Shown here in pieces: positions 1 through 64,000 of a DNA stretch of 64,000 nucleotides. Under the pieces are notes generated by a model. That model did not search any database. It was not told the DNA's origin and saw only the letters and a list, made by a program, of their open reading frames with translations. Source of the DNA: Candidatus Latescibacterota bacterium. Lineage in GTDB: Bacteria; Latescibacterota; UBA2968. Within the stretch, counting starts at the first letter, position 1. The number at the start of each line of letters is the position of its first letter. The stretch is from the NCBI GenBank assembly GCA_965204745.1, contig OZ242010.1, forward strand, positions 864,001-928,000. Reading direction: 5' to 3'. Made by a program: the position numbers and the translations under genes.

Positions 1-296
1 ATGTTTTTCATGTGACCAATCCGGTGCGGTTTGAGCGCGAGATTAAGGTGACGATTGAACACGGGCACGGCAATCACTTAGCTAATGAAATGGCGTCTGT
101 GGCCTATTGGTATCAAAAAGAGCCGCATCGAGAATTTGGGATTCTCCCGGTGCAAAAGCGACAACCCGTGGCGCGGTTGCGCGAACGCCGCACAGTTGAT
201 TGGGCACGAGACCGCGATGCCCAAACCGCACAGCGCGAGGTGGTGTTGAATGCGGAGATGGAAGAGATGAAGCGGCAATGGGCGGAGAAGCAGTAG
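1..296 (+). CDS. DUF2961 / GH172-like glycoside hydrolase, C-terminal part (runs in from window edge)
   Basis: Motif NPVRFEREIKVTIEHGHGNHLANEMASVAYWYQ resembles the DUF2961 C-terminus (IEHG...SVAYWYQ). Confidence 0.75.
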   Translation, partial: VFHVTNPVRFEREIKVTIEHGHGNHLANEMASVAYWYQKEPHREFGILPVQKRQPVARLRERRTVDWARDRDAQTAQREVVLNAEMEEMKRQWAEKQ

Positions 297-373
297 TCAG
301 TGGTCAGTGGTCAGTGGTCAGTGGTCAGTAGTCAGTAGTCAGTAGTCAGTAGTCAGTAGTCAGTAGTCAGTAG
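291..373. repeat. Heptamer tandem repeat (CAGTAGT/CAGTGGT) x~12
   Basis: Directly visible; begins at the last codon/stop of the upstream gene. Confidence 0.95.
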
Positions 374-687
374 GTTCTGTTGACATTTACGAGCAAAGCA
401 ACTAGCTTGAGCGGTTTATCGAGAAAATCAAGCCCTATCGCAGAATATGCTCTCGGTATCGGGACCTACCCCCCTAACCCCCCTTCCTTAGAGGAAGGGG
501 GGAACGCGGATGGGTTTTGCGAGGGGATGGTGTGAGGGATTTTTAATCGCTTTATGCCCTCGGTCAATGCCATCAGAACAACCATAGATATAAGCCATCA
601 AAGGAGCTTTACTCCCCTTTCCTCTTAGGAAAGGGGCCGGGGGATAGGTCCCCTCGCGCAACGCCATCAAAGGGCCAAACGCATTAA
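373..687 (+). mobile_element. MITE family A, copy 1 (right end truncated), carrying REP-like palindromes
   Basis: TA|GGTTCTGTTGACATTT left end and interior nearly identical to 45152-45420; right arm stops after AAACGCATTAA. Confidence 0.75.
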
Positions 688-725
688 GGGATAGGCCCCG
701 TGCCTGTCCGCAGGCAGGTGCTAAA

Positions 726-980
726 GTGCTGTTATTCAGCATACTGAGGTGGTATGATGTTGCACTTGGCAGCGAAGAGCGAGATTATGTCGTCAAGCGC
801 GATGAGTATTTCGCGCACGGGATTTGGGAATACGTCATTGTCGATCCCTTCCGAAAGGTCGTTACCGTGCTTTCGCGTGGGGCGCGTGGTTATCTGGCAC
901 GCGAATTGAGAGATGGCGAGGTTTATACTTCTAGGCAACTTCCCGGCTTTGAATTTCCAATCGTTGATTTGGCCTGGTAG
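726..980 (+). pseudogene. Uma2 family endonuclease, C-terminal fragment
   Basis: RDYVVKRDEYFAHGIWEYVIVDP...LPGFEF is the Uma2 C-terminal half; N-terminus absent next to the MITE. Confidence 0.7.
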
Positions 981-1015
981 GTGGTCCAAAGGTGTTACAC
1001 CACAGGAGGCTCACT

Positions 1016-4000
1016 ATGTTTTTTGGTCGTTTGTCGTTTAGACCGAACGCCGGACACATTGAGTTGGCGGCGTTTTTTCGCACGGGGATGCTGGTCGCGG
1101 TGCTGTTGGCGGGAACCCTGCTCGTTCTGGCTCCGGCTGAGGCGCAACCGAGGGTGTCGAGCATCACCCTGAACAGCGGCTATGGCTCCAACAATGAGTG
1201 GTTTGGCGACCAAGAAATTATCGCCACCGTGACGTTTAGTGCCGCAGTGGATGTGACGTATAGCGAGGCCCTCATCAGCCGCCGGCCCGGGCTCCAGCTC
1301 CTCATCGGTGCCAATAACTTGCCTCAGCGACAATGCGGTAGCGTATACTCTCAAGCTACCAGCGAGTGCATCGTGTACATGCAGTTGAAACGCGGTGGCA
1401 ACACCGGTTGTGCGAATGGTTCATGCAGCAATGTCACCTCCCTGAAGTTCGGCTGGACCCCGACTGAAGAATTTCTGGACACCGACGGCATCGTCATTCC
1501 GCAGAACGCATTGGCGAACAACGGTGGCTCGACAATTACGACCTCAGGCACCACCACGGACGTGAATTTGAGCCATAGTGCCTACTCGGGTGTTGCCCGC
1601 AAAGTGGATGGTGGCAAGGTCAGGAACACCGGACTCACCATTTCCAAGCAGACGTTCATCAAGGGCGTACCCGCGTACACTCAACTTCCCGCCATGAGCC
1701 GCGGCCCAGCGATAGGCGATAGGGGCATCAACCACTATCTCTTAGGACCTGGGGAGGCTTACATTACCTTTGATGGATATTCTATACGCGATTCGACTGG
1801 GCTAACTTGGGACAGGAATGGCGATGGCTGGGCCGATGTCAGTTGCGGAGCGGCACGCACCATCTGCGGCACGCCGACCCGGACCTTGAGCGCGACCACA
1901 TACCAGTATCGCGGGCAACGCAACAATCTCAATTTCGCAAATTACGATTTCGCTATCGAGGTTCTGAATACGCCCACGGCTTGGATCGATTCCACCGCCA
2001 CTTCGCCCGTCTCTCTAAACGAGGACAACCTAAACGGCGCGACGGTCACCGTGAAACTGGCCAACGTCACCTATGTCGCGGGCGGCGCAGAGCGATTCGA
2101 GCTCACCGCTCCAACGGGCGTGTCGATTTCCAGCGTGTCGGGCGGCGGCGCGGGCAGCACCACAGCCACGCTGACGCTCGCGTACGACAATACCGACTTC
2201 GACGCGGCTCGGACGCTCGCGGTGAAGGTGAAGGCGGCGGGCCATTCCGGTAGCAACGACCTGACCACCAGCAGGCCGGCGAACAGTGCCGCCTCGGTGA
2301 AGGCATCGTTGCCGGTGGCGCATGTGCTCGAGGCGACGCCGGGCCAACCGACTATTGTGTCCGTAACGCCGGGGGTAGAGTCGCTCGCGGTAAAGTGGAA
2401 CACCGTAACCGGCGCGACCAGTTACAAATTGCAGTGGAAGTACGGTGCGCTGAACTACGATTCTTCTCGGCAGACAACGGTCACCGCCCCGGACACGAGC
2501 CATACCATCCCCAACCTGACCGGGGTGCAACACACCGTGCGGGTGATCGCGACGAGCTCCAAAGCGGTTACACCCGACGGCACGGCCTCTCAGGAATCGA
2601 CAGGCACGCCCATAGTGCCATCGCTGTCGATCAACTCGCCGAGCGTTACCGAGGGGCCGACCGGCGCGAGTGCGACGCTGACGTACACGGTGACGCTCAG
2701 TCCGGCGAGCAACAACCAAGTGACGGTGGCCTACGCGCAAGGGAGCGGTGGGAGCGCGACGTCTGGCACGGATTACACGGCGTTGAGCAGCGGCACGCTG
2801 ACCTTTACGGCCGGGCAGACGAGCAAGACGATCACCTTGTCTGTGACGGGCGATGATACGGATGAACCGGACGAGACGGTTGAAGTGACGTTGAGCAGCC
2901 CGACCAACGCGGCGATCTCTACGGCAACCGGCACCGGGACGATTACGGACGATGACGATCCGCCGTCTCTGTCGATCAACTCACCGAGCGTTACCGAGGG
3001 GCCGTCCAATGCGAGTGCGACGCTGACGTACACAGTGACGTTGAGCGCGGCGAGCGGGAAGGAGGTAAAGGTTGCGTATGCCCAAGGGAGCGGTGGGAGC
3101 GCGACGTCTGGCACGGACTACACGGCGTTGAGCAGCGGCACGCTGACTTTTCGGACTGGTCAAACCGATACGACGATCACCTTGTCTGTGACGGGCGATG
3201 ATATGGATGAACCGGACGAGACGGTTGAAGTGACGTTGAGTAGCCCGACCAACGCGACGATCGCCACGGCAACCGGCACCGGGACGATTACGGACGATGA
3301 CGATCCGCCATCGCTGTCGATCAACTCACCGAGCGTTACCGAGGGGCCGTCCAATGCGAGTGCGACGCTGACGTACACGGTGACGTTGAGCGCGACGAGC
3401 GGGAAGGAGGTAAGGGTTGCGTATGCACAAGGAAGCGGTGGGAGCGCGACTCAGGGCACGGATTACACGGCGTTGAGCAACGGCACGCTGACCTTTACGG
3501 CCGGGCAGACGAGCAAGGCGATCACCTTGTCCGTGACGGGCGATGATACGGATGAACCGGACGAGACGGTTGAAGTGACGTTGAGTAGCCCGACCAACGC
3601 GACGATCGCCACGGCGACGGGTACCGGGACCATTACGGACGATGACGATCCGCCGTCTCTGTCGATCAACTCACCGAGCGTTACCGAGGGGCCGTCCAAT
3701 GCGAGTGCGACGCTGACGTACACGGTGACGTTGAGCGCGGCGAGCGGGAAGGAGGTAAGGGTTGCGTATGCACAAGGGAGCGGTGGGAGCGCGACGTCTG
3801 GCACGGATTACACGGCGTTGAGTAGCGGCTCGCTGACCTTTACGGCCGGGCAGACGAGCAAGGCGATCACCCTGTCCGTGACGGGCGATGATACGGATGA
3901 ACCGGACGAGACGGTTGAAGTGACGTTGAGCAGCCCGACCAATGCGACGATCGCCACGGCAACCGGCACCGGGACGATTGCGGACGATGACGATCCGCCG

Positions 4001-7000
4001 TCTCTGTCGATCAACTCGCCGAGCGTTACCGAGGGGCCGACCGGCGCGAGTGCGACGCTGACGTACACAGTGACGTTGAGCGCGGCGAGCGGGAAGGAGG
4101 TAAGGGTTGCGTATGCACAAGGAAGCGGTGGGAGCGCGACGTCTGGCACGGATTACACGGCGTTGAGCAGCGGCACGCTGACTTTTCGGATTGGTCAAAC
4201 CGATACGACGATCACCTTGTCCGTGACGGGCGACGCGCTGGACGAGCTGAACGAGACAGTTGAAGTGACGTTGAGTAGCCCGACCAATGCGACAATTTTG
4301 ATCGGCACTGGCACTGGCACGATTATAGACGACGATGGCTCGCCTACGCTGTCAATTGACTCTCCCAATGTTATCGAGGGGCCGGCTAACGCAACGGCGA
4401 CGCTGACGTACACGGTGACGCTCAGTCCGGTGAGCGGTCAACAGGTGACGGTGGACTATGCGGAAGGGAGCGGTGGGACCGCGACTCAGGGCACGGACTA
4501 CACGGCGTTGAGCAGCGGCACGCTGACCTTTACGACCGGACAGACGAGCAAGACGATCACCTTGTCCGTGACGGGCGATGATGCGGACGAACCGAATGAG
4601 ACGATTGTGGTGATGTTGAGCAACCCGACCAATACGACGATCTCCGCGGCGACGGGCACCGGGACGATTGCGGACGATGACGATCCGCCGGCACTGTCGA
4701 TCAACTCGCCGAGCGTTGTTGAAGGGCCGGCCGGCGCGAGTGCGACGCTGACGTACACGGTGACGTTGAGCGCGACGAGCGAGAAGCAGGTGATCGTTGC
4801 GTACGCGGAATCCAGTAGCGAGCGCACCGCAACTCCGGGCACGGATTACACGGCGTTGAGCAGCGGCGCGCTGACCTTTACGGCCGGACAGACGAGCAAG
4901 ACGGTCACGGTATTGGTGGCGGGCGATGATGCGGACGAACCGGACGAGACGATTGTGGTGACGTTGAGCAACCCGACCAACGCGACGATCTCCACGGCGA
5001 CGGGCACCGGAACGATTGCGGACGATGAGCCGACGCCTTCGGTGACGCTCATTTTGACGCCGCAGGCAATTGACGAAAATGGAGGCACGGCGGCGATAAT
5101 GGCGACTTTGAGCGGTATGTCGGGCGCGCAGACGACAGTGACGGTTTCGGCTGTTGCGGTGTCTCCTGCGGTAGCGGGCGATTTCACGTTGAGCGAGAAC
5201 GCGGTTTTGACCATTGTAGCGGGCGCGACGACGAGTGGGGGAGTGACGATTGCTGCGGTCAATGACGAGATAGATTCGCCGAACAAACAGGTGACGATTT
5301 CGGGGACCACGGCCGGCGGTTACGGCGTAGCGGATCCAGATGACGTGACGCTGACGATAGAGGACGACGATGGGCCGCCGACCGTGAGGCTCGTTTTGAC
5401 GCCTCCTCAGATTCCGGAGTTTGATGGGACGAGCAGGGTAACAGCGACCATGAACCGAGCGTCGAGCGCGCAGACGACGGTGACGGTTTCGGCTGTTGCG
5501 GTGTCTCCTGCGGTGGCTGGCGATTTCGCGTTGAGTGAGAACGCGGTTTTGACCATTGTAGCGGGCGCGACGACGAGTACGGAGGAAGTGACGATTGCTG
5601 CGGTCAATGACGGGATAGAAGGGCCGGGCAAGACCGTGACGGTTTCGGCCGTGTCTGCCGGGGGCAATGGCATAGCGAATCCGGCGAGCGTGACGCTGAC
5701 GATTTTGCCGAATACGATTCCGTCGTTCACGGATGGGATGGATCCGCAACGCTACGAGCAGGGTATCGCCATTTCTCCGCTGACTCTGCCCGGGGCAACC
5801 GGTGGCGAGGGAACGCTGACGTATAGCATGGAGACCCCGCCCGGTCTGGACTACACCGCGCCGGGCAGTGGGGATGGCCATGGCGGTGTTTTGTCTGGCA
5901 CGCCGACCGAAGCGATAGAAAAGACGATCTACACGGTGACGGCGACTGATGGAGACGGGGAGGCGGGGGCCCTGTCTTTCTTCATTACTGTGGTGGAGAA
6001 CCCACAGCCAGCTCTTGACGCTGCGACAGTGGCGGCGCAGAACTATGTGCAAAACAGGGAGATCGCGCCCCTGACATTGCCCGAAATGACGGTACAGGGT
6101 GGGGCACTGACCTATAGCCTGACGCCTGCGCTACCTTCTGGCTTGAGCTTTGACGCGACGACGCGGGAACTTTCCGGCACGCCGGTCGAGGCGATAGATG
6201 AGACCGAGTACACGCTGACCGCGACGGACGAAGATGGCACTGTTGAGACGCTGACTTTCACTCTTTCAGTGGTGGCGAATTTGATTCCGTCGTTTGGCGA
6301 TACGGTTGCGGTGGCGGCGCAAAATTATGTGCAGGACAGGGAGATCGATGCGGTGACGCTACCTGCGGCGACGGGTGGGAATGGGGTGCTGTCCTACGCG
6401 CTGCTACCCGCGTTGCCTTCTGGCCTGAGTTTTGACGCGACGACGCGGGAACTTTCCGGCACGCCGCTCAAGGCGACAGACGAGACCGAGTTCGCGCTGA
6501 CCGCGACGGATAGAGATGGCGATGTGGGGACGCTGGCGTTCACCATTTCAGTGGTGGCAGATTCGATCCCTTCCTTCGGCAATACGACTGTGGTGGCGCA
6601 GAGCTATGTGCTAAATCGGGAGATCGATGCGGTGACGCTACCTGCGGCGACAGGTGGGAATGGAATATTGATCCATGTGCTAACGCCTGCGTTGCCTTCT
6701 GGCTTGAGTTTTGATGTGCGGACGCGGGAACTTTCCGGCACGCCGCTCGAGGCGATAGACGAGACCGAGTACACCTTGACGGCATTGGACGCAGATGGTG
6801 ACGTGGCTTCGTTGACTTTTACCCTTGAGGTGCAGGAGGCGACGCCCGATTTTGATGGCAATGACCGCGTTGATTTTATGGATTTTCTGTCCTTTGTCAG
6901 CAAGTTCGGAATGCGTCAGGGCGACGCGGGGTACGATGTGCGGTACGATCTGGATGGCAATGGCGAGATTGGGTTTGGCGATTTCCTCATCTTCGCCGGC

Positions 7001-7021
7001 AGTTTTGGCTCATCAGGCTGA
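1016..7021 (+). CDS. Giant surface protein/adhesin: signal peptide, Cys-containing N-terminal domain, FN3, 7 Calx-beta repeats, 2 Ig-like repeats, 4 putative Ig (He_PIG-like) repeats, C-terminal dockerin/EF-hand-like pair
   Basis: AGGAGG at 1004-1009 before ATG 1016; 115-aa repeats with AT.GTDY...GTLTF..GQT...D..DEPDET; LPSGLSFD....LSGTP repeats; DFDGNDRVDFMDF...DLDGNGEIGFGDF. Confidence 0.9.
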   Translation: MFFGRLSFRPNAGHIELAAFFRTGMLVAVLLAGTLLVLAPAEAQPRVSSITLNSGYGSNNEWFGDQEIIATVTFSAAVDVTYSEALISRRPGLQLLIGANNLPQRQCGSVYSQATSECIVYMQLKRGGNTGCANGSCSNVTSLKFGWTPTEEFLDTDGIVIPQNALANNGGSTITTSGTTTDVNLSHSAYSGVARKVDGGKVRNTGLTISKQTFIKGVPAYTQLPAMSRGPAIGDRGINHYLLGPGEAYITFDGYSIRDSTGLTWDRNGDGWADVSCGAARTICGTPTRTLSATTYQYRGQRNNLNFANYDFAIEVLNTPTAWIDSTATSPVSLNEDNLNGATVTVKLANVTYVAGGAERFELTAPTGVSISSVSGGGAGSTTATLTLAYDNTDFDAARTLAVKVKAAGHSGSNDLTTSRPANSAASVKASLPVAHVLEATPGQPTIVSVTPGVESLAVKWNTVTGATSYKLQWKYGALNYDSSRQTTVTAPDTSHTIPNLTGVQHTVRVIATSSKAVTPDGTASQESTGTPIVPSLSINSPSVTEGPTGASATLTYTVTLSPASNNQVTVAYAQGSGGSATSGTDYTALSSGTLTFTAGQTSKTITLSVTGDDTDEPDETVEVTLSSPTNAAISTATGTGTITDDDDPPSLSINSPSVTEGPSNASATLTYTVTLSAASGKEVKVAYAQGSGGSATSGTDYTALSSGTLTFRTGQTDTTITLSVTGDDMDEPDETVEVTLSSPTNATIATATGTGTITDDDDPPSLSINSPSVTEGPSNASATLTYTVTLSATSGKEVRVAYAQGSGGSATQGTDYTALSNGTLTFTAGQTSKAITLSVTGDDTDEPDETVEVTLSSPTNATIATATGTGTITDDDDPPSLSINSPSVTEGPSNASATLTYTVTLSAASGKEVRVAYAQGSGGSATSGTDYTALSSGSLTFTAGQTSKAITLSVTGDDTDEPDETVEVTLSSPTNATIATATGTGTIADDDDPPSLSINSPSVTEGPTGASATLTYTVTLSAASGKEVRVAYAQGSGGSATSGTDYTALSSGTLTFRIGQTDTTITLSVTGDALDELNETVEVTLSSPTNATILIGTGTGTIIDDDGSPTLSIDSPNVIEGPANATATLTYTVTLSPVSGQQVTVDYAEGSGGTATQGTDYTALSSGTLTFTTGQTSKTITLSVTGDDADEPNETIVVMLSNPTNTTISAATGTGTIADDDDPPALSINSPSVVEGPAGASATLTYTVTLSATSEKQVIVAYAESSSERTATPGTDYTALSSGALTFTAGQTSKTVTVLVAGDDADEPDETIVVTLSNPTNATISTATGTGTIADDEPTPSVTLILTPQAIDENGGTAAIMATLSGMSGAQTTVTVSAVAVSPAVAGDFTLSENAVLTIVAGATTSGGVTIAAVNDEIDSPNKQVTISGTTAGGYGVADPDDVTLTIEDDDGPPTVRLVLTPPQIPEFDGTSRVTATMNRASSAQTTVTVSAVAVSPAVAGDFALSENAVLTIVAGATTSTEEVTIAAVNDGIEGPGKTVTVSAVSAGGNGIANPASVTLTILPNTIPSFTDGMDPQRYEQGIAISPLTLPGATGGEGTLTYSMETPPGLDYTAPGSGDGHGGVLSGTPTEAIEKTIYTVTATDGDGEAGALSFFITVVENPQPALDAATVAAQNYVQNREIAPLTLPEMTVQGGALTYSLTPALPSGLSFDATTRELSGTPVEAIDETEYTLTATDEDGTVETLTFTLSVVANLIPSFGDTVAVAAQNYVQDREIDAVTLPAATGGNGVLSYALLPALPSGLSFDATTRELSGTPLKATDETEFALTATDRDGDVGTLAFTISVVADSIPSFGNTTVVAQSYVLNREIDAVTLPAATGGNGILIHVLTPALPSGLSFDVRTRELSGTPLEAIDETEYTLTALDADGDVASLTFTLEVQEATPDFDGNDRVDFMDFLSFVSKFGMRQGDAGYDVRYDLDGNGEIGFGDFLIFAGSFGSSG
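2615..5035 (+). repeat. Seven intragenic 345-bp Calx-beta tandem repeats
   Basis: Unit recurs at about 2618, 2963, 3308, 3653, 3998, 4343, 4688. Confidence 0.9.
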
Positions 7022-7060
7022 ACGACGAAAGATGCGAAAGGGCACGCATACGAGACAAAA

Positions 7061-7102
7061 AAGTAAAGCCCGGGTTCCCGGTGAACTCGGGCTTTACTTT
7101 TT
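7061..7102 (+). terminator. Intrinsic terminator of adhesin gene
   Basis: AAGTAAAGCCCGGGTTC...GAACTCGGGCTTTACTT hairpin followed by T-run. Confidence 0.8.
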
Positions 7103-7770
7103 GGGACCTACCCCCCTAACCCCCCTTCCTGCGAGGAAGGGGGGAACGGTGAGCGGTTTTGCGAAGGGAATGGCGAGAGGTTTTTTTGGTGGATCATGGC
7201 GTGATCCAGTCGCTCAAAGCCATCAAAACAGGCCTAGATGCAAACCTTCAAAAAGCCATGTGCTCCCCCTTTCCTCGTAGGCACAGGCGTAGCCTACAAT
7301 GAGCGAAGCGAATAACGGGGGCCGGGGGGATAGGTCTTGTGAGGAAGGGGGAATGGCGAGAGGTTGTGCGAGGGATTGTGTGTAAGGGTTTTTGGATTTT
7401 CATGGCGTGATCTATTCGCTCAAAGCTATCAAAACAGCCAGGGAGACAAACCTTCAAAAAGCCATGCGCTCCCCCTTTCCTTGTAGGCACAGGCGTAGCC
7501 TACAATGAGCGAAGCGAATAACGGGGGCCGGGGGGATAGGTCTATGGCGGCAGGGCATGCGAAGGACACAGCGGAGTGGGAACGATGAAGCGGCGGTAGA
7601 GCGGACGGGCACGCACACGGCGGGGCGGTGAGGAGAAGGGAACGCACGAGTGGTTGGGCGGAGAGGTGAGGCACGCACGGGTGGCGGGGTGGAGCGGTAA
7701 AGTGGCGGTAGGGCGGTGTGGGGTAATCCGCGCAATCCCCTAATCCGTTTAATCCGCGATTCAGACACGG
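7103..7770. repeat. Composite REP-like repeat cluster (GGACCTACCCCCCTAACCCCCCTTCCT..AGGAAGGGG palindromes, ~210-bp tandem duplication, AATCCG-rich unit)
   Basis: Same modules recur at 461, 10697, 45221, 57447-57770, 59420-59615, 63560. Confidence 0.85.
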
Positions 7771-7834
7771 TGGGGCGGTTAGGGATAGGACAATGGGCAA
7801 ATCCCAAGCCATAATCCAAGTTGATCGTAGATCA

Positions 7835-8965
7835 CTAAACCGCGAGAAATTTTGGGTAGGTGGTGAGGTTTTCGCAACCGTTTTGGGTGACGACGACGAG
7901 GTCTTCGATGCGGGTGGCGCCGCGGCCGGGGTAATACAGGCCGGGTTCGACGGTGACGACGTGGCCCGCGCAGAGGGTTTCGGAGATTTTGCCGATGCGG
8001 GGGGGTTCGTGGATTTCGAGGCCCAAGCCGTGGCCCGTGCCGTGGAAGAACCCGTGCATGTGGCCGTCTTCAGTGCCGGTTTCGTAGTTGCGGCTGTCAA
8101 ACAATTCGGTGAGGGATTGGTGGATGGCTTGGCCGTCTGCGTCTGCGCGGATGCTTTCGAGGACGAGGTTTTGGCCTTCGAGGACTGTGTTGTAGATGTT
8201 TTGGAGTTCGGCAGAAGGCTCGCCTTTGACCACGGTGCGGGTGATGTCGGCAAAATAGCTGGTGCGGTTTGAGCGGGGGAAAATGTCGATGATGATGGCG
8301 CGGTGGGCACGCAAGGGGCCGCTGCCTTCGTCGTGCGGGTCGCAGGCTTGATCGCCGCAGGCGACGATGGTGTGGTTGGTGGTGCAGTTGCGTTCCATCA
8401 GGGTGAGTTGGATGTGGCGTTTGACGAGTTCAGAGGTGAGGGGTTCGCTGTCGTGGTAGAGGGTGGTGCCGCGAATGTCGGCATTGCGGATGAGGGCGAT
8501 GGCGACGTCCATCGCGGTTTCGGCGTGTTGTTGCACAGCGCGAATGTGCGCGATTTCCGCCTCTGTTTTGATCGCGCGCTCGGGCCAAAACGCGCTTTTT
8601 GGAAATGCGATGCGGTATCCGCGGTCGCGCAGGTCGTCTGCGATGGCGACGGAAAAGGCGCGGGGGACGTTTAGGTGCGCGATGTTTTTTTCGATCAAAA
8701 ACTCGTGGAGAATGTCGATTGAAGACGGGGTTTCGATGTCGCGTTCTTTGGCTTTTTCTTCGTAGTCGGACAGGGCGAGGACGTGATCGACACGGGCCTG
8801 GGATCGCGCACGGTCGCGTTCCAAGTCGGACATGAGCAGGTATTTTTCCGCGCCGATTTGCAGAAAAATGAAGGGGTCGGGCGCGAGAAAGCGCGTGGCG
8901 TAATACATGTCGGCATCGGTTTCACTGGCGGCGATCATGAGACGCGCTTCGGTGGGATCGTTCAC
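7835..8965 (-). CDS. Xaa-Pro aminopeptidase (M24B family)
   Basis: IIDIFP...YFADITRT, HGTGHGLGLEIHEPP, TVEPGLY, RIED motifs. Confidence 0.92.
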   Translation of the reverse strand: MNDPTEARLMIAASETDADMYYATRFLAPDPFIFLQIGAEKYLLMSDLERDRARSQARVDHVLALSDYEEKAKERDIETPSSIDILHEFLIEKNIAHLNVPRAFSVAIADDLRDRGYRIAFPKSAFWPERAIKTEAEIAHIRAVQQHAETAMDVAIALIRNADIRGTTLYHDSEPLTSELVKRHIQLTLMERNCTTNHTIVACGDQACDPHDEGSGPLRAHRAIIIDIFPRSNRTSYFADITRTVVKGEPSAELQNIYNTVLEGQNLVLESIRADADGQAIHQSLTELFDSRNYETGTEDGHMHGFFHGTGHGLGLEIHEPPRIGKISETLCAGHVVTVEPGLYYPGRGATRIEDLVVVTQNGCENLTTYPKFLAV

Positions 8966-8975
8966 GGGGTTGGCC

Positions 8976-10421
8976 TCATTTTGGAATTTTCATGGAGAGG
9001 AAGCGGCGGTTGCCATTGCGGTTGATGGAAAACGCGGCGTTTTTCCCCTTTTTGAGTTTGGATATGGCGAGTTCGAAATCGCGGACGGTTGCGATGTCTT
9101 GCCGAAAGGGGATTTGACGCACGCCAAAGATGATGTCGCCTTCGGCAAAGCCGGCGGCGCGGGTACGGCGCGAAACGCGGGTGACGATCACGCCTTTGAC
9201 ATCTGTTTCGATGCCGTATTCGTCGGCGAGTGCCGGGGTGAGGTCGCGGACCGTCAGGCCGAGTTCCGAGGCCGAGGCGGTTTCGCTGTCGTCGCTGGGG
9301 GGCGCGTCTTCTGCGCTGGTGAGTTCTTCGGGCAGGGTTTCGCCCAAGGTGACGCGCACAGTGAGATTTTCGGTATTGCGCCGCACGCTGAGGGTGACGC
9401 CATCGCCCGGGTGTTTGCGGGCGACGAGGCTTTGCAGTTGGTTGGGGCGGTTGACGGCTCGACCATCAACTTCGAGGATGATGTCGCCACTTCGCAGGTT
9501 GGACTCGGCGGCTGGGGTGTTGGCTAAGACTTCGGTGATGAGTACGCCTTTGGGGCGGTCGAGTCCAAAAGCCTCTGCCGTGCCCGCATCGACCTGGGTG
9601 AGGAGAATGCCGATATAACCGCGTTTGACTTTGCCGTGGTTGACGATGTCGTTCATCACTTTTTTGGCGAGGTCGATGGGCACGGCAAATCCATAGCCGA
9701 TGAAGGAGCGGTTGGACGTGGCAATGGCGGTGTTGACGCCGATGACTTCGCCGTTGAGGTTGACGAGCGCGCCGCCCGAGTTGCCGGGGTTGATGGCGGC
9801 GTCGGTTTGGATGAAGTCTTCGATGCTCAGGCCCTTGCTGTCGCGGATGATGTCGATGTCGCGGCCTATCGCGCTGACGATGCCCGCGGTGACGGTGGAT
9901 TCGAGGTTGAGGGGCGCGCCAATGGCGAGCACCCATTCGCCAATTTCAACGGCGTCTGACCGGCCAATGGTTGCGGGTTTGAGACCCTTGGCGTCAATTT
10001 TGATGACGGCGATGTCCGTGCGCGGGTCAGAGCCGATGAGCACGGCGTCGTATTCGCGGTTGTCGCTGAAGGTGACGGCGAGTTGGGCGGCTTCGCCCGC
10101 GACGTGGTGGTTGGTGAGAATATAGCCATCGGCGGTCATGACAATGCCGGAGCCGGTGCTTTGCCGATCCGGGATTCTGCCGCGAAATTCGGGAAATCGA
10201 AAGAAGGGGATGTTGCGCTGCAGGTCGTCTTCATCCGTTTCTCGGGTGATGTTGATGGTGACGACCGATGGGGTGACTTCTCGCGCAATGGCTTTGAAGG
10301 CGGTGTTGTAGGTTTTGAGTTGGGCAATGGCGCGTTGTTCTTCGGCTGTGCGCGTGGCGTGGACATTGAGGGATGCGAATGACAGGGTTGCAATGAGGGC
10401 GATGAAGATGCGGGTTTTCAT
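8976..10421 (-). CDS. htrA: HtrA/DegP/DegQ serine protease with two PDZ domains
   Basis: Signal peptide; TNHHV, DIAVIK, QTDAAINPGNSGG; AGGAG upstream of ATG 10421. Confidence 0.95.
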   Translation of the reverse strand: MKTRIFIALIATLSFASLNVHATRTAEEQRAIAQLKTYNTAFKAIAREVTPSVVTINITRETDEDDLQRNIPFFRFPEFRGRIPDRQSTGSGIVMTADGYILTNHHVAGEAAQLAVTFSDNREYDAVLIGSDPRTDIAVIKIDAKGLKPATIGRSDAVEIGEWVLAIGAPLNLESTVTAGIVSAIGRDIDIIRDSKGLSIEDFIQTDAAINPGNSGGALVNLNGEVIGVNTAIATSNRSFIGYGFAVPIDLAKKVMNDIVNHGKVKRGYIGILLTQVDAGTAEAFGLDRPKGVLITEVLANTPAAESNLRSGDIILEVDGRAVNRPNQLQSLVARKHPGDGVTLSVRRNTENLTVRVTLGETLPEELTSAEDAPPSDDSETASASELGLTVRDLTPALADEYGIETDVKGVIVTRVSRRTRAAGFAEGDIIFGVRQIPFRQDIATVRDFELAISKLKKGKNAAFSINRNGNRRFLSMKIPK

Positions 10422-10454
10422 GGGGATCGACTCCTTAGATACGAGATGGGCGTT

Positions 10455-10632
<178 letters not shown>

Positions 10633-10908
10633 AAGGCGTTTGCAATTTCGAGGCTTAGACACAGGACGCCGCGTGATAGTTCCGAGAAATTTTATTGGGA
10701 CCTATCCCTCTAGCCCCATTCCTTCCGAAAAGGAATGGGGGAATCACCTCTTCTCTCCGACACGCATTAAACCATCGTTCAGCGTCACTCCGGCCACAGG
10801 CGTAGCCGCCGCTGGAGTTCAGTGATTCAATCCCGTTGCGTGCTCTCTGTCGTACTGGTCCCTGCGAAAATGGCGAGAGAACGTCTCCCCACCTCGGGGA
10901 AGGGGTCA

Positions 10909-11799
10909 TTACACCCGATGCAAGTGGATGCCCTTGCTCGTTTTCAGATCCGTGATCCAGCGTTTGCACCATTCGTCAAAGCTGTCTTGTACGCAGGCGG
11001 GATTTGCTTTGCTGTGGACGATGAACTCGGGCCAAAACGGCCGTCCCGTGGGCGTGCCTGTTTTTTGAAAGCGCAAATCCATGCTCCAGCGCACGAGGTT
11101 CGAGCGATTGGGCTGTCCCCTGTGCGGGGTGTACGCGCTCATCAGCAGCACGTCGCCGCGCTTCATCGCGCAGTTGACGGGCGCGATATCCGGCATAAAC
11201 TGGGGTTTGATCATCGTGCCGCCCTCGCGCTGATGTTCGAGCAGGCCCATCGGCACCACGCGCGGCACCACTTGCAGGCAACCGCGTTCTGGCGTCACGT
11301 CCACGAGTGGAATCCAGCAGGTGATGATCTCTGAAACATCGGCCTCTTCTTTGGTCACGCCTTGATCCTGATGCCACGGCACTTGCCCGGGCTGTTTTTC
11401 GCGGGCGGGCAAATAGGGCCGAAAGTGTTGAATGGGACTCAGCGTGATCTCCGGGCCGATCAGGGACGCCACCGCGGACAACAAGTTTTCATCAAAAAAA
11501 ATATCGAACATCGGTTTCACGCGCGCGTGCATAATGTCCAACCCACCCGTAAAACCGCGCAGGGCGGCGTATCCCTCGTCGTCCAACTCTCGGGCAATCG
11601 CGGCCAGCCGATAGCGAAAGGGCGCGTCCGCATGCACAGACGAAATCGCGCCTTCTGCCAAGAGGGTTTGCGCCTTCTGATTGATCAGCACGTCATACGC
11701 ATGCTCAATCGGTTCAAAGGCATCATCGTCCAACACGCCCTCCGCAATCAAAAACCCCTGCTCGCGATAACGATCAACCTGCTCTTGCGTCAATGACAT
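10909..11799 (-). CDS. Phytanoyl-CoA dioxygenase (PhyH) family Fe(II)/2OG dioxygenase
   Basis: LTQEQVDRYREQGFL start, PWHQD, GCLQVVP, GDVLL...HRG..N...R.S.DLRF. Confidence 0.92.
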   Translation of the reverse strand: MSLTQEQVDRYREQGFLIAEGVLDDDAFEPIEHAYDVLINQKAQTLLAEGAISSVHADAPFRYRLAAIARELDDEGYAALRGFTGGLDIMHARVKPMFDIFFDENLLSAVASLIGPEITLSPIQHFRPYLPAREKQPGQVPWHQDQGVTKEEADVSEIITCWIPLVDVTPERGCLQVVPRVVPMGLLEHQREGGTMIKPQFMPDIAPVNCAMKRGDVLLMSAYTPHRGQPNRSNLVRWSMDLRFQKTGTPTGRPFWPEFIVHSKANPACVQDSFDEWCKRWITDLKTSKGIHLHRV

Positions 11800-12082
11800 G
11801 GTCTGTTCTCCTCAAAAAATGGTGGCATCGCGTTTGACAAAATATAGGAGACACCAAAAAAGCGCAAGACAAAGCCTCGCGCTGTGGTTTCATTCTGTCA
11901 ATAGCCTTTGGGTACGGGGGGCACGATCCAGAGGCACCGCGTTGAGATACATTTGGGGCCCCCTCCCGAAAATTGACACAGTTACAAGCCACGCAACTCG
12001 GTCGAGGGGTTTATCGGGAGAATAGAGCCTATCGCAGAATATTCTCTCTGATAAAAATGAGAAGCGTTCCACAGTTTCGCAC

Positions 12083-12352
12083 TCAAAGGGATGGCGACAA
12101 AGCGATCTGAGCGGCGGTTTTTCTTTCCTCGCAGAAATACATCGCCTTGAACCGTTCCAGTTGCTTGATTTTATCGATCAAGCCTCGTTCTCGCTGTGAG
12201 TTCGCCACATTGCGGACGAGGGACTTCGCATCCACTTCGGTCAATCGCAAAACCAAGTAATTCGCTATCGCAGAAAACACCGAGACGTCGAAGTCCCGCG
12301 CTTCTTGCGAGGCGAGCACCAGCGAAATCCCGTACTTCCGGCATTCCTTCGT
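12083..12352 (-). pseudogene. C-terminal fragment of a HerA/DUF87-type ATPase
   Basis: KECRKYGISLVLASQ motif follows Walker B in HerA/FtsK ATPases; Walker motifs and N-terminus missing. Confidence 0.65.
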
Positions 12353-12375
12353 CCATATCCAACTCGTACTGGCAA

Positions 12376-12452
12376 GCTGAGAAGGCCGTATTTTTCTTCG
12401 TAAAGCGTGAGACGACGTTCGAGTTGCTTCAGCGAGTTCGTGCAGTTCCATC
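12376..12452 (-). pseudogene. Frameshifted 5' copy of the TumA-like antitoxin gene
   Basis: Near-identical to 16919-17002 with indels. Confidence 0.7.
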
Positions 12453-12464
12453 GCGTTTCTCCTT

Positions 12465-13871
12465 TCAAGCATTTTCATTCTGCGTTGGCACCGTTGACAT
12501 AGCTTTGTTGTATTCAGCGATCCACTTTTCGGCTTCTTCTTTAGAGTAGGTTCCGGTAATGGCACCGCTGTTTTCTGGCAATTGAGAGCTTGGCGGCTTG
12601 CCAATATGGGGCTTCAATTCCTCTCGCAATTTTTTTTCTCTATCATCAGACAAGCCTTCGACGATGGAATCCACTATTCCCTGGCTCAATCCACCTTCGA
12701 AAATCACTCCCGATGTATCCGTTTCTTTGCCTATTGATTCCCTGATGCGATCTTCAAAAGAGGATCTGAAGTACCGTCTATCTTCACATCTGACTCCTTT
12801 TAGGTTCGCCTTCCAAAGCGTAGCCTCTTGCATTTGTGCTCTTCCAAGATTCGTTCCTTGCAGGTTCGCCTCCCAAAGATGTGCTCCTTGCAGGTTCGCC
12901 TTCCAAAGATCAACCCCTTGCAGGTTCGCCTTCCAAAGATTCGCTCCTTGCAGGTTCGCCTTCCAAAGATTCGCTCCTTGTAGGTTCGCATACCGAAGAT
13001 CCTCTCCTTGCAGGTTCGCCTCCCAAAGATTCGCTCCTTGCAGGTTCGTAGCCAAAAGTTTCGCTCCTTGCAGGTTCGCCTTCCAAAGTTTCGCTTCTTG
13101 CAGGTTCGCCTCCCAAAGATTCGCTCCTTGCAGATTCACATCCCAAAGATCAGTCCCTTGCAAGTGCGCCTTCCGAAGATCCGATCCTTGCAGATAGGCT
13201 CTGGTCAAAACAGCCTTCTCTAGACGCGCTTCCCTAAGATCAGCACCGTGTAGCCAACTTCCCTGCAAGTTGATGCGGCAACCTTTGAAAATTTCATGCT
13301 CCTGCACAAACAGCAGGGTCAATAGGCTCTGGACTTCCTCCGATGGCTTTGATTGATGCGGTTCCTGATACGCGCTTTCACCTGTGGTTTGGCGGATATG
13401 GGCGCAGAGAATGTCGAGCACGGTTTGGCACAACTCTGGGGTATCTTTCGCCAAATGGCAGAGTTCGTATGCCCCGCCCAAGCGCACAGAGTCCTTATCA
13501 TGTCCCAAGTGTTCAATGGCATTTTTCATGCGCTCCTGCCGCAACACCTGTTCGGTGTTCATCACGGCGTCGGCCTGCGCTTTTGCGGTATCCTCCATCG
13601 CCTTGGCGCGCTTGTAGGACATCAAGGCTTGTAAAGCGATCAGGACGCCACCCATGCCGATTCCGATAAATTTCAGAACCTCGGATTTTGAAGATAAACC
13701 GAGAAGTTCAAAAGTCCAGGCTTTGACATCATCCCTAACCATGACCATCACAAAAATTATTGCCAAAATTATTGCCAACGAAACAAGTAGAAAGATAAGC
13801 GTGTTCTGAAGGGAAAAGTGTTTCTTAAGCCACTGTTTCGAGGTGGATATGAAATGTCGCATCCTTGCCAT
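12465..13871 (-). CDS. Pentapeptide-repeat membrane protein
   Basis: Two N-terminal TM segments, AIEHLG....VRLGGAYEL, QTVLDILCAHIR, then (A/G)NL(W/Q)xx pentapeptide array. Confidence 0.9.
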   Translation of the reverse strand: MARMRHFISTSKQWLKKHFSLQNTLIFLLVSLAIILAIIFVMVMVRDDVKAWTFELLGLSSKSEVLKFIGIGMGGVLIALQALMSYKRAKAMEDTAKAQADAVMNTEQVLRQERMKNAIEHLGHDKDSVRLGGAYELCHLAKDTPELCQTVLDILCAHIRQTTGESAYQEPHQSKPSEEVQSLLTLLFVQEHEIFKGCRINLQGSWLHGADLREARLEKAVLTRAYLQGSDLRKAHLQGTDLWDVNLQGANLWEANLQEAKLWKANLQGAKLLATNLQGANLWEANLQGEDLRYANLQGANLWKANLQGANLWKANLQGVDLWKANLQGAHLWEANLQGTNLGRAQMQEATLWKANLKGVRCEDRRYFRSSFEDRIRESIGKETDTSGVIFEGGLSQGIVDSIVEGLSDDREKKLREELKPHIGKPPSSQLPENSGAITGTYSKEEAEKWIAEYNKAMSTVPTQNENA

Positions 13872-13926
13872 TGTTGCCTCTCTTTCTGTTTATATGATCG
13901 CACTTTGCCACTGCATCCAACATCCC

Positions 13927-15192
13927 TCAATCGGACAAATCGAGGATCGTCTCGTCTTCGATATCCAACAGCCGCCCCACCTCGAGCAACTTGTCCTGCG
14001 AAATCTCTCCGCGCCACCGCGCTTCCATAGCCAGCGACAAAACTTGCCAATTCAACTCGGTGTCCTGATGCGCCTCGGCAGGTGCTTCGCCTTCGACAGC
14101 ACCGCCACCTGATCCAGCAGGTTCAAAGCCAGTATCGGAGAACGCCTTTACGGCCCGAAGATACCGATTGGCGTCATCGGTCTGGTCGAGAAGCGTTTGG
14201 GTTTGGTCGGCACTTGCAAAATTCAAGCCGCGCAGGCGCCAGACCGCCGCTGCATAGCTCACGCCAAAATGCCTGGCCAAAAGTGCCACATCTACATAGG
14301 TCACATGCTGCGAACGCGCTGGGTTTCGCAACGCCCCTCGAATACCCTCTTCGGTAACGGCATCCACCGCGGCTTCCTCGCGGCGCGTTCCTCTGCCCTT
14401 GCCCAAGTTGTACAGAAAATCCCGCACGCCCTCTTCGGGCATGAGAAAAGCGGCGGCAAAGGCATTGGCCCGCTGTTCGGGCCGCGTCTTGGCGTTGTGC
14501 GTGCTCGTAACCGTCGCGGGTTCATCGCGGTCCATAAGCGCGTGACCGTGTTCATGGGCATAAGAAAACCGCCGCCGCACGGGTGCTTGGGTGAGATTTG
14601 CCAAAATTGCCATGCCGAAATCTGGGCTACTCAGAAAGAGCCCCGAGATTTCATCTGGCAGAGCCAAAGCCGCTGTCCATATATTTTGGTGGGCTAACAT
14701 CTCGGGAATTTCTCGCACGGGTGCTTTGCCCAACCCGAGACGACGCCGTTCCTGTTCGGCCACGAGTTGGCCCTGATCAATGGCCTGCCCCACGGAGCGC
14801 GGAGGTGGCAAATCGTAACGCGGCAGGGAGATACTGGCCTTGCGACCAATCAGCCGTCGCAAGGCCGCCCCTTCTCTGAGCAAGCGCAGGCAATGCGACG
14901 CCTGTTTTTGGACGATCTTACCTTGCAGGCCCGGCGCGGCGCGAAAGAGCCCGACAACCGGGTCTTCCCGTTTGACCGGGATATTCGGATTGACAAACCA
15001 TTCAACCGGCTGACCGTATAGATCCGCAAGACGAGTCAGTTCGAGCGTGGAGACCTGCCGTTGCCCGGATTCCATGAGGCTGATCGCGGACCGCTGTAAG
15101 CCGAGCACCGCGCTGACGGCCTCTTGTGTGATCCGCCGGCTTTCACGTGCAAAACGCAAGCGTCGTCCGATATCTTCAGGTTTAATGACCAT
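13927..15192 (-). CDS. XRE-HTH + ImmA/IrrE metallopeptidase
   Basis: N-terminal HTH (ITQEAVS..LGL.RSAISLMESG.R), RRFSYAHEHGH, EQRANAFAAAFLMP. Confidence 0.92.
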   Translation of the reverse strand: MVIKPEDIGRRLRFARESRRITQEAVSAVLGLQRSAISLMESGQRQVSTLELTRLADLYGQPVEWFVNPNIPVKREDPVVGLFRAAPGLQGKIVQKQASHCLRLLREGAALRRLIGRKASISLPRYDLPPPRSVGQAIDQGQLVAEQERRRLGLGKAPVREIPEMLAHQNIWTAALALPDEISGLFLSSPDFGMAILANLTQAPVRRRFSYAHEHGHALMDRDEPATVTSTHNAKTRPEQRANAFAAAFLMPEEGVRDFLYNLGKGRGTRREEAAVDAVTEEGIRGALRNPARSQHVTYVDVALLARHFGVSYAAAVWRLRGLNFASADQTQTLLDQTDDANRYLRAVKAFSDTGFEPAGSGGGAVEGEAPAEAHQDTELNWQVLSLAMEARWRGEISQDKLLEVGRLLDIEDETILDLSD

Positions 15193-15419
15193 GGCGCATC
15201 TCCGAGAAGTTAGGCATATATCGCCTGTCTATCACAGCAACCGCACAGGCGATTTTCTAAAAATTTACATAATCCCACATCTATTGTCAATATTTATTTT
15301 TTATGTTTCGATTATCGCACTTTCAGAACAGGTATTCTACACCTGCTTTGGATAATCTATCGGGAAATTGGGCAGAGTTGAGCACCACGTAAGAGGGCGA
15401 GTTCAATCATTGCCAGAGG

Positions 15420-16181
15420 TCAAACGGTTGCCCCATCGATTCTCACCACCTTGAACGCGGTACCGACGCCGCCCGAACCCAGACGCGAGACGATCCGGTA
15501 ATCTCGACCGCTAAAGTTCACGACTTGATCTTCGGTCCAGAATCGGGCCTGTGGTGCGACGACTTCCGGCAGTTCGCCCAACAGGGCCGACAACGCGTCG
15601 CGGAGTTTTTCCAGATTGACATAGCCCGCCAAGCGTCTCAGATCCCCATCAACCGATACCCTAGCCTTCGGGTACAGGGCATTCCCCAGCATTTTGACCT
15701 GCGATGGCGATAGGGATGCAGGCTCATTCACTGCCAAAGCATCTCGCCAGGTTTTTAAGGTGTGGAATCGAACGCCGCGAATTTCTCGGCCTTCGAGCGG
15801 TTTGACCTTTGAGGCGTCCTGCGTGACCAAGAACACCCCATCCACCCTATCGAGATCCGCAATTTTCCGGCGCAGTGTGGTACCTACCTTGCGCGCCTTG
15901 TTCGTTACGCGGTCAGCTTCGCGTTCCACGAGTTCGGCGTTGCGCTTCACCCAAGCCGCGGTCCAGTGCTTGACCTCAATGACCCGGATCCCGGGGGGAC
16001 CGATGGCGACAAGGTCGATTTCATCTGATTGGCGTCGATGGGTAGAGAAAAACATGAGGTTCGCCAACAGCAACCACTCGTCTGCTCCCGGAATGGAAAT
16101 CAGGCCAGCCTTAAGTCGATCAATGGCCTTCTGTTCGCTGTCGTTGGCGATAGGCCCGCAGTTAATGAGGGTTACTTTCAT
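15420..16181 (-). pseudogene. NERD nuclease domain fused to a truncated Ser/Thr kinase start
   Basis: SEQ.A..L, EIDLVAI...VIEVKHW (NERD); ends right after YRIVSRLGSGGVGTAFKV (kinase Gly loop). Confidence 0.75.
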
Positions 16182-16317
16182 ATCTACCTCTCTCGCTGAA
16201 GCAGTCCATCCCTTGGCTGAATCGCGGATTGTCGCGGATTTGGGGATTGCCCCGAACGCGAGCAACGGCGCGTATCGCTTCATCTCTTATCAGCCAGTTC
16301 AAAGGGCATGTCAAAAC

Positions 16318-16731
16318 TTAATGGAGAGATTCAATTTCCTCAATGATTGCGATCAGATTGGGGTGGGCAAACTGAAGATTGGAAGCGGGAATGCGATTGT
16401 GTCTGATGTCGGGCGGAACGTGCTTGTGATGAGGAAAGGTCGAGGCAAGTGTGGGGTCTTCGGGATGAGGAAAGTCATCGTACCAATACAGGCGTTCTGT
16501 TCCTCGATAAACTTCGTATCCATAAGACGTAATCAAACCATCTGCAAAATCCAACTCTTCCCGTATTCGCAAACGGGTTCCGTTTGTAAAAGTCGCCTCA
16601 CCTTCAGCCATTCCGGTAAAGGGACTGGTTGACCAAACGCGAATAGTTGACCGAAGAACAGAAGGGCGATTCAGGGTTTCAGCGACAAAGTAACTGTAAT
16701 CGGCAAGGGATTTGAGGGGATTTTCAACCAT
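16318..16731 (-). CDS. DUF6516 / TumE-like toxin
   Basis: SYGYE...[10 protein letters not shown]......TFPHHKH motif; 1 nt downstream of putative antitoxin. Confidence 0.75.
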
Positions 16732-16732
16732 A

Positions 16733-17002
16733 TCAATAAACGGGTTGCACGCGCAATGCGTCTGCTGGATCGCGTTGGTGGATTTGCGCGCTGTACGCCG
16801 TCTTGCGGCGTTGCCAAGTTTCGTAAATGCCTTTCCACCGGCTGAAGTCCGTTCGGGTTTCGTCAAAGTCGTCGTAATGCGACAGCCTTCCCGCCATCAA
16901 GAGGTCGTAAAAGTCTTGGCTGAGAAGGCCGTATTTTTCTTCGTAAAGCGTGAGACGGCGTTCGAGTTGCTTCATTTCCAGGACGAGTTCGTGCAGTTCC
17001 AT
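16733..17002 (-). CDS. TumA-like antitoxin
   Basis: AAAGGAG RBS; [13 protein letters not shown]...DF..W motif typical of DUF6516 partners. Confidence 0.7.
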
Positions 17003-17104
17003 CGCGTTTCTCCTTTCAAGCATTTTCCTTCTGCGTTGGCACCGTTGACATAGCTTTGACATACACATGACACTAACAAAAATATTCCAAATGTCAACAC
17101 AACC

Positions 17105-17236
17105 TTGTAGTTGCGCTTTAGCGAGAAAGGCTCCTTGCAGTTGTGCAAGATAAAAATTAGCCCCATGCAGACGCACCTTTTCAAAATTGGCCCCTTGCAA
17201 ACAGGCTTCAGGAAGAACAGTCTCTTGCAAGTGCGC
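17105..17236 (-). pseudogene. Remnant of a second pentapeptide-repeat gene
   Basis: ACLQGANFEKVRLHGANFYLAQLQGAFLAKAQLQG; its 3' end (17016-17058) matches the 3' end of 12465-13871. Confidence 0.65.
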
Positions 17237-17370
17237 CTTCCTCGTTTGGGGATGACTGACCCAAATCGCCTATCAGACTGGACAAACCGTCTATCAAGCC
17301 AAACAGGGCTTATGGGAGGACGCAACAACTCAAACCACCTTCGATACGAATGACACTTGCGTAAGTCCTA
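17237..17370 (+). mobile_element. IS701-family right-end remnant
   Basis: Similar to 41815-41957 including terminal GCGTAAGTCCTA. Confidence 0.85.
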
Positions 17371-17536
17371 CAAAAAATGCGCTTGCATGAGGGGGTGCAG
17401 TTGCGTAACTTGATCAGACATAGACCGGTGCTTTCCGAGAAGGAGTGAGGGTTTTGGCGAGCAACTTTAATCTCACTCATTTTTGCCTTTGCACAGGTTT
17501 TTTTATTTTTTGTCGCGTAGCATGAGGAACCTTAAA

Positions 17537-18559
17537 ATGAGATCCTATTCCCGCATCGCATTGGTGATCATCGCTGCATGGATAGCTCTGGGTGCATCGG
17601 ACGATAAAAAAATGAAATACCATCCCGGTCATTACGTGGCGATTCAAGCCTCGGAAAAGGTGGAAGAGATTCGGCATCTCGATGAGCGTGCCGTGCGCGG
17701 GGTGATCAAGCGATATACATGGAGGCGGTTGGAGCCCGAGCAGGGCAAGTATAACTTCGCGGCGATTGCGCGAGATCTCGACTTTCTCGCGGCACGCGAC
17801 AAGCAACTCATCGCGTTTGTCATCGACAAATCCTTCGGCCCATACCCGGTCTTGCCGGCGTATCTGGCGCGTTACAAATTGCAAGGCGAAGGCGACGGTG
17901 TTTGCGCCATGCGCTGGGACCCATTTGTAATTGACCGCTTGACCGCATTGGGCCGCGCACTCGGCGAGGCGTTTGACGCGCATTCCCATTTTGAAGGCGT
18001 TGCGGTGCAAGAATCCGCGCTCGGTATTCCGATAGATGTCGCCAGAGAAAACGGGTACACGCCCGAAAAATACAAAACCGCGCTGATCGATATTTTGATC
18101 GGCCTGAAGGGAAATATGCCGCACAGTCAGGTGTTTTGGTACATGAACTTCCTGCCCGAAAAACAGGAGGGCTTGCGCGAGATCGCCCAAGCCATTGTCC
18201 CGCATCAAATCGCCATGGGCGGCCCGGACATCTTGCCCCATCGCAAATACATGGCGCGGGTCTCCTATCCCCTGTACAAAGCGTTCAAGGACGAACTCCC
18301 CCTGTTTTGCTCGGCGCAAAATGACTCGTACAAGCACCACAAAAACGACGCGAACAACCAGACCAAAAACCAAGTTGAAGTCCACATAGAGGGGTATCTT
18401 TCAATGGAAGACATTTTCCTCTTTGCCCGCGACAGCCTGTACGTGGATTACGTGTTCTGGCAACACAAGTACGAAAAAACCGATCCGAAAGAGCGCGATT
18501 TCGATGATGCTATCGAAGTGATCCGCAACTATCCGACATTTGAAAAAACGCATGACTAG
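17537..18559 (+). CDS. Secreted hypothetical protein, probable glycoside-hydrolase-like TIM barrel
   Basis: Signal peptide; KYHPGHY, YTWRRLEPEQGKYNF, AVQESA, MGGPDILP; candidate promoter TTGCAT-N17-TAACTT upstream. Confidence 0.6.
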   Translation: MRSYSRIALVIIAAWIALGASDDKKMKYHPGHYVAIQASEKVEEIRHLDERAVRGVIKRYTWRRLEPEQGKYNFAAIARDLDFLAARDKQLIAFVIDKSFGPYPVLPAYLARYKLQGEGDGVCAMRWDPFVIDRLTALGRALGEAFDAHSHFEGVAVQESALGIPIDVARENGYTPEKYKTALIDILIGLKGNMPHSQVFWYMNFLPEKQEGLREIAQAIVPHQIAMGGPDILPHRKYMARVSYPLYKAFKDELPLFCSAQNDSYKHHKNDANNQTKNQVEVHIEGYLSMEDIFLFARDSLYVDYVFWQHKYEKTDPKERDFDDAIEVIRNYPTFEKTHD

Positions 18560-19055
18560 GTCGTGTTAACATTTTATTTTTTTTCCTGACATTAGGCACA
18601 GATTAGTAAATGTGTTGCTTGCTCATTTAATGCGTTTGGTCATACAGCCTCGTTGGTTGCTTTCGATGCCTTCGGCGACTTACTTTTTTTCAACAGCAAA
18701 AAAAAGTAAGCAAAAAATGCCGCTCTCAAACGCCGAGAGGCTTGCACAGCGCAAATCGCTTTTGTAGCAGTACGACATGAGACAGCCTGCAAAGTGGGTT
18801 GCAAGATGGATGTGGGTTGCCAATGGACTTGCGCGCTGTGCGTGATGGCTTGATCGGAGGGGTTTTGCGAGGGCACTTGTTGGGATGCCTTCTTTGAACT
18901 GCGGAACGTCAGTGAATACGATGCAACAAAAGGCGAGAAAGTTGAAGGAGCGATTGTCCGAGTTTCTCAAACCGAGAGCATATTCTGCGATAGGGCTTGA
19001 TTTTCTCGACAAACCACTCAAGCTAGTTGCATGGCTCGTGAATGTCAACACAACC
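18559..19055 (-). mobile_element. MITE family A, copy 2 (complete, inverted orientation)
   Basis: TA|GGTCGTGTTAACATT ... AATGTCAACACAACC|TA; both arms match 45152-45724; interior differs. Confidence 0.85.
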
Positions 19056-19180
19056 TAGACGAACCTCACCCGGCCCGCCTACCAAGTGGTCAGTCCCCGC
19101 CTCGCCACCCCAAAACCGCTAAGGTCTTCGATTCATCGATGAACTGTTGCCCCGTAAATGCGCTACAAAGGAGAACCTTC

Positions 19181-20515
19181 ATGGCTGTTAATTTGAACGA
19201 CGTTCGGAAACACGACTTGAATCACGTCTGGCATCCGCTGATGCAACACGCGGGCAGGCGCGAAGACGACCTGCTGGTGATCGTGTCCGCAGATGGATGC
19301 GAGGTCACGGATGCGGCGGGCAAGACCTATCTCGATGCGTATGGCGGGATATGGAACGTCAATGTCGGATATGGACGCGATGAGATCGTCGAAGCCGTTT
19401 ACGAACAAATGAAAACCCTCGCGTTTTACCCCATCACGCAGATCAACGCGCCCGCGGCCCAACTCGCCGCGCGCTTGGCCGAACTGTTGCCGGGGGACCT
19501 CGACTATTTCTTTTTTGTCAACAGCGGTTCAGAGGCGAATGAAACCGCGATCAAAGTGGCCCGCCAATACGGCCGCGCCATGTATCCGGGTGAAAACCGC
19601 TTTAAGATCATCAGCCGGTATCAGGGCTATCACGGCTTCACGATGGGCGCGATGTCCGCAACCGGACAGGTGAGACGGCGCGCGCCTTTTGAACCCTTGG
19701 CACCGGGATTCATCCACATGGAATTGCCCACGCCCACAGCACATGGCGCAGACGCCATTGCCCGCGTGATCGAACGCGAAGGCCCGGACACGGTCGCGGC
19801 TGTCCTATCTGAACCCGTTGTCGGTGGGGGCGGCGTGCATGTCCCGCCGGATGATTATTTTCCCGCGTTGCGCGACGTGTGCGACCGGTACGGGTGTTTG
19901 CTGATTTTTGACGAGGTGATCACCGGCTTTGGACGCACCGGCAAATTGTTTGCCGCCGAACACTGGGATGTCGTGCCGGACGTGATGACCATTGCCAAAG
20001 GCGTGTCGAGCGGGTACCTGCCCTTGGGCGCGTGCGCGGTTACGGAAAAGGTCTGGTCCGCATTTCTCGGGGAGCCGGATGAGGGCAAGGAATTTTCGCA
20101 GGTGTCCACGTACGGCGGGCATCCCGCCTGTTGCGCGGCCGCGCTGGCCAATCTCGAAATTTTGACCCGCGAACGCCTGTGGGAAAACGCAGAGGCCGTG
20201 GGCGCGCACTTATTAAACCGACTCAAAGCCCTGTCTTCGCCGCTCGTCAAAGACGTCAGAGGCATCGGCTTGATGCTCGCGGTGGAACTTCAAAACGAGG
20301 ATGGATCCGAACTCGATAGCGAGAGAACCAAAAAATTCGGCAACGCGCTTCGATCCGCCGGCGTGATCACCGGCAAAATGAGCCACGTCATGGCCGGGTC
20401 AGAGCCGGTATTCACCCTGTCGCCCCCGCTCATTTTAACCCATGAGCAGGCCGACCGAATTGCCAGTGCGTTTGTCACTGCGCTGCGATCCATAAGCCAA
20501 AGGAAACCGCGATGA
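19181..20515 (+). CDS. Class III (omega-amino acid) aminotransferase
   Basis: SGSEANE, YHG, FDEVITGFGRTG, PDVMTIAKG PLP motif; AAGGAG RBS. Confidence 0.93.
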   Translation: MAVNLNDVRKHDLNHVWHPLMQHAGRREDDLLVIVSADGCEVTDAAGKTYLDAYGGIWNVNVGYGRDEIVEAVYEQMKTLAFYPITQINAPAAQLAARLAELLPGDLDYFFFVNSGSEANETAIKVARQYGRAMYPGENRFKIISRYQGYHGFTMGAMSATGQVRRRAPFEPLAPGFIHMELPTPTAHGADAIARVIEREGPDTVAAVLSEPVVGGGGVHVPPDDYFPALRDVCDRYGCLLIFDEVITGFGRTGKLFAAEHWDVVPDVMTIAKGVSSGYLPLGACAVTEKVWSAFLGEPDEGKEFSQVSTYGGHPACCAAALANLEILTRERLWENAEAVGAHLLNRLKALSSPLVKDVRGIGLMLAVELQNEDGSELDSERTKKFGNALRSAGVITGKMSHVMAGSEPVFTLSPPLILTHEQADRIASAFVTALRSISQRKPR

Positions 20516-20976
20516 TCAATGCCACCCTTTGCTACGTCAGAAACGGCGACAAAACCCTGATGCTGCACCGCGTCAAAAAGGAAAACGACATCCACGAAGG
20601 CAAATGGAATGGCTTGGGCGGCAAAATGGAACCGGGGGAAACGCCCGAGGAATGCGTGATTCGGGAAGTGCGCGAGGAAAGCGGCCTGCACATTCAAGAC
20701 CCCGCGTTGCGCGGCGTGCTGATGTTTCCAGAATTTGACGGCAACGACGACTGGCTGGCCTTTGTCTTTACCGCGCACACATTCACGGGCGAACTCATCA
20801 ACTCGACCGAAGGCGTCCTGAAATGGATCGACAATGCGGATCTCTTGGGCCTCAATCTTTGGGAAGGCGACAAAATTTTTCTTCAATGGCTGGAGCGCGA
20901 TGCGTTTTTCTCGGGCAAATTCACGTACAAAAACAAACGCCTGATCGATCACCAAGTCGCGTTTCACACGTTTTAG
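20512..20976 (+). CDS. mutT: Nudix hydrolase, MutT/MutX-like 8-oxo-dGTPase
   Basis: GGKMEPGETPEECVIREVREESGL Nudix box; KWNGLGG and LWEGDK motifs. Confidence 0.85.
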   Translation: MINATLCYVRNGDKTLMLHRVKKENDIHEGKWNGLGGKMEPGETPEECVIREVREESGLHIQDPALRGVLMFPEFDGNDDWLAFVFTAHTFTGELINSTEGVLKWIDNADLLGLNLWEGDKIFLQWLERDAFFSGKFTYKNKRLIDHQVAFHTF

Positions 20977-20989
20977 GGCAGGGCGCGTT

Positions 20990-21406
20990 ATGAACAAACC
21001 CATTGTTGTGTACGATGGCGAATGTCGGTTTTGCATCTGGAGCGTTCGCCGCATCAAAAAAAAAGACAACCGCGATCAGTTTGATTATTTGCCCCGGCAG
21101 ACGCAGGGGATTGAAGACCATTTCCCCAAGTTGGCCGAGTCGGATTTCAACACCGGCATGCGCTTGGTGATGAGCCACGCGGAGATTTACGTGGGCGCGG
21201 ATGCCGTGTATCAAATTTATCGCAGGCTCCCCCCGTTCCATCTGCTCGCATGGCTGTATCGCGTGCCGGGGTTGCATCTCCTCTTCCGCGCTGGCTACGC
21301 GCTGATCGCGCGCTATCGCCACCTGTCCGGGCGCGTGGCGTGCGATACCGGAACGTGCGAATTATCTTATGGCGAGCGAGCAAAAAAAGAAAATCAAACG
21401 GCTTGA
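20990..21406 (+). CDS. DCC1-like (DUF393) thiol-disulfide oxidoreductase
   Basis: VVYDGECRFC; Y.LIARYR. Confidence 0.88.
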   Translation: MNKPIVVYDGECRFCIWSVRRIKKKDNRDQFDYLPRQTQGIEDHFPKLAESDFNTGMRLVMSHAEIYVGADAVYQIYRRLPPFHLLAWLYRVPGLHLLFRAGYALIARYRHLSGRVACDTGTCELSYGERAKKENQTA

Positions 21407-21431
21407 CTTGGGGTACTGAAGTCGGTATTTT
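21403..21431 (+). promoter_or_regulatory. Sigma70-like promoter
   Basis: TTGACT-N17-TATTTT upstream of 21523. Confidence 0.55.
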
Positions 21432-21522
21432 TTGCAATACCTGACCAATCGTCCGTGCAATGCAACAGCGACGACGGAAAGCGATTGGCGCACTCACAAC
21501 CACGCCAAAAAAAGGAGACAAA

Positions 21523-21966
21523 ATGGCGACAGCGATTGAGGAATTACAAGCGCAGCAGAACGCTTTTCAGGCGCGGCAAGCGGATTTCGAGCAGGGCCAA
21601 GGCGCGCTCAAAAAAGGGCAAGAGGCCACTGAAAAAGCGATTGCCGAAGTCAAGGCAGATGTCAAAGCGATCAAAGTAGAACAGATCGAATTGCGCGAAC
21701 GTCAAGCCGTTGTCGAAGCGCAATATCAACAGATCTTGGCTATCCTGTCTGATATTAAACGCGAGATCGCTGAGACAAAACGCGAGATCGCCGAATTGAG
21801 GACGGAAACAAAACACGAGATCGCCGCATTGGAAACCAAGGTGCAACGCGAGATCGCCGAGACAAAACGCGAGATCGCCGCGTTGAAGAGCGATATGAAA
21901 TGGTTTTTCGGAGCGATTGTGGTGCTCGCTGGTCTCGTGCTTGCCGCGCTCAAACTCTTTCAATAA
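21523..21966 (+). CDS. Coiled-coil protein with C-terminal membrane anchor (DUF1640/Bdr-like)
   Basis: AAAGGAG RBS; KREIAE repeats; hydrophobic tail MKWFFGAIVVLAGLVLAALKLF. Confidence 0.75.
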   Translation: MATAIEELQAQQNAFQARQADFEQGQGALKKGQEATEKAIAEVKADVKAIKVEQIELRERQAVVEAQYQQILAILSDIKREIAETKREIAELRTETKHEIAALETKVQREIAETKREIAALKSDMKWFFGAIVVLAGLVLAALKLFQ

Positions 21967-21993
21967 TGCGAATCCACTCTAAAGGCAGGTGAC

Positions 21994-22269
21994 ATGATGG
22001 CGACAGGCGAAGCGCAATATCAACAGATCTTGGCTATCCTGTCTGATATTAAACGTGAGATCGCTGAGATAAAACACGAGATCGCCGAATCGAGAACCGA
22101 AATAAAACGCGAGATCGCTGAGACAAAACGCGAGATAAAACGCGAGATCGCCGAATCGAGAGCCGGGATAAAACGCGAAATAGCTGACTTGAGAACCGAT
22201 ATGAGATGGTGTTTCGGGTCTTTTGTCGTGCTGGCTGGTCTCATACTCGCCGCGTTCAAACTCTTTTAG
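21994..22269 (+). CDS. Shorter tandem paralog of the coiled-coil/TM protein
   Basis: Shares EAQYQQILAILSDIKREIAE and TM tail with upstream gene. Confidence 0.7.
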   Translation: MMATGEAQYQQILAILSDIKREIAEIKHEIAESRTEIKREIAETKREIKREIAESRAGIKREIADLRTDMRWCFGSFVVLAGLILAAFKLF

Positions 22270-22844
22270 TAATCGGAATTTTGGAATTTGTCATGACGAG
22301 ATATGGTCACATCTCAACTGACGCGATACCCGTTCCCCGTGTGTCTGACGCGATGCGCGATTGGTGGCATGTCCCTGTGTGGCTTTGCTGACGGGTTTTT
22401 GTCGTTTGTTTCTGAATCTCCTGAGTGTACCGCCGTCAGCTTATTGATGGCGGTTTTTTTTTAGTGGACGAATGTATCGAGCCATCGACCGAGGATAGAA
22501 CGATGTTTTTGCATGCATTGACAGCACGGTTGAACGCAAATGGACGCTGGTGGTGGTCGAGCGCGAGGGGAGATGTCTGTCCACCACCGGATATCTGGCG
22601 ATCTGTGGTTGCACCGCGCGCTACCGGAAGGTGGCGCGTATTTTTTTTGGGAAAAGCGATTTGGTATTCAGCCCTGCTGACAACTTGAGGATAACGCACC
22701 CGGCGGAGCGGCGGTGGAGAGGATGGGCACGCACTTGGGCGGCGGAGCGGAGGCAGGATGGGCACGCACGGGCGGATGGGGAGGATGAGCAGGGCACGCA
22801 CAGGGCGGCGGGGTGGATGGGTGGCCTAACAACTGGAGTCCAAA

Positions 22845-23582
22845 ATGAGCCGCACAATTGTTTTGACAGGTGATCGCCCAACAGGCAAAATGCACTTGGG
22901 TCATGATGTTGGGGCGTTGAAGAATCGGTTTGAAATGCAGGACGAGTTTCAGTGCTTTTTCATGATTGCCGATTACCAGGCCCTGACGACGCATCAGGGC
23001 CGCGCAGGGGATTTGGCAACGCACGTCAGAGATATGGTGCTGGATTATCTGGCCGCGGGTTTTGACCCGGAGAAAAGCGCGTGTTTTTTGCAATCGCAGG
23101 TGCCGCAACTCGCAGAATTGACCGTGATTTTCTCGAATTTGGTGACACTGCCGTGTTTGCTCCGCAATCCAACCCTCAAGGAAGAGGTGGAGAAGATGGG
23201 GTTGGGCAAGCGTGCGACGTATGGGTTTGTGGGCTATCCCGTGTCCCAAGCAGCGGATATTTTGCTGTTCCGCCCGCAATACGTGCCGGTGGGGCAGGAT
23301 CAACGCCCCCATATCGAACTGGCGCGGGAAGTGGCTGCGCGATTTAATCGCACGTATGGCGAGGTTTTTCCCATGCCCACGGGCGTTTATGGCACGCTAC
23401 GAAGGGGTGCGGATGCTCAGATGACGGCATTCCGGAATCGCCGCGAGGCGTTTGAAAAACAGCCCGATTTGGTGCGCGATATTTTGAACCTGGGCAGTGC
23501 AAAAGCGCGCATTGAAGGCCAACGCACCCTGGAAAGCGTCAAGGAGGCAATGGGGATGGGATACGAGTTTTTGATGGGATGA
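22845..23582 (+). pseudogene. trpS: Tryptophanyl-tRNA synthetase paralog with in-frame internal deletion (no KMSKS)
   Basis: TGDRPTG.MHLGH, YPVSQAADIL, VPVGQDQ.PH present; only 245 aa; KMSKS and most of the anticodon-binding domain absent. Confidence 0.75.
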
Positions 23583-23887
23583 GCCCGGTTTTGGCATGCG
23601 ATGCGCGGGGAATGCGTTATTTTATCGAGACGAGTTGGGCTATTATCTTGAATGTTTTGAGACGCGCCGCGTACTTCCGCCAAGCGCGCAATGGCGTTTA
23701 TATTCGCATGGCGCTGTTGCAGATGGTGCTGGAGGCATGAACAATTCTGGAACTTCCCTAAATTCCCCTGCGTCTTAAATCAATGCCATGTACAACCACT
23801 GAGGAGGGAGAAAGGAGGTCGCTTGGAAATCGCCAGCAGTGTCGTTTGAATGTTTTTTGTCGTTCACATGCCAATGGAGGAAGCATT

Positions 23888-26872
23888 ATGCGCGTTTTTG
23901 CAAAGTGGTTTTTTCCCCTGATGGTCTATGTCGGGGTTTGCGCGTCTCAAGCACTCGCAGCCAATGGCAAAATTTCAGGGGTCGTAACAGATCGAAGTTC
24001 TGGCGAAGCCATTCCCGGAGCCAACGTGACAACCGCAGTTGGCGGCGCGACTGTGGGCGCGACCACAGATGCGAATGGGCGGTATTTCCTGCTCAACCTC
24101 GCGCCGGGAACCTATGCGGTGAAGGCCAGCATCATCGGGTATGGCCCGGTGGAAAAAACAGATGTTCGCGTGCGGCAAGACTTGACCACGCAGGTCGATT
24201 TCGCCTTGTCCGAACAGAGCATCCAAGCCGAGGCCATCACTGTGGTGGCCGAGCGTCCGCTCGTCGAGAAAAGCCTCACGTCCAGCCGCACGAGCATTGA
24301 CGTGTCCGAGATCAACAACACCATGCCCGTGACCGATTTGGCGGATTTGATCGACACATCGCCCAGTGTTTTTCGCGGGTTTGTGCGCGGCGGGCGCAAG
24401 TCCGAATCGAAAATATTGGTGGATGGCATCGACGTGTCGGATACCTATTTCCGCGCAGGCGAAGGCACCAGCGTTTGGAGCCCCTACACCTCGACCAACC
24501 GGTCGCAAGACGGCGAATTTGGCGTGGGGATCAACGCGAGTTCCGTGCAGTCGCTCGACATCATCTCAGGGACGTTCAATGCCGAATACGACGCGGCCAG
24601 CGCGGGCGTGATCAATGTGGTGACGCGCGAAGGCGGGGAACGCCTCGAAGGCCGGCTCTTTGTCCGATCCGGGCAGGGCGTCAAAAATGCCGGCCCGGAC
24701 GTGTTCAACAACAGCTTTGCCTCGGGCGAGGGCACGTCGAGCCTCATGCAAACATATCTCAACGAGCGCGAAACCCTGCTCAACTCGGGCGATGAGGCCA
24801 ATCGCCTCAAAGCCACCGAGGTCTATACGTTCACGAGTGACCAAACCGAGTACGGCAATGCCCGACCCGTCGAAGCCGAGTTCTCACTCGGCGGCCCCAT
24901 GGGGCGCGTGGGCGGGTTTTATCTCACGACGCGCTACAACAAGGCGCGGGCGTACATGCCCAATGAATACCACCTGTCGATCCGCCACTCCCTCAAGTTG
25001 ACCTTCAGGCCCAGCGAATCGGGCAAGCTCACCGGCAGTTTGATGGTGGATGACGGCGGCAAATTGGGCGGGTGGACGAACCGAGATTTTTCGCCGCGCT
25101 ACATTTTTTATTTGCCGGGGTACTCGGGCAACAAAAAGCTCGGCACGATGGGCTATTTGAGTTGGACGCACTCGCTTTCGCCTCGCACGTTCTACGAGGT
25201 GAAGGTGTCCCAACTCAACCGCACCAGCGAGTTTGGCTATTCCGACGACGACAACGACGGGTTTGTCGAAGTGGGTGAAGATGGCGACTTCATCGTGCTC
25301 ACCTCGTCTGCCGAGTCCGACAAGTACTTGGGCGTCAATGGTTCGGCCGTGCTCGCCGACGGCCGTCGATCCTTTTTCTCGCCGGATCCGGGCAATGAGA
25401 AATACTTCAACCTGACATTTGGCAACAACCGCTTCCGCTCGGGGCAACCCGGCTTTTACTACGAGGATTTGGATCGCAATGTGTTTCAAATCAAGGGCGA
25501 CCTCACCAGTCAGGTGAATTACCACCATCAGGTCAAAGCCGGCATTTTGTATCGCTATCACACCGTGTCGCAGTTCCAGCAGCGCACGCAAGTCAAGGTG
25601 ATCTACGACAATTTGTTCCCGTTTGAGACCACCGAATACACGGTGCATCCAAAGGAATACGCCGTTTATGTGCAAGACCGCATCGAGTACGAAGGCATCA
25701 TCATCAACGGCGGCGTGCGCCTCGACGCGTTTGACGTGGGCGTGACCAATTTCACGGATTTCTTCAACCCGTCTGAAGAAACCACCCTGGCCAACGGGCA
25801 AAAGGTGCGCCAGCAACTCCGCGGCGAATCCGTGGATCTGAAGTGGTTTTTCCAGCCGCGCTTGGGCATTTCCCACCCGATTACCGAAAATGCCGCGATG
25901 CACTATTCGTGGGGCAAGTTCTATTCCCCGCCCGCATTTTCCTACCTCTACGACAATTTCGGCGTGTTTGCCAACCCGTCCCTGCCCTTTGTGGTGGATG
26001 TGGATGCCGAACCCGTGCAGGCCACGGCCTACGAGATGGGCATTCAATACGGGTTTGACCGCAACCACCTCATCGACGTGACCGGGTATTACCGCGACAT
26101 CGAAAATTACGGGCGGATCGGCTATGCGATCAACCCAGATCAGGCGGGCAACCCGGGCTTTGGGTCCTACACGTTCCAAACCAGCTTTGGCTATGCCGAC
26201 GCGCGCGGCGTGGAATTTGCCCTCGAGCGCCGGGCCGGCAGCCCCTATTTTTCTGGGCGCGTGAATTACGCGTACAGCTATATCAAAGCCGCGGCCAATG
26301 CGGGTAGCACCTCCCATGTGCCGGATAAGACCTCGTATTCTGCGGTGAACGATACGGAAATCCCATTCGCCGACCGGCACACGTTCAACACGTACGAGCA
26401 AAATGTGAATGGCGGCGACAATGCGTTGATCGGCGGGTACGACCGCAAGCACCGCTTTGGCTTGACCCTGACCGCGGATTTCTCCACGCTCACCCCAAGC
26501 GCGGGCGATCAGTTGTCGCTGACGGGCATTACCGCGCTCAACAGCGGCTTCTTTTTTCGCGTGCGAGAAACCACCGATGACCCGCGAGACCGCGAAGTCG
26601 ATGAAGGCCCGTGGACGTTTCGCACGGATTTGCGCTTGACTTACGGGTTCAAATTGGGCGAGCGATTGATGACCAGCGCGTTTTTTGAACTTCGCAATGT
26701 GTTCGACCGCGAGAATGTTCAAGCCTATTTGCGCGACACGAATAATGCGCGCAAGTTGTGGGAAGAAGAACGCGACCCCACCGGCGAACTCAATCTGCCG
26801 TTTGGCACGCAGGGGCGTTTGCTCTACGATATTCCGCGCGAAATGAATTTCGGCATCGCGGTGGATTTTTAA
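23888..26872 (+). CDS. TonB-dependent receptor with N-terminal carboxypeptidase-regulatory-like domain
   Basis: Signal peptide; GKISGVVTD...GEAIPGANV; VRGGR..E....VDG; GTFNAEY plug; QPRLGISHPI; terminal Phe. Confidence 0.92.
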   Translation: MRVFAKWFFPLMVYVGVCASQALAANGKISGVVTDRSSGEAIPGANVTTAVGGATVGATTDANGRYFLLNLAPGTYAVKASIIGYGPVEKTDVRVRQDLTTQVDFALSEQSIQAEAITVVAERPLVEKSLTSSRTSIDVSEINNTMPVTDLADLIDTSPSVFRGFVRGGRKSESKILVDGIDVSDTYFRAGEGTSVWSPYTSTNRSQDGEFGVGINASSVQSLDIISGTFNAEYDAASAGVINVVTREGGERLEGRLFVRSGQGVKNAGPDVFNNSFASGEGTSSLMQTYLNERETLLNSGDEANRLKATEVYTFTSDQTEYGNARPVEAEFSLGGPMGRVGGFYLTTRYNKARAYMPNEYHLSIRHSLKLTFRPSESGKLTGSLMVDDGGKLGGWTNRDFSPRYIFYLPGYSGNKKLGTMGYLSWTHSLSPRTFYEVKVSQLNRTSEFGYSDDDNDGFVEVGEDGDFIVLTSSAESDKYLGVNGSAVLADGRRSFFSPDPGNEKYFNLTFGNNRFRSGQPGFYYEDLDRNVFQIKGDLTSQVNYHHQVKAGILYRYHTVSQFQQRTQVKVIYDNLFPFETTEYTVHPKEYAVYVQDRIEYEGIIINGGVRLDAFDVGVTNFTDFFNPSEETTLANGQKVRQQLRGESVDLKWFFQPRLGISHPITENAAMHYSWGKFYSPPAFSYLYDNFGVFANPSLPFVVDVDAEPVQATAYEMGIQYGFDRNHLIDVTGYYRDIENYGRIGYAINPDQAGNPGFGSYTFQTSFGYADARGVEFALERRAGSPYFSGRVNYAYSYIKAAANAGSTSHVPDKTSYSAVNDTEIPFADRHTFNTYEQNVNGGDNALIGGYDRKHRFGLTLTADFSTLTPSAGDQLSLTGITALNSGFFFRVRETTDDPRDREVDEGPWTFRTDLRLTYGFKLGERLMTSAFFELRNVFDRENVQAYLRDTNNARKLWEEERDPTGELNLPFGTQGRLLYDIPREMNFGIAVDF

Positions 26873-26885
26873 TAAGGAGACAGGC

Positions 26886-29387
26886 ATGGATCGAATTTTG
26901 AAACGCATGAGCTACGCAGCACTGATCGCGCTCGGCATCGGCCAGGCCGCGGCACAGCCGGTCAATCCGGGCGGGGTCTTTGTCGCGGGCGACCTGTGGG
27001 AGACGTTCTTGCCGACCAACGTGGGCAAAACGTATTACGAACAAGTCGATAACCCCACACAACTCTACTATTTGTTCCGCGTTGGCAACCTGGATCGCCA
27101 ATGGACCACGCCCACGCAGATGTACCCGGGCGGGGAGAATCTCCACATTCCCTGGAAACAAGCTATCGAAATGATCGAGTACAACCCGGATCCCAATTTC
27201 AACAATTACACCACCAGTTCAGACCCTGCGGCCGCGCATTATTCGTATGCGTTTGAAACGTCTCGGTTGCAGCGCACTGGCGATATTTGGCCCACCGATG
27301 CCGCTACGTCATGGGTCGATGCCAACAACCGGCATCAGGTGGTCTATCAGGGCGGCACCCCGACGAACCTGGGCGTGAATGTGAATTATCGCATTCGGCA
27401 ATTTACCCTGAACCACGCCAACATGAACGATTTTATCGCGTTGGAACTGGAATTGACGAATACCGGGGTGCTGGATGTGGATGGCGATGGCAACCCGGAA
27501 AAGACCGACAACAAAATCAACGCGCTCGTGCTGAACCTGCGCGACGAGTTGATCAACTCGATGTCGAACAGCTTGGCGGGTCGCCGCGGGGCGTCTGGCT
27601 GGTTTACCGGCCCCGTGTCCGGCTACGACGCGTCGCCCGATCCGGACGGCAATCCCTGGGATGTGCCCGTCACTTTTACCGGGCCTTCGCCATCAACCCT
27701 GGATCAACCCCTGCCCGACGGCACGGGTTGGGCGAGCGACGGCAAGCGCGTGCTGGGCAATACCATGCGCCGCCGCGCCAATTACTACGACGTTTATACC
27801 GGCGCGCAGTGGATCGCCGCCAAGCAGGGGCCATTGCCGACCGACAAAACCGCGAGCAGCACCGTGCAGGCCGACAAGAAGACGATCTTCGACAGCCACG
27901 GCGTAGGCACGGGCGCGCAACGCGGGTGGTTCACCTCTGTGAGCAAGGGATACGGCAACAACGACCACGACGCGTGGACGAACCACACCTTGTCCATGGG
28001 CACCTTTTACCGCGAGGGCGGCAAGACGCTCGACAAGACCGCGTTTGTGCTGTTGCCCGATCCCAACTACTTCGATCCCGATCACCCGGATATCGAGGAG
28101 GGCAATCCGCTCTCCTTTGTCGATGCCGTGCGCCCAGCAGGCCAACGCGGGCAACCGCGCGGCGACATGAAGTACAACAGCACCTGGGCGCAGAACTGGG
28201 AGCGGAACAACCCCGGCACCGCGTCGGATGGGTCGGACACCGATTGGACCGCGGGCTATACCATCGCGCACGGGTTTGACGGCGACGCGTACAGGGGCAT
28301 TGGCCCGTTTTCCCTTGACGTGGGCGAAACCATAAACATCGTGCTGGTCGAGTACGGCGGGTTCCGCTTGCAGGGCGTTCGCAAGGCGCGCAAGGCCGCG
28401 CAATGGGCCTACGAGAACAGTTGGCAAGTGCCCGCGCCCCCGCCGATGCCGGATATAAGCGTGCAACCCAATACGGATTTGAAAGTGACCGTCAAGTGGG
28501 ATGACCGCGCCGAAACCGCGTCGGATTTTGCCGGGTACAAAGTGTATCGCTCGACCTTGTTCCCCCGGGTCAATTCCCTGGAATTGGGCACGCGCCTGAT
28601 GGACACGTACCACCTGCAAACGCAGGAAGAACCGACCGACGCGGCCTTGGCGGGCCTAGGCGTGGCAAACAATCCCAACATCAGTTCGACCGCGTATCGG
28701 GACCAAGAGCCGGGCGCGTGGGGGCCTTATCGCCTGATCGAGCTGATTCCCAAAGCCGAGGTGGGCAACTACCTCAATGGGGATGCGGACAGCGGCACGT
28801 ACAAATACGCCTTTCAGGACAACAGCGATTTGGTGACGTTTGGCTTTACCTACTACTACTATGTGGCGGCCTACGACGACGAGCAAGGCGAGATCGCCGG
28901 CTCGCCCTACCAATCGCTCGAGACGCACAAGACCAATTTCAACGGGCGCTCGGGCCTGTGGGAAGGCACGTATCACTACGCCACGGCCAATGCCAATTTT
29001 CCGGACAACAGCGATTTGGCCGGGCTGAAAAATATCGGCGCGGCTTTTGTGCTGAAAGCGCCGCTGGCCGATCCGGGCGATCTGGTCGCCGGGAATTTGA
29101 ACGTGCAGGTCAAGCCCAATCCGTACAAAAAGCAGGCGTTGCACGATACGGGCGTGGAGCACAAGTTGTTGTTCACGAATTTGCCCACCGGCACGGTGAT
29201 TACGATTTTGGACGTGTCCGGGCAACTTGTCGATAGGCTCGAATTTTACGGCACCAACCCGTTTGATGGCACGCTGTTTTGGGATATGTTCTCAAAGGAC
29301 GGGATCGAGGTGGCGAGCGGGCTTTACATTTTTGTCGCAGACTATCCCGGCGGCAAGCAGGTGGGGCATTTCTCCATTTTGCGATAA
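26886..29387 (+). CDS. Secreted 833-aa protein with FN3-like region and T9SS-CTD/FlgD-Ig-like C-terminus
   Basis: Signal peptide; DFAGYKVYRS...YYYYVAAYD; VKPNPY...FTNLP...I.DVSGQLV...WD......VASGLYI. Confidence 0.8.
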   Translation: MDRILKRMSYAALIALGIGQAAAQPVNPGGVFVAGDLWETFLPTNVGKTYYEQVDNPTQLYYLFRVGNLDRQWTTPTQMYPGGENLHIPWKQAIEMIEYNPDPNFNNYTTSSDPAAAHYSYAFETSRLQRTGDIWPTDAATSWVDANNRHQVVYQGGTPTNLGVNVNYRIRQFTLNHANMNDFIALELELTNTGVLDVDGDGNPEKTDNKINALVLNLRDELINSMSNSLAGRRGASGWFTGPVSGYDASPDPDGNPWDVPVTFTGPSPSTLDQPLPDGTGWASDGKRVLGNTMRRRANYYDVYTGAQWIAAKQGPLPTDKTASSTVQADKKTIFDSHGVGTGAQRGWFTSVSKGYGNNDHDAWTNHTLSMGTFYREGGKTLDKTAFVLLPDPNYFDPDHPDIEEGNPLSFVDAVRPAGQRGQPRGDMKYNSTWAQNWERNNPGTASDGSDTDWTAGYTIAHGFDGDAYRGIGPFSLDVGETINIVLVEYGGFRLQGVRKARKAAQWAYENSWQVPAPPPMPDISVQPNTDLKVTVKWDDRAETASDFAGYKVYRSTLFPRVNSLELGTRLMDTYHLQTQEEPTDAALAGLGVANNPNISSTAYRDQEPGAWGPYRLIELIPKAEVGNYLNGDADSGTYKYAFQDNSDLVTFGFTYYYYVAAYDDEQGEIAGSPYQSLETHKTNFNGRSGLWEGTYHYATANANFPDNSDLAGLKNIGAAFVLKAPLADPGDLVAGNLNVQVKPNPYKKQALHDTGVEHKLLFTNLPTGTVITILDVSGQLVDRLEFYGTNPFDGTLFWDMFSKDGIEVASGLYIFVADYPGGKQVGHFSILR

Positions 29388-29407
29388 TTCAACAGCGGAG
29401 GTTTTAG

Positions 29408-30451
29408 ATGAAGAAATGGACGCATTTCGCGCTGGCAGTTGCTGCGACGTGCTGGGCATTGTGGCCCATGGCGTCAGATGCACAAGTGCGTAAGGCCGGC
29501 CTGACCGGCGCGAGTTTTCTGAAAATCGGCGTGGGTGCTCGCGCCGTGGCGCTGGGGTCTGCCTATACGACGATTCGCGGCGACGTCAATCAGATGTTCT
29601 GGAACCCTGCGGGGATCGCGCTTTCCGGCGGTCAAACGCAGGCGACGTTTTCCTACAATCAGTGGATTGCAGACTTGAGCCATTACGCGGCCGGGGTCAG
29701 CAGGGATATGGGCACCTGGGGCACCTGGGGCATCGGCTTTGTGGCGATGGGCGTCAGCGATATCGAGGCCAACCGCGACGTGGTGCCGGGGTTCTTGGCG
29801 GGTACGTACACGGGTTTTGTCGATCCAAACTCCGATCCGACCTACGATTACAACGATACGGCCATCAGCATTTCGTGGGCGTACCAATTCACGGATCGGC
29901 TGTCGATGGGGCTGACGGGCAAATACATCAGCCAGTCGATTGACGGCGAAAATGCCCGCGCTTATGCGATAGATGCGGGCGCGATTTACGAGATCGGGTA
30001 CAAAGGCGCGCGAATCGGTGCGCGGATGAACAACCTCGGCTCTGACATCGAGTATTACGTGATCGGCGCGCCCCTGCCCCTGATTTTTAGCGTGGGCTCG
30101 TCTATCGATCTACTGGAAAGCGGAGACCATGGCATGCGTTTGACCGCGATGGTCGATGCGACCAAACCGCAAGATGGCGAGCAGTTGCTCTACGTCGCCG
30201 GCGAGTTTCAGTTTGCGAAATACCTGATGGTTCGCGGCGGATACAAATTGAACTATTCGGGCGTGACAGACCAAAAGACCGACGAGATTACCCGCCGGCC
30301 CATTTCTGCGAATCGCACCGAAGAGGGCTATACGTTGGGCGCGGGCGTGGCGTACCCCATGGGCAATACGCACATCGGCGTGGACTACGCCTACACCGAG
30401 TTCGGCATTTTGGACAGCGTCCACCGCGTAACCGTCAATCTCGGCTTCTAA
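29408..30451 (+). CDS. PorV/PorQ (UPF0164) family outer-membrane beta-barrel
   Basis: FLKIGVGARAVALGSAY...FWNPAG; VDYAYTEFGIL..VHRVTVNLGF. Confidence 0.88.
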   Translation: MKKWTHFALAVAATCWALWPMASDAQVRKAGLTGASFLKIGVGARAVALGSAYTTIRGDVNQMFWNPAGIALSGGQTQATFSYNQWIADLSHYAAGVSRDMGTWGTWGIGFVAMGVSDIEANRDVVPGFLAGTYTGFVDPNSDPTYDYNDTAISISWAYQFTDRLSMGLTGKYISQSIDGENARAYAIDAGAIYEIGYKGARIGARMNNLGSDIEYYVIGAPLPLIFSVGSSIDLLESGDHGMRLTAMVDATKPQDGEQLLYVAGEFQFAKYLMVRGGYKLNYSGVTDQKTDEITRRPISANRTEEGYTLGAGVAYPMGNTHIGVDYAYTEFGILDSVHRVTVNLGF

Positions 30452-30476
30452 CGCCGAACCACAACCACCCCAAACC

Positions 30477-30517
30477 AAAAGCCCCCGAGACCGACCATCG
30501 TCTCGGAGGCTTTTTTG
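30477..30517. terminator. Bidirectional intrinsic terminator
   Basis: AAAAGCCCCCGAGAC...GTCTCGGAGGCTTTTTT between convergent genes. Confidence 0.8.
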
Positions 30518-30685
30518 TGTAAAGCGCGTCGCCTGCCTTATCCACATGTAATTTCATCTTTGCGCGATTTATCCCCCCTCGACAACCGGATGGCTTCGGG
30601 CGTTTTGCATTTATCGTCACAGTACGCGAAAGCGGATCGCCTTTGGGGTGGATGGGCGGCCTTCTTCCCTCTTACGTCTCACCTT

Positions 30686-32785
30686 TTACCACTTTGGGCG
30701 GCTGAGTGGAGACTGACCACCGACCACTATTCTCAGTTGCTTGATCGTCGTTTCCGCAGAGGAGGCTGGCGTATTGTCAATGTTCTCGATTCTTGCGGAG
30801 ACGCGCTGGCTTGTCGTGAGCGAGAACGAGGTGTCCATTTGCTTAAACGTTTCTGTTGGGTCAAAGATGCGTTGGATTAGGAGAATCCCGTCCGCGAAGA
30901 TAGAGACACGGATGCGGGCGCGGTTCTGTGATCTTTCTAGGGCTGCGGGTTTTTTGGCTTGCACGAAAAAAGTGTACGCGCCGGGTTTTAATGCGTAAGC
31001 AGGGGTGGTGATGGCGCCAGTGCGGAGCGTGGCGGTGTTGTTGGTGTTGATCTGCGTGCCCGTGGGCGAGGGCGTGCAGGTGTCTAGTGCGATGACCGCG
31101 GGATGCAAGGGGGTGTGTGGCATGGAATTGGCGATGATCAAGGTGGGGCTCATAGAGAAATAACCGAGTATGGTCGCGGCGACTTTTTGATAGATGTAAT
31201 ACAAGCCGAGATCCTGTTTGATGTAGGGATTTTTGACGTATTGGAGGATGTGCTCGTGGTGAATGTCGTCGATGATGGCTTGTTTGATGGCGATTTCTGC
31301 ATGGTAGTAATCGCCGGAATGTTGCGAGACTTTGGATGGCAGAACATAGATCGCGTCAGGCTCATTTTGCGTTGCGGCCATGATTTCGATGGGGTAGATG
31401 GCGTAGTCGTGTGTGAGGCGGTTGAGGTCTTGCGCGTGAACCCGCAGTTCTTTGGCGAAGATGACTTTTTTTGCGTTCTCTATCGCGTTGAGTGTGTCTA
31501 TGACCGCGGTTCTCGTGTCTCGGCTGGTGTGCAATACGAGGCCCGTTTGATAGACGTCATACGCACGGGGTAGGAAGACGAGGGCCGCGATGATGCAGGT
31601 TATAGCCCAATTTTTGATTTTGGACAGCACGCACTTCAGCGTTTCATGTAAAATCAAAAAAGCAATACCCACAAAGATGGCGATGAAAGGGTAGATTTGG
31701 ATGAAATTGCGGTGATAGCCGATGGTCATGTTGCTCATGAACAAGAGATAGGCCGCGGGGAATAAGACGACCAAAAGCAATGCGGGGCGGGCGTACATCC
31801 CGATGAGGCCGCACAGGAGGAAGATGGTGCCGATCAAGCCGATGTTGTGGTAAAATGCGCGCATCTGCAAGCCGAGATGATCCCAGCCTGGCGCGACCAA
31901 CTGCCGGTTTTGGTATATATGTATGACAAACAAAATGTCTTTGATGAAGTTGGGGAAGTCGAGGATTGCGTAGGGCATCGCGCCCAGAAAGGTGAGCGCG
32001 GGGAGGGTTGGGATCGCCAGCCAATAGAATTTTTGGCATGCGAATTCGCGTTTGTAGGACAGATAGACTAGGGCGGCGACAGGGAGCAAAATAGCCAAGG
32101 CCGAATTGTATTTTGTGGCTGAGGCAAGGCCGACGCAGATCAGACTCAAAATGAAATGGACGCGCTTTTTGCGCTGGATGAACAAAATGGAAAACAGGGC
32201 GGTCAGGGCGACGAACAAGGCGACCGGCACGTCCACCGTGACCAAGCCCGAATGCGCGATATGCACCGGGATAACCGCGAGGAAAATGGCCGACACAATG
32301 CCGCTCCATGCATTGCCTATCGCCTTGCCGATCAGGTAGGTGACAAAGACCGTTGCCGTGCCCATTGCAGCGGTTAAAAAGCGATTCCAAAAGTAAAAAC
32401 TCGGATGGGAAGCCACCCAATGCCCAGCCGTGCCGATGTGGCCGATGTGGATGTCTTCCACGCCTTGCAACGCGCCGGTGTGAGAGAGATGGACGGCGTG
32501 GAGTTTATCCACGATCAGGTTCAAGTAGAACATCAGCGAGCCGTACCTGAAAAAGTGCGGGTTGTAATCCCCGGTTTTCAACATTTTCAGTATTGTGCCA
32601 GCCACGTACGGTTCGTCCCAAAAATACAAATAGGGCAAGCCGATGTTTAATCGCAGATAGCGCAGGCCAAAGGCGAGGGCGATGACCAGCGCGATGCCTA
32701 CAGTGGGCACATAGACGCGAGAGTATTCCCGCATGAATGCGAGAATTTTAGGCGACTGTTTAGGGGGTATGGTTAGGTTTGACAT
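30686..32785 (-). CDS. GT-C fold glycosyltransferase (PMT/ArnT-like)
   Basis: WDE acidic loop after first TM, NPHFFRYG, GLASATKYN, many TM helices. Confidence 0.85.
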   Translation of the reverse strand: MSNLTIPPKQSPKILAFMREYSRVYVPTVGIALVIALAFGLRYLRLNIGLPYLYFWDEPYVAGTILKMLKTGDYNPHFFRYGSLMFYLNLIVDKLHAVHLSHTGALQGVEDIHIGHIGTAGHWVASHPSFYFWNRFLTAAMGTATVFVTYLIGKAIGNAWSGIVSAIFLAVIPVHIAHSGLVTVDVPVALFVALTALFSILFIQRKKRVHFILSLICVGLASATKYNSALAILLPVAALVYLSYKREFACQKFYWLAIPTLPALTFLGAMPYAILDFPNFIKDILFVIHIYQNRQLVAPGWDHLGLQMRAFYHNIGLIGTIFLLCGLIGMYARPALLLVVLFPAAYLLFMSNMTIGYHRNFIQIYPFIAIFVGIAFLILHETLKCVLSKIKNWAITCIIAALVFLPRAYDVYQTGLVLHTSRDTRTAVIDTLNAIENAKKVIFAKELRVHAQDLNRLTHDYAIYPIEIMAATQNEPDAIYVLPSKVSQHSGDYYHAEIAIKQAIIDDIHHEHILQYVKNPYIKQDLGLYYIYQKVAATILGYFSMSPTLIIANSMPHTPLHPAVIALDTCTPSPTGTQINTNNTATLRTGAITTPAYALKPGAYTFFVQAKKPAALERSQNRARIRVSIFADGILLIQRIFDPTETFKQMDTSFSLTTSQRVSARIENIDNTPASSAETTIKQLRIVVGGQSPLSRPKW

Positions 32786-32802
32786 ACACGATAAAGTAAC
32801 AA

Positions 32803-32872
32803 TACCAATTTGATTTTAAGTTGTCCTTATCCTGCCACCCACCTGGGAAGGATGAGGAACAGACTTTTCGTA
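32803..32872 (+). repeat. MITE family B terminal arm
   Basis: TACCAATTTGATTTTAAGTTGTCC...GAGGAACAGA, matches 51104-51165. Confidence 0.65.
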
Positions 32873-32968
32873 GATCCGAATAAAATTATTGATGTCCTAA
32901 ATTATCGGTTTTCAAAATAAAAGCAATGGCAATGCCGAAGCGATGTTGGCGTTGCCCGCGGTTGGGCG

Positions 32969-33097
32969 GACTGACAACTGACTACTGACCACTGTATTCT
33001 GCCAACGGCTGTTCCCCGCAGGGATTTGTTGGGCGGACTGACCACTGACCACTGACCACTGACTACTGAATCACTGACCACTGACTACTGAATCACT
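32969..33097. repeat. Degenerate heptamer repeats (ACTGACC/ACTGACT)
   Basis: Directly visible. Confidence 0.8.
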
Positions 33098-33164
33098 GTT
33101 GGCATTGCACAGATCGAGAAATTTTGATATTCTGCATATTGTGCTCTGTTGAGAGGAATCCCCA

Positions 33165-35876
33165 ATGCGTTCTATCATCTTTTCCATCTGCTTTTTGCCC
33201 CTGCAAGCGCTGGCGAGTTCGCCGCCGTATCACAAAATCGCCGATGTGTCACTCGCGGGGACCCTCGCCCTACAGCACTATCGCCTCGCCAATGGCCTCC
33301 AGGTTGCGATAATCGAAGACGATACGCGCCCGGTCGTAACGTGCCACCTCGCCTATCGCGTGGGATCGGCGCACGAATTGCCCGGGCAGCAGGGCATGGC
33401 GCATCTCGTCGAGCACCTCGCGATGGACCGCACATATCTCGAATCCCTCGGCCTGTTGGGCGCGCCTCACGCCAATGCCAGCACCTCGCGCGATGGCACG
33501 AAGTACTACGCCACTGTGCCCAAAGCGCGGTTGGACACGCTCATCGCCTATTTTGCACGCGACATGACGCAATTCAATATTTCGCAAAAAGAATACGACC
33601 TCGAAAAAGAGGTCGTTTTGAGCGAATGGGCGCGCAGTGCCAAAAGTGCGCGCAGGTGGCTCTACAAAAAACTCTACGCACGCATGTTCGCGGGGCATCC
33701 CTACCAGTACGATATTTTGGGGCATCCCGATACCATTCGGGCTTTCACGTTGGAACGGGCTATCGCATTTCACGAGCGGTACTACGCGCCGAACAACGCC
33801 TGCCTCGCCATTGTCGGCGACGTGAAAGCCGCGGAGATTTTGCCCGTTGTGCTGCAACATTTTGCGGGCATCCCAAAGCGCGTGGGCCGCATTCACGCCG
33901 AAGTCGATACGTCCCAAGCCGCATCCATACCGCAGGATTCCATCGGCACCACGAGCGGGCTGCATTCCAGAGTTTGGGGCGTTTGGAAAATTCCCATCGA
34001 CAGGCATTCCGACTCCCGCGCCTTGTACTTGTTTGACCAAGTCCTCTTCGAGGGCGAATATTCCCCTGCGGATCAAAAATTGGTCGGATCCGGAAAAGCC
34101 CTTTGGATCCGTTCCCATTTTTTGAGCCTGCGCGACAGAGCACTGTATTACTACATCGCCGAACTGCCTTCGGGCGCGCCTTATGAACCCGTGCGCGACG
34201 CCATGCAACAGACCATTCAAACCACAATCGACTCGCTATCAGAAGAAAATTTACTGCTGGCGCGAAACGAAGCGCGGCGAATCCTGTACCGCATGATGAT
34301 CAGCCAAACCCGGCTGGCAACCAACATTTCCAACGCCTTCATTCGCACCGATGACCCGGCCTACGGTCTCAAATGGATGCAGGGTTTCGACGGCATCACC
34401 GTAGCCGATGTTCGGCGCGTGGCAACGCGATATCTGTCGGGGCAACCGCCGCGCACCTTTGTCCTGACCGCGGTCACAGAACCGCCCTCTCGGCGCGCGT
34501 GGCTCTACGCGGGCATCGTTTGGATCATCATCGGCATCGTGGGATGCTGGTACTTGCGGCGGCACGTCCTCGCCGTCGGCGCGATGCTGATCGCCTGCAA
34601 CGCAGCAACCGCGGAAATCCCCAACCACAAAATGTACTATGTGCAAGACCTGCGCGTGCCGCAAACCGGGATTTCAATGGTGTATTTCACAGGAGGCCAC
34701 CGCCGAGAAACGCGGGACACCTGCGGCTTGACCTTTGCGTTTTACCGCCTGTATCCCCTCGCACTCCACGGGGACGACCTCAAAGAAATGGACCGGCTCG
34801 GCGCGGAGTTTTGGATCGACATTTCCGACCGCGCGGTCACTGTCGGCATCGCCACATTTAGCGAAAACTTGGATGCGGCCCTGCGACGCCTCAAAAAGAT
34901 GCTGGACAACCTCACCTTCTCAGAGGCACTGCTCGACCGGGAACGGGCGCGCATCATAGACGATTTTGAGGATCATATCGACGACCGCGAAACGACGGAG
35001 ACCTTTCGGTATCACCTGTACGAAGCCGAGGAAGACCGGCGGCGGGGCACGCGCACTGCGCTCGAAAATTTGACCGCAGAACACTTGCAGCGATTTTGGG
35101 ATCAAACCCTGCGCGCAAAGGTGCTGTATTTTAAGGTGACATCCGATCTCGGCGCAGCGGATATCGAACGCCACTTGCAGGTGATCGCGCATGGCCGCCC
35201 TCGAGATGGCTTTGCCCCGCATCCGCGCCCCAAACGCAAAACCATTGCGGGGTTGCGCGCCTTACTTTCTCCGTCTTCCCATGCGGCGGATTTTTGTCAC
35301 TGGATAACCAATGGCTTGCCACGCACAGATGCGGATTGGTTTGCACAAACCCTGTTGGTCGACGCGCTGAATCGCCTGTTGTTCACCCGGCTTCGAGAGC
35401 AAAACGGCTGGTGCTATTCGACCGGCGTGCGGATCGACACCTGGCCATCCCCACCCGTGTTGCGCTTTTGGGCCAACCCGCAAGGTGTGCATACCGCCAA
35501 ACTCATTCCCGAGATGTTTCGGCTGATCCACCACTGCTTGACCGAACCCGATTTCTGGCAACAAGTGGCGAAAAGCCGCGAAAGGCTCAAGCGCGCCTAC
35601 CATCTGCAACTCGGCCCGTTCGCGCGCCTCAATCAACAGGTGCGCTACGACCGCGATGGCGTGCCCATGCGTTCGCTCGCGGAGTTTGAATCCGCCATCG
35701 ATCAAGTGACGAAAGAAGACATCCGCCGCGTCTTCGGGCACTTCACAAACGACCGCGGCAAATTGCCGTTGCTAATGCTCTTTTACGGCAATTCCGACCG
35801 CATTCAAGACGCTTTGGAACATGAGGACATCCAACTGAAACCAACGATTTTCGGCCTCCAAACCCTGATAAAATGA
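33165..35876 (+). CDS. M16 (insulinase/pitrilysin) family zinc peptidase, two fused halves with internal hydrophobic segment
   Basis: Signal peptide; LANGL, VGSAHE, AHLVEH (HxxEH), NASTS, HPY...ILG, YYAPNNA; second half RLF..LREQNGWCYS. Confidence 0.88.
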   Translation: MRSIIFSICFLPLQALASSPPYHKIADVSLAGTLALQHYRLANGLQVAIIEDDTRPVVTCHLAYRVGSAHELPGQQGMAHLVEHLAMDRTYLESLGLLGAPHANASTSRDGTKYYATVPKARLDTLIAYFARDMTQFNISQKEYDLEKEVVLSEWARSAKSARRWLYKKLYARMFAGHPYQYDILGHPDTIRAFTLERAIAFHERYYAPNNACLAIVGDVKAAEILPVVLQHFAGIPKRVGRIHAEVDTSQAASIPQDSIGTTSGLHSRVWGVWKIPIDRHSDSRALYLFDQVLFEGEYSPADQKLVGSGKALWIRSHFLSLRDRALYYYIAELPSGAPYEPVRDAMQQTIQTTIDSLSEENLLLARNEARRILYRMMISQTRLATNISNAFIRTDDPAYGLKWMQGFDGITVADVRRVATRYLSGQPPRTFVLTAVTEPPSRRAWLYAGIVWIIIGIVGCWYLRRHVLAVGAMLIACNAATAEIPNHKMYYVQDLRVPQTGISMVYFTGGHRRETRDTCGLTFAFYRLYPLALHGDDLKEMDRLGAEFWIDISDRAVTVGIATFSENLDAALRRLKKMLDNLTFSEALLDRERARIIDDFEDHIDDRETTETFRYHLYEAEEDRRRGTRTALENLTAEHLQRFWDQTLRAKVLYFKVTSDLGAADIERHLQVIAHGRPRDGFAPHPRPKRKTIAGLRALLSPSSHAADFCHWITNGLPRTDADWFAQTLLVDALNRLLFTRLREQNGWCYSTGVRIDTWPSPPVLRFWANPQGVHTAKLIPEMFRLIHHCLTEPDFWQQVAKSRERLKRAYHLQLGPFARLNQQVRYDRDGVPMRSLAEFESAIDQVTKEDIRRVFGHFTNDRGKLPLLMLFYGNSDRIQDALEHEDIQLKPTIFGLQTLIK

Positions 35877-35939
35877 GTGATGCCGTGCAACCGGAGAACG
35901 ACGAGCCCTCGTCTATAGAAAAAAATCTTCGTTTATCCC

Positions 35940-35968
35940 TTGACGTTTCACTTGAACTTGGGTATGTT
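35940..35968 (+). promoter_or_regulatory. Sigma70-like promoter for hairpin RNA A
   Basis: TTGACG-N17-TATGTT. Confidence 0.6.
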
Positions 35969-35974
35969 TTCCAA

Positions 35975-36056
35975 ACAGCGGGTTGCCTCGCGTCTCTGTT
36001 TATTTTTCCCTCCCGATAAATAGGGCGCCTCGATGGGTGGCAACCCGCTTTTTTTT
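35975..36056 (+). ncRNA. Putative small hairpin RNA A (~80 nt) with UUUCCCUCCC loop
   Basis: AGCGGGTTGCC/GGCAACCCGCT outer stem, inner stem with G-U pairs on + strand, T8 tail, own promoter; may double as terminator for the M16 gene. Confidence 0.55.
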
Positions 36057-36057
36057 G

Positions 36058-36086
36058 TTGACATGCCCATTTTTGCGTCTTATTTT
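36058..36086 (+). promoter_or_regulatory. Sigma70-like promoter for hairpin RNA B
   Basis: TTGACA-N17-TATTTT. Confidence 0.65.
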
Positions 36087-36092
36087 CACCGC

Positions 36093-36145
36093 GCAATACC
36101 CAAGCCTTCAAGGGGATCGGGAGGGACCCCTTGAAGGCTTTTTTT
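36093..36145 (+). ncRNA. Putative small hairpin RNA B (~50 nt) with AUCGGGAGGGA loop
   Basis: Perfect 14-bp stem AAGCCTTCAAGGGG/CCCCTTGAAGGCTT, T7 tail, own promoter, no ORF. Confidence 0.55.
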
Positions 36146-36256
36146 CAGCGCGTATCTCCACGCGATTGTCACTTGACGGAAACGCGGGCGTAACATCGCT
36201 TGGGTATTTTCGCCTGCAAATAGCGAGCGTTCATCACCAAAGAGAAAGGAGGCGAT

Positions 36257-36421
36257 ATGCGTACCGAATGCGTTGATCCGCGTTACGAATTGAATCCCAA
36301 TCAAACGCATTGGATTTACAGCGCGGATGATGTGCGGTCTTTGCTCGAATTTATCGAGCGCGGAGAAAACGACGAAGCCAAGCGCGTTTTGCAAGACCAC
36401 AAGCGGTGTCAGTCAGTTTGA
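36257..36421 (+). CDS. Small hypothetical protein, 54 aa (below ORF-track cutoff)
   Basis: AAAGGAGG RBS then MRTECVDPRYELNPNQTHWIYSADDVRSLLEFIERGENDEAKRVLQDHKRCQSV*; terminator at 36534-36559. Confidence 0.65.
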   Translation: MRTECVDPRYELNPNQTHWIYSADDVRSLLEFIERGENDEAKRVLQDHKRCQSV

Positions 36422-36533
36422 CCTGTGGCGGCGGAGAAAACGACGAAGCCAAGCGCGTTTTGCAAGAGCGAAGATTTCCGCTCGGCTGGCAGTCCAATAA
36501 GTGAGGATATGGGCAGGAAGGGCAATGCAGATC

Positions 36534-36559
36534 AACTCCCCAGCACGGGAGTTTTTTTT
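36534..36559 (+). terminator. Intrinsic terminator after small ORF
   Basis: AACTCCC-CAGCAC-GGGAGTT followed by T-run. Confidence 0.75.
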
Positions 36560-36563
36560 GTAC

Positions 36564-36660
36564 AAAAAAAGAGGCATTGGTCGGGAGGGAATAACCAACG
36601 CCTCAGAGGGATACAAAAAAAACGGCGCTGACTTAGCCGGGGTATAGAAGTCAACGCCGA
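36564..36660 (-). ncRNA. Two tandem minus-strand hairpin/poly-U units (D with UAUUCCCUCCCG loop; E with CUAUACCCCGGCU loop)
   Basis: Stems 36571-36604 and 36623-36659 each have an A/C mismatch on + that is a G-U pair on -, and each is followed by U7-8 on -; no minus-strand gene upstream. Confidence 0.5.
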
Positions 36661-36831
36661 TATTGCGACTCGCTTTGTCGCATGGTCTTTTACGTCTTAT
36701 ATGCGGGGAAAGTTCCCTCGAGATGCGATTTTTTTTGCACGCAGACCTTTTGTGACTGCGCGCTTTCTTTGTTTTTCGTTCTGATATATATTGTCGCGCT
36801 TTTTGTCGTGTATTCTGCAGGAGGAGGAGCT

Positions 36832-38334
36832 ATGGCGCGTGGGCGAAAATTGGAACGCTGGGGCCTGTGGCTCGGCCCGGTGATCGGGCTGGGAGTCGCG
36901 GTTTTTGGCGACCTCGAGCCGGGCAAACCCGAAGTGACCCTGACCGCGGGGGCGGCTTGTTGGATGGCGATCTGGTGGATGACAGAGGCCGTGCCCCTCG
37001 CGGCCACCGCGCTACTGCCCGTGGTGCTCTTTCCCCTGCTGGGCATTATGAATGGGAGAGAGGTCGCGCCGCTGTATTTTAACCACATCATTTTTTTATT
37101 TGTCGGCGGCTTTATGGTCGCCTTGGCGATGCAGCGTTGGAATTTGCACCGGCGAATTGCCCTGCGTCTGCTGCTCGTTTTTGGTGGGTGTCCGCGCTGC
37201 ATCCTGACGGGATTCATGCTGGCAACCGCGTTCTTGTCCATGTGGATTTCCAACACGGCTACAACGATGATGATGGTACCGATAGCCATGGCCATCGTGG
37301 CCAAGATGGAGGAACAGCACGCGGCCTTTGGCCCGGCTGTGTTTTTGGGCGTGGCTTATGCGGCTTCCATCGGGGGGTTTGCAACGCTCGTGGGCACCCC
37401 GCCCAACTTGTCGTTTGCGCGGATTTTAGCCATCCATTTTCCCCGAGCACCCGAGATTTCGTTTGCGACTTGGTTTGCGTTCGCGTTGCCCTTGTCGTGC
37501 GCGATGCTCCTGTGCGCGTGGGGCGTGCTGTGTGTCGCGTTTGGCATCCGCGGGCGCGGCGAGGACATCGACTTGACCGCGGTGGAAATGCAATACGCCG
37601 AGTTGGGGCGAATGTCGTTTGCCGAGAAAATCGTGCTGACCGATTTCGCGTTGCTGGCATTTTTTTGGTTGTCCCGCCGCCCGGTTCAAATTGGCGATTG
37701 GACCCTGCCGGGCTGGTCTCAGCTTTTTGAATCCGCCGAGTTGATGACCGATGGCTCGGTCGCCATGGCGATGGCCTTGGTCTTGTTCGTCATTCCCGCC
37801 CGAGATGGCACGGGCACGCGCGTGATGAACTGGCAAACAGCGGGCAACTTGCCGTGGCACATCGTGTTGCTGATCGGCGGCGGATTCGCGCTGGCGAGTG
37901 GGTTCATCTCGTCCGGCTTGTCGCTTTGGTGCGCGCAACAGTTGAAAATTTTGGGCAGTGTGCATCCCCTGTTCTTGGTCGGCAGCCTGTGCGTGATGAT
38001 GACCTTTTTGACCGAACTGACCTCGAACACCGCGACTGCGGAAATGTTTCTCCCGGTCTTGGCATCGTTGGCCGTTGCGGTGAATGCCAATCCCCTGTTG
38101 CTGATGATCCCGGCGACCTTGTCGTGTTCCTGCGCGTTCATGCTACCCGTGGCGACCCCGCCCAATGCGATTGTGTTCGGCACAGACCGCGTATCCATGC
38201 GCGACATGGCCCGCACAGGCGTGGTGCTCAACTTGGTCGGAACCGTGCTGATCACCCTCGCTATAGCAACCCTGGGCCGCCTCGTGCTGGACATCGACCT
38301 CGGCATAATCCCCGACTGGGCGCAGATTCACTGA
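36832..38334 (+). CDS. SLC13/DASS family Na+:dicarboxylate/sulfate symporter
   Basis: WWMTEAVPL, LSMWISNTAT, GTPPN, ELTSNTATA, LPVATPPNA; GGAGGAGG RBS. Confidence 0.93.
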   Translation: MARGRKLERWGLWLGPVIGLGVAVFGDLEPGKPEVTLTAGAACWMAIWWMTEAVPLAATALLPVVLFPLLGIMNGREVAPLYFNHIIFLFVGGFMVALAMQRWNLHRRIALRLLLVFGGCPRCILTGFMLATAFLSMWISNTATTMMMVPIAMAIVAKMEEQHAAFGPAVFLGVAYAASIGGFATLVGTPPNLSFARILAIHFPRAPEISFATWFAFALPLSCAMLLCAWGVLCVAFGIRGRGEDIDLTAVEMQYAELGRMSFAEKIVLTDFALLAFFWLSRRPVQIGDWTLPGWSQLFESAELMTDGSVAMAMALVLFVIPARDGTGTRVMNWQTAGNLPWHIVLLIGGGFALASGFISSGLSLWCAQQLKILGSVHPLFLVGSLCVMMTFLTELTSNTATAEMFLPVLASLAVAVNANPLLLMIPATLSCSCAFMLPVATPPNAIVFGTDRVSMRDMARTGVVLNLVGTVLITLAIATLGRLVLDIDLGIIPDWAQIH

Positions 38335-38438
38335 AAAAGCAACCGCTGATGAACAGATGTCAGCATGTGCTGAAGCGATTTTATTCAGTAGCGAAAACCA
38401 CTGGATTACTTGCGTTATGACGAGGATTGGGGGCGGGG

Positions 38439-38581
38439 ACTGACCACTGACTACTGACTACTGACTACTGACTACTGACTACTGACTACTGACTACTGAC
38501 TACTGACTACTGACTACTGACTACTGACTACTGACTACTGACTACTGACTACTGACTACTGACTACTGACTACTGACTACT
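38439..38581. repeat. Heptamer microsatellite (ACTGACT) x~20
   Basis: Directly visible; ends 3 nt before ATG 38585. Confidence 0.97.
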
Positions 38582-38584
38582 ACC

Positions 38585-39673
38585 ATGCCATTTCTCGAAC
38601 TACAAAATCTCCAAAAAACCTATCCGGACGGCACGCGAGCGGTTCGGGGGATCGATCTGGCGGTGGATGAAGGGGAATTTATCGTTCTGCTCGGGCCTTC
38701 GGGATGCGGGAAAACGACGACCCTTCGCATGATCGCCGGGCTGGAAAATCCGACGGATGGGCAGATTGTACTCGCCAATCAAAATGTCACGCACTTGCCG
38801 CCATCCCAACGCGACATGGGATTTGTGTTTCAATTTTACGCGCTCTACCCGCACATGAGCGTGCAGAAAAACATCGCGTTTCCGCTGGAGAACATCGGCA
38901 TGGCGGCTTCGGACATCAACGCGACAGTTGATCGCGTTGCGCGGGCGTTGGGGATTGAGGGGTTGCTCGGGCAGTATCCCAGGCAACTTTCGGGTGGGGA
39001 TCAACAGCGCGTTTCCCTTGCGCGGGCGATGGTACGCACGCCGGATGTGTATTTGATGGATGAACCGCTGGGCACGCTGGACGCGGAGCATCGGTTGGAA
39101 TTGCGTGAATTTATACGCCGGCAGCAGTTGGCCCTTTCCACAACCGCGATTTACGTCACGCACGACCAAGAAGAGGCGATGAGCTTGGCGGATCGCATGG
39201 TGGTCATGGAAGGCGGGAAGATCAGGCAGACGGGTTCGCCCTCGGAAATCTACACGCAGCCCGCGGATCTGTTTGTCGCAAATTTTGTCGGTAGCCCGGG
39301 CATGAATCTCATCCGCGGACGGATCGTGCGGGATGGGGATGGATTGGCTTTTACGCGGCAGGGGGCAAACATTCATCTCCCCATCCGCAGGCGCGTCTTT
39401 CCCGGCCGGGCGATTCTGGGCATTCGTCCGGAATTTATCCGCCCCGCTGATCGGGGGGTGCCGGGCAAGGTCGTGCTGGAGGAATACATGGGGAGTCACG
39501 CTTATGTGCACGTGGATACGCCGCTGGGCGAGTTGGTGATGCACGCGCCCGGCCGTTTTGCCATAAGCGAAACCATCCGCCTGCGCTTGGATGATGACCG
39601 CATTTGTTTGTTCGATCCAGAGACGGGCGTTGGGTTGGGGGGATCCACTAAGGACGCGAAAAAGTTGTTTTGA
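38585..39673 (+). CDS. Carbohydrate ABC transporter ATP-binding protein (MalK/UgpC-like)
   Basis: GPSGCGKT, LSGGDQQ, LMDEP, YVTHDQ, C-terminal TOBE/OB region. Confidence 0.92.
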   Translation: MPFLELQNLQKTYPDGTRAVRGIDLAVDEGEFIVLLGPSGCGKTTTLRMIAGLENPTDGQIVLANQNVTHLPPSQRDMGFVFQFYALYPHMSVQKNIAFPLENIGMAASDINATVDRVARALGIEGLLGQYPRQLSGGDQQRVSLARAMVRTPDVYLMDEPLGTLDAEHRLELREFIRRQQLALSTTAIYVTHDQEEAMSLADRMVVMEGGKIRQTGSPSEIYTQPADLFVANFVGSPGMNLIRGRIVRDGDGLAFTRQGANIHLPIRRRVFPGRAILGIRPEFIRPADRGVPGKVVLEEYMGSHAYVHVDTPLGELVMHAPGRFAISETIRLRLDDDRICLFDPETGVGLGGSTKDAKKLF

Positions 39674-39771
39674 TTTTTTTGGACCTACCCCGTTGTGCGT
39701 TGCGCTTCGTTTGTGCGTACGAGGGATGGAGGCTCCCGGTTGCGCGGAGGAGCTTAGGAAGGTGAGATTGT

Positions 39772-40824
39772 ATGGGCGGGGCATTTCTCGAAATTGAAAA
39801 TCTGTCCAAAGTCTATGGCGAGACGCACGCGCTTTCGGACATTTTTTTTGCCCTGAATGCGGGGGAATTGTTGGTCGTTTTGGGGCCAACTGGCGCGGGC
39901 AAGACCACGCTGTTGCGGATCATCGCGGGCCTCGAAGTGCCGGATGCCGGGCGCGTTGTCGTGGAGGGGGTGGATATGACGCACTGCTTGCCGGCAGAAC
40001 GCGACGTGGCGCTGGTCTTTCAAAATTTTTCCCTGTATCCCAACAAGACCGTGCGCCAGAATCTCGAATTTCCACTGCTCGCGCCCGGGCGCGATCTCTC
40101 GAAAATGGAAATCGCTGACCGCATTGCCCACACCGCGGCCCTGCTCCGCATCGCGCCGCTTTTGGATCGACCCGCCACGCACTTGTCGGGCGGGGAGATG
40201 CAGCGCGTTGCCATCGGGCGCGCCATTGCGCGCCAACCCCGGCTTTTTTTGCTGGACGAACCTTTGACCAATTTGGATGCCAAGTTGCGCGAGGTGTTGC
40301 GGGTCGAGCTCATCCGCCTTCAGCGCGACTTGGGCACGCCGATGATTTACGTGACGCACGACCGGGTCGAAGCCCTTTCAATGGGGGATCGCATCGCGGT
40401 TTTGTCCGAGGGGAAAATCCTGCAAATCGGTTCGCCGGAAGAAATCTATCAACGGCCCAATTCCCCGGTCGTGGCACGGCAACTCGGGTATCCGCCCATC
40501 AATCTGATAGCGGTTCACAAACGGGACGGGCACTGGGTCACAGCGGCGAATCACGCCCTTGCGGCGGCAGAGCGAGACGCTCCTCAACGGGCGACCCTGG
40601 GCATTCGCCCGGAAAACATTTTGCCACATGGGGGCGAGATTCCAGCGGCTATCGAGGTCGTGGAAACCTTGGGCGCATCGACCATTGTGCTCGCGACTTG
40701 GGCGGACCAATCCATTCACCTGTTGATCACCGGCGCGGCACAGTGGCGAGTCGGGGATGTGATTTATCCATTCGTCGATTCAAAGCGCGTTTTGATATGG
40801 GGAGAAGCGAGAGGTGAGGAGTGA
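39772..40824 (+). CDS. Second carbohydrate ABC ATP-binding protein
   Basis: GPTGAGKT, LSGGEMQR, LLDEP, YVTHD. Confidence 0.92.
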   Translation: MGGAFLEIENLSKVYGETHALSDIFFALNAGELLVVLGPTGAGKTTLLRIIAGLEVPDAGRVVVEGVDMTHCLPAERDVALVFQNFSLYPNKTVRQNLEFPLLAPGRDLSKMEIADRIAHTAALLRIAPLLDRPATHLSGGEMQRVAIGRAIARQPRLFLLDEPLTNLDAKLREVLRVELIRLQRDLGTPMIYVTHDRVEALSMGDRIAVLSEGKILQIGSPEEIYQRPNSPVVARQLGYPPINLIAVHKRDGHWVTAANHALAAAERDAPQRATLGIRPENILPHGGEIPAAIEVVETLGASTIVLATWADQSIHLLITGAAQWRVGDVIYPFVDSKRVLIWGEARGEE

Positions 40825-40879
40825 AAAACAAAAAGCAACCACAGATGAACGCAGATAAAAGGCAAAGGCAACACCCTTA

Positions 40880-41955
40880 GGACTTACGCAAAAAAGAACA
40901 GGATCGAACCCCCATCCTCACTTTGGAGGTCTGTATGGCGAAACCAACGCGCTTGGATTACTGCCAGTATCTGCTTAGCAGTCCGCTCAATTATACCCTG
41001 ACTCATTTCGCAGATCACAGCGACCGGTTCACGCATGATATGCTCAACCGCTATCTGGGTGGGGATCGCGTCTCGCCGCGTGTGATCTGGAAAAACGTCA
41101 AACCCCACCTCACGTCGACCGCAAAGGGCGTAATTCTCTTTGATGACACGGTCTTAGATAAGCGCTATGCCAAAAAGATGGCTCTCGTGCGTCGGCAATA
41201 CAGTGGCAATGCGAAGGGGGTCATCTCGGGGATCGGTGTGGTGACGTGTGTGTATGTCAATCCGATTCAAGATCGGTTTTGGCTGATTGACTATCGCATT
41301 TACGATCCGCAAGGGGATGGAAAAACCAAGTTAGACCACGTCAAAGAGATGTTGTCACTCTTGGTCTATCACAAAAAACTGCCTTTTGAGCGAGTGGTGA
41401 TGGATACTTGGTATGCCACCAAAGCGGTCATGCTTCACATTGAGCACTTGCAAAAGACCTATTACTGTCCTATCAAAAAGAATCGCCTCGTGGACGATTC
41501 GTCAGGTGAAAACCCCTATCAACGGGTCGATGCCTTAACTTGGACAAAACGCGAACAGGCCACAGGAAAACGCATGAAACTCAGAGGGTTCCCTAAAAAC
41601 CACAAGGTGAACGTATTCCGGGTCGCGTCTGCGACGAGACGCACGGCGTATATCGTAACCAACGACTTGACTCAAACCGACCCGTCAGTGGCACAAGCGG
41701 TGTGCCACTTGCGTTGGAAGATTGAGCAAGTTCACCGGGAAGCAAAACAGGTAACGGGGCTTGAAAAGTGTCAATGCCGATTGGCACGCATTGTGCGAAA
41801 CCACATCGCGTGTGCCTTTCTCGTTTGGGGACGACTGACCCAAGTCGCCTATCAGACTGGACAAACCATCTATCAAGTCAAACATGGCTTATGGGAGGAT
41901 TATTTGAGACAACAACTCAAAACACCGGCGATACCAATGACCCTGGCGTAAGTCC
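40880..41955 (+). mobile_element. IS701-family insertion sequence, apparently intact
   Basis: TA|GGACTTACGC ... GCGTAAGTCC|TA inverted ends around a transposase. Confidence 0.9.
40935..41951 (+). CDS. IS701-family DDE transposase
   Basis: LFDDTVLDK, QYSGN, MDTWYA, RWKIEQVHREAKQ; stop codon inside right IR. Confidence 0.9.
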   Translation: MAKPTRLDYCQYLLSSPLNYTLTHFADHSDRFTHDMLNRYLGGDRVSPRVIWKNVKPHLTSTAKGVILFDDTVLDKRYAKKMALVRRQYSGNAKGVISGIGVVTCVYVNPIQDRFWLIDYRIYDPQGDGKTKLDHVKEMLSLLVYHKKLPFERVVMDTWYATKAVMLHIEHLQKTYYCPIKKNRLVDDSSGENPYQRVDALTWTKREQATGKRMKLRGFPKNHKVNVFRVASATRRTAYIVTNDLTQTDPSVAQAVCHLRWKIEQVHREAKQVTGLEKCQCRLARIVRNHIACAFLVWGRLTQVAYQTGQTIYQVKHGLWEDYLRQQLKTPAIPMTLA

Positions 41956-42015
41956 TAACCCTGTCTGAATCCGAGACGATTTTAATTTTATCCCTCACGC
42001 TTGCCATGACCTACC

Positions 42016-42393
42016 TCACAAATTCCATTCTTCAAACACAATCTGCCCGTCTCGTATCACAAATAATCGAGAACTTTCCTGTCTTCCACCGATGGGGTAG
42101 CGTGCATTGATATGGACAACCAAAATGTAGCCATAATACACCTTGTGCCCCGTCTTTGCGTTCCACTCAAGCGGGTTAATACGCTGACCGCAATAAATTT
42201 TTTCAAAACGATACTGCGCCGAGCGGGGGTAGATGAGCCTTTTCTGAATGCGCCACTTGGCAAGGGCTTCGGCTTTCTGTTGCGAGATTGGCCGTCCGTA
42301 ATCCGGCGGTCGATAGCCTGCCGGGACGGCATAATGCAATCCACACCCTGTTGCCGACAAAGCGAACAAAACCACGCAAAACAATTTGGTCAT
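42016..42393 (-). CDS. Small lipoprotein, unknown function
   Basis: AAAGGAG RBS; MTKLFCVVLFALSATGC lipobox. Confidence 0.65.
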   Translation of the reverse strand: MTKLFCVVLFALSATGCGLHYAVPAGYRPPDYGRPISQQKAEALAKWRIQKRLIYPRSAQYRFEKIYCGQRINPLEWNAKTGHKVYYGYILVVHINARYPIGGRQESSRLFVIRDGQIVFEEWNL

Positions 42394-42446
42394 GTCGAAC
42401 TCCTTTGCTGGCCGCCGCATACGGATAACCTAAAATCAAATGGGTA

Positions 42447-43472
42447 TTACATGACTTCATCGACCGCCACCATTTCTCCGCCGCGTTCTGCCGAGAGATA
42501 GGCTGAGTCGACGATTTGCATGGTGTAGAGATTTCCGCGTCCGCTGTGGATGGGTTCTGCGCCGCGGCGGGCCGCGTCTAGCAGGTGATTCATGCTTTCG
42601 CCCATCGCGTGTGTAAAAGCGTCTTTTCGATAGAGCGTGCGCGTTTCCAGTTCTCGGTTGTGCGGGTGGATGTGCAATGTCGCTTCGTCGGAGAGCACAT
42701 TTTTTTTCACGGACAGCGCGGAGCCCTTTGTGCCATCTATACGCAGGCGGCATTCGGATAAGGTGAGGGCATGCCAGTTGGAGATCATCGTGCCCACGAT
42801 GCCATTTTCAAATTGCACGATCAAACTCGCAAAGGTTTCGCCTTGCACGTCCGGATTCCAATGGCGCGTGGTGGCGGATATTTTTTGCGGCGGGTTGCCT
42901 GCCAACGTGCGGATGCGGTCGATGAGGTGGATGCTGAAAATGCTGATCTCCAATCGCTGTTCTCGGGTTCGCCACCCGCGCACTCGGGTCCGATTTTTGA
43001 GTTCATCGTGCGAGATATAGCGCGCCTCGCCGAGAGTGCCCGCATCGACTGCGCGCCGCAGGGCGACGACATCTTCCATAAATCCCAACTGGTGATTCAC
43101 GGCCAGCGTGACGCCCGCCTGTTCCGCGGCTTCGACAAAAGACACCGCGTCGCGCAGGGACTCGCCAAATGGCTTTTCGACGAGCAGGTGGATGCCCTTG
43201 TCAATCGCCGGAAAGATCACGTCTTGGCGCACCGCAGGAGGGGTCAAAAGGCTGATAACATCGACCTCGCCCGACGCGATCATATCGGCGGCATTTGTAA
43301 AGCGGTGGGGAATGTCGTATTCGTCGCAATACCGATTCAGCGTGTTTTTGTCGATATCGCAACCGGCGACCACCTCGCCTAGGTCGTGCGCCACGGTTCG
43401 ATAGCCCGCGATGTGTCGATTTGCGATTCCGCCACATCCGACAATGCCGATCCGAAAGCCATTCATTTTCAT
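42447..43472 (-). CDS. Gfo/Idh/MocA family oxidoreductase
   Basis: IGIVGCGGIA Rossmann motif, LLVEKP. Confidence 0.9.
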   Translation of the reverse strand: MKMNGFRIGIVGCGGIANRHIAGYRTVAHDLGEVVAGCDIDKNTLNRYCDEYDIPHRFTNAADMIASGEVDVISLLTPPAVRQDVIFPAIDKGIHLLVEKPFGESLRDAVSFVEAAEQAGVTLAVNHQLGFMEDVVALRRAVDAGTLGEARYISHDELKNRTRVRGWRTREQRLEISIFSIHLIDRIRTLAGNPPQKISATTRHWNPDVQGETFASLIVQFENGIVGTMISNWHALTLSECRLRIDGTKGSALSVKKNVLSDEATLHIHPHNRELETRTLYRKDAFTHAMGESMNHLLDAARRGAEPIHSGRGNLYTMQIVDSAYLSAERGGEMVAVDEVM

Positions 43473-44959
43473 TCCTCCCTTGCGTTATGGTTGACGGGGG
43501 CTTCGCGCAGGGCGCGACGGATGCAGCTTCGCGCTTTCGCGCTTTTGACAAAGCCGAGCCAATCGCTGTTGGGTCGCTGGCGCGGCGACGTGAGGATTTG
43601 CACGGTTTGCCCGGTTTTGAGCGGGGTGGACAGGGCCGCCCGCTGGTTGTCGATGCGCGCGCTTATGCAGCGGTTGCCGATTTCGGTGTGGACGGCAAAG
43701 GCAAAGTCCACTGGGGTGGCGGACTCGGGCAGGCGGATCAGGTCGCCTTTGGGCGTGAAAACGAAAATTTCATGCGACAAGAGATCGGCCTTGAGTTCGT
43801 CGATGAGTGCCTGCGGGTCGGAAATTTCCTCTTGCCATTCGAGCATGTCGCGTAGCCAGTACGCGTATTGATCGACTGCTGTGGATTTTTCCGCGCCCTC
43901 TTTGTACAAGTGGTGCGCGGCAATGCCCACCTCTGCGGTTTGGTGCATCTCGTGCGTGCGGATTTGCACTTCGATCATCATGTTGTGCGGGCTGATCACG
44001 GTGGTGTGCAGGGATTGGTACCTGTTGGGCTTGGGCGTTGCGATGAAGTCTTTGAACCGGGGCATCACAGGCGTGCAAAAAGAGTGGACCAAGCCCAAGA
44101 CGTGGTAGCACGCTTGCACGGTGTCCACCAAAATGCGGAGGGCGAGCAGGTCGTGGATGTCCTCAAAGGCTTTGCCCCGGGTTTGCATCTTGCGGTGGAT
44201 GCTGTAAAAATTCTTGGGGCGCCCGGTGATTTCCGCGTGGATATTGGCCTCGTTGAGCATTTTTTCTAAGGGCACGCGCATGGCTTCGATATAGGCTTCG
44301 CGCTCGTGCCTTTTGAGGTGGATTTTTCGTTGGATGGCGCGATAGGCTTTCGGCTCGAGCCACTTGAGGGCGAGGTCTTCGAGTTCCCAGCGAATGCGCG
44401 CAATGCCCAAGCGATGGGCCAAGGGCGCGTAAATATCCAAACATTCCCGCGCCATGTGCTTTCGCACCTCGGGCGATAGGGGGTCCATGGTTCGCATGTT
44501 GTGCAGGCAATCGCAAAATTTGATGAGCATAACGCGCACGTCGTGGATCATGGAGAGGAGCATTGCGCGAAAGTTTTCGACTTGATCCGCTTCGTGCGAT
44601 TGGAAGGATATGTCTTTGATTTTGCCCACGGCCGTGACGAGGTCGGCGATGCGCGTGCCAAAGTGGTGCGCGAGTTGTTTGGGCGTTGCAGAGCCGTGCC
44701 GGATGGTGTCGTGCAAAATCCCCGCGGCCAGGGTTTCGGTGTCTTGGTTGAGTTCCGCGAGGACGCGCCCCACCTCGAGGGCATGCGCGATATAGGGTTG
44801 GCCGGACTTGCGGAAGCGGTGTGCGTGTGCTCTGCTGGCAAAGTGAAACGCGCGGGTCAAAAGTTCGACATCGCACTCGGGATGGCACTGGAGGGCGTGC
44901 TGGAGAAAGGCGTCAAAGGCGGGCGCGCCTGCAAAGGGTTGTGTGGGTTGCGTAGGCAC
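43469..44959 (-). CDS. rel: RelA/SpoT homolog: degenerate HD, intact synthetase, TGS; no ZFD/ACT
   Basis: GRPKNFYSIHRKM, DLLALR, KPNRYQSLHT, EVQIRT, VFTPKG...ATPVDFAFAVHT. Confidence 0.88.
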   Translation of the reverse strand: MPTQPTQPFAGAPAFDAFLQHALQCHPECDVELLTRAFHFASRAHAHRFRKSGQPYIAHALEVGRVLAELNQDTETLAAGILHDTIRHGSATPKQLAHHFGTRIADLVTAVGKIKDISFQSHEADQVENFRAMLLSMIHDVRVMLIKFCDCLHNMRTMDPLSPEVRKHMARECLDIYAPLAHRLGIARIRWELEDLALKWLEPKAYRAIQRKIHLKRHEREAYIEAMRVPLEKMLNEANIHAEITGRPKNFYSIHRKMQTRGKAFEDIHDLLALRILVDTVQACYHVLGLVHSFCTPVMPRFKDFIATPKPNRYQSLHTTVISPHNMMIEVQIRTHEMHQTAEVGIAAHHLYKEGAEKSTAVDQYAYWLRDMLEWQEEISDPQALIDELKADLLSHEIFVFTPKGDLIRLPESATPVDFAFAVHTEIGNRCISARIDNQRAALSTPLKTGQTVQILTSPRQRPNSDWLGFVKSAKARSCIRRALREAPVNHNAREE

Positions 44960-45151
44960 GGGGACGTCCTTTCAGGATGGATTTGGGTTTTGGCCCCTCC
45001 TCGAGACGGAGAGGTTCTCCGACCTGTCTCTTAGCCACAAAAAGCACGAGCGGGGTACAACTGGCGACAGCCAGTTCAAAGACACAAAAGGTGAGCGATA
45101 TGTATAGGGGCGATGCCCCCGTGCTCGCCCGAAGATACAAGGGGGGTATTA

Positions 45152-45724
45152 GGTTCTGTTGACATTTACGAGCAAAGCAACTGGCTTGAGCGGTTTATCG
45201 AGAAAATCAAGCCCTATATCGGGACCTACCCCCCTAACCCCCCTTCCTGCGAGGAAGGGGGGAACTGTGAGCGGTTTTGCGAAGGGTATTGATGAGGGAT
45301 ATTTAATCGCTTTATGCCCTCGGTCAATGCCATCAGAGCAACCAGAGCGAGAAGCCATCAAAGGAGCTTTACTCCCCTTTCCTCGTAGGAAAGGGGCCGG
45401 GGGATAGGTCCCCCTCGCAAAACGCCATCAGAGCAACCAGAGCGAGAAGCCATCAAAGGAGCTTTACTCCCCTTTCCTCGTAGGAAAGGGGCCGGGGGAT
45501 AGGTCCCCCTCGCAAAACGCCATCAAAGCAACCAGAGCGAGAAGCCATCAAAGGGACTTTACTCCCCTTTCCTCGTAGGAAAGGGGCCGGGGGATAGGTC
45601 CCCCTCGCGCAATGCCACCAGAGCAACCAGAGCGAGAAGCCATCAAAGGAAACGCATTAAATGAGCAAGCAACGCATTTGCTAATCTGTGCGTAACGTCA
45701 AAAAAATGAAATGTCAACACAACC
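45152..45724 (+). mobile_element. MITE family A, copy 3 (complete) with 95-bp internal tandem array
   Basis: TA|GGTTCTGTTGACATTT ... AAATGTCAACACAACC|TA; unit starts at 45329, 45424, 45519, 45614. Confidence 0.85.
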
Positions 45725-48267
45725 TAAGCCCAAGCGATGAGGCCGGTGTCGCAGATCGAGTGGAGGTCTGGATGGCGCGGGCGGACGCGCACGGTATAGC
45801 CCCAGCGCCCGCTTTTTTGCAAGGGCAAGCGCCCGACAAATGTATCGGGGCCTTCGGGCGTCATTGGGATGGACGCGCCTTGGACAATCCGATCATCTGC
45901 GGCGACCTGACCGTGAAAAATCTCGACCGACACATCGCGCTCGGTCAATGTGCCCAGCGAGACCTCGGCGCGAATCTCGATTTTGTCGCCCACCTGCGGG
46001 GTTTGTGCGCGGCTGGATTGGACGGCATGAATGCCGACTTCGCGCCACGCATGGCGAAGTTTGGTCTTCCACTGGGCGAGCGCGCTGGCTCTCGCGCCGT
46101 TGTTGGCGGAGAGGATTTTTGAGCGCGCGTGCGCTTTGAGGTAAAATCGCTCGGTGTAGTCCTGCACCATGCGGTGGGTGTTGAATTTGGGACACAACAC
46201 GCGCATGGCGTTTTTCATGCGGGCGATCCACCTGCGCGGCAATCCATCTGCGCCGCGGTCGTAAAACAGGGGCACGGCTTCTTTTTCCAGGATGTTGTAA
46301 AGGGCGCGCGCCTCGATCTGGTTCTGATACGCCGGGTCGTCGTATTCCTTGCCGTGTCCGATTTCCCAACCCAGTTCCGGGTGGTATGCCTCGGCCCACC
46401 ACCCGTCGAGCACGCTGAGGTTCAACGCGCCATTGGCTACGGCTTTCATGCCGCTGGTGCCGCTGGCTTCTTGGGGCCTGACCGGGGTGTTGAGCCAAAT
46501 ATCCACGCCTTGCACGAGATAGCGCGCCACGCACATGTCGTAATTTTCGATGAAAATGAGCCGCCGATGCAGGTAGTCGCGCTGCGTCAGCCCGAAAATT
46601 TCCTGAATCAGTTCTTTGCCCGCGTGGTCTTGGGGATGGGCTTTGCCGGCAAAAATGACCTGCACCGGTTGGTCTTCGTTGCACAAGATGCGCGTGAGTC
46701 TTTCCAAGTCGTGAAACAATAAGGTGGCGCGTTTGTACGTGGCAAACCGGCGCGCAAAGCCAATGGTGAGCGCGTCTGCGGTCAGGACTTCGTCTGCGCG
46801 GGCCATGTCGATGGGAGACGCGGTTTCGCGTTGCAACTGCTGGCGGAGGCGTTGTCGGGCAAAGGCCACAAGGCGTTCTCGCCTGCGCTCGTGGACGCGC
46901 CAGAGTTCCTCAGCCGGGATGTGATCGATGGTTTCCCACACGCTTTGATCGTGGGGTTCTTCCAAGCGCCGAGGCCCCATGTAATTGTCTTCAAGGCCGC
47001 GCATTTGTTGCGAGAGGTGAGAGGCGATGTGGACGCCGTTGGTGATGGATGCGATGGGGATTTCGTTTTCCGGCACCCCGGGCCAAAGCGATTGCCACAT
47101 CTTGCGCGAGACCTGCCCGTGTAGTCTGCTCACGCCATTGCGATATGCCGAGAGCCTGAACGCGAGCACGGTCATGTTGAACTCATCCCCATCGTTTTCC
47201 GGGTTTTCCCGACCCAACGCGAGGAATGCGGGCATGGAAATGCCCAGGTCGTGGGCGTAGGAGTTGAAGTATTTTTCCATCAGCGTAGCCGGAAAGACGT
47301 CGTGCCCGGCCGGCACCGGGGTGTGGGTCGTGAAAACGTGCCCGGCAACGGTGGATTCGAGGGCCTGATCAAAGGTGGCGCGGTCGTCGCGCATGGCTTG
47401 GCGGATGCGTTCCAAGCCCAAAAAGGCCGAGTGCCCCTCGTTCATGTGGCAAACCGTGGGGCGTTTGCCCAAGGCGTTGAGCGTGCGCACGCCCCCAATG
47501 CCGAGCAGGATTTCCTGCCGGATGCGCGTTTCCCGGTCCCCGCCGTAGAGTTGCGCGGTGATTTCGCGGATCGAAGGCGGGTTTTCCATCACATTGGTGT
47601 CGAGCAAATACAGGGGGACGCGCCCAACCTGCGCCTTCCAAATTCGCACCTGCGCTTCGGCTTCGGGATACGCAAGGGTGAGGGTGATGTCTCGACCCTG
47701 GTCGTCGCGTGCGATTTGCACGGGCATGGCATAGTAGTCGTTTTCCGGATATTCCTCTTGTTGCCAGCCGTCATTGGTGAGGTACTGGTGGAAGTAGCCG
47801 TGTTGGTACAACAGGCCCACCGCGGCAAATGGCAACCCCAATGTGCTGGCGGATTTGAGGTGATCCCCGGCCAAAACGCCCAAGCCGCCCGAGTAGATGG
47901 GCAGGCTTTCGGTGAGGCCAAATTCCGCAGAAAAATAGGCGATTTGAATGTCGGATGCGGTTTTGCCGTGGGTGGTGAAAAAATAGGTTTCGCCATCCAT
48001 AAATGCGCGAAGGGATTCGGAGACGCGCTTGAAATGCGCCATGAAGCCCGGGTTTTTGGAGAGTTGATCCAAGCGTTCTTGCCCGATGTCGTCGATCATC
48101 CGCACCGGGTTGTGGTACACGCTTTCCCAAAGCACGGGGTCGATGCGCCGAAACAGGTCAATACTGTCGGGGTTCCACGTCCAGCGCAGGTTGTACGCCA
48201 GTGCTTCGAGGCCCTGAAGGGGTTTGGGCAACGCGGGCTTGACGATGAGGGTGGAGATGGGTTTCAA
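45724..48267 (-). CDS. glgP: Alpha-glucan (glycogen/starch) phosphorylase
   Basis: YFSAEFG, YSGGLGVLAGDHLK, HMNEGH, ARRFATYKRA, EASGTSGMK; TTG start inferred. Confidence 0.95.
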   Translation of the reverse strand: MKPISTLIVKPALPKPLQGLEALAYNLRWTWNPDSIDLFRRIDPVLWESVYHNPVRMIDDIGQERLDQLSKNPGFMAHFKRVSESLRAFMDGETYFFTTHGKTASDIQIAYFSAEFGLTESLPIYSGGLGVLAGDHLKSASTLGLPFAAVGLLYQHGYFHQYLTNDGWQQEEYPENDYYAMPVQIARDDQGRDITLTLAYPEAEAQVRIWKAQVGRVPLYLLDTNVMENPPSIREITAQLYGGDRETRIRQEILLGIGGVRTLNALGKRPTVCHMNEGHSAFLGLERIRQAMRDDRATFDQALESTVAGHVFTTHTPVPAGHDVFPATLMEKYFNSYAHDLGISMPAFLALGRENPENDGDEFNMTVLAFRLSAYRNGVSRLHGQVSRKMWQSLWPGVPENEIPIASITNGVHIASHLSQQMRGLEDNYMGPRRLEEPHDQSVWETIDHIPAEELWRVHERRRERLVAFARQRLRQQLQRETASPIDMARADEVLTADALTIGFARRFATYKRATLLFHDLERLTRILCNEDQPVQVIFAGKAHPQDHAGKELIQEIFGLTQRDYLHRRLIFIENYDMCVARYLVQGVDIWLNTPVRPQEASGTSGMKAVANGALNLSVLDGWWAEAYHPELGWEIGHGKEYDDPAYQNQIEARALYNILEKEAVPLFYDRGADGLPRRWIARMKNAMRVLCPKFNTHRMVQDYTERFYLKAHARSKILSANNGARASALAQWKTKLRHAWREVGIHAVQSSRAQTPQVGDKIEIRAEVSLGTLTERDVSVEIFHGQVAADDRIVQGASIPMTPEGPDTFVGRLPLQKSGRWGYTVRVRPRHPDLHSICDTGLIAWA

Positions 48268-48289
48268 GGCGTTGTCTCTGGGGAAGCAA

Positions 48290-48455
48290 GGGAAGAGGGG
48301 GCAAGAGGGAAGAGAGGGGAGCAAGAGGGAAGTCAGGCAAGAGGGGAGACGTAAGAGGGAAGTGGTCAGTGGTCAGTGGTCAGTGGTCAGTCCCTACCCA
48401 CCAACCCCAAAACCCGACGCACATCAGTAGGGGCGAATAATTATTCGCCCCTACT
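48290..48455. repeat. Purine-rich short repeats, AGTGGTC heptamers and GTAGGGGCG..CGCCCCTAC REP-like palindrome
   Basis: Directly visible. Confidence 0.7.
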
Positions 48456-48467
48456 TGCGGTTAAATC

Positions 48468-49490
48468 TCAAACATCCTCGACAGTGACGACCGAATCTGT
48501 TTGCCATGATTTTATCGCGGCTTCGATGACGAGTTGTGCTTTGAGGGCTTCTTCGCCGGAGCCCTCGATGGCTTCGGGGTCTGCGTTTTCGAGGTTTTGG
48601 TCGATCCAGCGCCCAATGCGGCTTTGGAAGGTTTCGTTGAAACCCATCATGTCGCCGATGTAGTCGTAGCGTTCCAATTCCATTGTGCGGCGGGGGTGAA
48701 AGTGCAGGCGTTCGCAGGCTTCTTCGAGCACGAAGCGGGCGTCTGAACCCACGACTTCGAGGCGTTCGAGACCATAAGACCCGCCCGGCCCGGTGGCGTC
48801 GTAACTGCCGGTGAGGTTGCCCACTGTGCCATCGCAAAAGCACAGGTTGAGTTGCATGTTCGACCAGCAGACGCGGCGGTTGCCATCTTTGTCCAAGCCG
48901 CGCTTAAAAAAGGCGTGGACTTTTTCGATGTCGCCGCAAAAGTAGCGCATCACGTCGATGGAGTGCGGGTGCAAGGCGCGAATGTGGAACCACGGCGAGG
49001 TTTCGCGGGGGTTGTTGATCCACATGGTCATGTTGATGATGTTGATCTCACCCAAACGCCCTTCATCCACCCATGCCTTGGCGCGTGCCGCGGCGGGCGT
49101 GAACCGGTGGTTGAGGTCGATGCCGTAGCGCAGGTTCTTTTCTTTGGCTTTGGCGACCATTTCGCGGGCTTCGCGGATGTTGTTGGAAATGGGTTTTTCC
49201 CCGAGGACGTGAATCCCGGCGTCGAGCAATTCCATTGTCGGCGCGTAGTGGTCGCCGCCGTTTTCGTGCCCGGCAGTTGCCACGCTCGCAATGTCGATGC
49301 CCAAGTTGGCGTCGAGCATGTCTCGCACCGCGTAAAAGGCTTTGGCGCCGTATCGCGTTGCTGTTGCGTCTGTGCGTTTGGGGTCTATGTCGCAAACCGC
49401 GACGAGATTGCATTGGGCATGGTTGTCGTAAATGGTGGCGTGCCGGTTGCCGATGCCACCCAAACCGACTACGGCGATGTTCAATGCCAT
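48468..49490 (-). CDS. Gfo/Idh/MocA family oxidoreductase
   Basis: IAVVGLGGIG, VLGEKP, LNHRF. Confidence 0.9.
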   Translation of the reverse strand: MALNIAVVGLGGIGNRHATIYDNHAQCNLVAVCDIDPKRTDATATRYGAKAFYAVRDMLDANLGIDIASVATAGHENGGDHYAPTMELLDAGIHVLGEKPISNNIREAREMVAKAKEKNLRYGIDLNHRFTPAAARAKAWVDEGRLGEINIINMTMWINNPRETSPWFHIRALHPHSIDVMRYFCGDIEKVHAFFKRGLDKDGNRRVCWSNMQLNLCFCDGTVGNLTGSYDATGPGGSYGLERLEVVGSDARFVLEEACERLHFHPRRTMELERYDYIGDMMGFNETFQSRIGRWIDQNLENADPEAIEGSGEEALKAQLVIEAAIKSWQTDSVVTVEDV

Positions 49491-49503
49491 TTGAAACTCC
49501 TTT

Positions 49504-50154
49504 CTACCAATACCGAAGCATCCGATCTACAAAGGCGGGCACTTCTTCTGTGAGGTACATAGCGGCGATAAATCCCCCGCAGATCAGATAGATCAGGAGG
49601 ATGGTGATCAGGGCGATTTTCTTGCGCCTGGTCATTTTGGTTCGCGGTGGTTTGGCGTCGCGGGGCGGTTCGATAGAACCGTCGGCCGGTGGCGGCTCTA
49701 AAGGTTTTTCTTCTGTTTCGGAGGCCGAGGATTCTGCGGGAGGCGCGTCTGCGGAGGCGGGTTCTGCTGTCGCTGTGGGGGGCGATTCCGGTTCGGCTTT
49801 GTCGAGCACGCGCTCGATTTCTTCGATGAGGCGGCTGGCTGAAAATGGTTTTTCGACAATGCCTTGCGCGCCGCGATTGAGCAGGGCTTGAATGGCGGAT
49901 TCCTCGTCGATGTGCGAGACTGCGATCACCGGCATGTCATAGCCTTCTTCGCGGATAAAATCGAGCAAGGTCGCGCCGTGGATGATGGGCATTTCCAAGT
50001 CTAACAAGATCAAGTCGGGCTGGCCGTGTGCGATTGCATCGAGGGCATCGGTCCATTTTGTCGCGCTTCGCGCTTGGTAATCGTTGGATTCGAGAATCCC
50101 GACGATTCGCTCTGCAACCGCGGCTTCGTCGTCAATGGTCAAAATTTTTGTCAT
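49504..50154 (-). CDS. Response-regulator receiver domain with Pro/acidic linker and C-terminal TM helix
   Basis: ILTIDDE, DLILLDLEMP, AVS, EKPF; RRKK then 22 hydrophobic residues. Confidence 0.82.
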   Translation of the reverse strand: MTKILTIDDEAAVAERIVGILESNDYQARSATKWTDALDAIAHGQPDLILLDLEMPIIHGATLLDFIREEGYDMPVIAVSHIDEESAIQALLNRGAQGIVEKPFSASRLIEEIERVLDKAEPESPPTATAEPASADAPPAESSASETEEKPLEPPPADGSIEPPRDAKPPRTKMTRRKKIALITILLIYLICGGFIAAMYLTEEVPAFVDRMLRYW

Positions 50155-50275
50155 CGCGTCCGTCCGCGTGGGGTGGGAAAATGTCGGCGATTGAAAGTAT
50201 AAAGCGAAAGAGGGGTTATGACAAGCGTTTTCCAAGTTTTGAATATCGCGAGGGCCGCCGCGGCAGTCTCGCGGT

Positions 50276-50968
50276 TCACTTGTGGATCGTTTGGCGGACG
50301 CGCTCTTCTAGCGTGCCATCGGTTTTGCCGATGATAATGTGGTCGGTCATGTCGATAAAGAGGCCGCATTCGACCACGCCGTAGATCGCGTTGATTTTGG
50401 CTTCGAGCGCGGGCGGGTCGTCAATGCGCCCGAAATCGCAATCGAGGATGTAATTGCCGTTGTCCGTCAGATAGGGCGCGGCGTCCTGGGTGCGGCGAAG
50501 CGCGGGATGACAGCTCAAGTCCGCGAGCAGGCGTTGGACAACTTGCCAGCCAAAGGGGATGACTTCAACTGGCAGGGGAAATGCCCCCAAGTGCGCGACT
50601 GCCTTGGATTCGTCTGCGACGATGATCTCGCGGTCGGACAGGGAGGCGACGATCTTTTCTCGCAACAGCGCGCCGCCGCCGCCTTTGATGAGGTTGAAGT
50701 GCGGGTCTAACTCGTCAGCACCGTCAATGGTCAGGTCGATGCGCGTCACTGCGTCAAAGCCGATGAGGGGAATGTTTTCCGATTCTGCCTGCTTGCGCGA
50801 TTGTTCGGAGGTGGGGATGCCGCGCATGGCGAGCCCCGATGAGACGCGCTGGCCCAGTTTTTGAATCGCAAAAAAGGCGGTCGTTCCCGTGCCTAGGCCC
50901 ACGACCATGCCATCTTCAACGCATTCGGCGGCGCGTTCTGCGGACAGTTGCTTGGGGTTGATGGTCAT
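50276..50968 (-). CDS. rpiA: Ribose-5-phosphate isomerase A
   Basis: GLGTGTT, IDGADE, IKGGGGALLREK, TDNGN. Confidence 0.96.
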   Translation of the reverse strand: MTINPKQLSAERAAECVEDGMVVGLGTGTTAFFAIQKLGQRVSSGLAMRGIPTSEQSRKQAESENIPLIGFDAVTRIDLTIDGADELDPHFNLIKGGGGALLREKIVASLSDREIIVADESKAVAHLGAFPLPVEVIPFGWQVVQRLLADLSCHPALRRTQDAAPYLTDNGNYILDCDFGRIDDPPALEAKINAIYGVVECGLFIDMTDHIIIGKTDGTLEERVRQTIHK

Positions 50969-51103
50969 GGTGTTCCTCCGAAAAATCCGCGAGAAGATAA
51001 ACCCGCGCTATGCGTTTGGCAATGATTTTGAACGCACACACGCCCGGCGTTTCCCGGCTTGTTTTTGCGAAGAATTGTCGTATTATGGCAAAGGCAAAAG
51101 TCA

Positions 51104-51500
51104 TACCAATTTGATTTTAAGTTGTCCGCATCCTGTCTCACATCAGGGATGAATGAGGAACAGAAGTTCCGTAGGAGTGCTTGTCTCAAGCGTTTGGTCC
51201 TACAGCATTGTTGGTTGCTTTCGATGCCTTCGGCGACTTACTTTTTTTCAACAGCAAAAAAAAGTAAGCGAGCGGGGTACAACTGCCCCAGCAGTTCAAA
51301 AATGCCGCTCTCAAACGCCGAGGGGCTTGCACAGCGCAAATCGCTTTTGTAATCGCCCGACATGCGTTGGCCTGCAAGGTGGGTTGCAAGAGGGGTGTTG
51401 GTTGCGAGACGGACTTGCGCGCTGTGCGTGATGGCTTTAGCTGATGGTCGTTTGCGCTGGCATTGTTGCCATGGCTTCTCTGAATGACTGCGGAACGTCA
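51104..51500. repeat. MITE family B arm followed by a repeat module shared with the interior of MITE A copy 2
   Basis: 51191-51500 similar to 18633-18912. Confidence 0.75.
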
Positions 51501-51592
51501 AGGGGATCGCTTGCTGTCAGCATATCGCATCACATTAGGACAACAGCAATTCAATTTTGTATTGCGATTCATCTGTTTTCAAGGAGAAGGAC

Positions 51593-52441
51593 ATGAGCTA
51601 TGACACGTTGGAAGATTTTTTTGGGGATATTGTGGGGAAGGCGCGGCGGGGGCGGGGGATTTCCGAAGCGGCGTTGGCGCAGAGTGTCGGCTTGAGTGCG
51701 CGGGAGATCGGGCGAATCGAATCCTATGCCCTAATGCCGGATGACCGCGTCATTCGCAGGCTCGCGGACGCGCTTCATCTCGACGGCGAAAAATTGGTGG
51801 GCGTGGCGCGCGGGTGGGTGCCGCAACGGGGCAATGCGGCGTTTGAAGATCGAGGCAGGCGGGTCGAGCGGTTGATTCTCGACGCGGGGATGACGGTCAA
51901 CTGCTATTTGCTCACCTGTACGGCGTCTGGCAACGGGGCCGTCATTGACCCTGGCGGGCAGGCGCGGGTGATTTTGGATGCGGTTGCAAGTGCGGGCATG
52001 CAGGTGACGCACATCTTGCTCACGCACGGGCACGGAGATCATGTGGGCGCGCTGGACGCGGTTGCCGATGCGACAGGCGCGCATGTGTGCGGTTGCCAAC
52101 GCGATTTTGCGGTGATGGGATCGCGCAGCCAATGGGTGGCAGAGCAAGTGGATGAGGGATGGCAAACGCGGATTGGGGAACTCGATGTGACTGCGGTGAG
52201 CCTGCCCGGGCACACGGCAGGAGGGATTGGGTATTATACGGCTCCCGTGTTTTTTTCTGGAGACGCGCTTTTTGCCGGCTCTTTGGGCGGCGCGATGGGC
52301 GATGCGTACGCCGGGCAAATTCAAGCCGTGCGCGACAAGGTGCTCTCGCTGCCGGGAGAGACGGTTGTTTTTCCCGGGCACGGGCCGATCACTTCTGTGG
52401 CGCAAGAGTTGCAACACAATCCCTATTTTGGATGGGGATAG
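51593..52441 (+). CDS. XRE-type HTH fused to metallo-beta-lactamase-fold (glyoxalase II-like) hydrolase
   Basis: N-terminal HTH; LLTHGHGDH, PGHT, SGDALF, PGHG; AAGGAG RBS. Confidence 0.88.
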   Translation: MSYDTLEDFFGDIVGKARRGRGISEAALAQSVGLSAREIGRIESYALMPDDRVIRRLADALHLDGEKLVGVARGWVPQRGNAAFEDRGRRVERLILDAGMTVNCYLLTCTASGNGAVIDPGGQARVILDAVASAGMQVTHILLTHGHGDHVGALDAVADATGAHVCGCQRDFAVMGSRSQWVAEQVDEGWQTRIGELDVTAVSLPGHTAGGIGYYTAPVFFSGDALFAGSLGGAMGDAYAGQIQAVRDKVLSLPGETVVFPGHGPITSVAQELQHNPYFGWG

Positions 52442-52541
52442 GCCCTACTCGCTTCACTCGTTATTCCCTGATGGGAAGCGGATACGGACAACCTAAAATC
52501 ATAATGGGTAACGTCTCCCCTCCTCAGATTGCCGTTGTAGG

Positions 52542-52739
52542 CTACGCCTCTGTATCACCCTGCGTTTCCACCCATTGCCCGATGGCTTGGCGGATGGATT
52601 CAACCGCAACTTTTTTGCGCTCGAGGCGGTCGATTTGTGCGCGTAATTGTTCGATTTGCGCGTTGATGTCTTGAAGCTCGCCATCTGCTGTTGAGAGTGC
52701 TTGCCGATAGACGGGTTCGCCGTGCGTGGATTCTGCCAT
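52542..52739 (-). CDS. Small coiled-coil protein (65 aa)
   Basis: AAGGAG RBS; heptad pattern LQDINAQIEQLRAQIDRLE. Confidence 0.65.
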   Translation of the reverse strand: MAESTHGEPVYRQALSTADGELQDINAQIEQLRAQIDRLERKKVAVESIRQAIGQWVETQGDTEA

Positions 52740-52951
52740 GGATGTGCTCCTTCATGCGTGGTGTTTTGGAACGAATTGCACGAGCATGTACCAACTATAG
52801 AACTCATCGTTGCGATTCGTCAAGCGCAAAGTGAAATTTGTCCCGCGAACTGGGGTTAAAGACATGCAACTTTCTCTCGTTTTACGCATTTAAGAACGCA
52901 GACGCCAACTGGCCTTCCATCGATCAGTGCTGTTCAGCAAAGGAGATCACC

Positions 52952-55900
52952 ATGTCGTATCGTTTCACACGTTTCACACACGCGCCCAAGCGCGTGCCGA
53001 AGTCAATCGCAGTGTATTTGGTCGCCCTGATTTTGTGCGCTTCCACCTCTGCGGTCGCACAGGAATATTTTGGGAAGAACAAGGTCAATTACAGCCAATA
53101 CACCTGGCATTATATCGACAGCGAACACTTCACGATCTACTTTGACAAGGGGTCGCTCGGCCTGGCCGAGTTTGTCGCCAAAGAGGCGGAGCGGTCTTTG
53201 GTCCACATCGAAAAAACCCTGAAGTACACCATGAAAGAACGCTATCCCATCGTCATTTACAATTCGCACAATGGGTTTTCCGTGTCCAATATCACCAATG
53301 CGGAACAGTCCGAGTTCACGGGCGGGTTCACCGAGTTCGCCCAAGGGCGCGTGGTGATCCCCTTTACCGGGTCGTACGCGGATTTGCAGCACGTCATTCA
53401 CCACGAGTTGGTTCACGCGGTGACGATAGAGTTGTGGACCGGCGGCGGTTGGTTAGGGTCATTGGTTTCGCAAACCTCCACGTTGCCCCCGCTGTGGATC
53501 GCCGAGGGCATTGCCGAATACGTGTCGCGCTATGGCTGGCACAAAGAACACGACAATTTTATGCGCGACGCCACCATTACCGGGTACGTGCCGACCATCG
53601 AGATGATGTCGATGAGTTATTTTGCGTATCCCGGTGGCAACTCGGTTTTTTACATGATCGAACAGGAGTACGGCAAGGACAAGGTGGCGTCCTTTATTTC
53701 GTCCTTCCGCACGGCCAAAAATCCGGACAAGGCACTCAAGGCGTCGTTGGGATTTGGGATGAAGGAGCTGGAGGAGAAATACCAACTGTGGCTCAAGCGG
53801 CAATACTGGAACGAGATCAACCTGCGCCACACCCCCGCCGAGATGGCGAAAAACTTGACGGAACGCGAAGATGAGCCTGCGTCCTACAATCTGGCCGCCG
53901 CGCTTTCGCCCCAAGGCGACAAGGTCGCGTATTTGACCAACCGAAACGGCACGTTTGACATTTATCTCATGTCGGCGATTGATGGCAAGGACTTGGGGCG
54001 GTTGGTCGAGGGACAAAAGTCGTCCGATTTTGAGTCGATGTTCGTTTTGCGGCCCGGGTTGACGTGGTCGCCCGATGGCCGGCATATTGCATTTGCCGCC
54101 AAGTCGAATAACAAGAATACCCTGTACATTCTCGAGGTGAAAAATAAGCGGATTCGCAAGCGGTTCAAGTTTGACCTCGACGGGTTGTTTGAACCCACTT
54201 GGTCGCCGGATGGGCAAAAAATTGCCGTTGCCGGGATCAAAGATGGGTGGTCCGATATCTACGTGATCGATCTCGATGACGAGTCCCTCACCCGCCTGAC
54301 CAACGACCCCTACGACGAGCGGCACTTGGATTGGTCGCCGGATGGCGCGTGGATCGCCGTGAGTTCGGATCGTCCGGATACCGCGCTGGCATTTCGCGGG
54401 GGAAAGGATTTTGGGTTCGGGCAATACGACATCTTTTTGGTGCGCGCCGATGGGTCGGAAATGCGCCGCATCGTCACGTATGAAGACGCCGAAGACTCGC
54501 ATCCGGTGTGGGGATCAGACAGCAACCACCTCGCCTTTGTTTCCGACCGCACGGGGGTGGGCAATATTTATATCGCAAGCGTCGATGGCACCGAGGAGAT
54601 CTATCCCATCACCAATTTGCTGTCTGGGGCGCAATACCTCGATTGGTCAGCCGATGGAAAAAAGATCGCGTTCAATGCCTTTCACAAGGGCACGCTCGAC
54701 GTGTTTGTGATGCGCGACCCGTTCGCGCAAAAAAAACAAATGGCGGATTTGCCGCGCACGCGCTTTGTCAAGCGACTCGCAGGGGAAGATGAAAAGATGT
54801 TCGTGGAGTTGCAAAAGGAGAAATACGCCTCCCGCGATACCGCCGCGGCCGACAGCGCGATAGTCGATTCCGCGACGACAAAACCCAAGGAGGTGGCGCA
54901 GTGGATCGCGGATCAAGAAGCCCTCGCTACGGCCGCTGTTGCCGACAGCACCGAGCCTGCGATCACGCAGCCGGTCGCGGGTAGCCCGGATGTGGCGGAT
55001 TCTGGGGCGAAAGACTGGGGCGAGCGAGAATTTCAGGTCAAGAAGTACAAGTTGAAATTCAAGCCCGAACTGTTCGGCGCGCAAGCGGGGTTCGACACGT
55101 TTTACGGGGTGAACAGTTTTATCATGTTGTCGATGAGCGATGTGATGGGCGACCACCGCGCCACGCTGTTGACGAGTTTGAACTTCTCGCTCAAAGACAG
55201 CGATTTTCTGCTGAGTTACGCCTATTTGAAGCACCGCACGAATTACGGCGCGCAGCTTTTTCACACGCGCTTCTTCTTCTTTGACAACACCGGCAATTTG
55301 ACCGCTGATCGCTATTACGGAATTTCCGGCGGGCTCGAGCGACCGTTTAATCGGTTCTCCCGCTTGGAGTTCAGTTCGCGCTTTGTCTCTGTTGACCGCG
55401 AGCGATTGATAACCGGCGGCACCAATTTGTTCCAGCCGGGGTTTCGCGGCATTGCGCGGTACAGCGGCACATTGATCGACCGCCGCCGCGCAGCTATCGG
55501 CGAAGTGGCACTCGTGGGCGACAGCGCGCTTTACAGCTTGTTTGGCGCCGCAGACGGGCATCGCTACCGCCTGGGCTTTGAAGGGTCTGGCGCGGGCATG
55601 AAGTTCGCCACATTTCGACTGGATTATCGCAAGTACCTGCGCCTGTTGAATGAATACACGTTTGGGTTCCGCGTGTCGGGCGGGACGAGTTACGGCCCCA
55701 ACAGCACGGTGTTTTTCTTGGGCGGGGTGAACAATCCGATCAACCCGACGTTTTCCACCATTGCCAATGTGGATCAAAGCCGCGTGTTTTTCTCGTCTTA
55801 TGCCTGGCCCTTGCGCGGGGCATCTCTGCTCGAAATGGCGGGCAATTCCTACGTGCTGGGCAATTTCGCGTTCCGGTTCCCGCTCATCCGGCAGTTGTCG

Positions 55901-56218
55901 ATGGGCTGGCCCTTGCCGTTTTTCTTTCAAAATGTGCAGGGGGAATTGTTCTTTGACATCGGCGGGGCTTTTGACCGTGCGGATTGGCGCGATGGCTGGG
56001 TGGCCCGCGATGGCGGGTTCCAACTCAATACGCCGCAAAACTACTACAAGCAGGAAATCGGAAAATCAAAGCCGCAACTGGCCGCGGGCTATGGATTTGG
56101 CGTGCGGGTAAATCTGGGCTATTTCCTGTTCCGCTACGATCTGGCCTGGCCCACGGACCTCGCGGAAACCTACCACCCGCATCAGTACTTCTCGATTGAT
56201 TTCACGGGGTTGTTTTAA
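52952..56218 (+). CDS. Omp85/BamA-family protein with N-terminal zincin (HExxH) domain and PD40/TolB-like propeller
   Basis: QEYFGKNKVNY, HHELVH...WIAEGIAEY, repeated WSPDG, C-terminal barrel with PLRG, GYGFGVR, terminal Phe. Confidence 0.88.
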   Translation: MSYRFTRFTHAPKRVPKSIAVYLVALILCASTSAVAQEYFGKNKVNYSQYTWHYIDSEHFTIYFDKGSLGLAEFVAKEAERSLVHIEKTLKYTMKERYPIVIYNSHNGFSVSNITNAEQSEFTGGFTEFAQGRVVIPFTGSYADLQHVIHHELVHAVTIELWTGGGWLGSLVSQTSTLPPLWIAEGIAEYVSRYGWHKEHDNFMRDATITGYVPTIEMMSMSYFAYPGGNSVFYMIEQEYGKDKVASFISSFRTAKNPDKALKASLGFGMKELEEKYQLWLKRQYWNEINLRHTPAEMAKNLTEREDEPASYNLAAALSPQGDKVAYLTNRNGTFDIYLMSAIDGKDLGRLVEGQKSSDFESMFVLRPGLTWSPDGRHIAFAAKSNNKNTLYILEVKNKRIRKRFKFDLDGLFEPTWSPDGQKIAVAGIKDGWSDIYVIDLDDESLTRLTNDPYDERHLDWSPDGAWIAVSSDRPDTALAFRGGKDFGFGQYDIFLVRADGSEMRRIVTYEDAEDSHPVWGSDSNHLAFVSDRTGVGNIYIASVDGTEEIYPITNLLSGAQYLDWSADGKKIAFNAFHKGTLDVFVMRDPFAQKKQMADLPRTRFVKRLAGEDEKMFVELQKEKYASRDTAAADSAIVDSATTKPKEVAQWIADQEALATAAVADSTEPAITQPVAGSPDVADSGAKDWGEREFQVKKYKLKFKPELFGAQAGFDTFYGVNSFIMLSMSDVMGDHRATLLTSLNFSLKDSDFLLSYAYLKHRTNYGAQLFHTRFFFFDNTGNLTADRYYGISGGLERPFNRFSRLEFSSRFVSVDRERLITGGTNLFQPGFRGIARYSGTLIDRRRAAIGEVALVGDSALYSLFGAADGHRYRLGFEGSGAGMKFATFRLDYRKYLRLLNEYTFGFRVSGGTSYGPNSTVFFLGGVNNPINPTFSTIANVDQSRVFFSSYAWPLRGASLLEMAGNSYVLGNFAFRFPLIRQLSMGWPLPFFFQNVQGELFFDIGGAFDRADWRDGWVARDGGFQLNTPQNYYKQEIGKSKPQLAAGYGFGVRVNLGYFLFRYDLAWPTDLAETYHPHQYFSIDFTGLF

Positions 56219-56270
56219 CTATCTTGTTTTGCCGATTGATAGCCAAGAGACAAAAGGCGAGAGCGTAGCC

Positions 56271-56317
56271 CATTCAAGAGAGGCATGCCGTGCATGTCTC
56301 TCTTGTTTTATTTTTTT
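56271..56317 (+). terminator. Intrinsic terminator
   Basis: CAAGAGAGGCATGC/GCATGTCTCTCTTG hairpin then T-rich run. Confidence 0.7.
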
Positions 56318-56397
56318 GCGCGGTTGATGGGTGTCGATTTTTTGCGTATTATTGACGCGGAACGCGGACCTATCCTTAAAGCGCGAGGAGGTGCATC

Positions 56398-56991
56398 ATG
56401 GCAGTTGAAACGTTGCGGGACGTTGAAATTCCGCGAGAGGTCAAGCCCCTGCGCTGGCGATTTACGGTCGATGATTTTATGCGTATGGCAGAAGCGGGGG
56501 TTCTTTGTGACGAGGATCGGGTCGAACTCATCAATGGAGAGGTGCGTGCAATGAGTCCTGTTGGGCCAAGTCATGGTGCTGTTCTCAATCGGCTGAATAT
56601 GTTTTTTTCGCCCAAGTTGTTCGGGAAGGCGATTGTGAGTATTCAAAATCCGGTTCAGTTAGACGACTTTTCCGAACCCTTGCCCGATTTTGTGATTGCG
56701 CGTTTCCGCGAGGATTATTACGCCCTCGCGCATCCGTCGCCCGATGATGTGTTGTTGCTGATCGAGGTTGCGGATTCCTCGTTGCCTTATGATCGCGGCG
56801 AGAAGCGAGCGCGCTATGCCCAAGCCGGGATTCCCGAATACTGGGTGATCGACATTCCGCGCAGGCGCGTTTTTCAGTATGTCGCGCCGGAGGCGATGGG
56901 CTATCGCACAGAGCGCGTGTTGGGTGCGGGTGAGGTGATCACCTGCGCTTTCGCGGCGGATATCGCGATCTCGGTCGATGAGATTTTCTAA
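56398..56991 (+). CDS. Uma2 family endonuclease
   Basis: RFTVDDF, RVELINGE...MSP.GP.H, EPLPD, LIEVADSS, YAQAGIPEYWVID. Confidence 0.92.
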   Translation: MAVETLRDVEIPREVKPLRWRFTVDDFMRMAEAGVLCDEDRVELINGEVRAMSPVGPSHGAVLNRLNMFFSPKLFGKAIVSIQNPVQLDDFSEPLPDFVIARFREDYYALAHPSPDDVLLLIEVADSSLPYDRGEKRARYAQAGIPEYWVIDIPRRRVFQYVAPEAMGYRTERVLGAGEVITCAFAADIAISVDEIF

Positions 56992-57122
56992 CCGGCCCCT
57001 CCCCACAACGGGAAGGGGAGACGTTATTCCCCCATTCCTCGTCCTACAACGAAGCAGAGCGAGTAACGGGACTAAAAAAAATCAAAACAACTTCAGGATG
57101 ACAACGCAACAAAGGATTTGTT

Positions 57123-57437
57123 ATGACGGCAAAAGAATACTACATGGCGGGGTTGGGCAAGTTGGGGACAGGGGACTTAGATGGTGCTATCGCCGAGTTT
57201 GAGAAGGCCGTTGCAAGCGATGAGTCGTTTTACATGGCGCGTTTGGGATGGGCGCAGGCACTGGACAGGCAGGGCGAGATCGACGCTGCGATTGAACAGG
57301 TCAATCACGCCTTGGCCATCGTCCCGGACGAGGCCCTCGCGCATACGAGTCTGTCGCGGTTGTATCAGCAAAAAGGCATGATCGCAGAGGCCGAAAGGGA
57401 AATGGCGATTTCGCAACAACTCGCTCAAAATATTTGA
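57123..57437 (+). CDS. Small TPR protein
   Basis: Three TPR-like helical repeats. Confidence 0.8.
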   Translation: MTAKEYYMAGLGKLGTGDLDGAIAEFEKAVASDESFYMARLGWAQALDRQGEIDAAIEQVNHALAIVPDEALAHTSLSRLYQQKGMIAEAEREMAISQQLAQNI

Positions 57438-57446
57438 TGATCCCGC

Positions 57447-57769
57447 CACCCGTGCGGCCTCACCGCGCCACCCAACCGCCCGTGTCTGAATCGCGGATTA
57501 AACGGATTACGCAGATTACGCGGATTACCCCTCACCGCTCTACCGCCGTTTCATCGTTCCCACCCGATATGTCCTTCGCAACCCTGTCGCCATTATCCGT
57601 AGGGACAGGCCCATGTGCTTACCTATCCCCCGGCCCCTTTCCTACGGGAAAGGGGAGTAGCGTCCTTTGATGGCTTAATCAATGGCTGGTTTTAAGGGCG
57701 TTGCGCGAGGGCATAAAGCGATTAAAAATCCCTCACCCCTTCCCCTCGTAAAACCTCTCGCCATTCCCC
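57447..57769. repeat. Composite REP-like repeat cluster (reverse orientation relative to 7103-7770)
   Basis: GTGTCTGAATCGCGGATT unit and ACCTATCCCCCGGCCCCTTTCCT palindrome. Confidence 0.8.
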
Positions 57770-58154
57770 CTTGTATCTTTGGATCAAGGGTTAATTAGGT
57801 GTTGCGCCCTCGTATCGAGACAAGCCATCTTGATGCTCGGCTCGGAGAAGGCCGGTCCCCCCCTTGAAGGCAATGACCTTGTTAGGAAGAGAGGCCCCCC
57901 GACCGCCGAGTCTATGCCGAAGAGTATCTAAGTCCATCGAGGCTGCATATACAAGGTCGGTAGGCTTGGCGCGAATGGTCGGGACGCGAACCCGAGCGCA
58001 CACCAGATCCCTTACAAACCCCTCATCACAGGAGGCCCCTATGTCGAACTCTCACTCCGCTTTTGCCGGCATTGATGTCAGTGCCCACACATTGTCCGTT
58101 GCCCTGTCCAGACCTGGACAAGATGTCCTGCAAGCGACCTTTGACAATGATCCC
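57770..58154 (+). mobile_element. IS110-family element, left part only (non-coding left end + first 38 codons of recombinase)
   Basis: Starts CT|TGTAT; AGGAGG then MSNSHSAFAGIDVSAHTL...TFDNDP (GIDVS of the DEDD/RuvC domain) at 58041. Confidence 0.8.
57810..57963 (+). ncRNA. Putative IS110 bridge RNA
   Basis: 5' hairpin, then two internal loops: TCCCCCCCT/TAGGAAG and AGAGTATCT/ATACAAG; the last guide is the reverse complement of the element's own left end. Confidence 0.75.
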
Positions 58155-58261
58155 CGGGCGGATAGGTGGCGAGGAGGGGAAAATCACTTGACATCGCGAG
58201 AGGGATTGGAGATTATTTGTGTTGTTCCGCAAGTCGTTCAAACAATCTCAGGAGGTGCCCC

Positions 58262-59287
58262 ATGGCAGAATACGATACGATTCCCAAGCAGTTGATTCAC
58301 CTCTACCCGCAAGATCTCGTCCGCTTGGCTCTCGGACGCGAGGATGTCGAAATTGAAGTTGAAGAAGTCCTCGACACCGAACTCCCGATGGTTGACACGC
58401 GCCTGGTCGATAGCCTCATTCGCGTGCGGATCAATGGCGAGGAAGCCTTGGTACACATCGAATTTCAAACCACCGACAGCGCGAATATGGCTATTCGCAT
58501 GGCGATCTATATCCTCCGCCTCATCGAACGCTATGGCCTGCCGGTCTATGCCCATGTGATTTACTTGCGTCCCAATGCCGGGCGACGCGATAAAGGGTTT
58601 TACCTTCAAGATCATGCCGATTACCCAGTGCTGGTGCGCTACAAGGTGCTTCGGTTGCGTGAGCTGGACGGGCGAGGCATTCTTGAAGGTGGTCAGGCGG
58701 GCTTGCTTCCTTTCGCGCCGTTGATGAAGCGTCCTGTGGGGATGGGTTCCGAGGATTGGTTGCGCGAGTGTGTTCGCAAGAGCGATTCGGTTTCGTTGGA
58801 TCAATCAGAAAAGGCTAATTTTTTGAGTAGCTTGGGGGTCTTGAGTGGGTTGGCGTACGATCCAAGCACCATCACGAAAATTCTTTCTCAGGAGGGTTTT
58901 ATGGACGCGATTATGCGTGAGTCATCGTTTGCCCAATACCTCAAGGAACAGATCCAGGAACAGTTCAAGGAACAGTTCAAGGAACAGATCCAGGCACAGT
59001 TCAAGGAACAGTTCATTGAGCAGGGCATTGAGCAAGGAATCGAGCAGGGAATCGAGCAGGGAATCGAGCAGGGAATCGAGCAGGGAATCGAGCAAGGGGG
59101 TAGAGAACATACCATTGCCGCTATCCTCGACGTGTTGGAGGTTCGCTTCGATCCAGCCGTTGCCGGTCAGTTCGCCGGTCGCATTGCGGTTATCGACGAT
59201 TTGCAACGGCTCAAGCGGTTGCTTCGCTCGGCGGTGCAAGTGGATGATCTGGCGGCCTTTCAGCACCTGTTGGATGCGGAGGCCTGA
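58262..59287 (+). CDS. Rpn family recombination-promoting nuclease / putative transposase (PD-(D/E)xK)
   Basis: AGGAGG RBS; YDTIPK, VDSL...VHIEFQT, LLPFAPLM, EQGI repeats, LEVRF tail. Confidence 0.88.
   Translation: MAEYDTIPKQLIHLYPQDLVRLALGREDVEIEVEEVLDTELPMVDTRLVDSLIRVRINGEEALVHIEFQTTDSANMAIRMAIYILRLIERYGLPVYAHVIYLRPNAGRRDKGFYLQDHADYPVLVRYKVLRLRELDGRGILEGGQAGLLPFAPLMKRPVGMGSEDWLRECVRKSDSVSLDQSEKANFLSSLGVLSGLAYDPSTITKILSQEGFMDAIMRESSFAQYLKEQIQEQFKEQFKEQIQAQFKEQFIEQGIEQGIEQGIEQGIEQGIEQGIEQGGREHTIAAILDVLEVRFDPAVAGQFAGRIAVIDDLQRLKRLLRSAVQVDDLAAFQHLLDAEA
58945..59097 (+). repeat. Intragenic 12-bp tandem repeats (EQFK/EQIQ then EQGI)
   Basis: GAACAGTTCAAG and GAGCAGGGAATC units. Confidence 0.9.
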
Positions 59288-59645
59288 CGCACGTCCCTTA
59301 ACGACACAAGCCCTCGCATGCTGACCCTGGACAGATCGATTCGGGGCCAGGCTATGCGAGGGCTTTTTAGGGCGTGCGCGCACAGGGTCCCGAGAGGAGA
59401 GGTCTTGCGAGGAGGACAAGCACAGGGACCTGTCCCTACGGGGTATGGTGGCGGGGTGTGCGAAGGACATAGCGGGGAGAACGATGAAGCGGCGGTAGGG
59501 GGGGGTAATCCGTGCAAATCCCAATCGCAGGATATAAGACGGGGCTAACGCACACGGCAGGGTGGAGATGGGCTGGGCACGCACGGGTGGCGGATAGGTG
59601 GCGAGGACAGGTAGGTCACAAAAACGCTCTCAAAATACTTAAAAC

Positions 59646-61652
59646 ATGGTGCGAGAACTGAACATGAGGACGTCCGGGGTGGGCGTCCTTTTTGCGTTGA
59701 TCCTCATCGCCTCGGGCGCGGCAAGTGCGAGCCCGGTCGATTCCCTGCTGGCGTGCGCGCAGAGCGATACGGCTAAACCGGTCGAATACCGCATCGACCT
59801 GCTCAAAAAAGCCCTGCGCGTGGATCGCGACCGCGCAGATGTTTGCGCGGCATTGGGCGCGTTGTTGATGCAGAAGAATACGCCCGCTGCGCGGTTGCGA
59901 GCGGACCAGTATATTTATCGCGCGATAGTATTGGATCCCGAAAATATCGAATACCGCTTTTTGTACGCGACTTTGCAACGAAAGAAGGGCTTTCGCTACA
60001 ATGCGATGAACGACTTCAAAAAAGTGCTCGCCATGGATTCCACTCGGGTAGAAGCGGCCTGCGAGGTGGGCGATTATTATTTGCAGGACATGTTGAAATA
60101 CGTGGATGCGCGGCGGTTTGACGGGGGTGGCAGCATGCGGTCTTTTGCCATGGAGAGCGTGCAGACCGCCGCGCAGTACTACCGCTACGCGCTGTCCCGC
60201 GACCCCTATTGCAAACGCGCGTATTACGGGTTGGGGATGCTGAGCATCGAAGGGGGGTATGCCGAAGATTTGATCGCTATCGCGCGAGAACTATTAGCCC
60301 GATGGCCGCGGGATCGCGACGGGCTTTTGTTTTTGGGATTGGGCTATTACGCGACCGAAAAGTTCGAGGCGGCGGGCACGGCATTTGATCGGGCGTATGT
60401 GCAGATGGATTCGGTCGGGCAGGCCGCGATGACGTCGGTGGCGTTGCTCGGGGGCAAAGATGGGGACGCGCTTTTTTGGCAACGGCGAGACCCTTTGTTT
60501 CTCACGCCTGTGAACGAGCGAAAGCTGGCCCATCGCGGCCGGGTCGCGTACGCAAATTTGCGATTTGGGTTGCCCGATGAGGGGGTTGCGGGATGGGAAA
60601 CGGATCTGGGCAAGGCGTGGATTCGCTACGGTCGGTATGTCAATCGCGTGAGAACCCTGATTCCGCATCGGGAGATTTGGACGTACGAGGATTTTTCACT
60701 GGAATTTTTTTCCTACGATTCCGTGCATTGGAAATTGGAATTGATGCGGGATCAGCACTGGGCACTCGTTCCGGGCGGGTGGGGCAGAAGCCAAGTGTTG
60801 GCGGATGATTTTTATATGCGCGAGCGATATGTGGATCCGTACCGCGATCAGAAATACGGGTTGCCCGCGCAGGTGGGATTTTTTAGGGCAGGAAAAGGTC
60901 GCGTGAAGGTGGCCTTGTCGTGGGGCGTGCCCAAGCGCGCGTTGCAATATCTCGAGTTGTACGGCACGTATCAAGTGGAGGTCGATGCCGGCGTTTTTGT
61001 TCACAACAGCGCTGGGCAGATGGTTGAGCAAATCAGGTGGCGGCCCGATACGTTTCGAGATGTTTGGCGCGATTCCATGAAGAGTCGCTATTTGTTGGGC
61101 GAGCGTGCGGTGGTTGTACCGCCGGATTCGCTGGCCTTGTCGTTGGAAATCCGAGATGCGGGGCAACAGACCGTGGGCGTGTTCCGCGATACCATCTTTG
61201 TACGGGCATTTCCCGATAGTGAGGTGGCGATGAGTTCGGTCGTGCTAGCGTCGCAGGTGACGGAGGGCGACGCGGGAATCGAGGTCATCCCCAACCCCTT
61301 GCGGACCTATCACATGGGCGAGTTGCTACATCTGTATTTTGAGATTTACAATTTGGCGCGAGACGCATTTGGGCAGACCGATTTTTCAGTGACGTATCGG
61401 ATTGGGCCACCGGATTTGCGGCGTTTTGCCGATCCGCAAGACCGCAAGGCCATCGCGCAGTTGGGCCAAAGCGATGCGCCGTGGCGCGTTTCCGTGAGCA
61501 CGGATTACCGCGGTAAGGACGCACACGCGCCGATTTATCTAGCTGTGGATTTGACCGAGTTGGGGTCTGGGGTACACTTGCTGTCGCTGATCGTCACGGA
61601 TCGCCAAACCGGGTTGCAAACCTGGCGCGAAACCCTGTTTCGCATTTTGTAA
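59646..61652 (+). CDS. GWxTD domain protein with N-terminal TPRs
   Basis: Signal peptide; FWQRRDP......NER...H..RVAYAN..FG....GWETDLG..WIRYG. Confidence 0.88.
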   Translation: MVRELNMRTSGVGVLFALILIASGAASASPVDSLLACAQSDTAKPVEYRIDLLKKALRVDRDRADVCAALGALLMQKNTPAARLRADQYIYRAIVLDPENIEYRFLYATLQRKKGFRYNAMNDFKKVLAMDSTRVEAACEVGDYYLQDMLKYVDARRFDGGGSMRSFAMESVQTAAQYYRYALSRDPYCKRAYYGLGMLSIEGGYAEDLIAIARELLARWPRDRDGLLFLGLGYYATEKFEAAGTAFDRAYVQMDSVGQAAMTSVALLGGKDGDALFWQRRDPLFLTPVNERKLAHRGRVAYANLRFGLPDEGVAGWETDLGKAWIRYGRYVNRVRTLIPHREIWTYEDFSLEFFSYDSVHWKLELMRDQHWALVPGGWGRSQVLADDFYMRERYVDPYRDQKYGLPAQVGFFRAGKGRVKVALSWGVPKRALQYLELYGTYQVEVDAGVFVHNSAGQMVEQIRWRPDTFRDVWRDSMKSRYLLGERAVVVPPDSLALSLEIRDAGQQTVGVFRDTIFVRAFPDSEVAMSSVVLASQVTEGDAGIEVIPNPLRTYHMGELLHLYFEIYNLARDAFGQTDFSVTYRIGPPDLRRFADPQDRKAIAQLGQSDAPWRVSVSTDYRGKDAHAPIYLAVDLTELGSGVHLLSLIVTDRQTGLQTWRETLFRIL

Positions 61653-61661
61653 GGCCCGGCA

Positions 61662-62663
61662 TTAGCGCGTCCGGTTTTCCGCCTTTTGACGCCACAGCAA
61701 CCGGATCAGCGGCGGGCCGCCGAATAGAATAAACCCGAAGATCGTGACCGCGTGGACAGATGTGGCGAATGCCAGCGCAAGTTCGTTGGGCACCTGGTAG
61801 AAGAGGTGGAGGGTTTGGGCGCAAAAGAGGTGGTACGTGCCGATGCCGCCCGGGGTGGGAATGACAAAGCCGATAGTGGCGATGGTCATGACGACAAAAG
61901 CCTCAAACAAACCGAGATTGTATTGATCCGCCAAGCCAAAGCTGTAAAAGGGCACGTACATGGCGAGCCAATACAAACTGTCGAGAACGAGCGTGGAGAC
62001 CAAAATCTCCGCATAGCCCTCGACTGTGTGAATGGCGCGCAAGCCCTGCAATGCGGAGCGCAACAGGTGGGTCACTTTGTCGGCCAGCGTGGGAGAAAGG
62101 CGTGCCGACAAGCGGTGGAAGAGGAGCAACCCCGGCTCGCCGCGTGCGGAAAGCAATCCGAGAAAAACGAATGCGAATAAAATGATCGGCAAGGTCAGCA
62201 ACGCGACTTGCTCGAGCCAGGGGAATGCCGCGCCGATCTGCTCGCGGGCAAAAAAGAGCACCACGCCAAAGGTGATCAACAAGACGAGGACATCGATCAG
62301 GCGTTCGACGACCACAGTCGCCAAAATCGCGCTGATGCCGGTGGGATGATCGCGTTCAAGGGCCAGGGCACGCGCCACCTCGCCCGCACGCGGAAAAACG
62401 CAGTTGCCCGCATAAGCGACCATGACGGCCCAAAACGCGGCCCGCGTGGAAATCCCCGGGGCAACGGGTGCGAGCAAAACGCGCCATCGCCACGCGCGCG
62501 GAATGCCCGAAGCGAGGACGATGAGGCCGGACGCGATCAACCAGATGGGATTGGCGGTTTGAAAGGCGTCTTTGAGGTGTGTCCCTTCGACATTCCGAAA
62601 TGCGGCCCACAAAAAGCCCCCCATCAGGACGAGGCTGACCGCGAGTTTGAGAGCGGTTTTCAT
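61662..62663 (-). CDS. Lysylphosphatidylglycerol synthase TM / UPF0104 flippase-like protein
   Basis: RAWRWR, PRAGEVAR, VVERLID, PTPGGIG; ATGA overlap with era. Confidence 0.88.
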   Translation of the reverse strand: MKTALKLAVSLVLMGGFLWAAFRNVEGTHLKDAFQTANPIWLIASGLIVLASGIPRAWRWRVLLAPVAPGISTRAAFWAVMVAYAGNCVFPRAGEVARALALERDHPTGISAILATVVVERLIDVLVLLITFGVVLFFAREQIGAAFPWLEQVALLTLPIILFAFVFLGLLSARGEPGLLLFHRLSARLSPTLADKVTHLLRSALQGLRAIHTVEGYAEILVSTLVLDSLYWLAMYVPFYSFGLADQYNLGLFEAFVVMTIATIGFVIPTPGGIGTYHLFCAQTLHLFYQVPNELALAFATSVHAVTIFGFILFGGPPLIRLLWRQKAENRTR

Positions 62664-63541
62664 GAATACCCCAGGCCGCGCAGGGCCGCGTCTTTTTTGC
62701 GCCAATTCTCATAGACCTTGACGTGCAGGTCGAGGTAAATGGGGCGGTCCAAAAAGGCTTCGATTTTTTTGCGTGCATTTTGCCCAATGGTTTTGAGGGT
62801 TTTGCCCCTGCGTCCGATCACAATGCCTTTTTGAGACTGGCGTTCGACGATGATATTGGCCTGAATATAGCCCTTGGGGCGGTCTTCTTCAAACGCCTCG
62901 ATGCCGATAGCCGTTGCATAAGGCAGTTCTTGGCGGAGTTGGTGGAAGACTTCTTCGCGGATGAGTTCGGCGACGAAGAATCGCTCGGGCTGTTCGGTGA
63001 GCATGTCCTCCGGGTAGTATTGCGGGCCTTCTGGCAAGGCGTGGCGCAGGGCGACGTGGAGTTCGGGCACACCTCGGCCCTCGGTGGCCGATACGGACAA
63101 AACAGCGCGCGTGCCAAGCGCGGCGCAAATTTGTTGCTCGCAATGTTGGGCCTGATCGCGCGAGATGAGGTCCGCCTTGTTGATGGCGATGATCTTGGGC
63201 ATCTCCCATCGTTCAAACGCGCGTTGCACTTCGGCATCAAAAGAGGCGTCGAAGTGCGCCCCATCGACAATGCCCAAAAGCACGTCTGCACTTTGGGAGG
63301 CGCGCCCGATTTGTCGGTTCATAAATTCGTGCAGGCGATACCGCGCAGACATCATGCCGGGGGTGTCGAGAAACATCATTTGCGCTCGGTCGTCCGTCAC
63401 AATGCCCAGAATATTGTTGCGGGTCGTTTGGGGTTTGGGCGAGATGATCGACAGCCGCTCCCCCACCAGCGCGTTGAACAGGGTGGATTTGCCGACATTC
63501 GCCCGGCCTGCGATGACGATATATCCGGATTTGAAAGCCAT
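62660..63541 (-). CDS. era: GTPase Era
   Basis: GRANVGKST, PQTTR, DTPG, NKAD, KH domain SQKGIVIG. Confidence 0.96.
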   Translation of the reverse strand: MAFKSGYIVIAGRANVGKSTLFNALVGERLSIISPKPQTTRNNILGIVTDDRAQMMFLDTPGMMSARYRLHEFMNRQIGRASQSADVLLGIVDGAHFDASFDAEVQRAFERWEMPKIIAINKADLISRDQAQHCEQQICAALGTRAVLSVSATEGRGVPELHVALRHALPEGPQYYPEDMLTEQPERFFVAELIREEVFHQLRQELPYATAIGIEAFEEDRPKGYIQANIIVERQSQKGIVIGRRGKTLKTIGQNARKKIEAFLDRPIYLDLHVKVYENWRKKDAALRGLGYS

Positions 63542-63659
63542 GTGAGTTTTCCATTTATTGGGACCTACCCCCCCTAGCCCCCTTCAAATGAGGAAGGGGA
63601 ATAACATCTCTCCGTTGCGGGAAGATCCGGCAGAGGGGTCATTATTCATTTTTTTGTGC

Positions 63660-64000
63660 CTAAAAAAACAGGGTGGCGGAGATGCGGTACGTGTTGTCGA
63701 GTTGGTCGTGTTCGAGGATGGCGAGGTCGATGCCAAACCGCCTGAGTTGCAAACCCGTGCCCGCGGTGAAGTGACCGTCCCTGCGCCCGAGGCGAAATGA
63801 GACGCGCTGTCGCAAGCGGTACTCGACGCCCAGTTGGATGCTGCGTGCGGTTTCCCGAGGAGGGTTTTGGTCGTTTAGGCGCGTGCTCGCACTGATCGTT
63901 AGCTCTCCGCCGGGGATGGCGCGCTGAAAGGCAGAGCCGATGAGCAACGACGGTGAGATGCTGTCTGTGACGCCGTCGGGAAATGCGATGCGCGTTTGGG
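63660..64000 (-). CDS. C-terminal part of a PorV/UPF0164-like beta-barrel (runs off window edge)
   Basis: GVEY....SFRLG.....TAGTG......ID.A...H..L.NTYRIS..LFF. Confidence 0.6.
   Translation of the reverse strand, partial: QTRIAFPDGVTDSISPSLLIGSAFQRAIPGGELTISASTRLNDQNPPRETARSIQLGVEYRLRQRVSFRLGRRDGHFTAGTGLQLRRFGIDLAILEHDQLDNTYRISATLFF

What the first reader, a model, noticed from the sequence alone, without database searches (positions are those of the whole stretch)
35940..36660. Cluster of small hairpin RNAs with mutually complementary loops around a small ORF
Seen: unit A (+; TTGACG-N17-TATGTT promoter, ~80-nt hairpin, U-tail) contains TCCCTCCCGAT at 36007-36017, mostly in its loop. Unit B (+; TTGACA-N17-TATTTT, perfect 14-bp stem, U-tail) has an 11-nt loop ATCGGGAGGGA (36116-36126), the exact reverse complement. 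Unit D (-; G-U pair and U-tail both indicate the minus strand) again displays TCCCTCCCGA (36581-36590). The three stems are unrelated in sequence, so only the loop motif is conserved. A fourth hairpin E lies next to D. Inference: a multi-RNA circuit in which anti-Shine-Dalgarno-like CCUCC sRNAs (A, D) are titrated by a GGAGG decoy (B) through kissing loops, possibly controlling the AAAGGAGG-led 54-aa ORF (type I TA-like) or sponging a GGA-binding protein such as CsrA. I know of no described family with this layout.
Basis: partly seen in the sequence, partly recalled or inferred. Interest (0 to 1): 0.85.

Follow-up and report, generated by a model that had tools for sequence, protein, structure and literature searches.

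The report
Small RNAs with complementary hairpin loops
An intergenic region of an uncultured Latescibacterota bacterium holds several conserved small-RNA genes: some have C-rich loops that look like blockers of ribosome-binding sites, and one has a G-rich loop that is their exact complement and may act as their decoy.

Summary
TCCCTCCCGA occurs 8 times in the 5.48 Mb genome. Three copies lie within 600 bp here, each in the loop of a strong hairpin with a U-tail.

All 20 same-genus genomes keep units A and B: promoters, stems with wobble or compensatory changes, and invariant loops. The A→B tandem recurs in three other genera with different neighbouring genes. With outgroups and a second paralog (A2), 18 of 24 A pairs covary.

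- **The ORF is not the centre.** The 54-aa ORF is the remnant of an accessory cassette (RpoS-like sigma factor plus a 58-aa protein). Eleven of 20 relatives lack the cassette, and here a 71-bp duplication frameshifts the ORF.
- **Unit D looks decayed here.** It has lost its own ECF-type promoter and conserved 5' leader in this genome.
- **No chaperone candidates.** No CsrA, Hfq or ProQ was found.

Best reading: new stand-alone sRNAs of the known C-rich, anti-Shine-Dalgarno-like kind (A, D, A2, perhaps E), plus a G-rich decoy (B). No Rfam family matches. Expression and binding are untested.

The parts
35940..35968 (+). Promoter of sRNA A (TTGACG-N17-TATGTT)
   Evidence: Both hexamers are conserved in 21 of 21 genus sequences. 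TTGAC(A/G)-N17-TA..TT is found at the same place in 5 outgroup loci.
35975..36057 (+). sRNA A, about 83 nt. A long imperfect hairpin (35977-36049) with an apical loop carrying UCCCUCCCGAU (36007-36017), then an 8-U tail.
   Evidence: Fold. Consensus structure and U:G wobbles. Covariation with outgroups and paralog A2: 18 of 24 pairs, 96.3% of cells paired against about 45% when partners are slid. The transcript ends are inferred, not measured.
36058..36086 (+). Promoter of sRNA B (TTGACA-N17-TATTTT), abutting the A terminator
   Evidence: Conserved in 21 of 21 genus sequences and in G024, G036, G119 and G122.
36093..36145 (+). sRNA B, about 53 nt. A short leader, a 14-bp hairpin (36102-36140) with the loop AUCGGGAGGGA (36116-36126), then a U tail.
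   Evidence: I4, I7. 5 of 14 pairs show compensatory changes, and G:U wobbles far outnumber A:C pairs on the + strand. The transcript ends are inferred.
36147..36256 (+). Leader region shared with the 5' region of the RpoS-like sigma gene of relatives. Here it is fused directly to the small ORF.
   Evidence: the same out-of-frame 'LSLDRN...' read-through is conserved upstream of the sigma gene in L018, L021, L028, L029 and L036, and upstream of the small ORF in the window, L032 and L034.
36257..36421 (+). 54-aa ORF. It is a frameshifted copy of a conserved 58-aa protein of unknown function and an accessory cassette remnant, not part of the RNA system.
   Evidence: No Pfam or NCBIfam family.
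36360..36467 (+). 71-bp tandem duplication (36360-36396 = 36431-36467, 100% identical). It shifts the ORF's frame; the native C-terminus is encoded in the second copy.
   Evidence: (D1).
36534..36561 (+). Intrinsic terminator of the small-ORF cassette
   Evidence: Present only in genomes that keep the cassette or its remnant.
36564..36604 (-). Unit D: a 12-bp hairpin (36571-36604) with the loop AUUCCCUCCC (motif 36581-36590) and a 7-U tail (36564-36570). Here it lacks its own promoter and 5' leader.
   Evidence: 8 of 12 pairs compensatory with outgroups; the distance from E to D is 54 nt here against 100 nt in most relatives.
36614..36683 (-). sRNA E, about 70 nt. A 5' hairpin F (36664-36682), hairpin E (36623-36659, loop CUAUACCCCGGCU), then an 8-U run (36615-36622).
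   Evidence: The only non-Watson-Crick pairs are G:U on the minus strand (window and L025). F keeps its pairing with a different sequence in genus g9. The transcript ends are inferred.
36687..36717 (-). ECF-type promoter of E (GGGAAC-N17-CGTAAAAG on the minus strand)
   Evidence: GGAAC is present in 20 of 20 genus rows and 2 of 2 g9 rows. The -10 element is CGTA in 6 rows and AGTA in 14. The AAC/CGT hallmark comes from a PMC8103513 passage. Which sigma factor reads it is inferred.

Best explanation
The region is a cluster of stand-alone, trans-acting small-RNA genes of a Candidatus Latescibacterota genus.

- **A** is made from a sigma-70-type promoter. **D** has its own ECF-type promoter in most relatives. 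Each presents CCCUCCC in a hairpin loop. A paralog, **A2**, lies elsewhere in the genome and does the same.
- This sequence contains the anti-Shine-Dalgarno core CCUCC. These RNAs most likely pair with G-rich ribosome-binding sites (GGGAGG/GGAGGG) and block translation without a chaperone, as RsaE/RoxS, LhrC, 6C and the cuckoo RNAs do.
- **B** is a roughly 53-nt single hairpin made from its own sigma-70-type promoter directly after A. It presents GGGAGGG, complementary to the A loop over 10-12 nt. It most likely acts as a decoy that titrates A, D and A2 by loop-loop pairing.
- **E** is a further small RNA with a C-rich loop, made from an ECF-type promoter.
- The 54-aa ORF between B and D is a remnant of an unrelated accessory cassette.

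What is shown: the sequences, folds, strands, conservation, covariation and loop complementarity. What is inferred: transcription, the promoter classes, pairing with ribosome-binding sites, and the decoy role.
For: Uniqueness:
- 3 of the genome's 8 copies of the 10-mer lie here, and they are the only CCCTCCC sites (of 418) in loops of stems of 9 bp or more.

Conservation:
- A and B are present in 20 of 20 same-genus genomes, with both promoters and both loops invariant while the stems change.
- An exact D motif is present in 18 of the 20 relative loci. L034 carries a variant, and L021 stops at a contig end; R3 finds D on another contig of that genome.

Structure:
- A family: 18 of 24 pairs have changes on both sides, and 96.3% of cells are paired against 40-50% when partners are slid.
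- D: 8 of 12 pairs compensatory. B: 5 of 14.
- G:U wobbles fix the strands.

Stand-alone units:
- A followed by a TTGACA promoter and a B hairpin with a (U/C)CGGGAG(G/A)GAG loop recurs in G024, G036, G119 and G122. Their neighbours differ: PurL, TPR proteins and an Rce1-like protein.
- E followed by D recurs in G119 and G122. D with its promoter recurs in G024.

Complementarity:
- Loop-loop duplexes are -22.7 (A:B), -24.1 (D:B) and -26.1 (A2:B) kcal/mol.
- B was found only in genomes that also have A.

Setting:
- The 16S 3' end is ...GGAUCACCUCCUUUCU.
- 653 candidate start sites carry GGGAGG or GGAGGG.
- No Hfq, CsrA or ProQ was found. This fits chaperone-independent G-C-rich pairing as described for 6C (PMC6486639, abstract read).

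Precedent for a G-rich sponge of C-rich sRNAs: RosA and RsaI (PMC8216469, passages read).
Against: - **No expression data.** No public run on record as RNA holds the stretch. This is reported under Tried and rejected only.
- **No co-variation between loops.** Both loops are invariant, so nothing distinguishes 'A pairs with B' from 'each is conserved for its own partner'.
- **Uncompensated mismatches.** G001 has A = CCCAAU against an unchanged B. G024 has B = GGGAGAG against unchanged A and D.
- **A without B.** G134 has A with no adjacent B on a 46-kb contig.
- **Steric limit.** A full 11-bp helix between two 11-nt loops is impossible without opening a stem, and B's stem is very stable.
- **No specific, conserved mRNA target found.** The 653 G-rich SD sites make the seed look promiscuous. 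The best extended match, at genome position 1358482-1358497, lies in an accessory region and is not strictly kept in G016.
- **ECF-type pattern not enriched genome-wide.** It occurs 22 times at spacing 16-17 against 11-18 at other spacings. The -10 element of E is AGT, not CGT, in 14 of 20 rows.
- **D looks decayed in this genome.** It has no promoter and no 5' leader.
Confidence: 0.5

Rival explanations
1. A, D and A2 are anti-SD-like riboregulators, and B is an independent regulator. B's G-rich loop acts on something else, such as C-rich mRNA sites or the 16S anti-SD as an SD mimic. The A-B complementarity is then a by-product of both mimicking the two halves of the SD/anti-SD pair, and they do not regulate each other.
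For: - The loops never co-vary, and mismatches in G001 and G024 are not compensated.
- G134 keeps A without an adjacent B.
- The B loop contains GGAGG, which matches the CCUCC of the 16S 3' end.
Against: - Complementarity extends beyond the SD/anti-SD core into CGA(U) and (A/G)UCG: 10-12 nt in four genera.
- B is always encoded directly after A, with its -35 box abutting A's terminator.
- B was not found without A in the genomes searched.
Confidence: 0.2
2. The loops are recognition sites for a protein. This could be an RNA-binding protein that reads C-rich or G-rich loops, or a DNA-binding protein that reads TCCCTCCCGA. RNA-RNA pairing would then be irrelevant.
For: - The loop sequences are invariant over family-level divergence, which is more than base-pairing seeds usually require.
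- The same 10-mer appears in both orientations on the DNA.
Against: - No CsrA, Hfq or ProQ was found.
- The motif always sits in the loop of a hairpin whose stem covaries and shows strand-specific G:U pairs, followed by a U-run. This points to RNA, not duplex DNA.
- The other 5 genomic copies have no such context.
Confidence: 0.1
3. The RNAs exist to control the adjacent cassette (the RpoS-like sigma factor and the small ORF) through its AAAGGAGG ribosome-binding site, or they form a type I toxin-antitoxin-like module with the ORF.
For: - The cassette, where present, sits exactly between B and D in 5 relatives with the sigma gene. Three relatives and the window keep the ORF only.
- sRNA control of rpoS is well known in enterobacteria (recalled, not checked here).
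Against: - 11 of 20 relatives have B and D back to back, with no cassette, yet keep all the RNAs.
- Outgroup genera keep the A→B tandem beside unrelated genes.
- The sigma factor is an extra paralog found only in some genomes.
- The ORF product is hydrophilic, unlike membrane-active type I toxins, and is frameshifted here.
- No RNA overlaps it in antisense.
Confidence: 0.05
4. These are ordinary intrinsic terminators or leftovers of the flanking genes (M16 peptidase, Na/sulfate-type symporter), and the motif recurs by chance or by local duplication.
For: Each hairpin has a U-run. A lies about 100 nt after the peptidase stop codon.
Against: - Each unit has its own conserved promoter in front.
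- The stems are unrelated while the loops are identical, the opposite of what duplication would leave.
- The motif sits in strong hairpin loops nowhere else in the genome.
- The units travel with different neighbours in other genera.
Confidence: 0.03

Closest known systems
RoxS/RsaE and FsrA with the sponge RNAs RosA (B. subtilis) and RsaI (S. aureus)
   Same: - sRNAs whose C-rich unpaired regions bind G-rich ribosome-binding sites.
- A separate stand-alone sRNA from a sigma-A-type promoter whose G-rich regions are complementary to those C-rich regions and neutralises them.
Source: PMC8216469, passages read.
   Different: - No sequence or structure match: Rfam finds nothing even at E up to 10.
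- RosA is about 229 nt with three G-rich regions. B is a single hairpin of about 53 nt with one G-rich loop.
- B is encoded immediately downstream of its presumed partner A.
- The phylum differs (Latescibacterota against Firmicutes).
- Nothing here has been tested experimentally.
Cuckoo / CcsR (RSs0680) and alpha-r14-type RNAs of Alphaproteobacteria
   Same: - Hairpins with highly variable stems and one conserved anti-SD-like C-rich loop motif.
- Several copies per genome.
- Stress-sigma-dependent promoters (RpoHI/HII there, ECF-type here for D, E and A2).
- Different genomic neighbourhoods.
Source: PMC4615179, passages read.
   Different: - The cuckoo motif is CCUCCUCCC, and each transcript holds 2-4 adjacent hairpins that all carry it.
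- Here each transcript carries the motif CCCUCCC (CCUCCCUCCC in most A copies) once.
- The complementary G-rich partner RNA has no counterpart in the passages I read.
- No Rfam hit.
LhrC1-5 of Listeria monocytogenes
   Same: - Multicopy sibling sRNAs, partly in tandem in one intergenic region.
- UCCC-type CU-rich motifs in loops and in the terminator.
- Induced by envelope stress.
- Act on SD regions without needing Hfq.
Source: PMC4132741, passages read.
   Different: - LhrC copies are homologous to each other over their whole length. A and D share only the loop.
- Induction there is through LisRK, not an ECF-type promoter.
- That paper describes no G-rich partner.
6C sRNA of Actinobacteria
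   Same: C-rich hairpin loops as direct, chaperone-independent binding sites, relying on multiple G-C pairs (PMC6486639, abstract read). This genome likewise shows no Hfq or ProQ.
   Different: No Rfam match to any family, 6C included. The architecture and the phylum both differ.

Membership tests
Any described RNA family (Rfam 15, 4227 models, including those for RsaE/RoxS, 6C, the cuckoo/alpha-r14 types and CsrB/RsmZ where curated) | Score at or above the family's gathering threshold | tested here: not met
   0 matches in the 64-kb window at gathering thresholds. At E up to 10 on 35850-36800 there were only 5 weak matches to unrelated families (mir-239, a plastid 3'UTR, ncr1175, MIR4374), all far below threshold.
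C-rich (anti-SD-like) trans-acting sRNAs, as a functional kind | A C-rich motif containing the anti-SD core, displayed in an unpaired loop of a stable hairpin, conserved while the stem varies | tested here: met
   The 16S 3' end is CCUCCUUUCU.
C-rich (anti-SD-like) trans-acting sRNAs, as a functional kind | An independent transcription unit (own promoter and terminator) | tested here: inconclusive
   Promoter-like and terminator-like sequences are present and conserved for A, B and E. D lacks a promoter in this genome. No transcript data are available.
C-rich (anti-SD-like) trans-acting sRNAs, as a functional kind | Base-pairs with ribosome-binding sites of mRNAs and represses them | not testable with these tools
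   Only a crude scan was possible. It found 653 candidate starts with a GGGAGG/GGAGGG SD and no specific conserved target.
Sponge / decoy sRNA (RosA, RsaI type) | Unpaired G-rich region complementary to the C-rich seed of partner sRNAs | tested here: met
   The B loop is an exact complement of the A motif over 11 nt and of the D motif over 10 nt (I7 and D7). It is kept in 21 of 21 genus sequences and in 3 further genera, with one mismatch in G024.
Sponge / decoy sRNA (RosA, RsaI type) | Binds the partner sRNA in vivo and changes its activity or stability | not testable with these tools
Cofold cannot model loop-loop pairing.
CsrB/RsmZ-type protein sponge | Many GGA-bearing hairpins in one RNA, and a CsrA/RsmA protein in the genome | tested here: not met
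   B has one hairpin. PF02599 gave no match in the 97.65% complete genome, while the control genomes matched.
Type I toxin-antitoxin | A small hydrophobic membrane-active peptide gene, with an antisense or overlapping RNA that blocks its translation, kept together | tested here: not met
   The ORF product is rich in charged residues and has no hydrophobic stretch (sequence). 11 of 20 relatives that keep all the RNAs lack it. It is frameshifted here. No RNA overlaps it.
ECF-sigma-dependent promoter (for E, D and A2) | [quoted passage not shown] | tested here: inconclusive
   - D: GGAAC-N17-CGTCTAA in 17 of 19 relatives with data and in 2 of 2 g9 genomes; TGAAAC-N17-CGTCTGA in g5.
- A2: GGAAC-N16-CGTTTAT in 6 of 6.
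- E: GGAAC in 20 of 20 rows, but CGT in only 6 of 20.
- The pattern is not enriched genome-wide, and no cognate sigma factor was identified.

The most novel reading that the evidence does not exclude
A and B are a genetically linked sRNA and anti-sRNA pair whose loops mimic the two halves of the Shine-Dalgarno/anti-Shine-Dalgarno interaction.

B is a minimal one-hairpin decoy made constitutively next to A. It sets a threshold that the stress-induced (ECF-type promoter) C-rich sRNAs D, A2 and E must exceed before they can shut down G-rich ribosome-binding sites.

This would be a chaperone-free, purely RNA-based thresholding circuit. It would be conserved across at least two families of an uncultured phylum in which no riboregulator has been described.
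Probability: 0.3. Interest if true: 0.65.

Novelty: new member of a known kind. Interest (0 to 1): 0.5.

Why it matters
My one search for this found no paper that links Latescibacterota with sRNAs: terms 'Latescibacter' and 'sRNA', one hit judged irrelevant from its search listing only. Rfam has no model for these RNAs. They would therefore be the first candidate riboregulators of this uncultured phylum.

They also show that the 'C-rich seed plus G-rich sponge' logic, worked out in Firmicutes, has probably arisen independently in a very distant lineage that seems to lack Hfq, ProQ and CsrA.

The small size of the parts makes the proposed pairing easy to test in vitro or in a heterologous host, even though the organism is uncultured: a decoy of about 53 nt and a regulator of about 83 nt, with 11 complementary loop bases.

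The covariance models built here could be used to annotate these RNAs in metagenomes.

Tried and rejected
- **RNA-seq evidence.** The look-up of sequencing runs listed 5 holders from 2 studies, none on record as RNA: no RNA holder listed. I did not use read laying, because contigs of DNA runs cannot show transcripts.
- **Full-length duplexfold and cofold of A, D or A2 with B.** These were uninformative. duplexfold ignores intramolecular structure, and cofold cannot form kissing loops; it returned the two monomer folds.
- **mRNA target scan.** Ranking 653 candidate starts by duplex energy gave mostly noise, driven by A2's GC-rich stem. No target stood out.
- **The five other genomic copies of the 10-mer.**
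  - Only one, at 4580231, looks like a real ribosome-binding site, for a 1760-aa protein.
  - One lies inside a pyrophosphatase-like ORF.
  - The site at 1358482-1358497 is identical to A over 16 nt on the minus strand. It lies in a region found only in G000, G016 and weakly G011, and carries a G-to-A change in G016.
- **Sigma-70 promoter for D or E on the minus strand.** None was found, either here or in relative L030. This led to the ECF-type reading.
- **Genome-wide enrichment of GGAAC-N16/17-CGT[ACT][AT]A.** Not enriched, and no ECF sigma gene lies directly downstream of a hit.
- **Weaker covariance-model hits.**
  - G150 (R1) and G089 (R2) were plain terminator hairpins without the motif.
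  - The second-tier R3 hits in G010, G015 and G122:C44 were also plain terminators.
  - The G056 hit has a CCUCCC loop but lies in a different context and is doubtful.
  - I did not inspect the many other weak hits.
- **Inverted repeat I8.** B's leader at 36095-36105 against 36198-36208: the leader sequence is not conserved in relatives, so I treat it as chance.
- **Alignments A6 and A7** mix forward and reverse-strand hits of palindromic hairpins, so I did not use them for counts. A8 and A9 were made instead.
- **One call failed on a mistyped reference**. I repeated it after fetching the locus.
- **Supplementary files of the cited papers were not seen.**
Full report
**Where this is.** The window is G000:C1:864001-928000 of a single-contig genome of 5,482,115 bases, 56.5% G+C and 97.65% complete. 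A motif scan of public genomes returned only records titled as Candidatus Latescibacterota or uncultured Latescibacteria MAGs (15 of 15 stretches). The organism therefore belongs to that uncultured phylum. The finding lies between the stop codon of a 903-aa M16 peptidase gene (33165-35876, +) and the start of a Na/sulfate-symporter-family gene (about 36832-38334, +).

**1.
- All coordinates are correct.
- A folds at -34.8, B at -28.0, D at -14.3 and E at -18.2 kcal/mol. Each has z about -4.5 to -5, and 0 of 200 shuffles fold as well.
- The 11-mer of A (36007-36017) and the loop of B (36116-36126) are exact reverse complements. The 10-mer recurs in D (I7, D7).
- The 10-mer occurs 8 times in the genome, and 3 of them are here. 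The other 5 are not in hairpins.
- Of 418 CCCTCCC sites on both strands, only these three lie in loops closed by 9 or more base pairs.

**2. Conservation in the genus.**
- All 20 same-genus genomes match the region.
- In all 21 sequences the order CCCTCCC then GGGAGGG is kept.
- Both hexamers of both promoters are conserved, and both loops are invariant, while the stems change.
- RNAalifold supports the hairpins. Wobble pairs fix the strands:
  - A has U:G or G:U at four positions in 15-20 of 21 sequences. These would be C:A on the other strand.
  - B has U:G or G:U in many sequences, against A:C in 2.
  - D has U:G at three positions on the minus strand.

**3. The ORF is a bystander.**
- The distance from B to D is 53-57 nt in 11 of 20 relatives. 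There the two terminators stand back to back across a shared A/T run.
- Five relatives (L018, L021, L028, L029, L036) carry a 1.2-4.2 kb insert that starts with a 279-aa RpoS/RpoD-like sigma factor. It is split in L029. The best NCBIfam rows are RpoS models, below their cut-offs, and Pfam finds regions 2 and 4. A 58-aa ORF follows the sigma gene.
- The sigma factor is an extra paralog present only in some genomes.
- Three relatives (L017, L032, L034) and the window keep only the small ORF. In the window, L032 and L034 it is fused to what is the sigma gene's upstream region elsewhere. L022 keeps only a remnant.
- In the window a 71-bp tandem duplication (36360-36396 = 36431-36467) shifts the frame. 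The 54-aa product has a foreign tail, and the native ERRFPLGWQSNK end is encoded in the second copy.
- The protein is hydrophilic and matches no family.
- A type I TA reading, or a circuit built around this ORF, is therefore not supported.

**4. Wider distribution.** Covariance models of A, B and D were run on 151 genomes sampled from the phylum.

| Model | Genus g1 | Hits outside the genus (E-value) |
|---|---|---|
| A (R1) | 19 of 19 sampled, plus G000 | G024 7e-13, G134 2e-11, G036 3e-10, G122 3e-9, G119 4e-7 |
| B (R2) | 19 of 19 | G122, G024, G119 (4e-6 to 1e-5) |
| D (R3) | 19 of 19 | G024, G122, G119 (1e-8 to 2e-7); doubtful in G056 |

- The five outside hits for A cover four further genera in two families.
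- In G024, G036, G119 and G122, A is again followed by a TTGACA promoter and a hairpin whose loop reads (U/C)CGGGAG(G/A)GAG. G134 has A without an adjacent B.
- The neighbours of these units differ from those here: PurL, TPR proteins and an Rce1-like protein. The units are therefore stand-alone genes, not cis elements of the peptidase or the symporter.
- Every sampled genus genome also has a second A-like RNA. In this genome it is A2 at G000:C1:1934839-1934929 (+), with the loop GUUCCCUCCCGCC and a U-tail.
- With outgroups and A2, the A family shows changes on both sides at 18 of 24 pairs. 96.3% of cells are paired, against 40-50% when partners are slid. 0 of 500 shuffles reach any of the five measures. 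That alignment has 34 rows, 2 of which are reverse-strand hits, and it was fitted to the model.
- D shows compensatory changes at 8 of 12 pairs (I left out the degenerate copy L034). B shows them at 5 of 14.

**5. Promoters of the minus-strand units.**
- No sigma-70-like promoter precedes D or E.
- Upstream of E, all 20 genus rows and both g9 rows have GGAAC. Seventeen bases on comes CGTA in 6 rows or AGTA in 14. The RNA would then begin at a small 5' hairpin (36664-36682) that keeps its pairing with a different sequence in g9.
- Between E and D, 17 of 19 relatives with data and both g9 genomes have GGAAC-N17-CGTCTAA, followed by a conserved leader ACCAUGCAACAUCCC. G024 has TGAAAC-N17-CGTCTGA.
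- A2 is preceded by GGAAC-N16-CGTTTAT in 6 of 6 loci examined.
- AAC at -35 and CGT at -10 are given as hallmarks of ECF sigma promoters in a review (PMC8103513, passage read).
- I therefore infer that D, E and A2 depend on a stress (ECF) sigma factor, while A and B use the housekeeping type.
- Caveats: the pattern is not enriched genome-wide, and no cognate sigma factor was found.
- In this window the D promoter and leader are missing: the distance from E to D is 54 nt instead of 100. They are altered in G016, and the D hairpin itself is degenerate in G018. In this clade D looks like a decaying copy. If it is transcribed here, that would be by read-through of E's terminator.

**6. Mechanism.**
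- The 16S rRNA ends ...GGAUCACCUCCUUUCU. The loops of A, D and A2 therefore contain the anti-SD core, and the loop of B contains an SD-like GGAGG.
- The genome has at least 653 candidate starts preceded by GGGAGG or GGAGGG.
- No Hfq, CsrA or ProQ domain was found, although the control genomes gave hits.
- The best-supported reading is that A, D and A2 are chaperone-independent riboregulators that occlude G-rich ribosome-binding sites, and that B is a decoy for them.
- Loop-only duplexes are -22.7 to -26.1 kcal/mol.
- A's upper stem next to the loop is made of A-U and G-U pairs, so a kissing contact could spread. B's stem is G-C rich.
- Against this reading:
  - There are no transcripts or binding data.
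  - The loops do not co-vary.
  - There are two uncompensated mismatches (G001, G024).
  - One genome has A but no adjacent B.
  - No specific conserved mRNA target emerged.
- I put the whole model at 0.5. Its parts I estimate as follows: A and B are real expressed sRNAs, about 0.85; the C-rich loops act on G-rich sites, about 0.6; B acts on A, D or A2, about 0.45.

**7. Comparison with known systems.**
- The kind is known:
  - C-rich sRNAs RoxS and FsrA with the G-rich sponge RosA, and RsaI with RsaE, RsaD and RsaG (PMC8216469, passages).
  - 6C (PMC6486639, abstract).
  - Cuckoo/CcsR RNAs with CCUCCUCCC loops, variable stems and RpoH-type promoters (PMC4615179, passages).
  - LhrC1-5, which are multicopy, partly tandem, carry UCCC motifs and respond to envelope stress (PMC4132741, passages).
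- None of these is a homologue. Rfam gives nothing at gathering thresholds and only noise at E up to 10.
- Differences from the known systems:
  - The decoy is a single hairpin of about 53 nt, encoded directly downstream of its presumed partner.
  - Each regulator shows the motif once.
  - The lineage is an uncultured phylum. My one search for such work found no relevant paper.
- I file it as a new member of a known kind.

**8. Verdict.**
- Interest is moderate, at 0.5. It is a clean, deeply conserved and easily testable sRNA and anti-sRNA candidate in an unexplored phylum, but its logic already has precedents and there is no expression evidence yet.

Noticed in passing
G000:C1:1934784-1934929 (+), outside the window; locus L064: This is A2, a second A-like sRNA. 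It has the loop GUUCCCUCCCGCC and a U-tail. It is preceded by a conserved GGGAAC-N16-CGTTTAT (ECF-type) element. A TTGACA promoter follows, then a gene whose product begins like a FAD-binding subunit of a molybdopterin dehydrogenase (my reading of the translation, not checked against Pfam). R1 finds it in every sampled genus genome.
   Followed up: partly
L018:800-1636 (+) and the equivalent places in L021, L028, L029 and L036: An accessory 279-aa RpoS/RpoD-like sigma factor gene with a downstream 58-aa ORF sits exactly between sRNAs B and D in 5 of 20 relatives. It is split in L029. In the window only its upstream region and the small ORF remain.
   Followed up: partly
window 36360-36467: A 71-bp perfect tandem duplication inside the small ORF shifts the reading frame.
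   Followed up: yes
G000:C1:1358482-1358497 (locus L090 1983-1998): A 16-nt stretch is identical on the minus strand to the loop and 3' upper stem of A (UCCCUCCCGAUAAAUA). The plus strand is therefore perfectly complementary to A. It lies in a region found only in G000, G016 and weakly G011, and has one G-to-A change in G016. It could be an accessory target or a fragment of another copy.
   Followed up: partly
window 33037-33098 and 32970-32994: Heptamer tandem repeats, (ACTGACC)n with about 7.7 copies, lie just upstream of the M16 peptidase gene. A similar repeat-derived reading (SVVSGQWSVVS) turned up near genome position 2111500 in the output.
   Followed up: no
L078 (G056:C83:7250-8150): A distant Latescibacterota genome has a hairpin with an AUAUCCUCCCG loop directly upstream of a strong ribosome-binding site. 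Just before it lies a second hairpin pairing GGGCAUAUCCUCCCC with GGGGGGAGGAUAUGCCC. This may be a cis-acting SD-sequestering leader rather than a D homologue.
   Followed up: no
L027 (G011) and L017 (G001), between E and D: About 150 extra bases are inserted between E and the D promoter in these two genomes: the distance from E to D is 244-248 nt instead of 100. I did not examine the content.
   Followed up: no

Follow-up and report, generated by a model that had tools for sequence, protein, structure and literature searches.

The window analysed here, a stretch of 64,000 nucleotides, comprises bases 864001-928000 of one single 5.48-Mb contig from an uncultured Latescibacterota bacterium. Judged by its sequence, the segment from 57770 to 58165 is the decayed, truncated left end of an IS110-group insertion sequence that has retained its bridge-RNA gene. 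The locus contains the following features (positions are those of the window).

57621-57769, + strand: left flank, a single unit of a modular REP-like repeat that ends in ...GCCATTCCCC right before the core (blastn)
57770-57771, + strand: CT core dinucleotide of the left junction (CT stands directly before TGTAT in 57 of 57 copies)
57772-58040, + strand: left non-coding end of 269 nt with the bridge-RNA gene (88-96% identity to more than 50 other copies)
57812-57836, + strand: predicted 5' stem-loop of 9 bp (RNAfold and RNAalifold), kept in this genome and one relative and not evident in the third genome
57840-57904, + strand: target-binding module (consensus fold, with pair counts on 21 distinct sequences)
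57840-57853 and 57893-57904, + strand: outer stem of the target module (consensus fold)
57854-57866 and 57881-57892, + strand: internal loop of the target module, with the left guide at 57856-57864 and the right guide at 57883-57889 (consensus fold)
57867-57880, + strand: inner hairpin of the target module (consensus fold)
57905-57970, + strand: donor-binding module (consensus fold, with pair counts on 21 distinct sequences)
57905-57919 and 57958-57970, + strand: outer stem of the donor module (consensus fold)
57920-57930 and 57945-57957, + strand: internal loop of the donor module, with the left guide at 57921-57929 and the right guide at 57949-57955 (consensus fold)
57931-57944, + strand: inner hairpin of the donor module (consensus fold)
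58041-58165, + strand: N-terminal 40-41 codons of the recombinase, including the GIDVS motif (BLASTP against the full-length family protein P0001; DNA homology to the nearest copy stops at 58164)
58160-58176, no strand: breakpoint zone separating the IS relic from the following repeat, with a joint ambiguous by a few bases (comparison with other IS copies and with 13 other cassette copies)
58177-59287, + strand: unrelated multi-copy cassette outside the IS (209 HSPs in the genome)

The element starts with CT-TGTAT at 57770, as a first-pass annotation of this DNA had stated, and the four motifs on which that annotation built its case all stand where it placed them: TCCCCCCCT at 57856-57864, TAGGAAG at 57883-57889, AGAGTATCT at 57921-57929 and ATACAAG at 57949-57955. 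A blastn search of the genome with 57765-58160 gave 65 HSPs, of which the window copy is the sole one inside the window. Identity is 95.7% to its nearest copy and 88-91% to about 50 others. The DEDD recombinase fragment begins with an ATG at 58041 and its translation starts MSNSHSAFAGIDVS; a Pfam search with the 84 amino acid open frame of the window gave no match, the fragment being too short. The recombinase is cut, as had been claimed, but not after 38 codons at 58154: homology reaches about 58160-58165, which corresponds to 40-41 codons. Homology to the other copies ceases over the same 58160-58165, and the right end is indeed missing. Without a complete recombinase, the window copy is a relic of an IS110-group member and not an autonomous one, and alone it is unable to move.

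Other signs of decay are present. With the loss of the right end, which in the rest of the family bears a TTGACC box (putative -35), no right target flank is available for comparison. In the outer stem of the first loop, one pair is broken by an A.C mismatch at 57846, and the left guide fits its own flank only proximally, over four C and the CT, a limit that had already been recognised. Overall, the copy in the window looks dead, with its right end and putative -35 box missing, a stem pair broken and a left guide that does not fully fit the adjoining flank. A promoter scan found no promoter-like site upstream of its RNA, which is most likely not transcribed from a native promoter. No RNA run is listed among the public runs that contain this stretch. 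The scan did place a promoter-like site, conserved, at 58188-58216 in the downstream cassette, ahead of an ORF at 58262-59287. This ORF has no Pfam match and hits TIGR01784 at E 0.0034, below cutoff, a weak hint of an Rpn-family nuclease/transposase. The sequence that the cassette has in common with its 13 other copies starts at 58177. We suggest that everything beyond about codon 41 was later lost in a rearrangement that would have joined the copy to this cassette. Contigs of four public DNA runs were compared with 57300-58700; one 101-nt contig bridges the left junction with zero differences, and the right joint at 58160-58176 is unbridged by the contigs listed from these runs, which are short and broken at repeats. 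As a separate observation, one contig loose end past 57770 runs on as CT-TCCT... and may represent a paralogous empty unit rather than an empty allele.

The rest of the genome holds the family in full-length form. A pattern search for an intact first (target) loop counted 57 copies, 52 of them with both ends and with the right end about 1,290 bp downstream. A full copy spans about 1,293 bp and consists of the CT core, a left end of about 270 nt, a DEDD/Tnp recombinase of 335 amino acids, a 16-nt right end and a second CT. The 335 amino acid ORF is intact in 51 of the 52 two-ended copies, and 34 of them encode the same protein. In all complete copies the left terminus is CT-TGTAT and the right terminus AGAGTAT-CT (CT follows AGAGTAT in 52/52 right ends). 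The right end extends 16 nt beyond the stop codon, and the stop codon overlaps TTGACC. The protein P0001 matches PF01548 (1.2e-24) and PF02371 (4.8e-20), and it scores 213.8 bits (cutoff 140) with NF033542, "IS110 family RNA-guided transposase", which agrees with the assignment of the element to the IS110 group in the earlier annotation. It aligns end to end with bridge recombinase structures, namely ISCro4 (9t56, 7.6e-40) and IS621 (8wt6, 5.8e-36). A search of genome contigs found relatives in only two other Latescibacterota genomes; one partial Gemmatimonadota contig is also related and is without the upstream region. TTGACC or TTGAAC occurs in the genomes of two relatives as well.

For the non-coding end we used the architecture rules of Durrant et al. 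2024 (PMC11208160). As given there, the first loop of a bridge RNA binds the target and the second the donor; in each loop, pairing is with the bottom strand on the 5' side and with the top strand on the 3' side, and both stretches include the core. We aligned 21 distinct left ends (nine from this genome, five and six from two Latescibacterota MAGs, and the window copy). The scaffold is 88% identical on average across these sequences, and the only hypervariable columns form two patches that coincide exactly with the proposed target guides, left and right. The RNAalifold consensus has two consecutive modules, each built of an outer stem, an internal loop and an inner hairpin. The earlier annotation had made its case dependent on the guides lying in internal loops, and in this consensus all four do, target loop first and donor loop second (alignment columns 19-31/46-57 and 86-96/111-123). 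In the cleaned structure, 32 stem pairs are 98.4% paired, compared with at most 50.7% after sliding the partners by one to three columns. Compensatory changes occur in 2 of the 32 pairs and 20 pairs are invariant, the sequences being closely related; covariation of the stems is thin because the relatives are close and come from only two other Latescibacterota genomes. Folded as a single sequence, 57770-58041 is no more stable than its shuffles (z = -0.79). That fold also contained pairs between the guide halves within the loops, which the consensus does not retain. A scan of 57000-59000 against Rfam 15 (E <= 10), which may lack a bridge-RNA model, returned no family match but a chance snoRNA hit at E 5.4.

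On its 5' side, loop 1 reads as the left target flank plus CT; reverse-complemented, its 3' side gives CT followed by the right target flank. The layout of loop 2 is equivalent, with the right and left ends of the element itself in place of the flanks. The donor guides do not vary: AGAGTATCT corresponds to the right end AGAGTAT-CT, and the reverse complement of ATACAAG gives CT-TGTAT, the left end. The donor predicted from the relic alone, AGAGTAT-CT / CT-TGTAT, is thus the pair of ends that the family actually has. The target guides are variable, and the main classes, each with its flanks, are as follows (the second relative genome was sampled via 18 loci).

46 copies in this genome (45 with a right end): left guide CCCCT-CT, right guide predicting CT-TACCT; left flank CCCCT-CT in 41/45, right flank CT-TACCT in 24 and CT-TGCCT in 17 (rU.dG wobble), in heptamer arrays
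4 copies in this genome: guides CGCCT-CT and CT-TACTT; flanks TCGCCT-CT or TCACCT-CT, and CT-TACTT
1 copy in this genome: guides TCCCT-CT and CT-CACCT; flanks exactly matching
4 copies in the first relative genome: guides TCCTC-CT and CT-TTTCT; left flank matching partially (2-5 of 5), right flank CT-TTTCT in 3/4
18 copies in the second relative genome: left guide TCGCCT-CT, right guide predicting CT-CCCT; left flank ...(C/T)(G/A)CCT-CT (3-5 of 5), right flank CT-CCCG (3 of 4 past the core in 16/18)

The dominant guides, CCCCT-CT and CT-TACCT, pair with heptamer sites of the form TCCCCT-CT..CT-TACCT or TGCCT. The same CT core stands at both junctions, and joining left flank, CT and right flank restores the heptamer junction in its natural form, and likewise the REP-like unit. 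Over 82 copies, guides and flanks agree at 373 of 410 positions on the left and 250 of 300 on the right, compared with 62.6% and 46.3% when guides of other classes are used. The covariation of target guides and flanks extends over 11 guide classes from three genomes, and none of 10,000 class permutations reaches the observed score. Occupancy declines with the number of mismatches: perfect 12-mer sites are filled in 20 cases and empty in 5, sites with an rU.dG wobble in 17 and 65, and sites with two mismatches in 4 and 83. Contrary cases exist. The copy at genome position 602861 sits where the guides of another class fit better, four main copies are in two-mismatch sites, and two have CT-CCCGT at the right.

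The first-pass annotation had expected full copies to end in AGAGTAT-CT-TCCT within a palindromic repeat. The AGAGTAT-CT part stands in 52/52; the palindrome does not, as these copies are in heptamer arrays instead. It had also named insertion of full copies outside the repeat as an outcome that would speak against its reading, and in form this is what we found (0/52 in a REP-like site). The 52 two-ended copies lie in heptamer arrays because their target guides are different. Since the covariation of guides and flanks explains their position outside the REP-like repeat, the RNA-guided reading is strengthened rather than weakened.

The repeat in which the window copy itself lies is represented in the window by these further features.

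7342-7365, - strand: unoccupied paralogous target with the same 20-nt flank, followed by TCCT (exact-match search)
478-502, 7120-7144 and 45238-45262, no strand: abundant palindrome CCCCCCTTCCT-nnn-AGGAAGGGGGG (exact-match search)

The left flank at 57752-57771 is the reverse complement of 7346-7365, where the repeat continues uninterrupted into TCCT as predicted, and this is its sole other occurrence in the window. The claim of filled and empty sites in the window stands insofar as 7342-7365 is an unoccupied repeat unit; it is a paralogous copy and not the pre-insertion allele of the locus. A blastn search with the flank 57620-57771 gave 373 genome HSPs, and 201 of these extend to the junction. 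Among the 201 units, 188 are unoccupied and read T-C(3-7)-CT-T[CT]xT, with an inverted AGGAAG arm after 119 of them. The C-run of unoccupied units has four C in 74, five in 105 and six in 3. Of the other 13 units, three have an IS left end, two have CTTGTAT but no IS, and eight are of other kinds. A CT-TGTATCTT module was noted in passing.

The C5-CT-TCCT sequence had been described as the core of an abundant palindrome near 480, 7120 and 45240, and CCCCCCTTCCT does start at 478, 7120 and 45238. The inverted arm stands 14 nt after CCCCCCTTCCT, and each arm offers C5-CT-TCCT. This 11-mer occurs 132 + 134 times in the genome, which makes about 133 palindromes, and its 10-mer core CCCCCTTCCT occurs 479 times, compared with about 15 expected from base composition. 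The target repeat has the traits of REP/BIME elements: it is a short imperfect palindrome with a high copy number and a conserved core, and it serves as an IS landing site.

Right guides of the AGGAAG type occur in only three copies (the window copy and those at 1,263,480 and 1,433,011), all truncated or internally deleted. All three are at ...(A/G)TTCCCC-CT of the same modular REP-like repeat. Their left guides are TTCCCC-CT, CCCCC-CT and TCCCCCC-CT, and these C-runs mirror the C4/C5/C6 polymorphism of the repeat. The left guide of the nearest relative fits perfectly both its own flank and that of the window copy; the 6-C left guide of the window copy has only three perfect sites in the genome. 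The 7-C run at 57857-57863 and the A at 57846 are specific to the window copy. The prediction that a right end would be followed by CT-TCCT in the REP-targeting sub-lineage is borne out by one solo right-end fragment, at 5,088,582, and by no full copies. The REP-like repeat holds IS relics only, namely the three truncated copies, a few shorter fragments and the solo right end. The target guides do point to the approximately 200-copy repeat that houses the window copy, in line with the central claim of a bridge RNA programmed against the host's own REP-like palindrome. The window copy belongs to a small sub-lineage whose target loop, (T)C4-6-CT / CT-TCCT(A/G), corresponds to the conserved core of this repeat.

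Movement of the family may be outlined by analogy with IS621. An excised circle would join the right end to the left end. In this joined form TTGACC of the right end and TATCTT of the left end would stand 17-18 nt apart (read by eye), and the junction would rebuild a promoter (TTGACC, a 17-18 nt spacer, TATCTT) that drives the RNA. Around CT, the recombinase with its RNA would pair the target with the donor, and the circle would be inserted.

Very probably, the window holds a dead, truncated IS110-group copy whose family moves by bridge-RNA-guided recombination. Were site choice driven instead by the protein or by structure, the matches between loops and flanks would be coincidental. Such coincidence is helped by the composition of the targets, all of them C/T-rich, with unrelated guides still matching about 46-63% of positions, and a preprint on ISPpu10 describes a target stem-loop that adds specificity (bioRxiv 10.64898/2026.03.19.712850). 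The class-level permutation (0/10,000) argues the other way, as do the one-base covariations TACCT/TACTT/CACCT and CCCCT/CGCCT/TCCCT and the fall of occupancy with mismatch number, and we regard this explanation as extremely improbable. The truncation, for its part, could be an assembly artefact, the copy being complete in the organism and 58160-58176 a false join between repeats. Multi-copy repeats do lie on either side of this joint, and it is unspanned by the contigs listed from the four public runs. The genome, however, is a single 5.48-Mb contig, and decay is common in it, many other copies being truncated or internally deleted; the nearest relative, at 96% identity, has been degraded independently, and the 101-nt contig spans the left junction without differences. 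A false join appears very unlikely.

Granting that the copy is a true relic, its RNA might still act as an orphan guide: transcribed, for example by read-through, it could be used in trans by the recombinases of the 51 intact copies and, with a donor loop that fits the ends of these copies, would steer them to the REP-like repeat. Its donor guides are the same as in the main family, whose ends are AGAGTAT-CT / CT-TGTAT, the scaffold is about 90% identical to that of the main copies, trans supply of bridge RNA is reported to work for IS621 (PMC11208160), and 188 unoccupied REP-like targets are available in the genome. These points are set against the truncation of all three AGGAAG-type copies, the lack of a promoter-like site upstream (the -35 box of the putative junction promoter belongs to the missing right end), the broken outer-stem pair and a 6-C left guide with three perfect sites. 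Because no two-ended copy (0/52) is in a REP-like site, there is no sign of current trans use of AGGAAG-type guides. We consider a functional orphan guide improbable, and orphan-guide activity of the window copy's RNA looks unlikely from its sequence. Among the papers listed by a literature search on orphan bridge RNAs of IS110 elements, none deals, by title and abstract, with stand-alone bridge-RNA genes. The corresponding broader picture is also improbable: an IS110 lineage would have radiated in one genome by rewriting a few target-loop bases, its sub-lineages landing in different host repeats (several heptamer variants and the REP-like palindrome), and its relics could serve as retargeting guides in trans. 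If this were true, guide-only relics would open about 190 fresh REP-like sites to the 51 intact copies, and a library of orphan bridge RNAs kept in the genome would add a new layer to the dynamics between transposons and their host.

Under the preferred reading of a dead copy from an RNA-guided family, the feature in the window is itself an ordinary relic. Of value is the natural dataset around it: 57 copies, several guide classes with matching sites, and an occupancy gradient from perfect through wobble to mismatched sites. Together these make up an in-vivo specificity profile of a bridge recombinase from an uncultured phylum. The genome may also supply a compact and, to judge by 34 identical proteins among 51 intact copies, highly active orthologue, and the guide rules of this orthologue can be read straight from the genome.

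REP targeting by IS110 elements (IS621, ISPpu9 and ISPpu10), the two-loop bridge RNA and guide-target covariation are already published. What we add is a further natural example, in an uncultured phylum, of the mechanism described in 2024, and not a new mechanism. Two aspects are less standard: the radiation of guide classes within one genome onto different host repeat families, and the near exhaustion of perfect sites for the dominant sub-lineage (20 filled and 5 empty).

Among the closest described systems is IS621 (PMC11208160; structure 8wt6). As described there, IS621 has a recombinase with the same two domains, its RNA in a long left end and a very short right end, and two internal loops, target then donor. 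In its loops the 5' strands have the sequence of the top strand and the 3' strands that of the complement, with the CT core in both; the right end contributes a -35 box and the left end a -10 box, and the natural target is a REP-type palindrome. The family protein is only distantly like that of IS621 (E 5.8e-36 over the full length), and the host is an uncultured Latescibacterota bacterium and not E. coli. Unlike IS621, the family here is split within one genome into guide classes on heptamer arrays or on the REP-like repeat, and the window copy is a truncated relic. The best match to the recombinase among solved structures is the ISCro4 transposase (9t56, 7.6e-40 over residues 7-326), with the GIDVS, CxEAT, KTDAxDA and C-terminal SK.G..LR.ALYMPA motifs conserved in the alignment.

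ISPpu9 and ISPpu10 of Pseudomonas putida are IS110-family elements described as inserting at one specific place in REP/BIME palindromes that are present in hundreds of copies (PMC12288879; bioRxiv 10.64898/2026.03.19.712850). Host and sequences differ from ours, and here the REP-targeting lineage is present only as relics. The ssr9 gene of ISPpu9 was considered as a precedent for an orphan guide and set aside, since Ssr9 is reported not to be required for transposition (PMC12288879). The IS1111 group, with its seekRNA, has the same recombinase family and the same RNA-guided principle, whereas its RNA is in a long right end and it has long subterminal inverted repeats (PMC11208160). With a left end of about 270 nt and a right end of 16 nt, the family described here belongs, by the criteria given in PMC11208160, to the IS110 group and not to IS1111.

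Genome-wide, the main sub-lineage of this IS110-group family (46 copies, guides CCCCT-CT and CT-TACCT) occupies 20 of the 25 sites with the perfect 12-mer (CCCCT-CT-TACCT), 17 of the 82 wobble sites (CT-TGCCT, an rU.dG pair) and 4 of the 87 two-mismatch sites. The falling occupancy from perfect to wobble to two-mismatch sites is a natural specificity gradient, and the perfect targets are close to exhaustion. Further copies, and a cassette downstream of the truncated IS relic in the window, are as follows (G000:C1 is the 5.48-Mb genome contig).

G000:C1:1121597-1124187, minus strand, two full IS copies, head to tail
G000:C1:1263480-1264400 (L002), the window copy's nearest relative, degraded as well
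G000:C1:2972658-2972849 (L054:59-250), a mini-element of ~190 bp, single copy
Window 58177-59287, plus strand, a multi-copy cassette (209 HSPs in the genome)

The head-to-tail copies are separated by TACCT alone, lying between two CT cores (…AGAGTAT-CT-TACCT-CT-TGTAT…), and they are insertions in neighbouring heptamers. In L002 a premature stop is accompanied by an internal deletion, and the 3′ part terminates in an inverted partial left end from another IS copy. The mini-element has a complete left end and includes the target loop, whose right guide is ACGGGAG, and the donor loop as far as the right donor guide. There the terminal bases of the right end (…ATACAAGAGTAT-CT) are fused on directly, and the donor-loop closing stem is missing. 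The element lies in a heptamer array, between CCCCT-CT and CT-CCCTT.

More than 10 near-full copies of the cassette were found, at 79-89% identity. A TTGACA-N17-GATTAT site is conserved, and there is an ORF of 341 amino acids with an EQGI-repeat region; the ORF has no match in Pfam and a sub-threshold hint of the Rpn family (TIGR01784, E 0.0034). Cassette copies often adjoin heptamer arrays and IS copies.

IS-related sequence also occurs apart from these copies, and the REP-like unit hit by the window copy contains a second palindrome.

G000:C1:2981522 (minus strand), 234964, 415939 and 1079907, examples of REP-like units with a TGTAT-CT insert
Window 57621-57700 and many genome sites, the second palindrome, CCCCGGCCCCTTTCCT-nnnn-GGAAAGGGGAG
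G000:C1 747869, 1404321 and 2112897, examples of non-IS CT-TGTATCT, none within the window relic

Among the matches listed, at least 16 REP-like units read T-C4/5-CT-TGTAT-CT-TCCT…, the 7-nt insert consisting of the initial 5 nt of the IS and a CT, placed exactly at the predicted core. The insert could have arisen by deletion between the GTATCT of both IS ends, or by aberrant excision. Most of these listed units share their upstream sequence, as if a single scar had been duplicated together with the repeat. Relatives may target the second palindrome, since one IS copy in a related genome (L021) sits in a similar context, CCCCGGCCCCTCC-CT-TTTCT.

The left terminus with its core, CT-TGTATCT, occurs 261 times genome-wide versus ~27 expected by chance, and 200 of these occurrences have no IS sequence behind them. 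The right-end motif AGAGTATCT occurs just 6 times outside IS copies across the genome. Of the CT-TGTATCT occurrences, 127 begin a module of conserved non-IS sequence (…ATCTTYGGGCGAGCAC…, a hairpin), which frequently comes after a heptamer array ending CCCCT-CT and therefore looks like a solo left junction. The non-IS occurrences may represent half-sites for donor-loop ‘half-match’ recombination; alternatively, the IS terminus and a host MITE could have a common origin.
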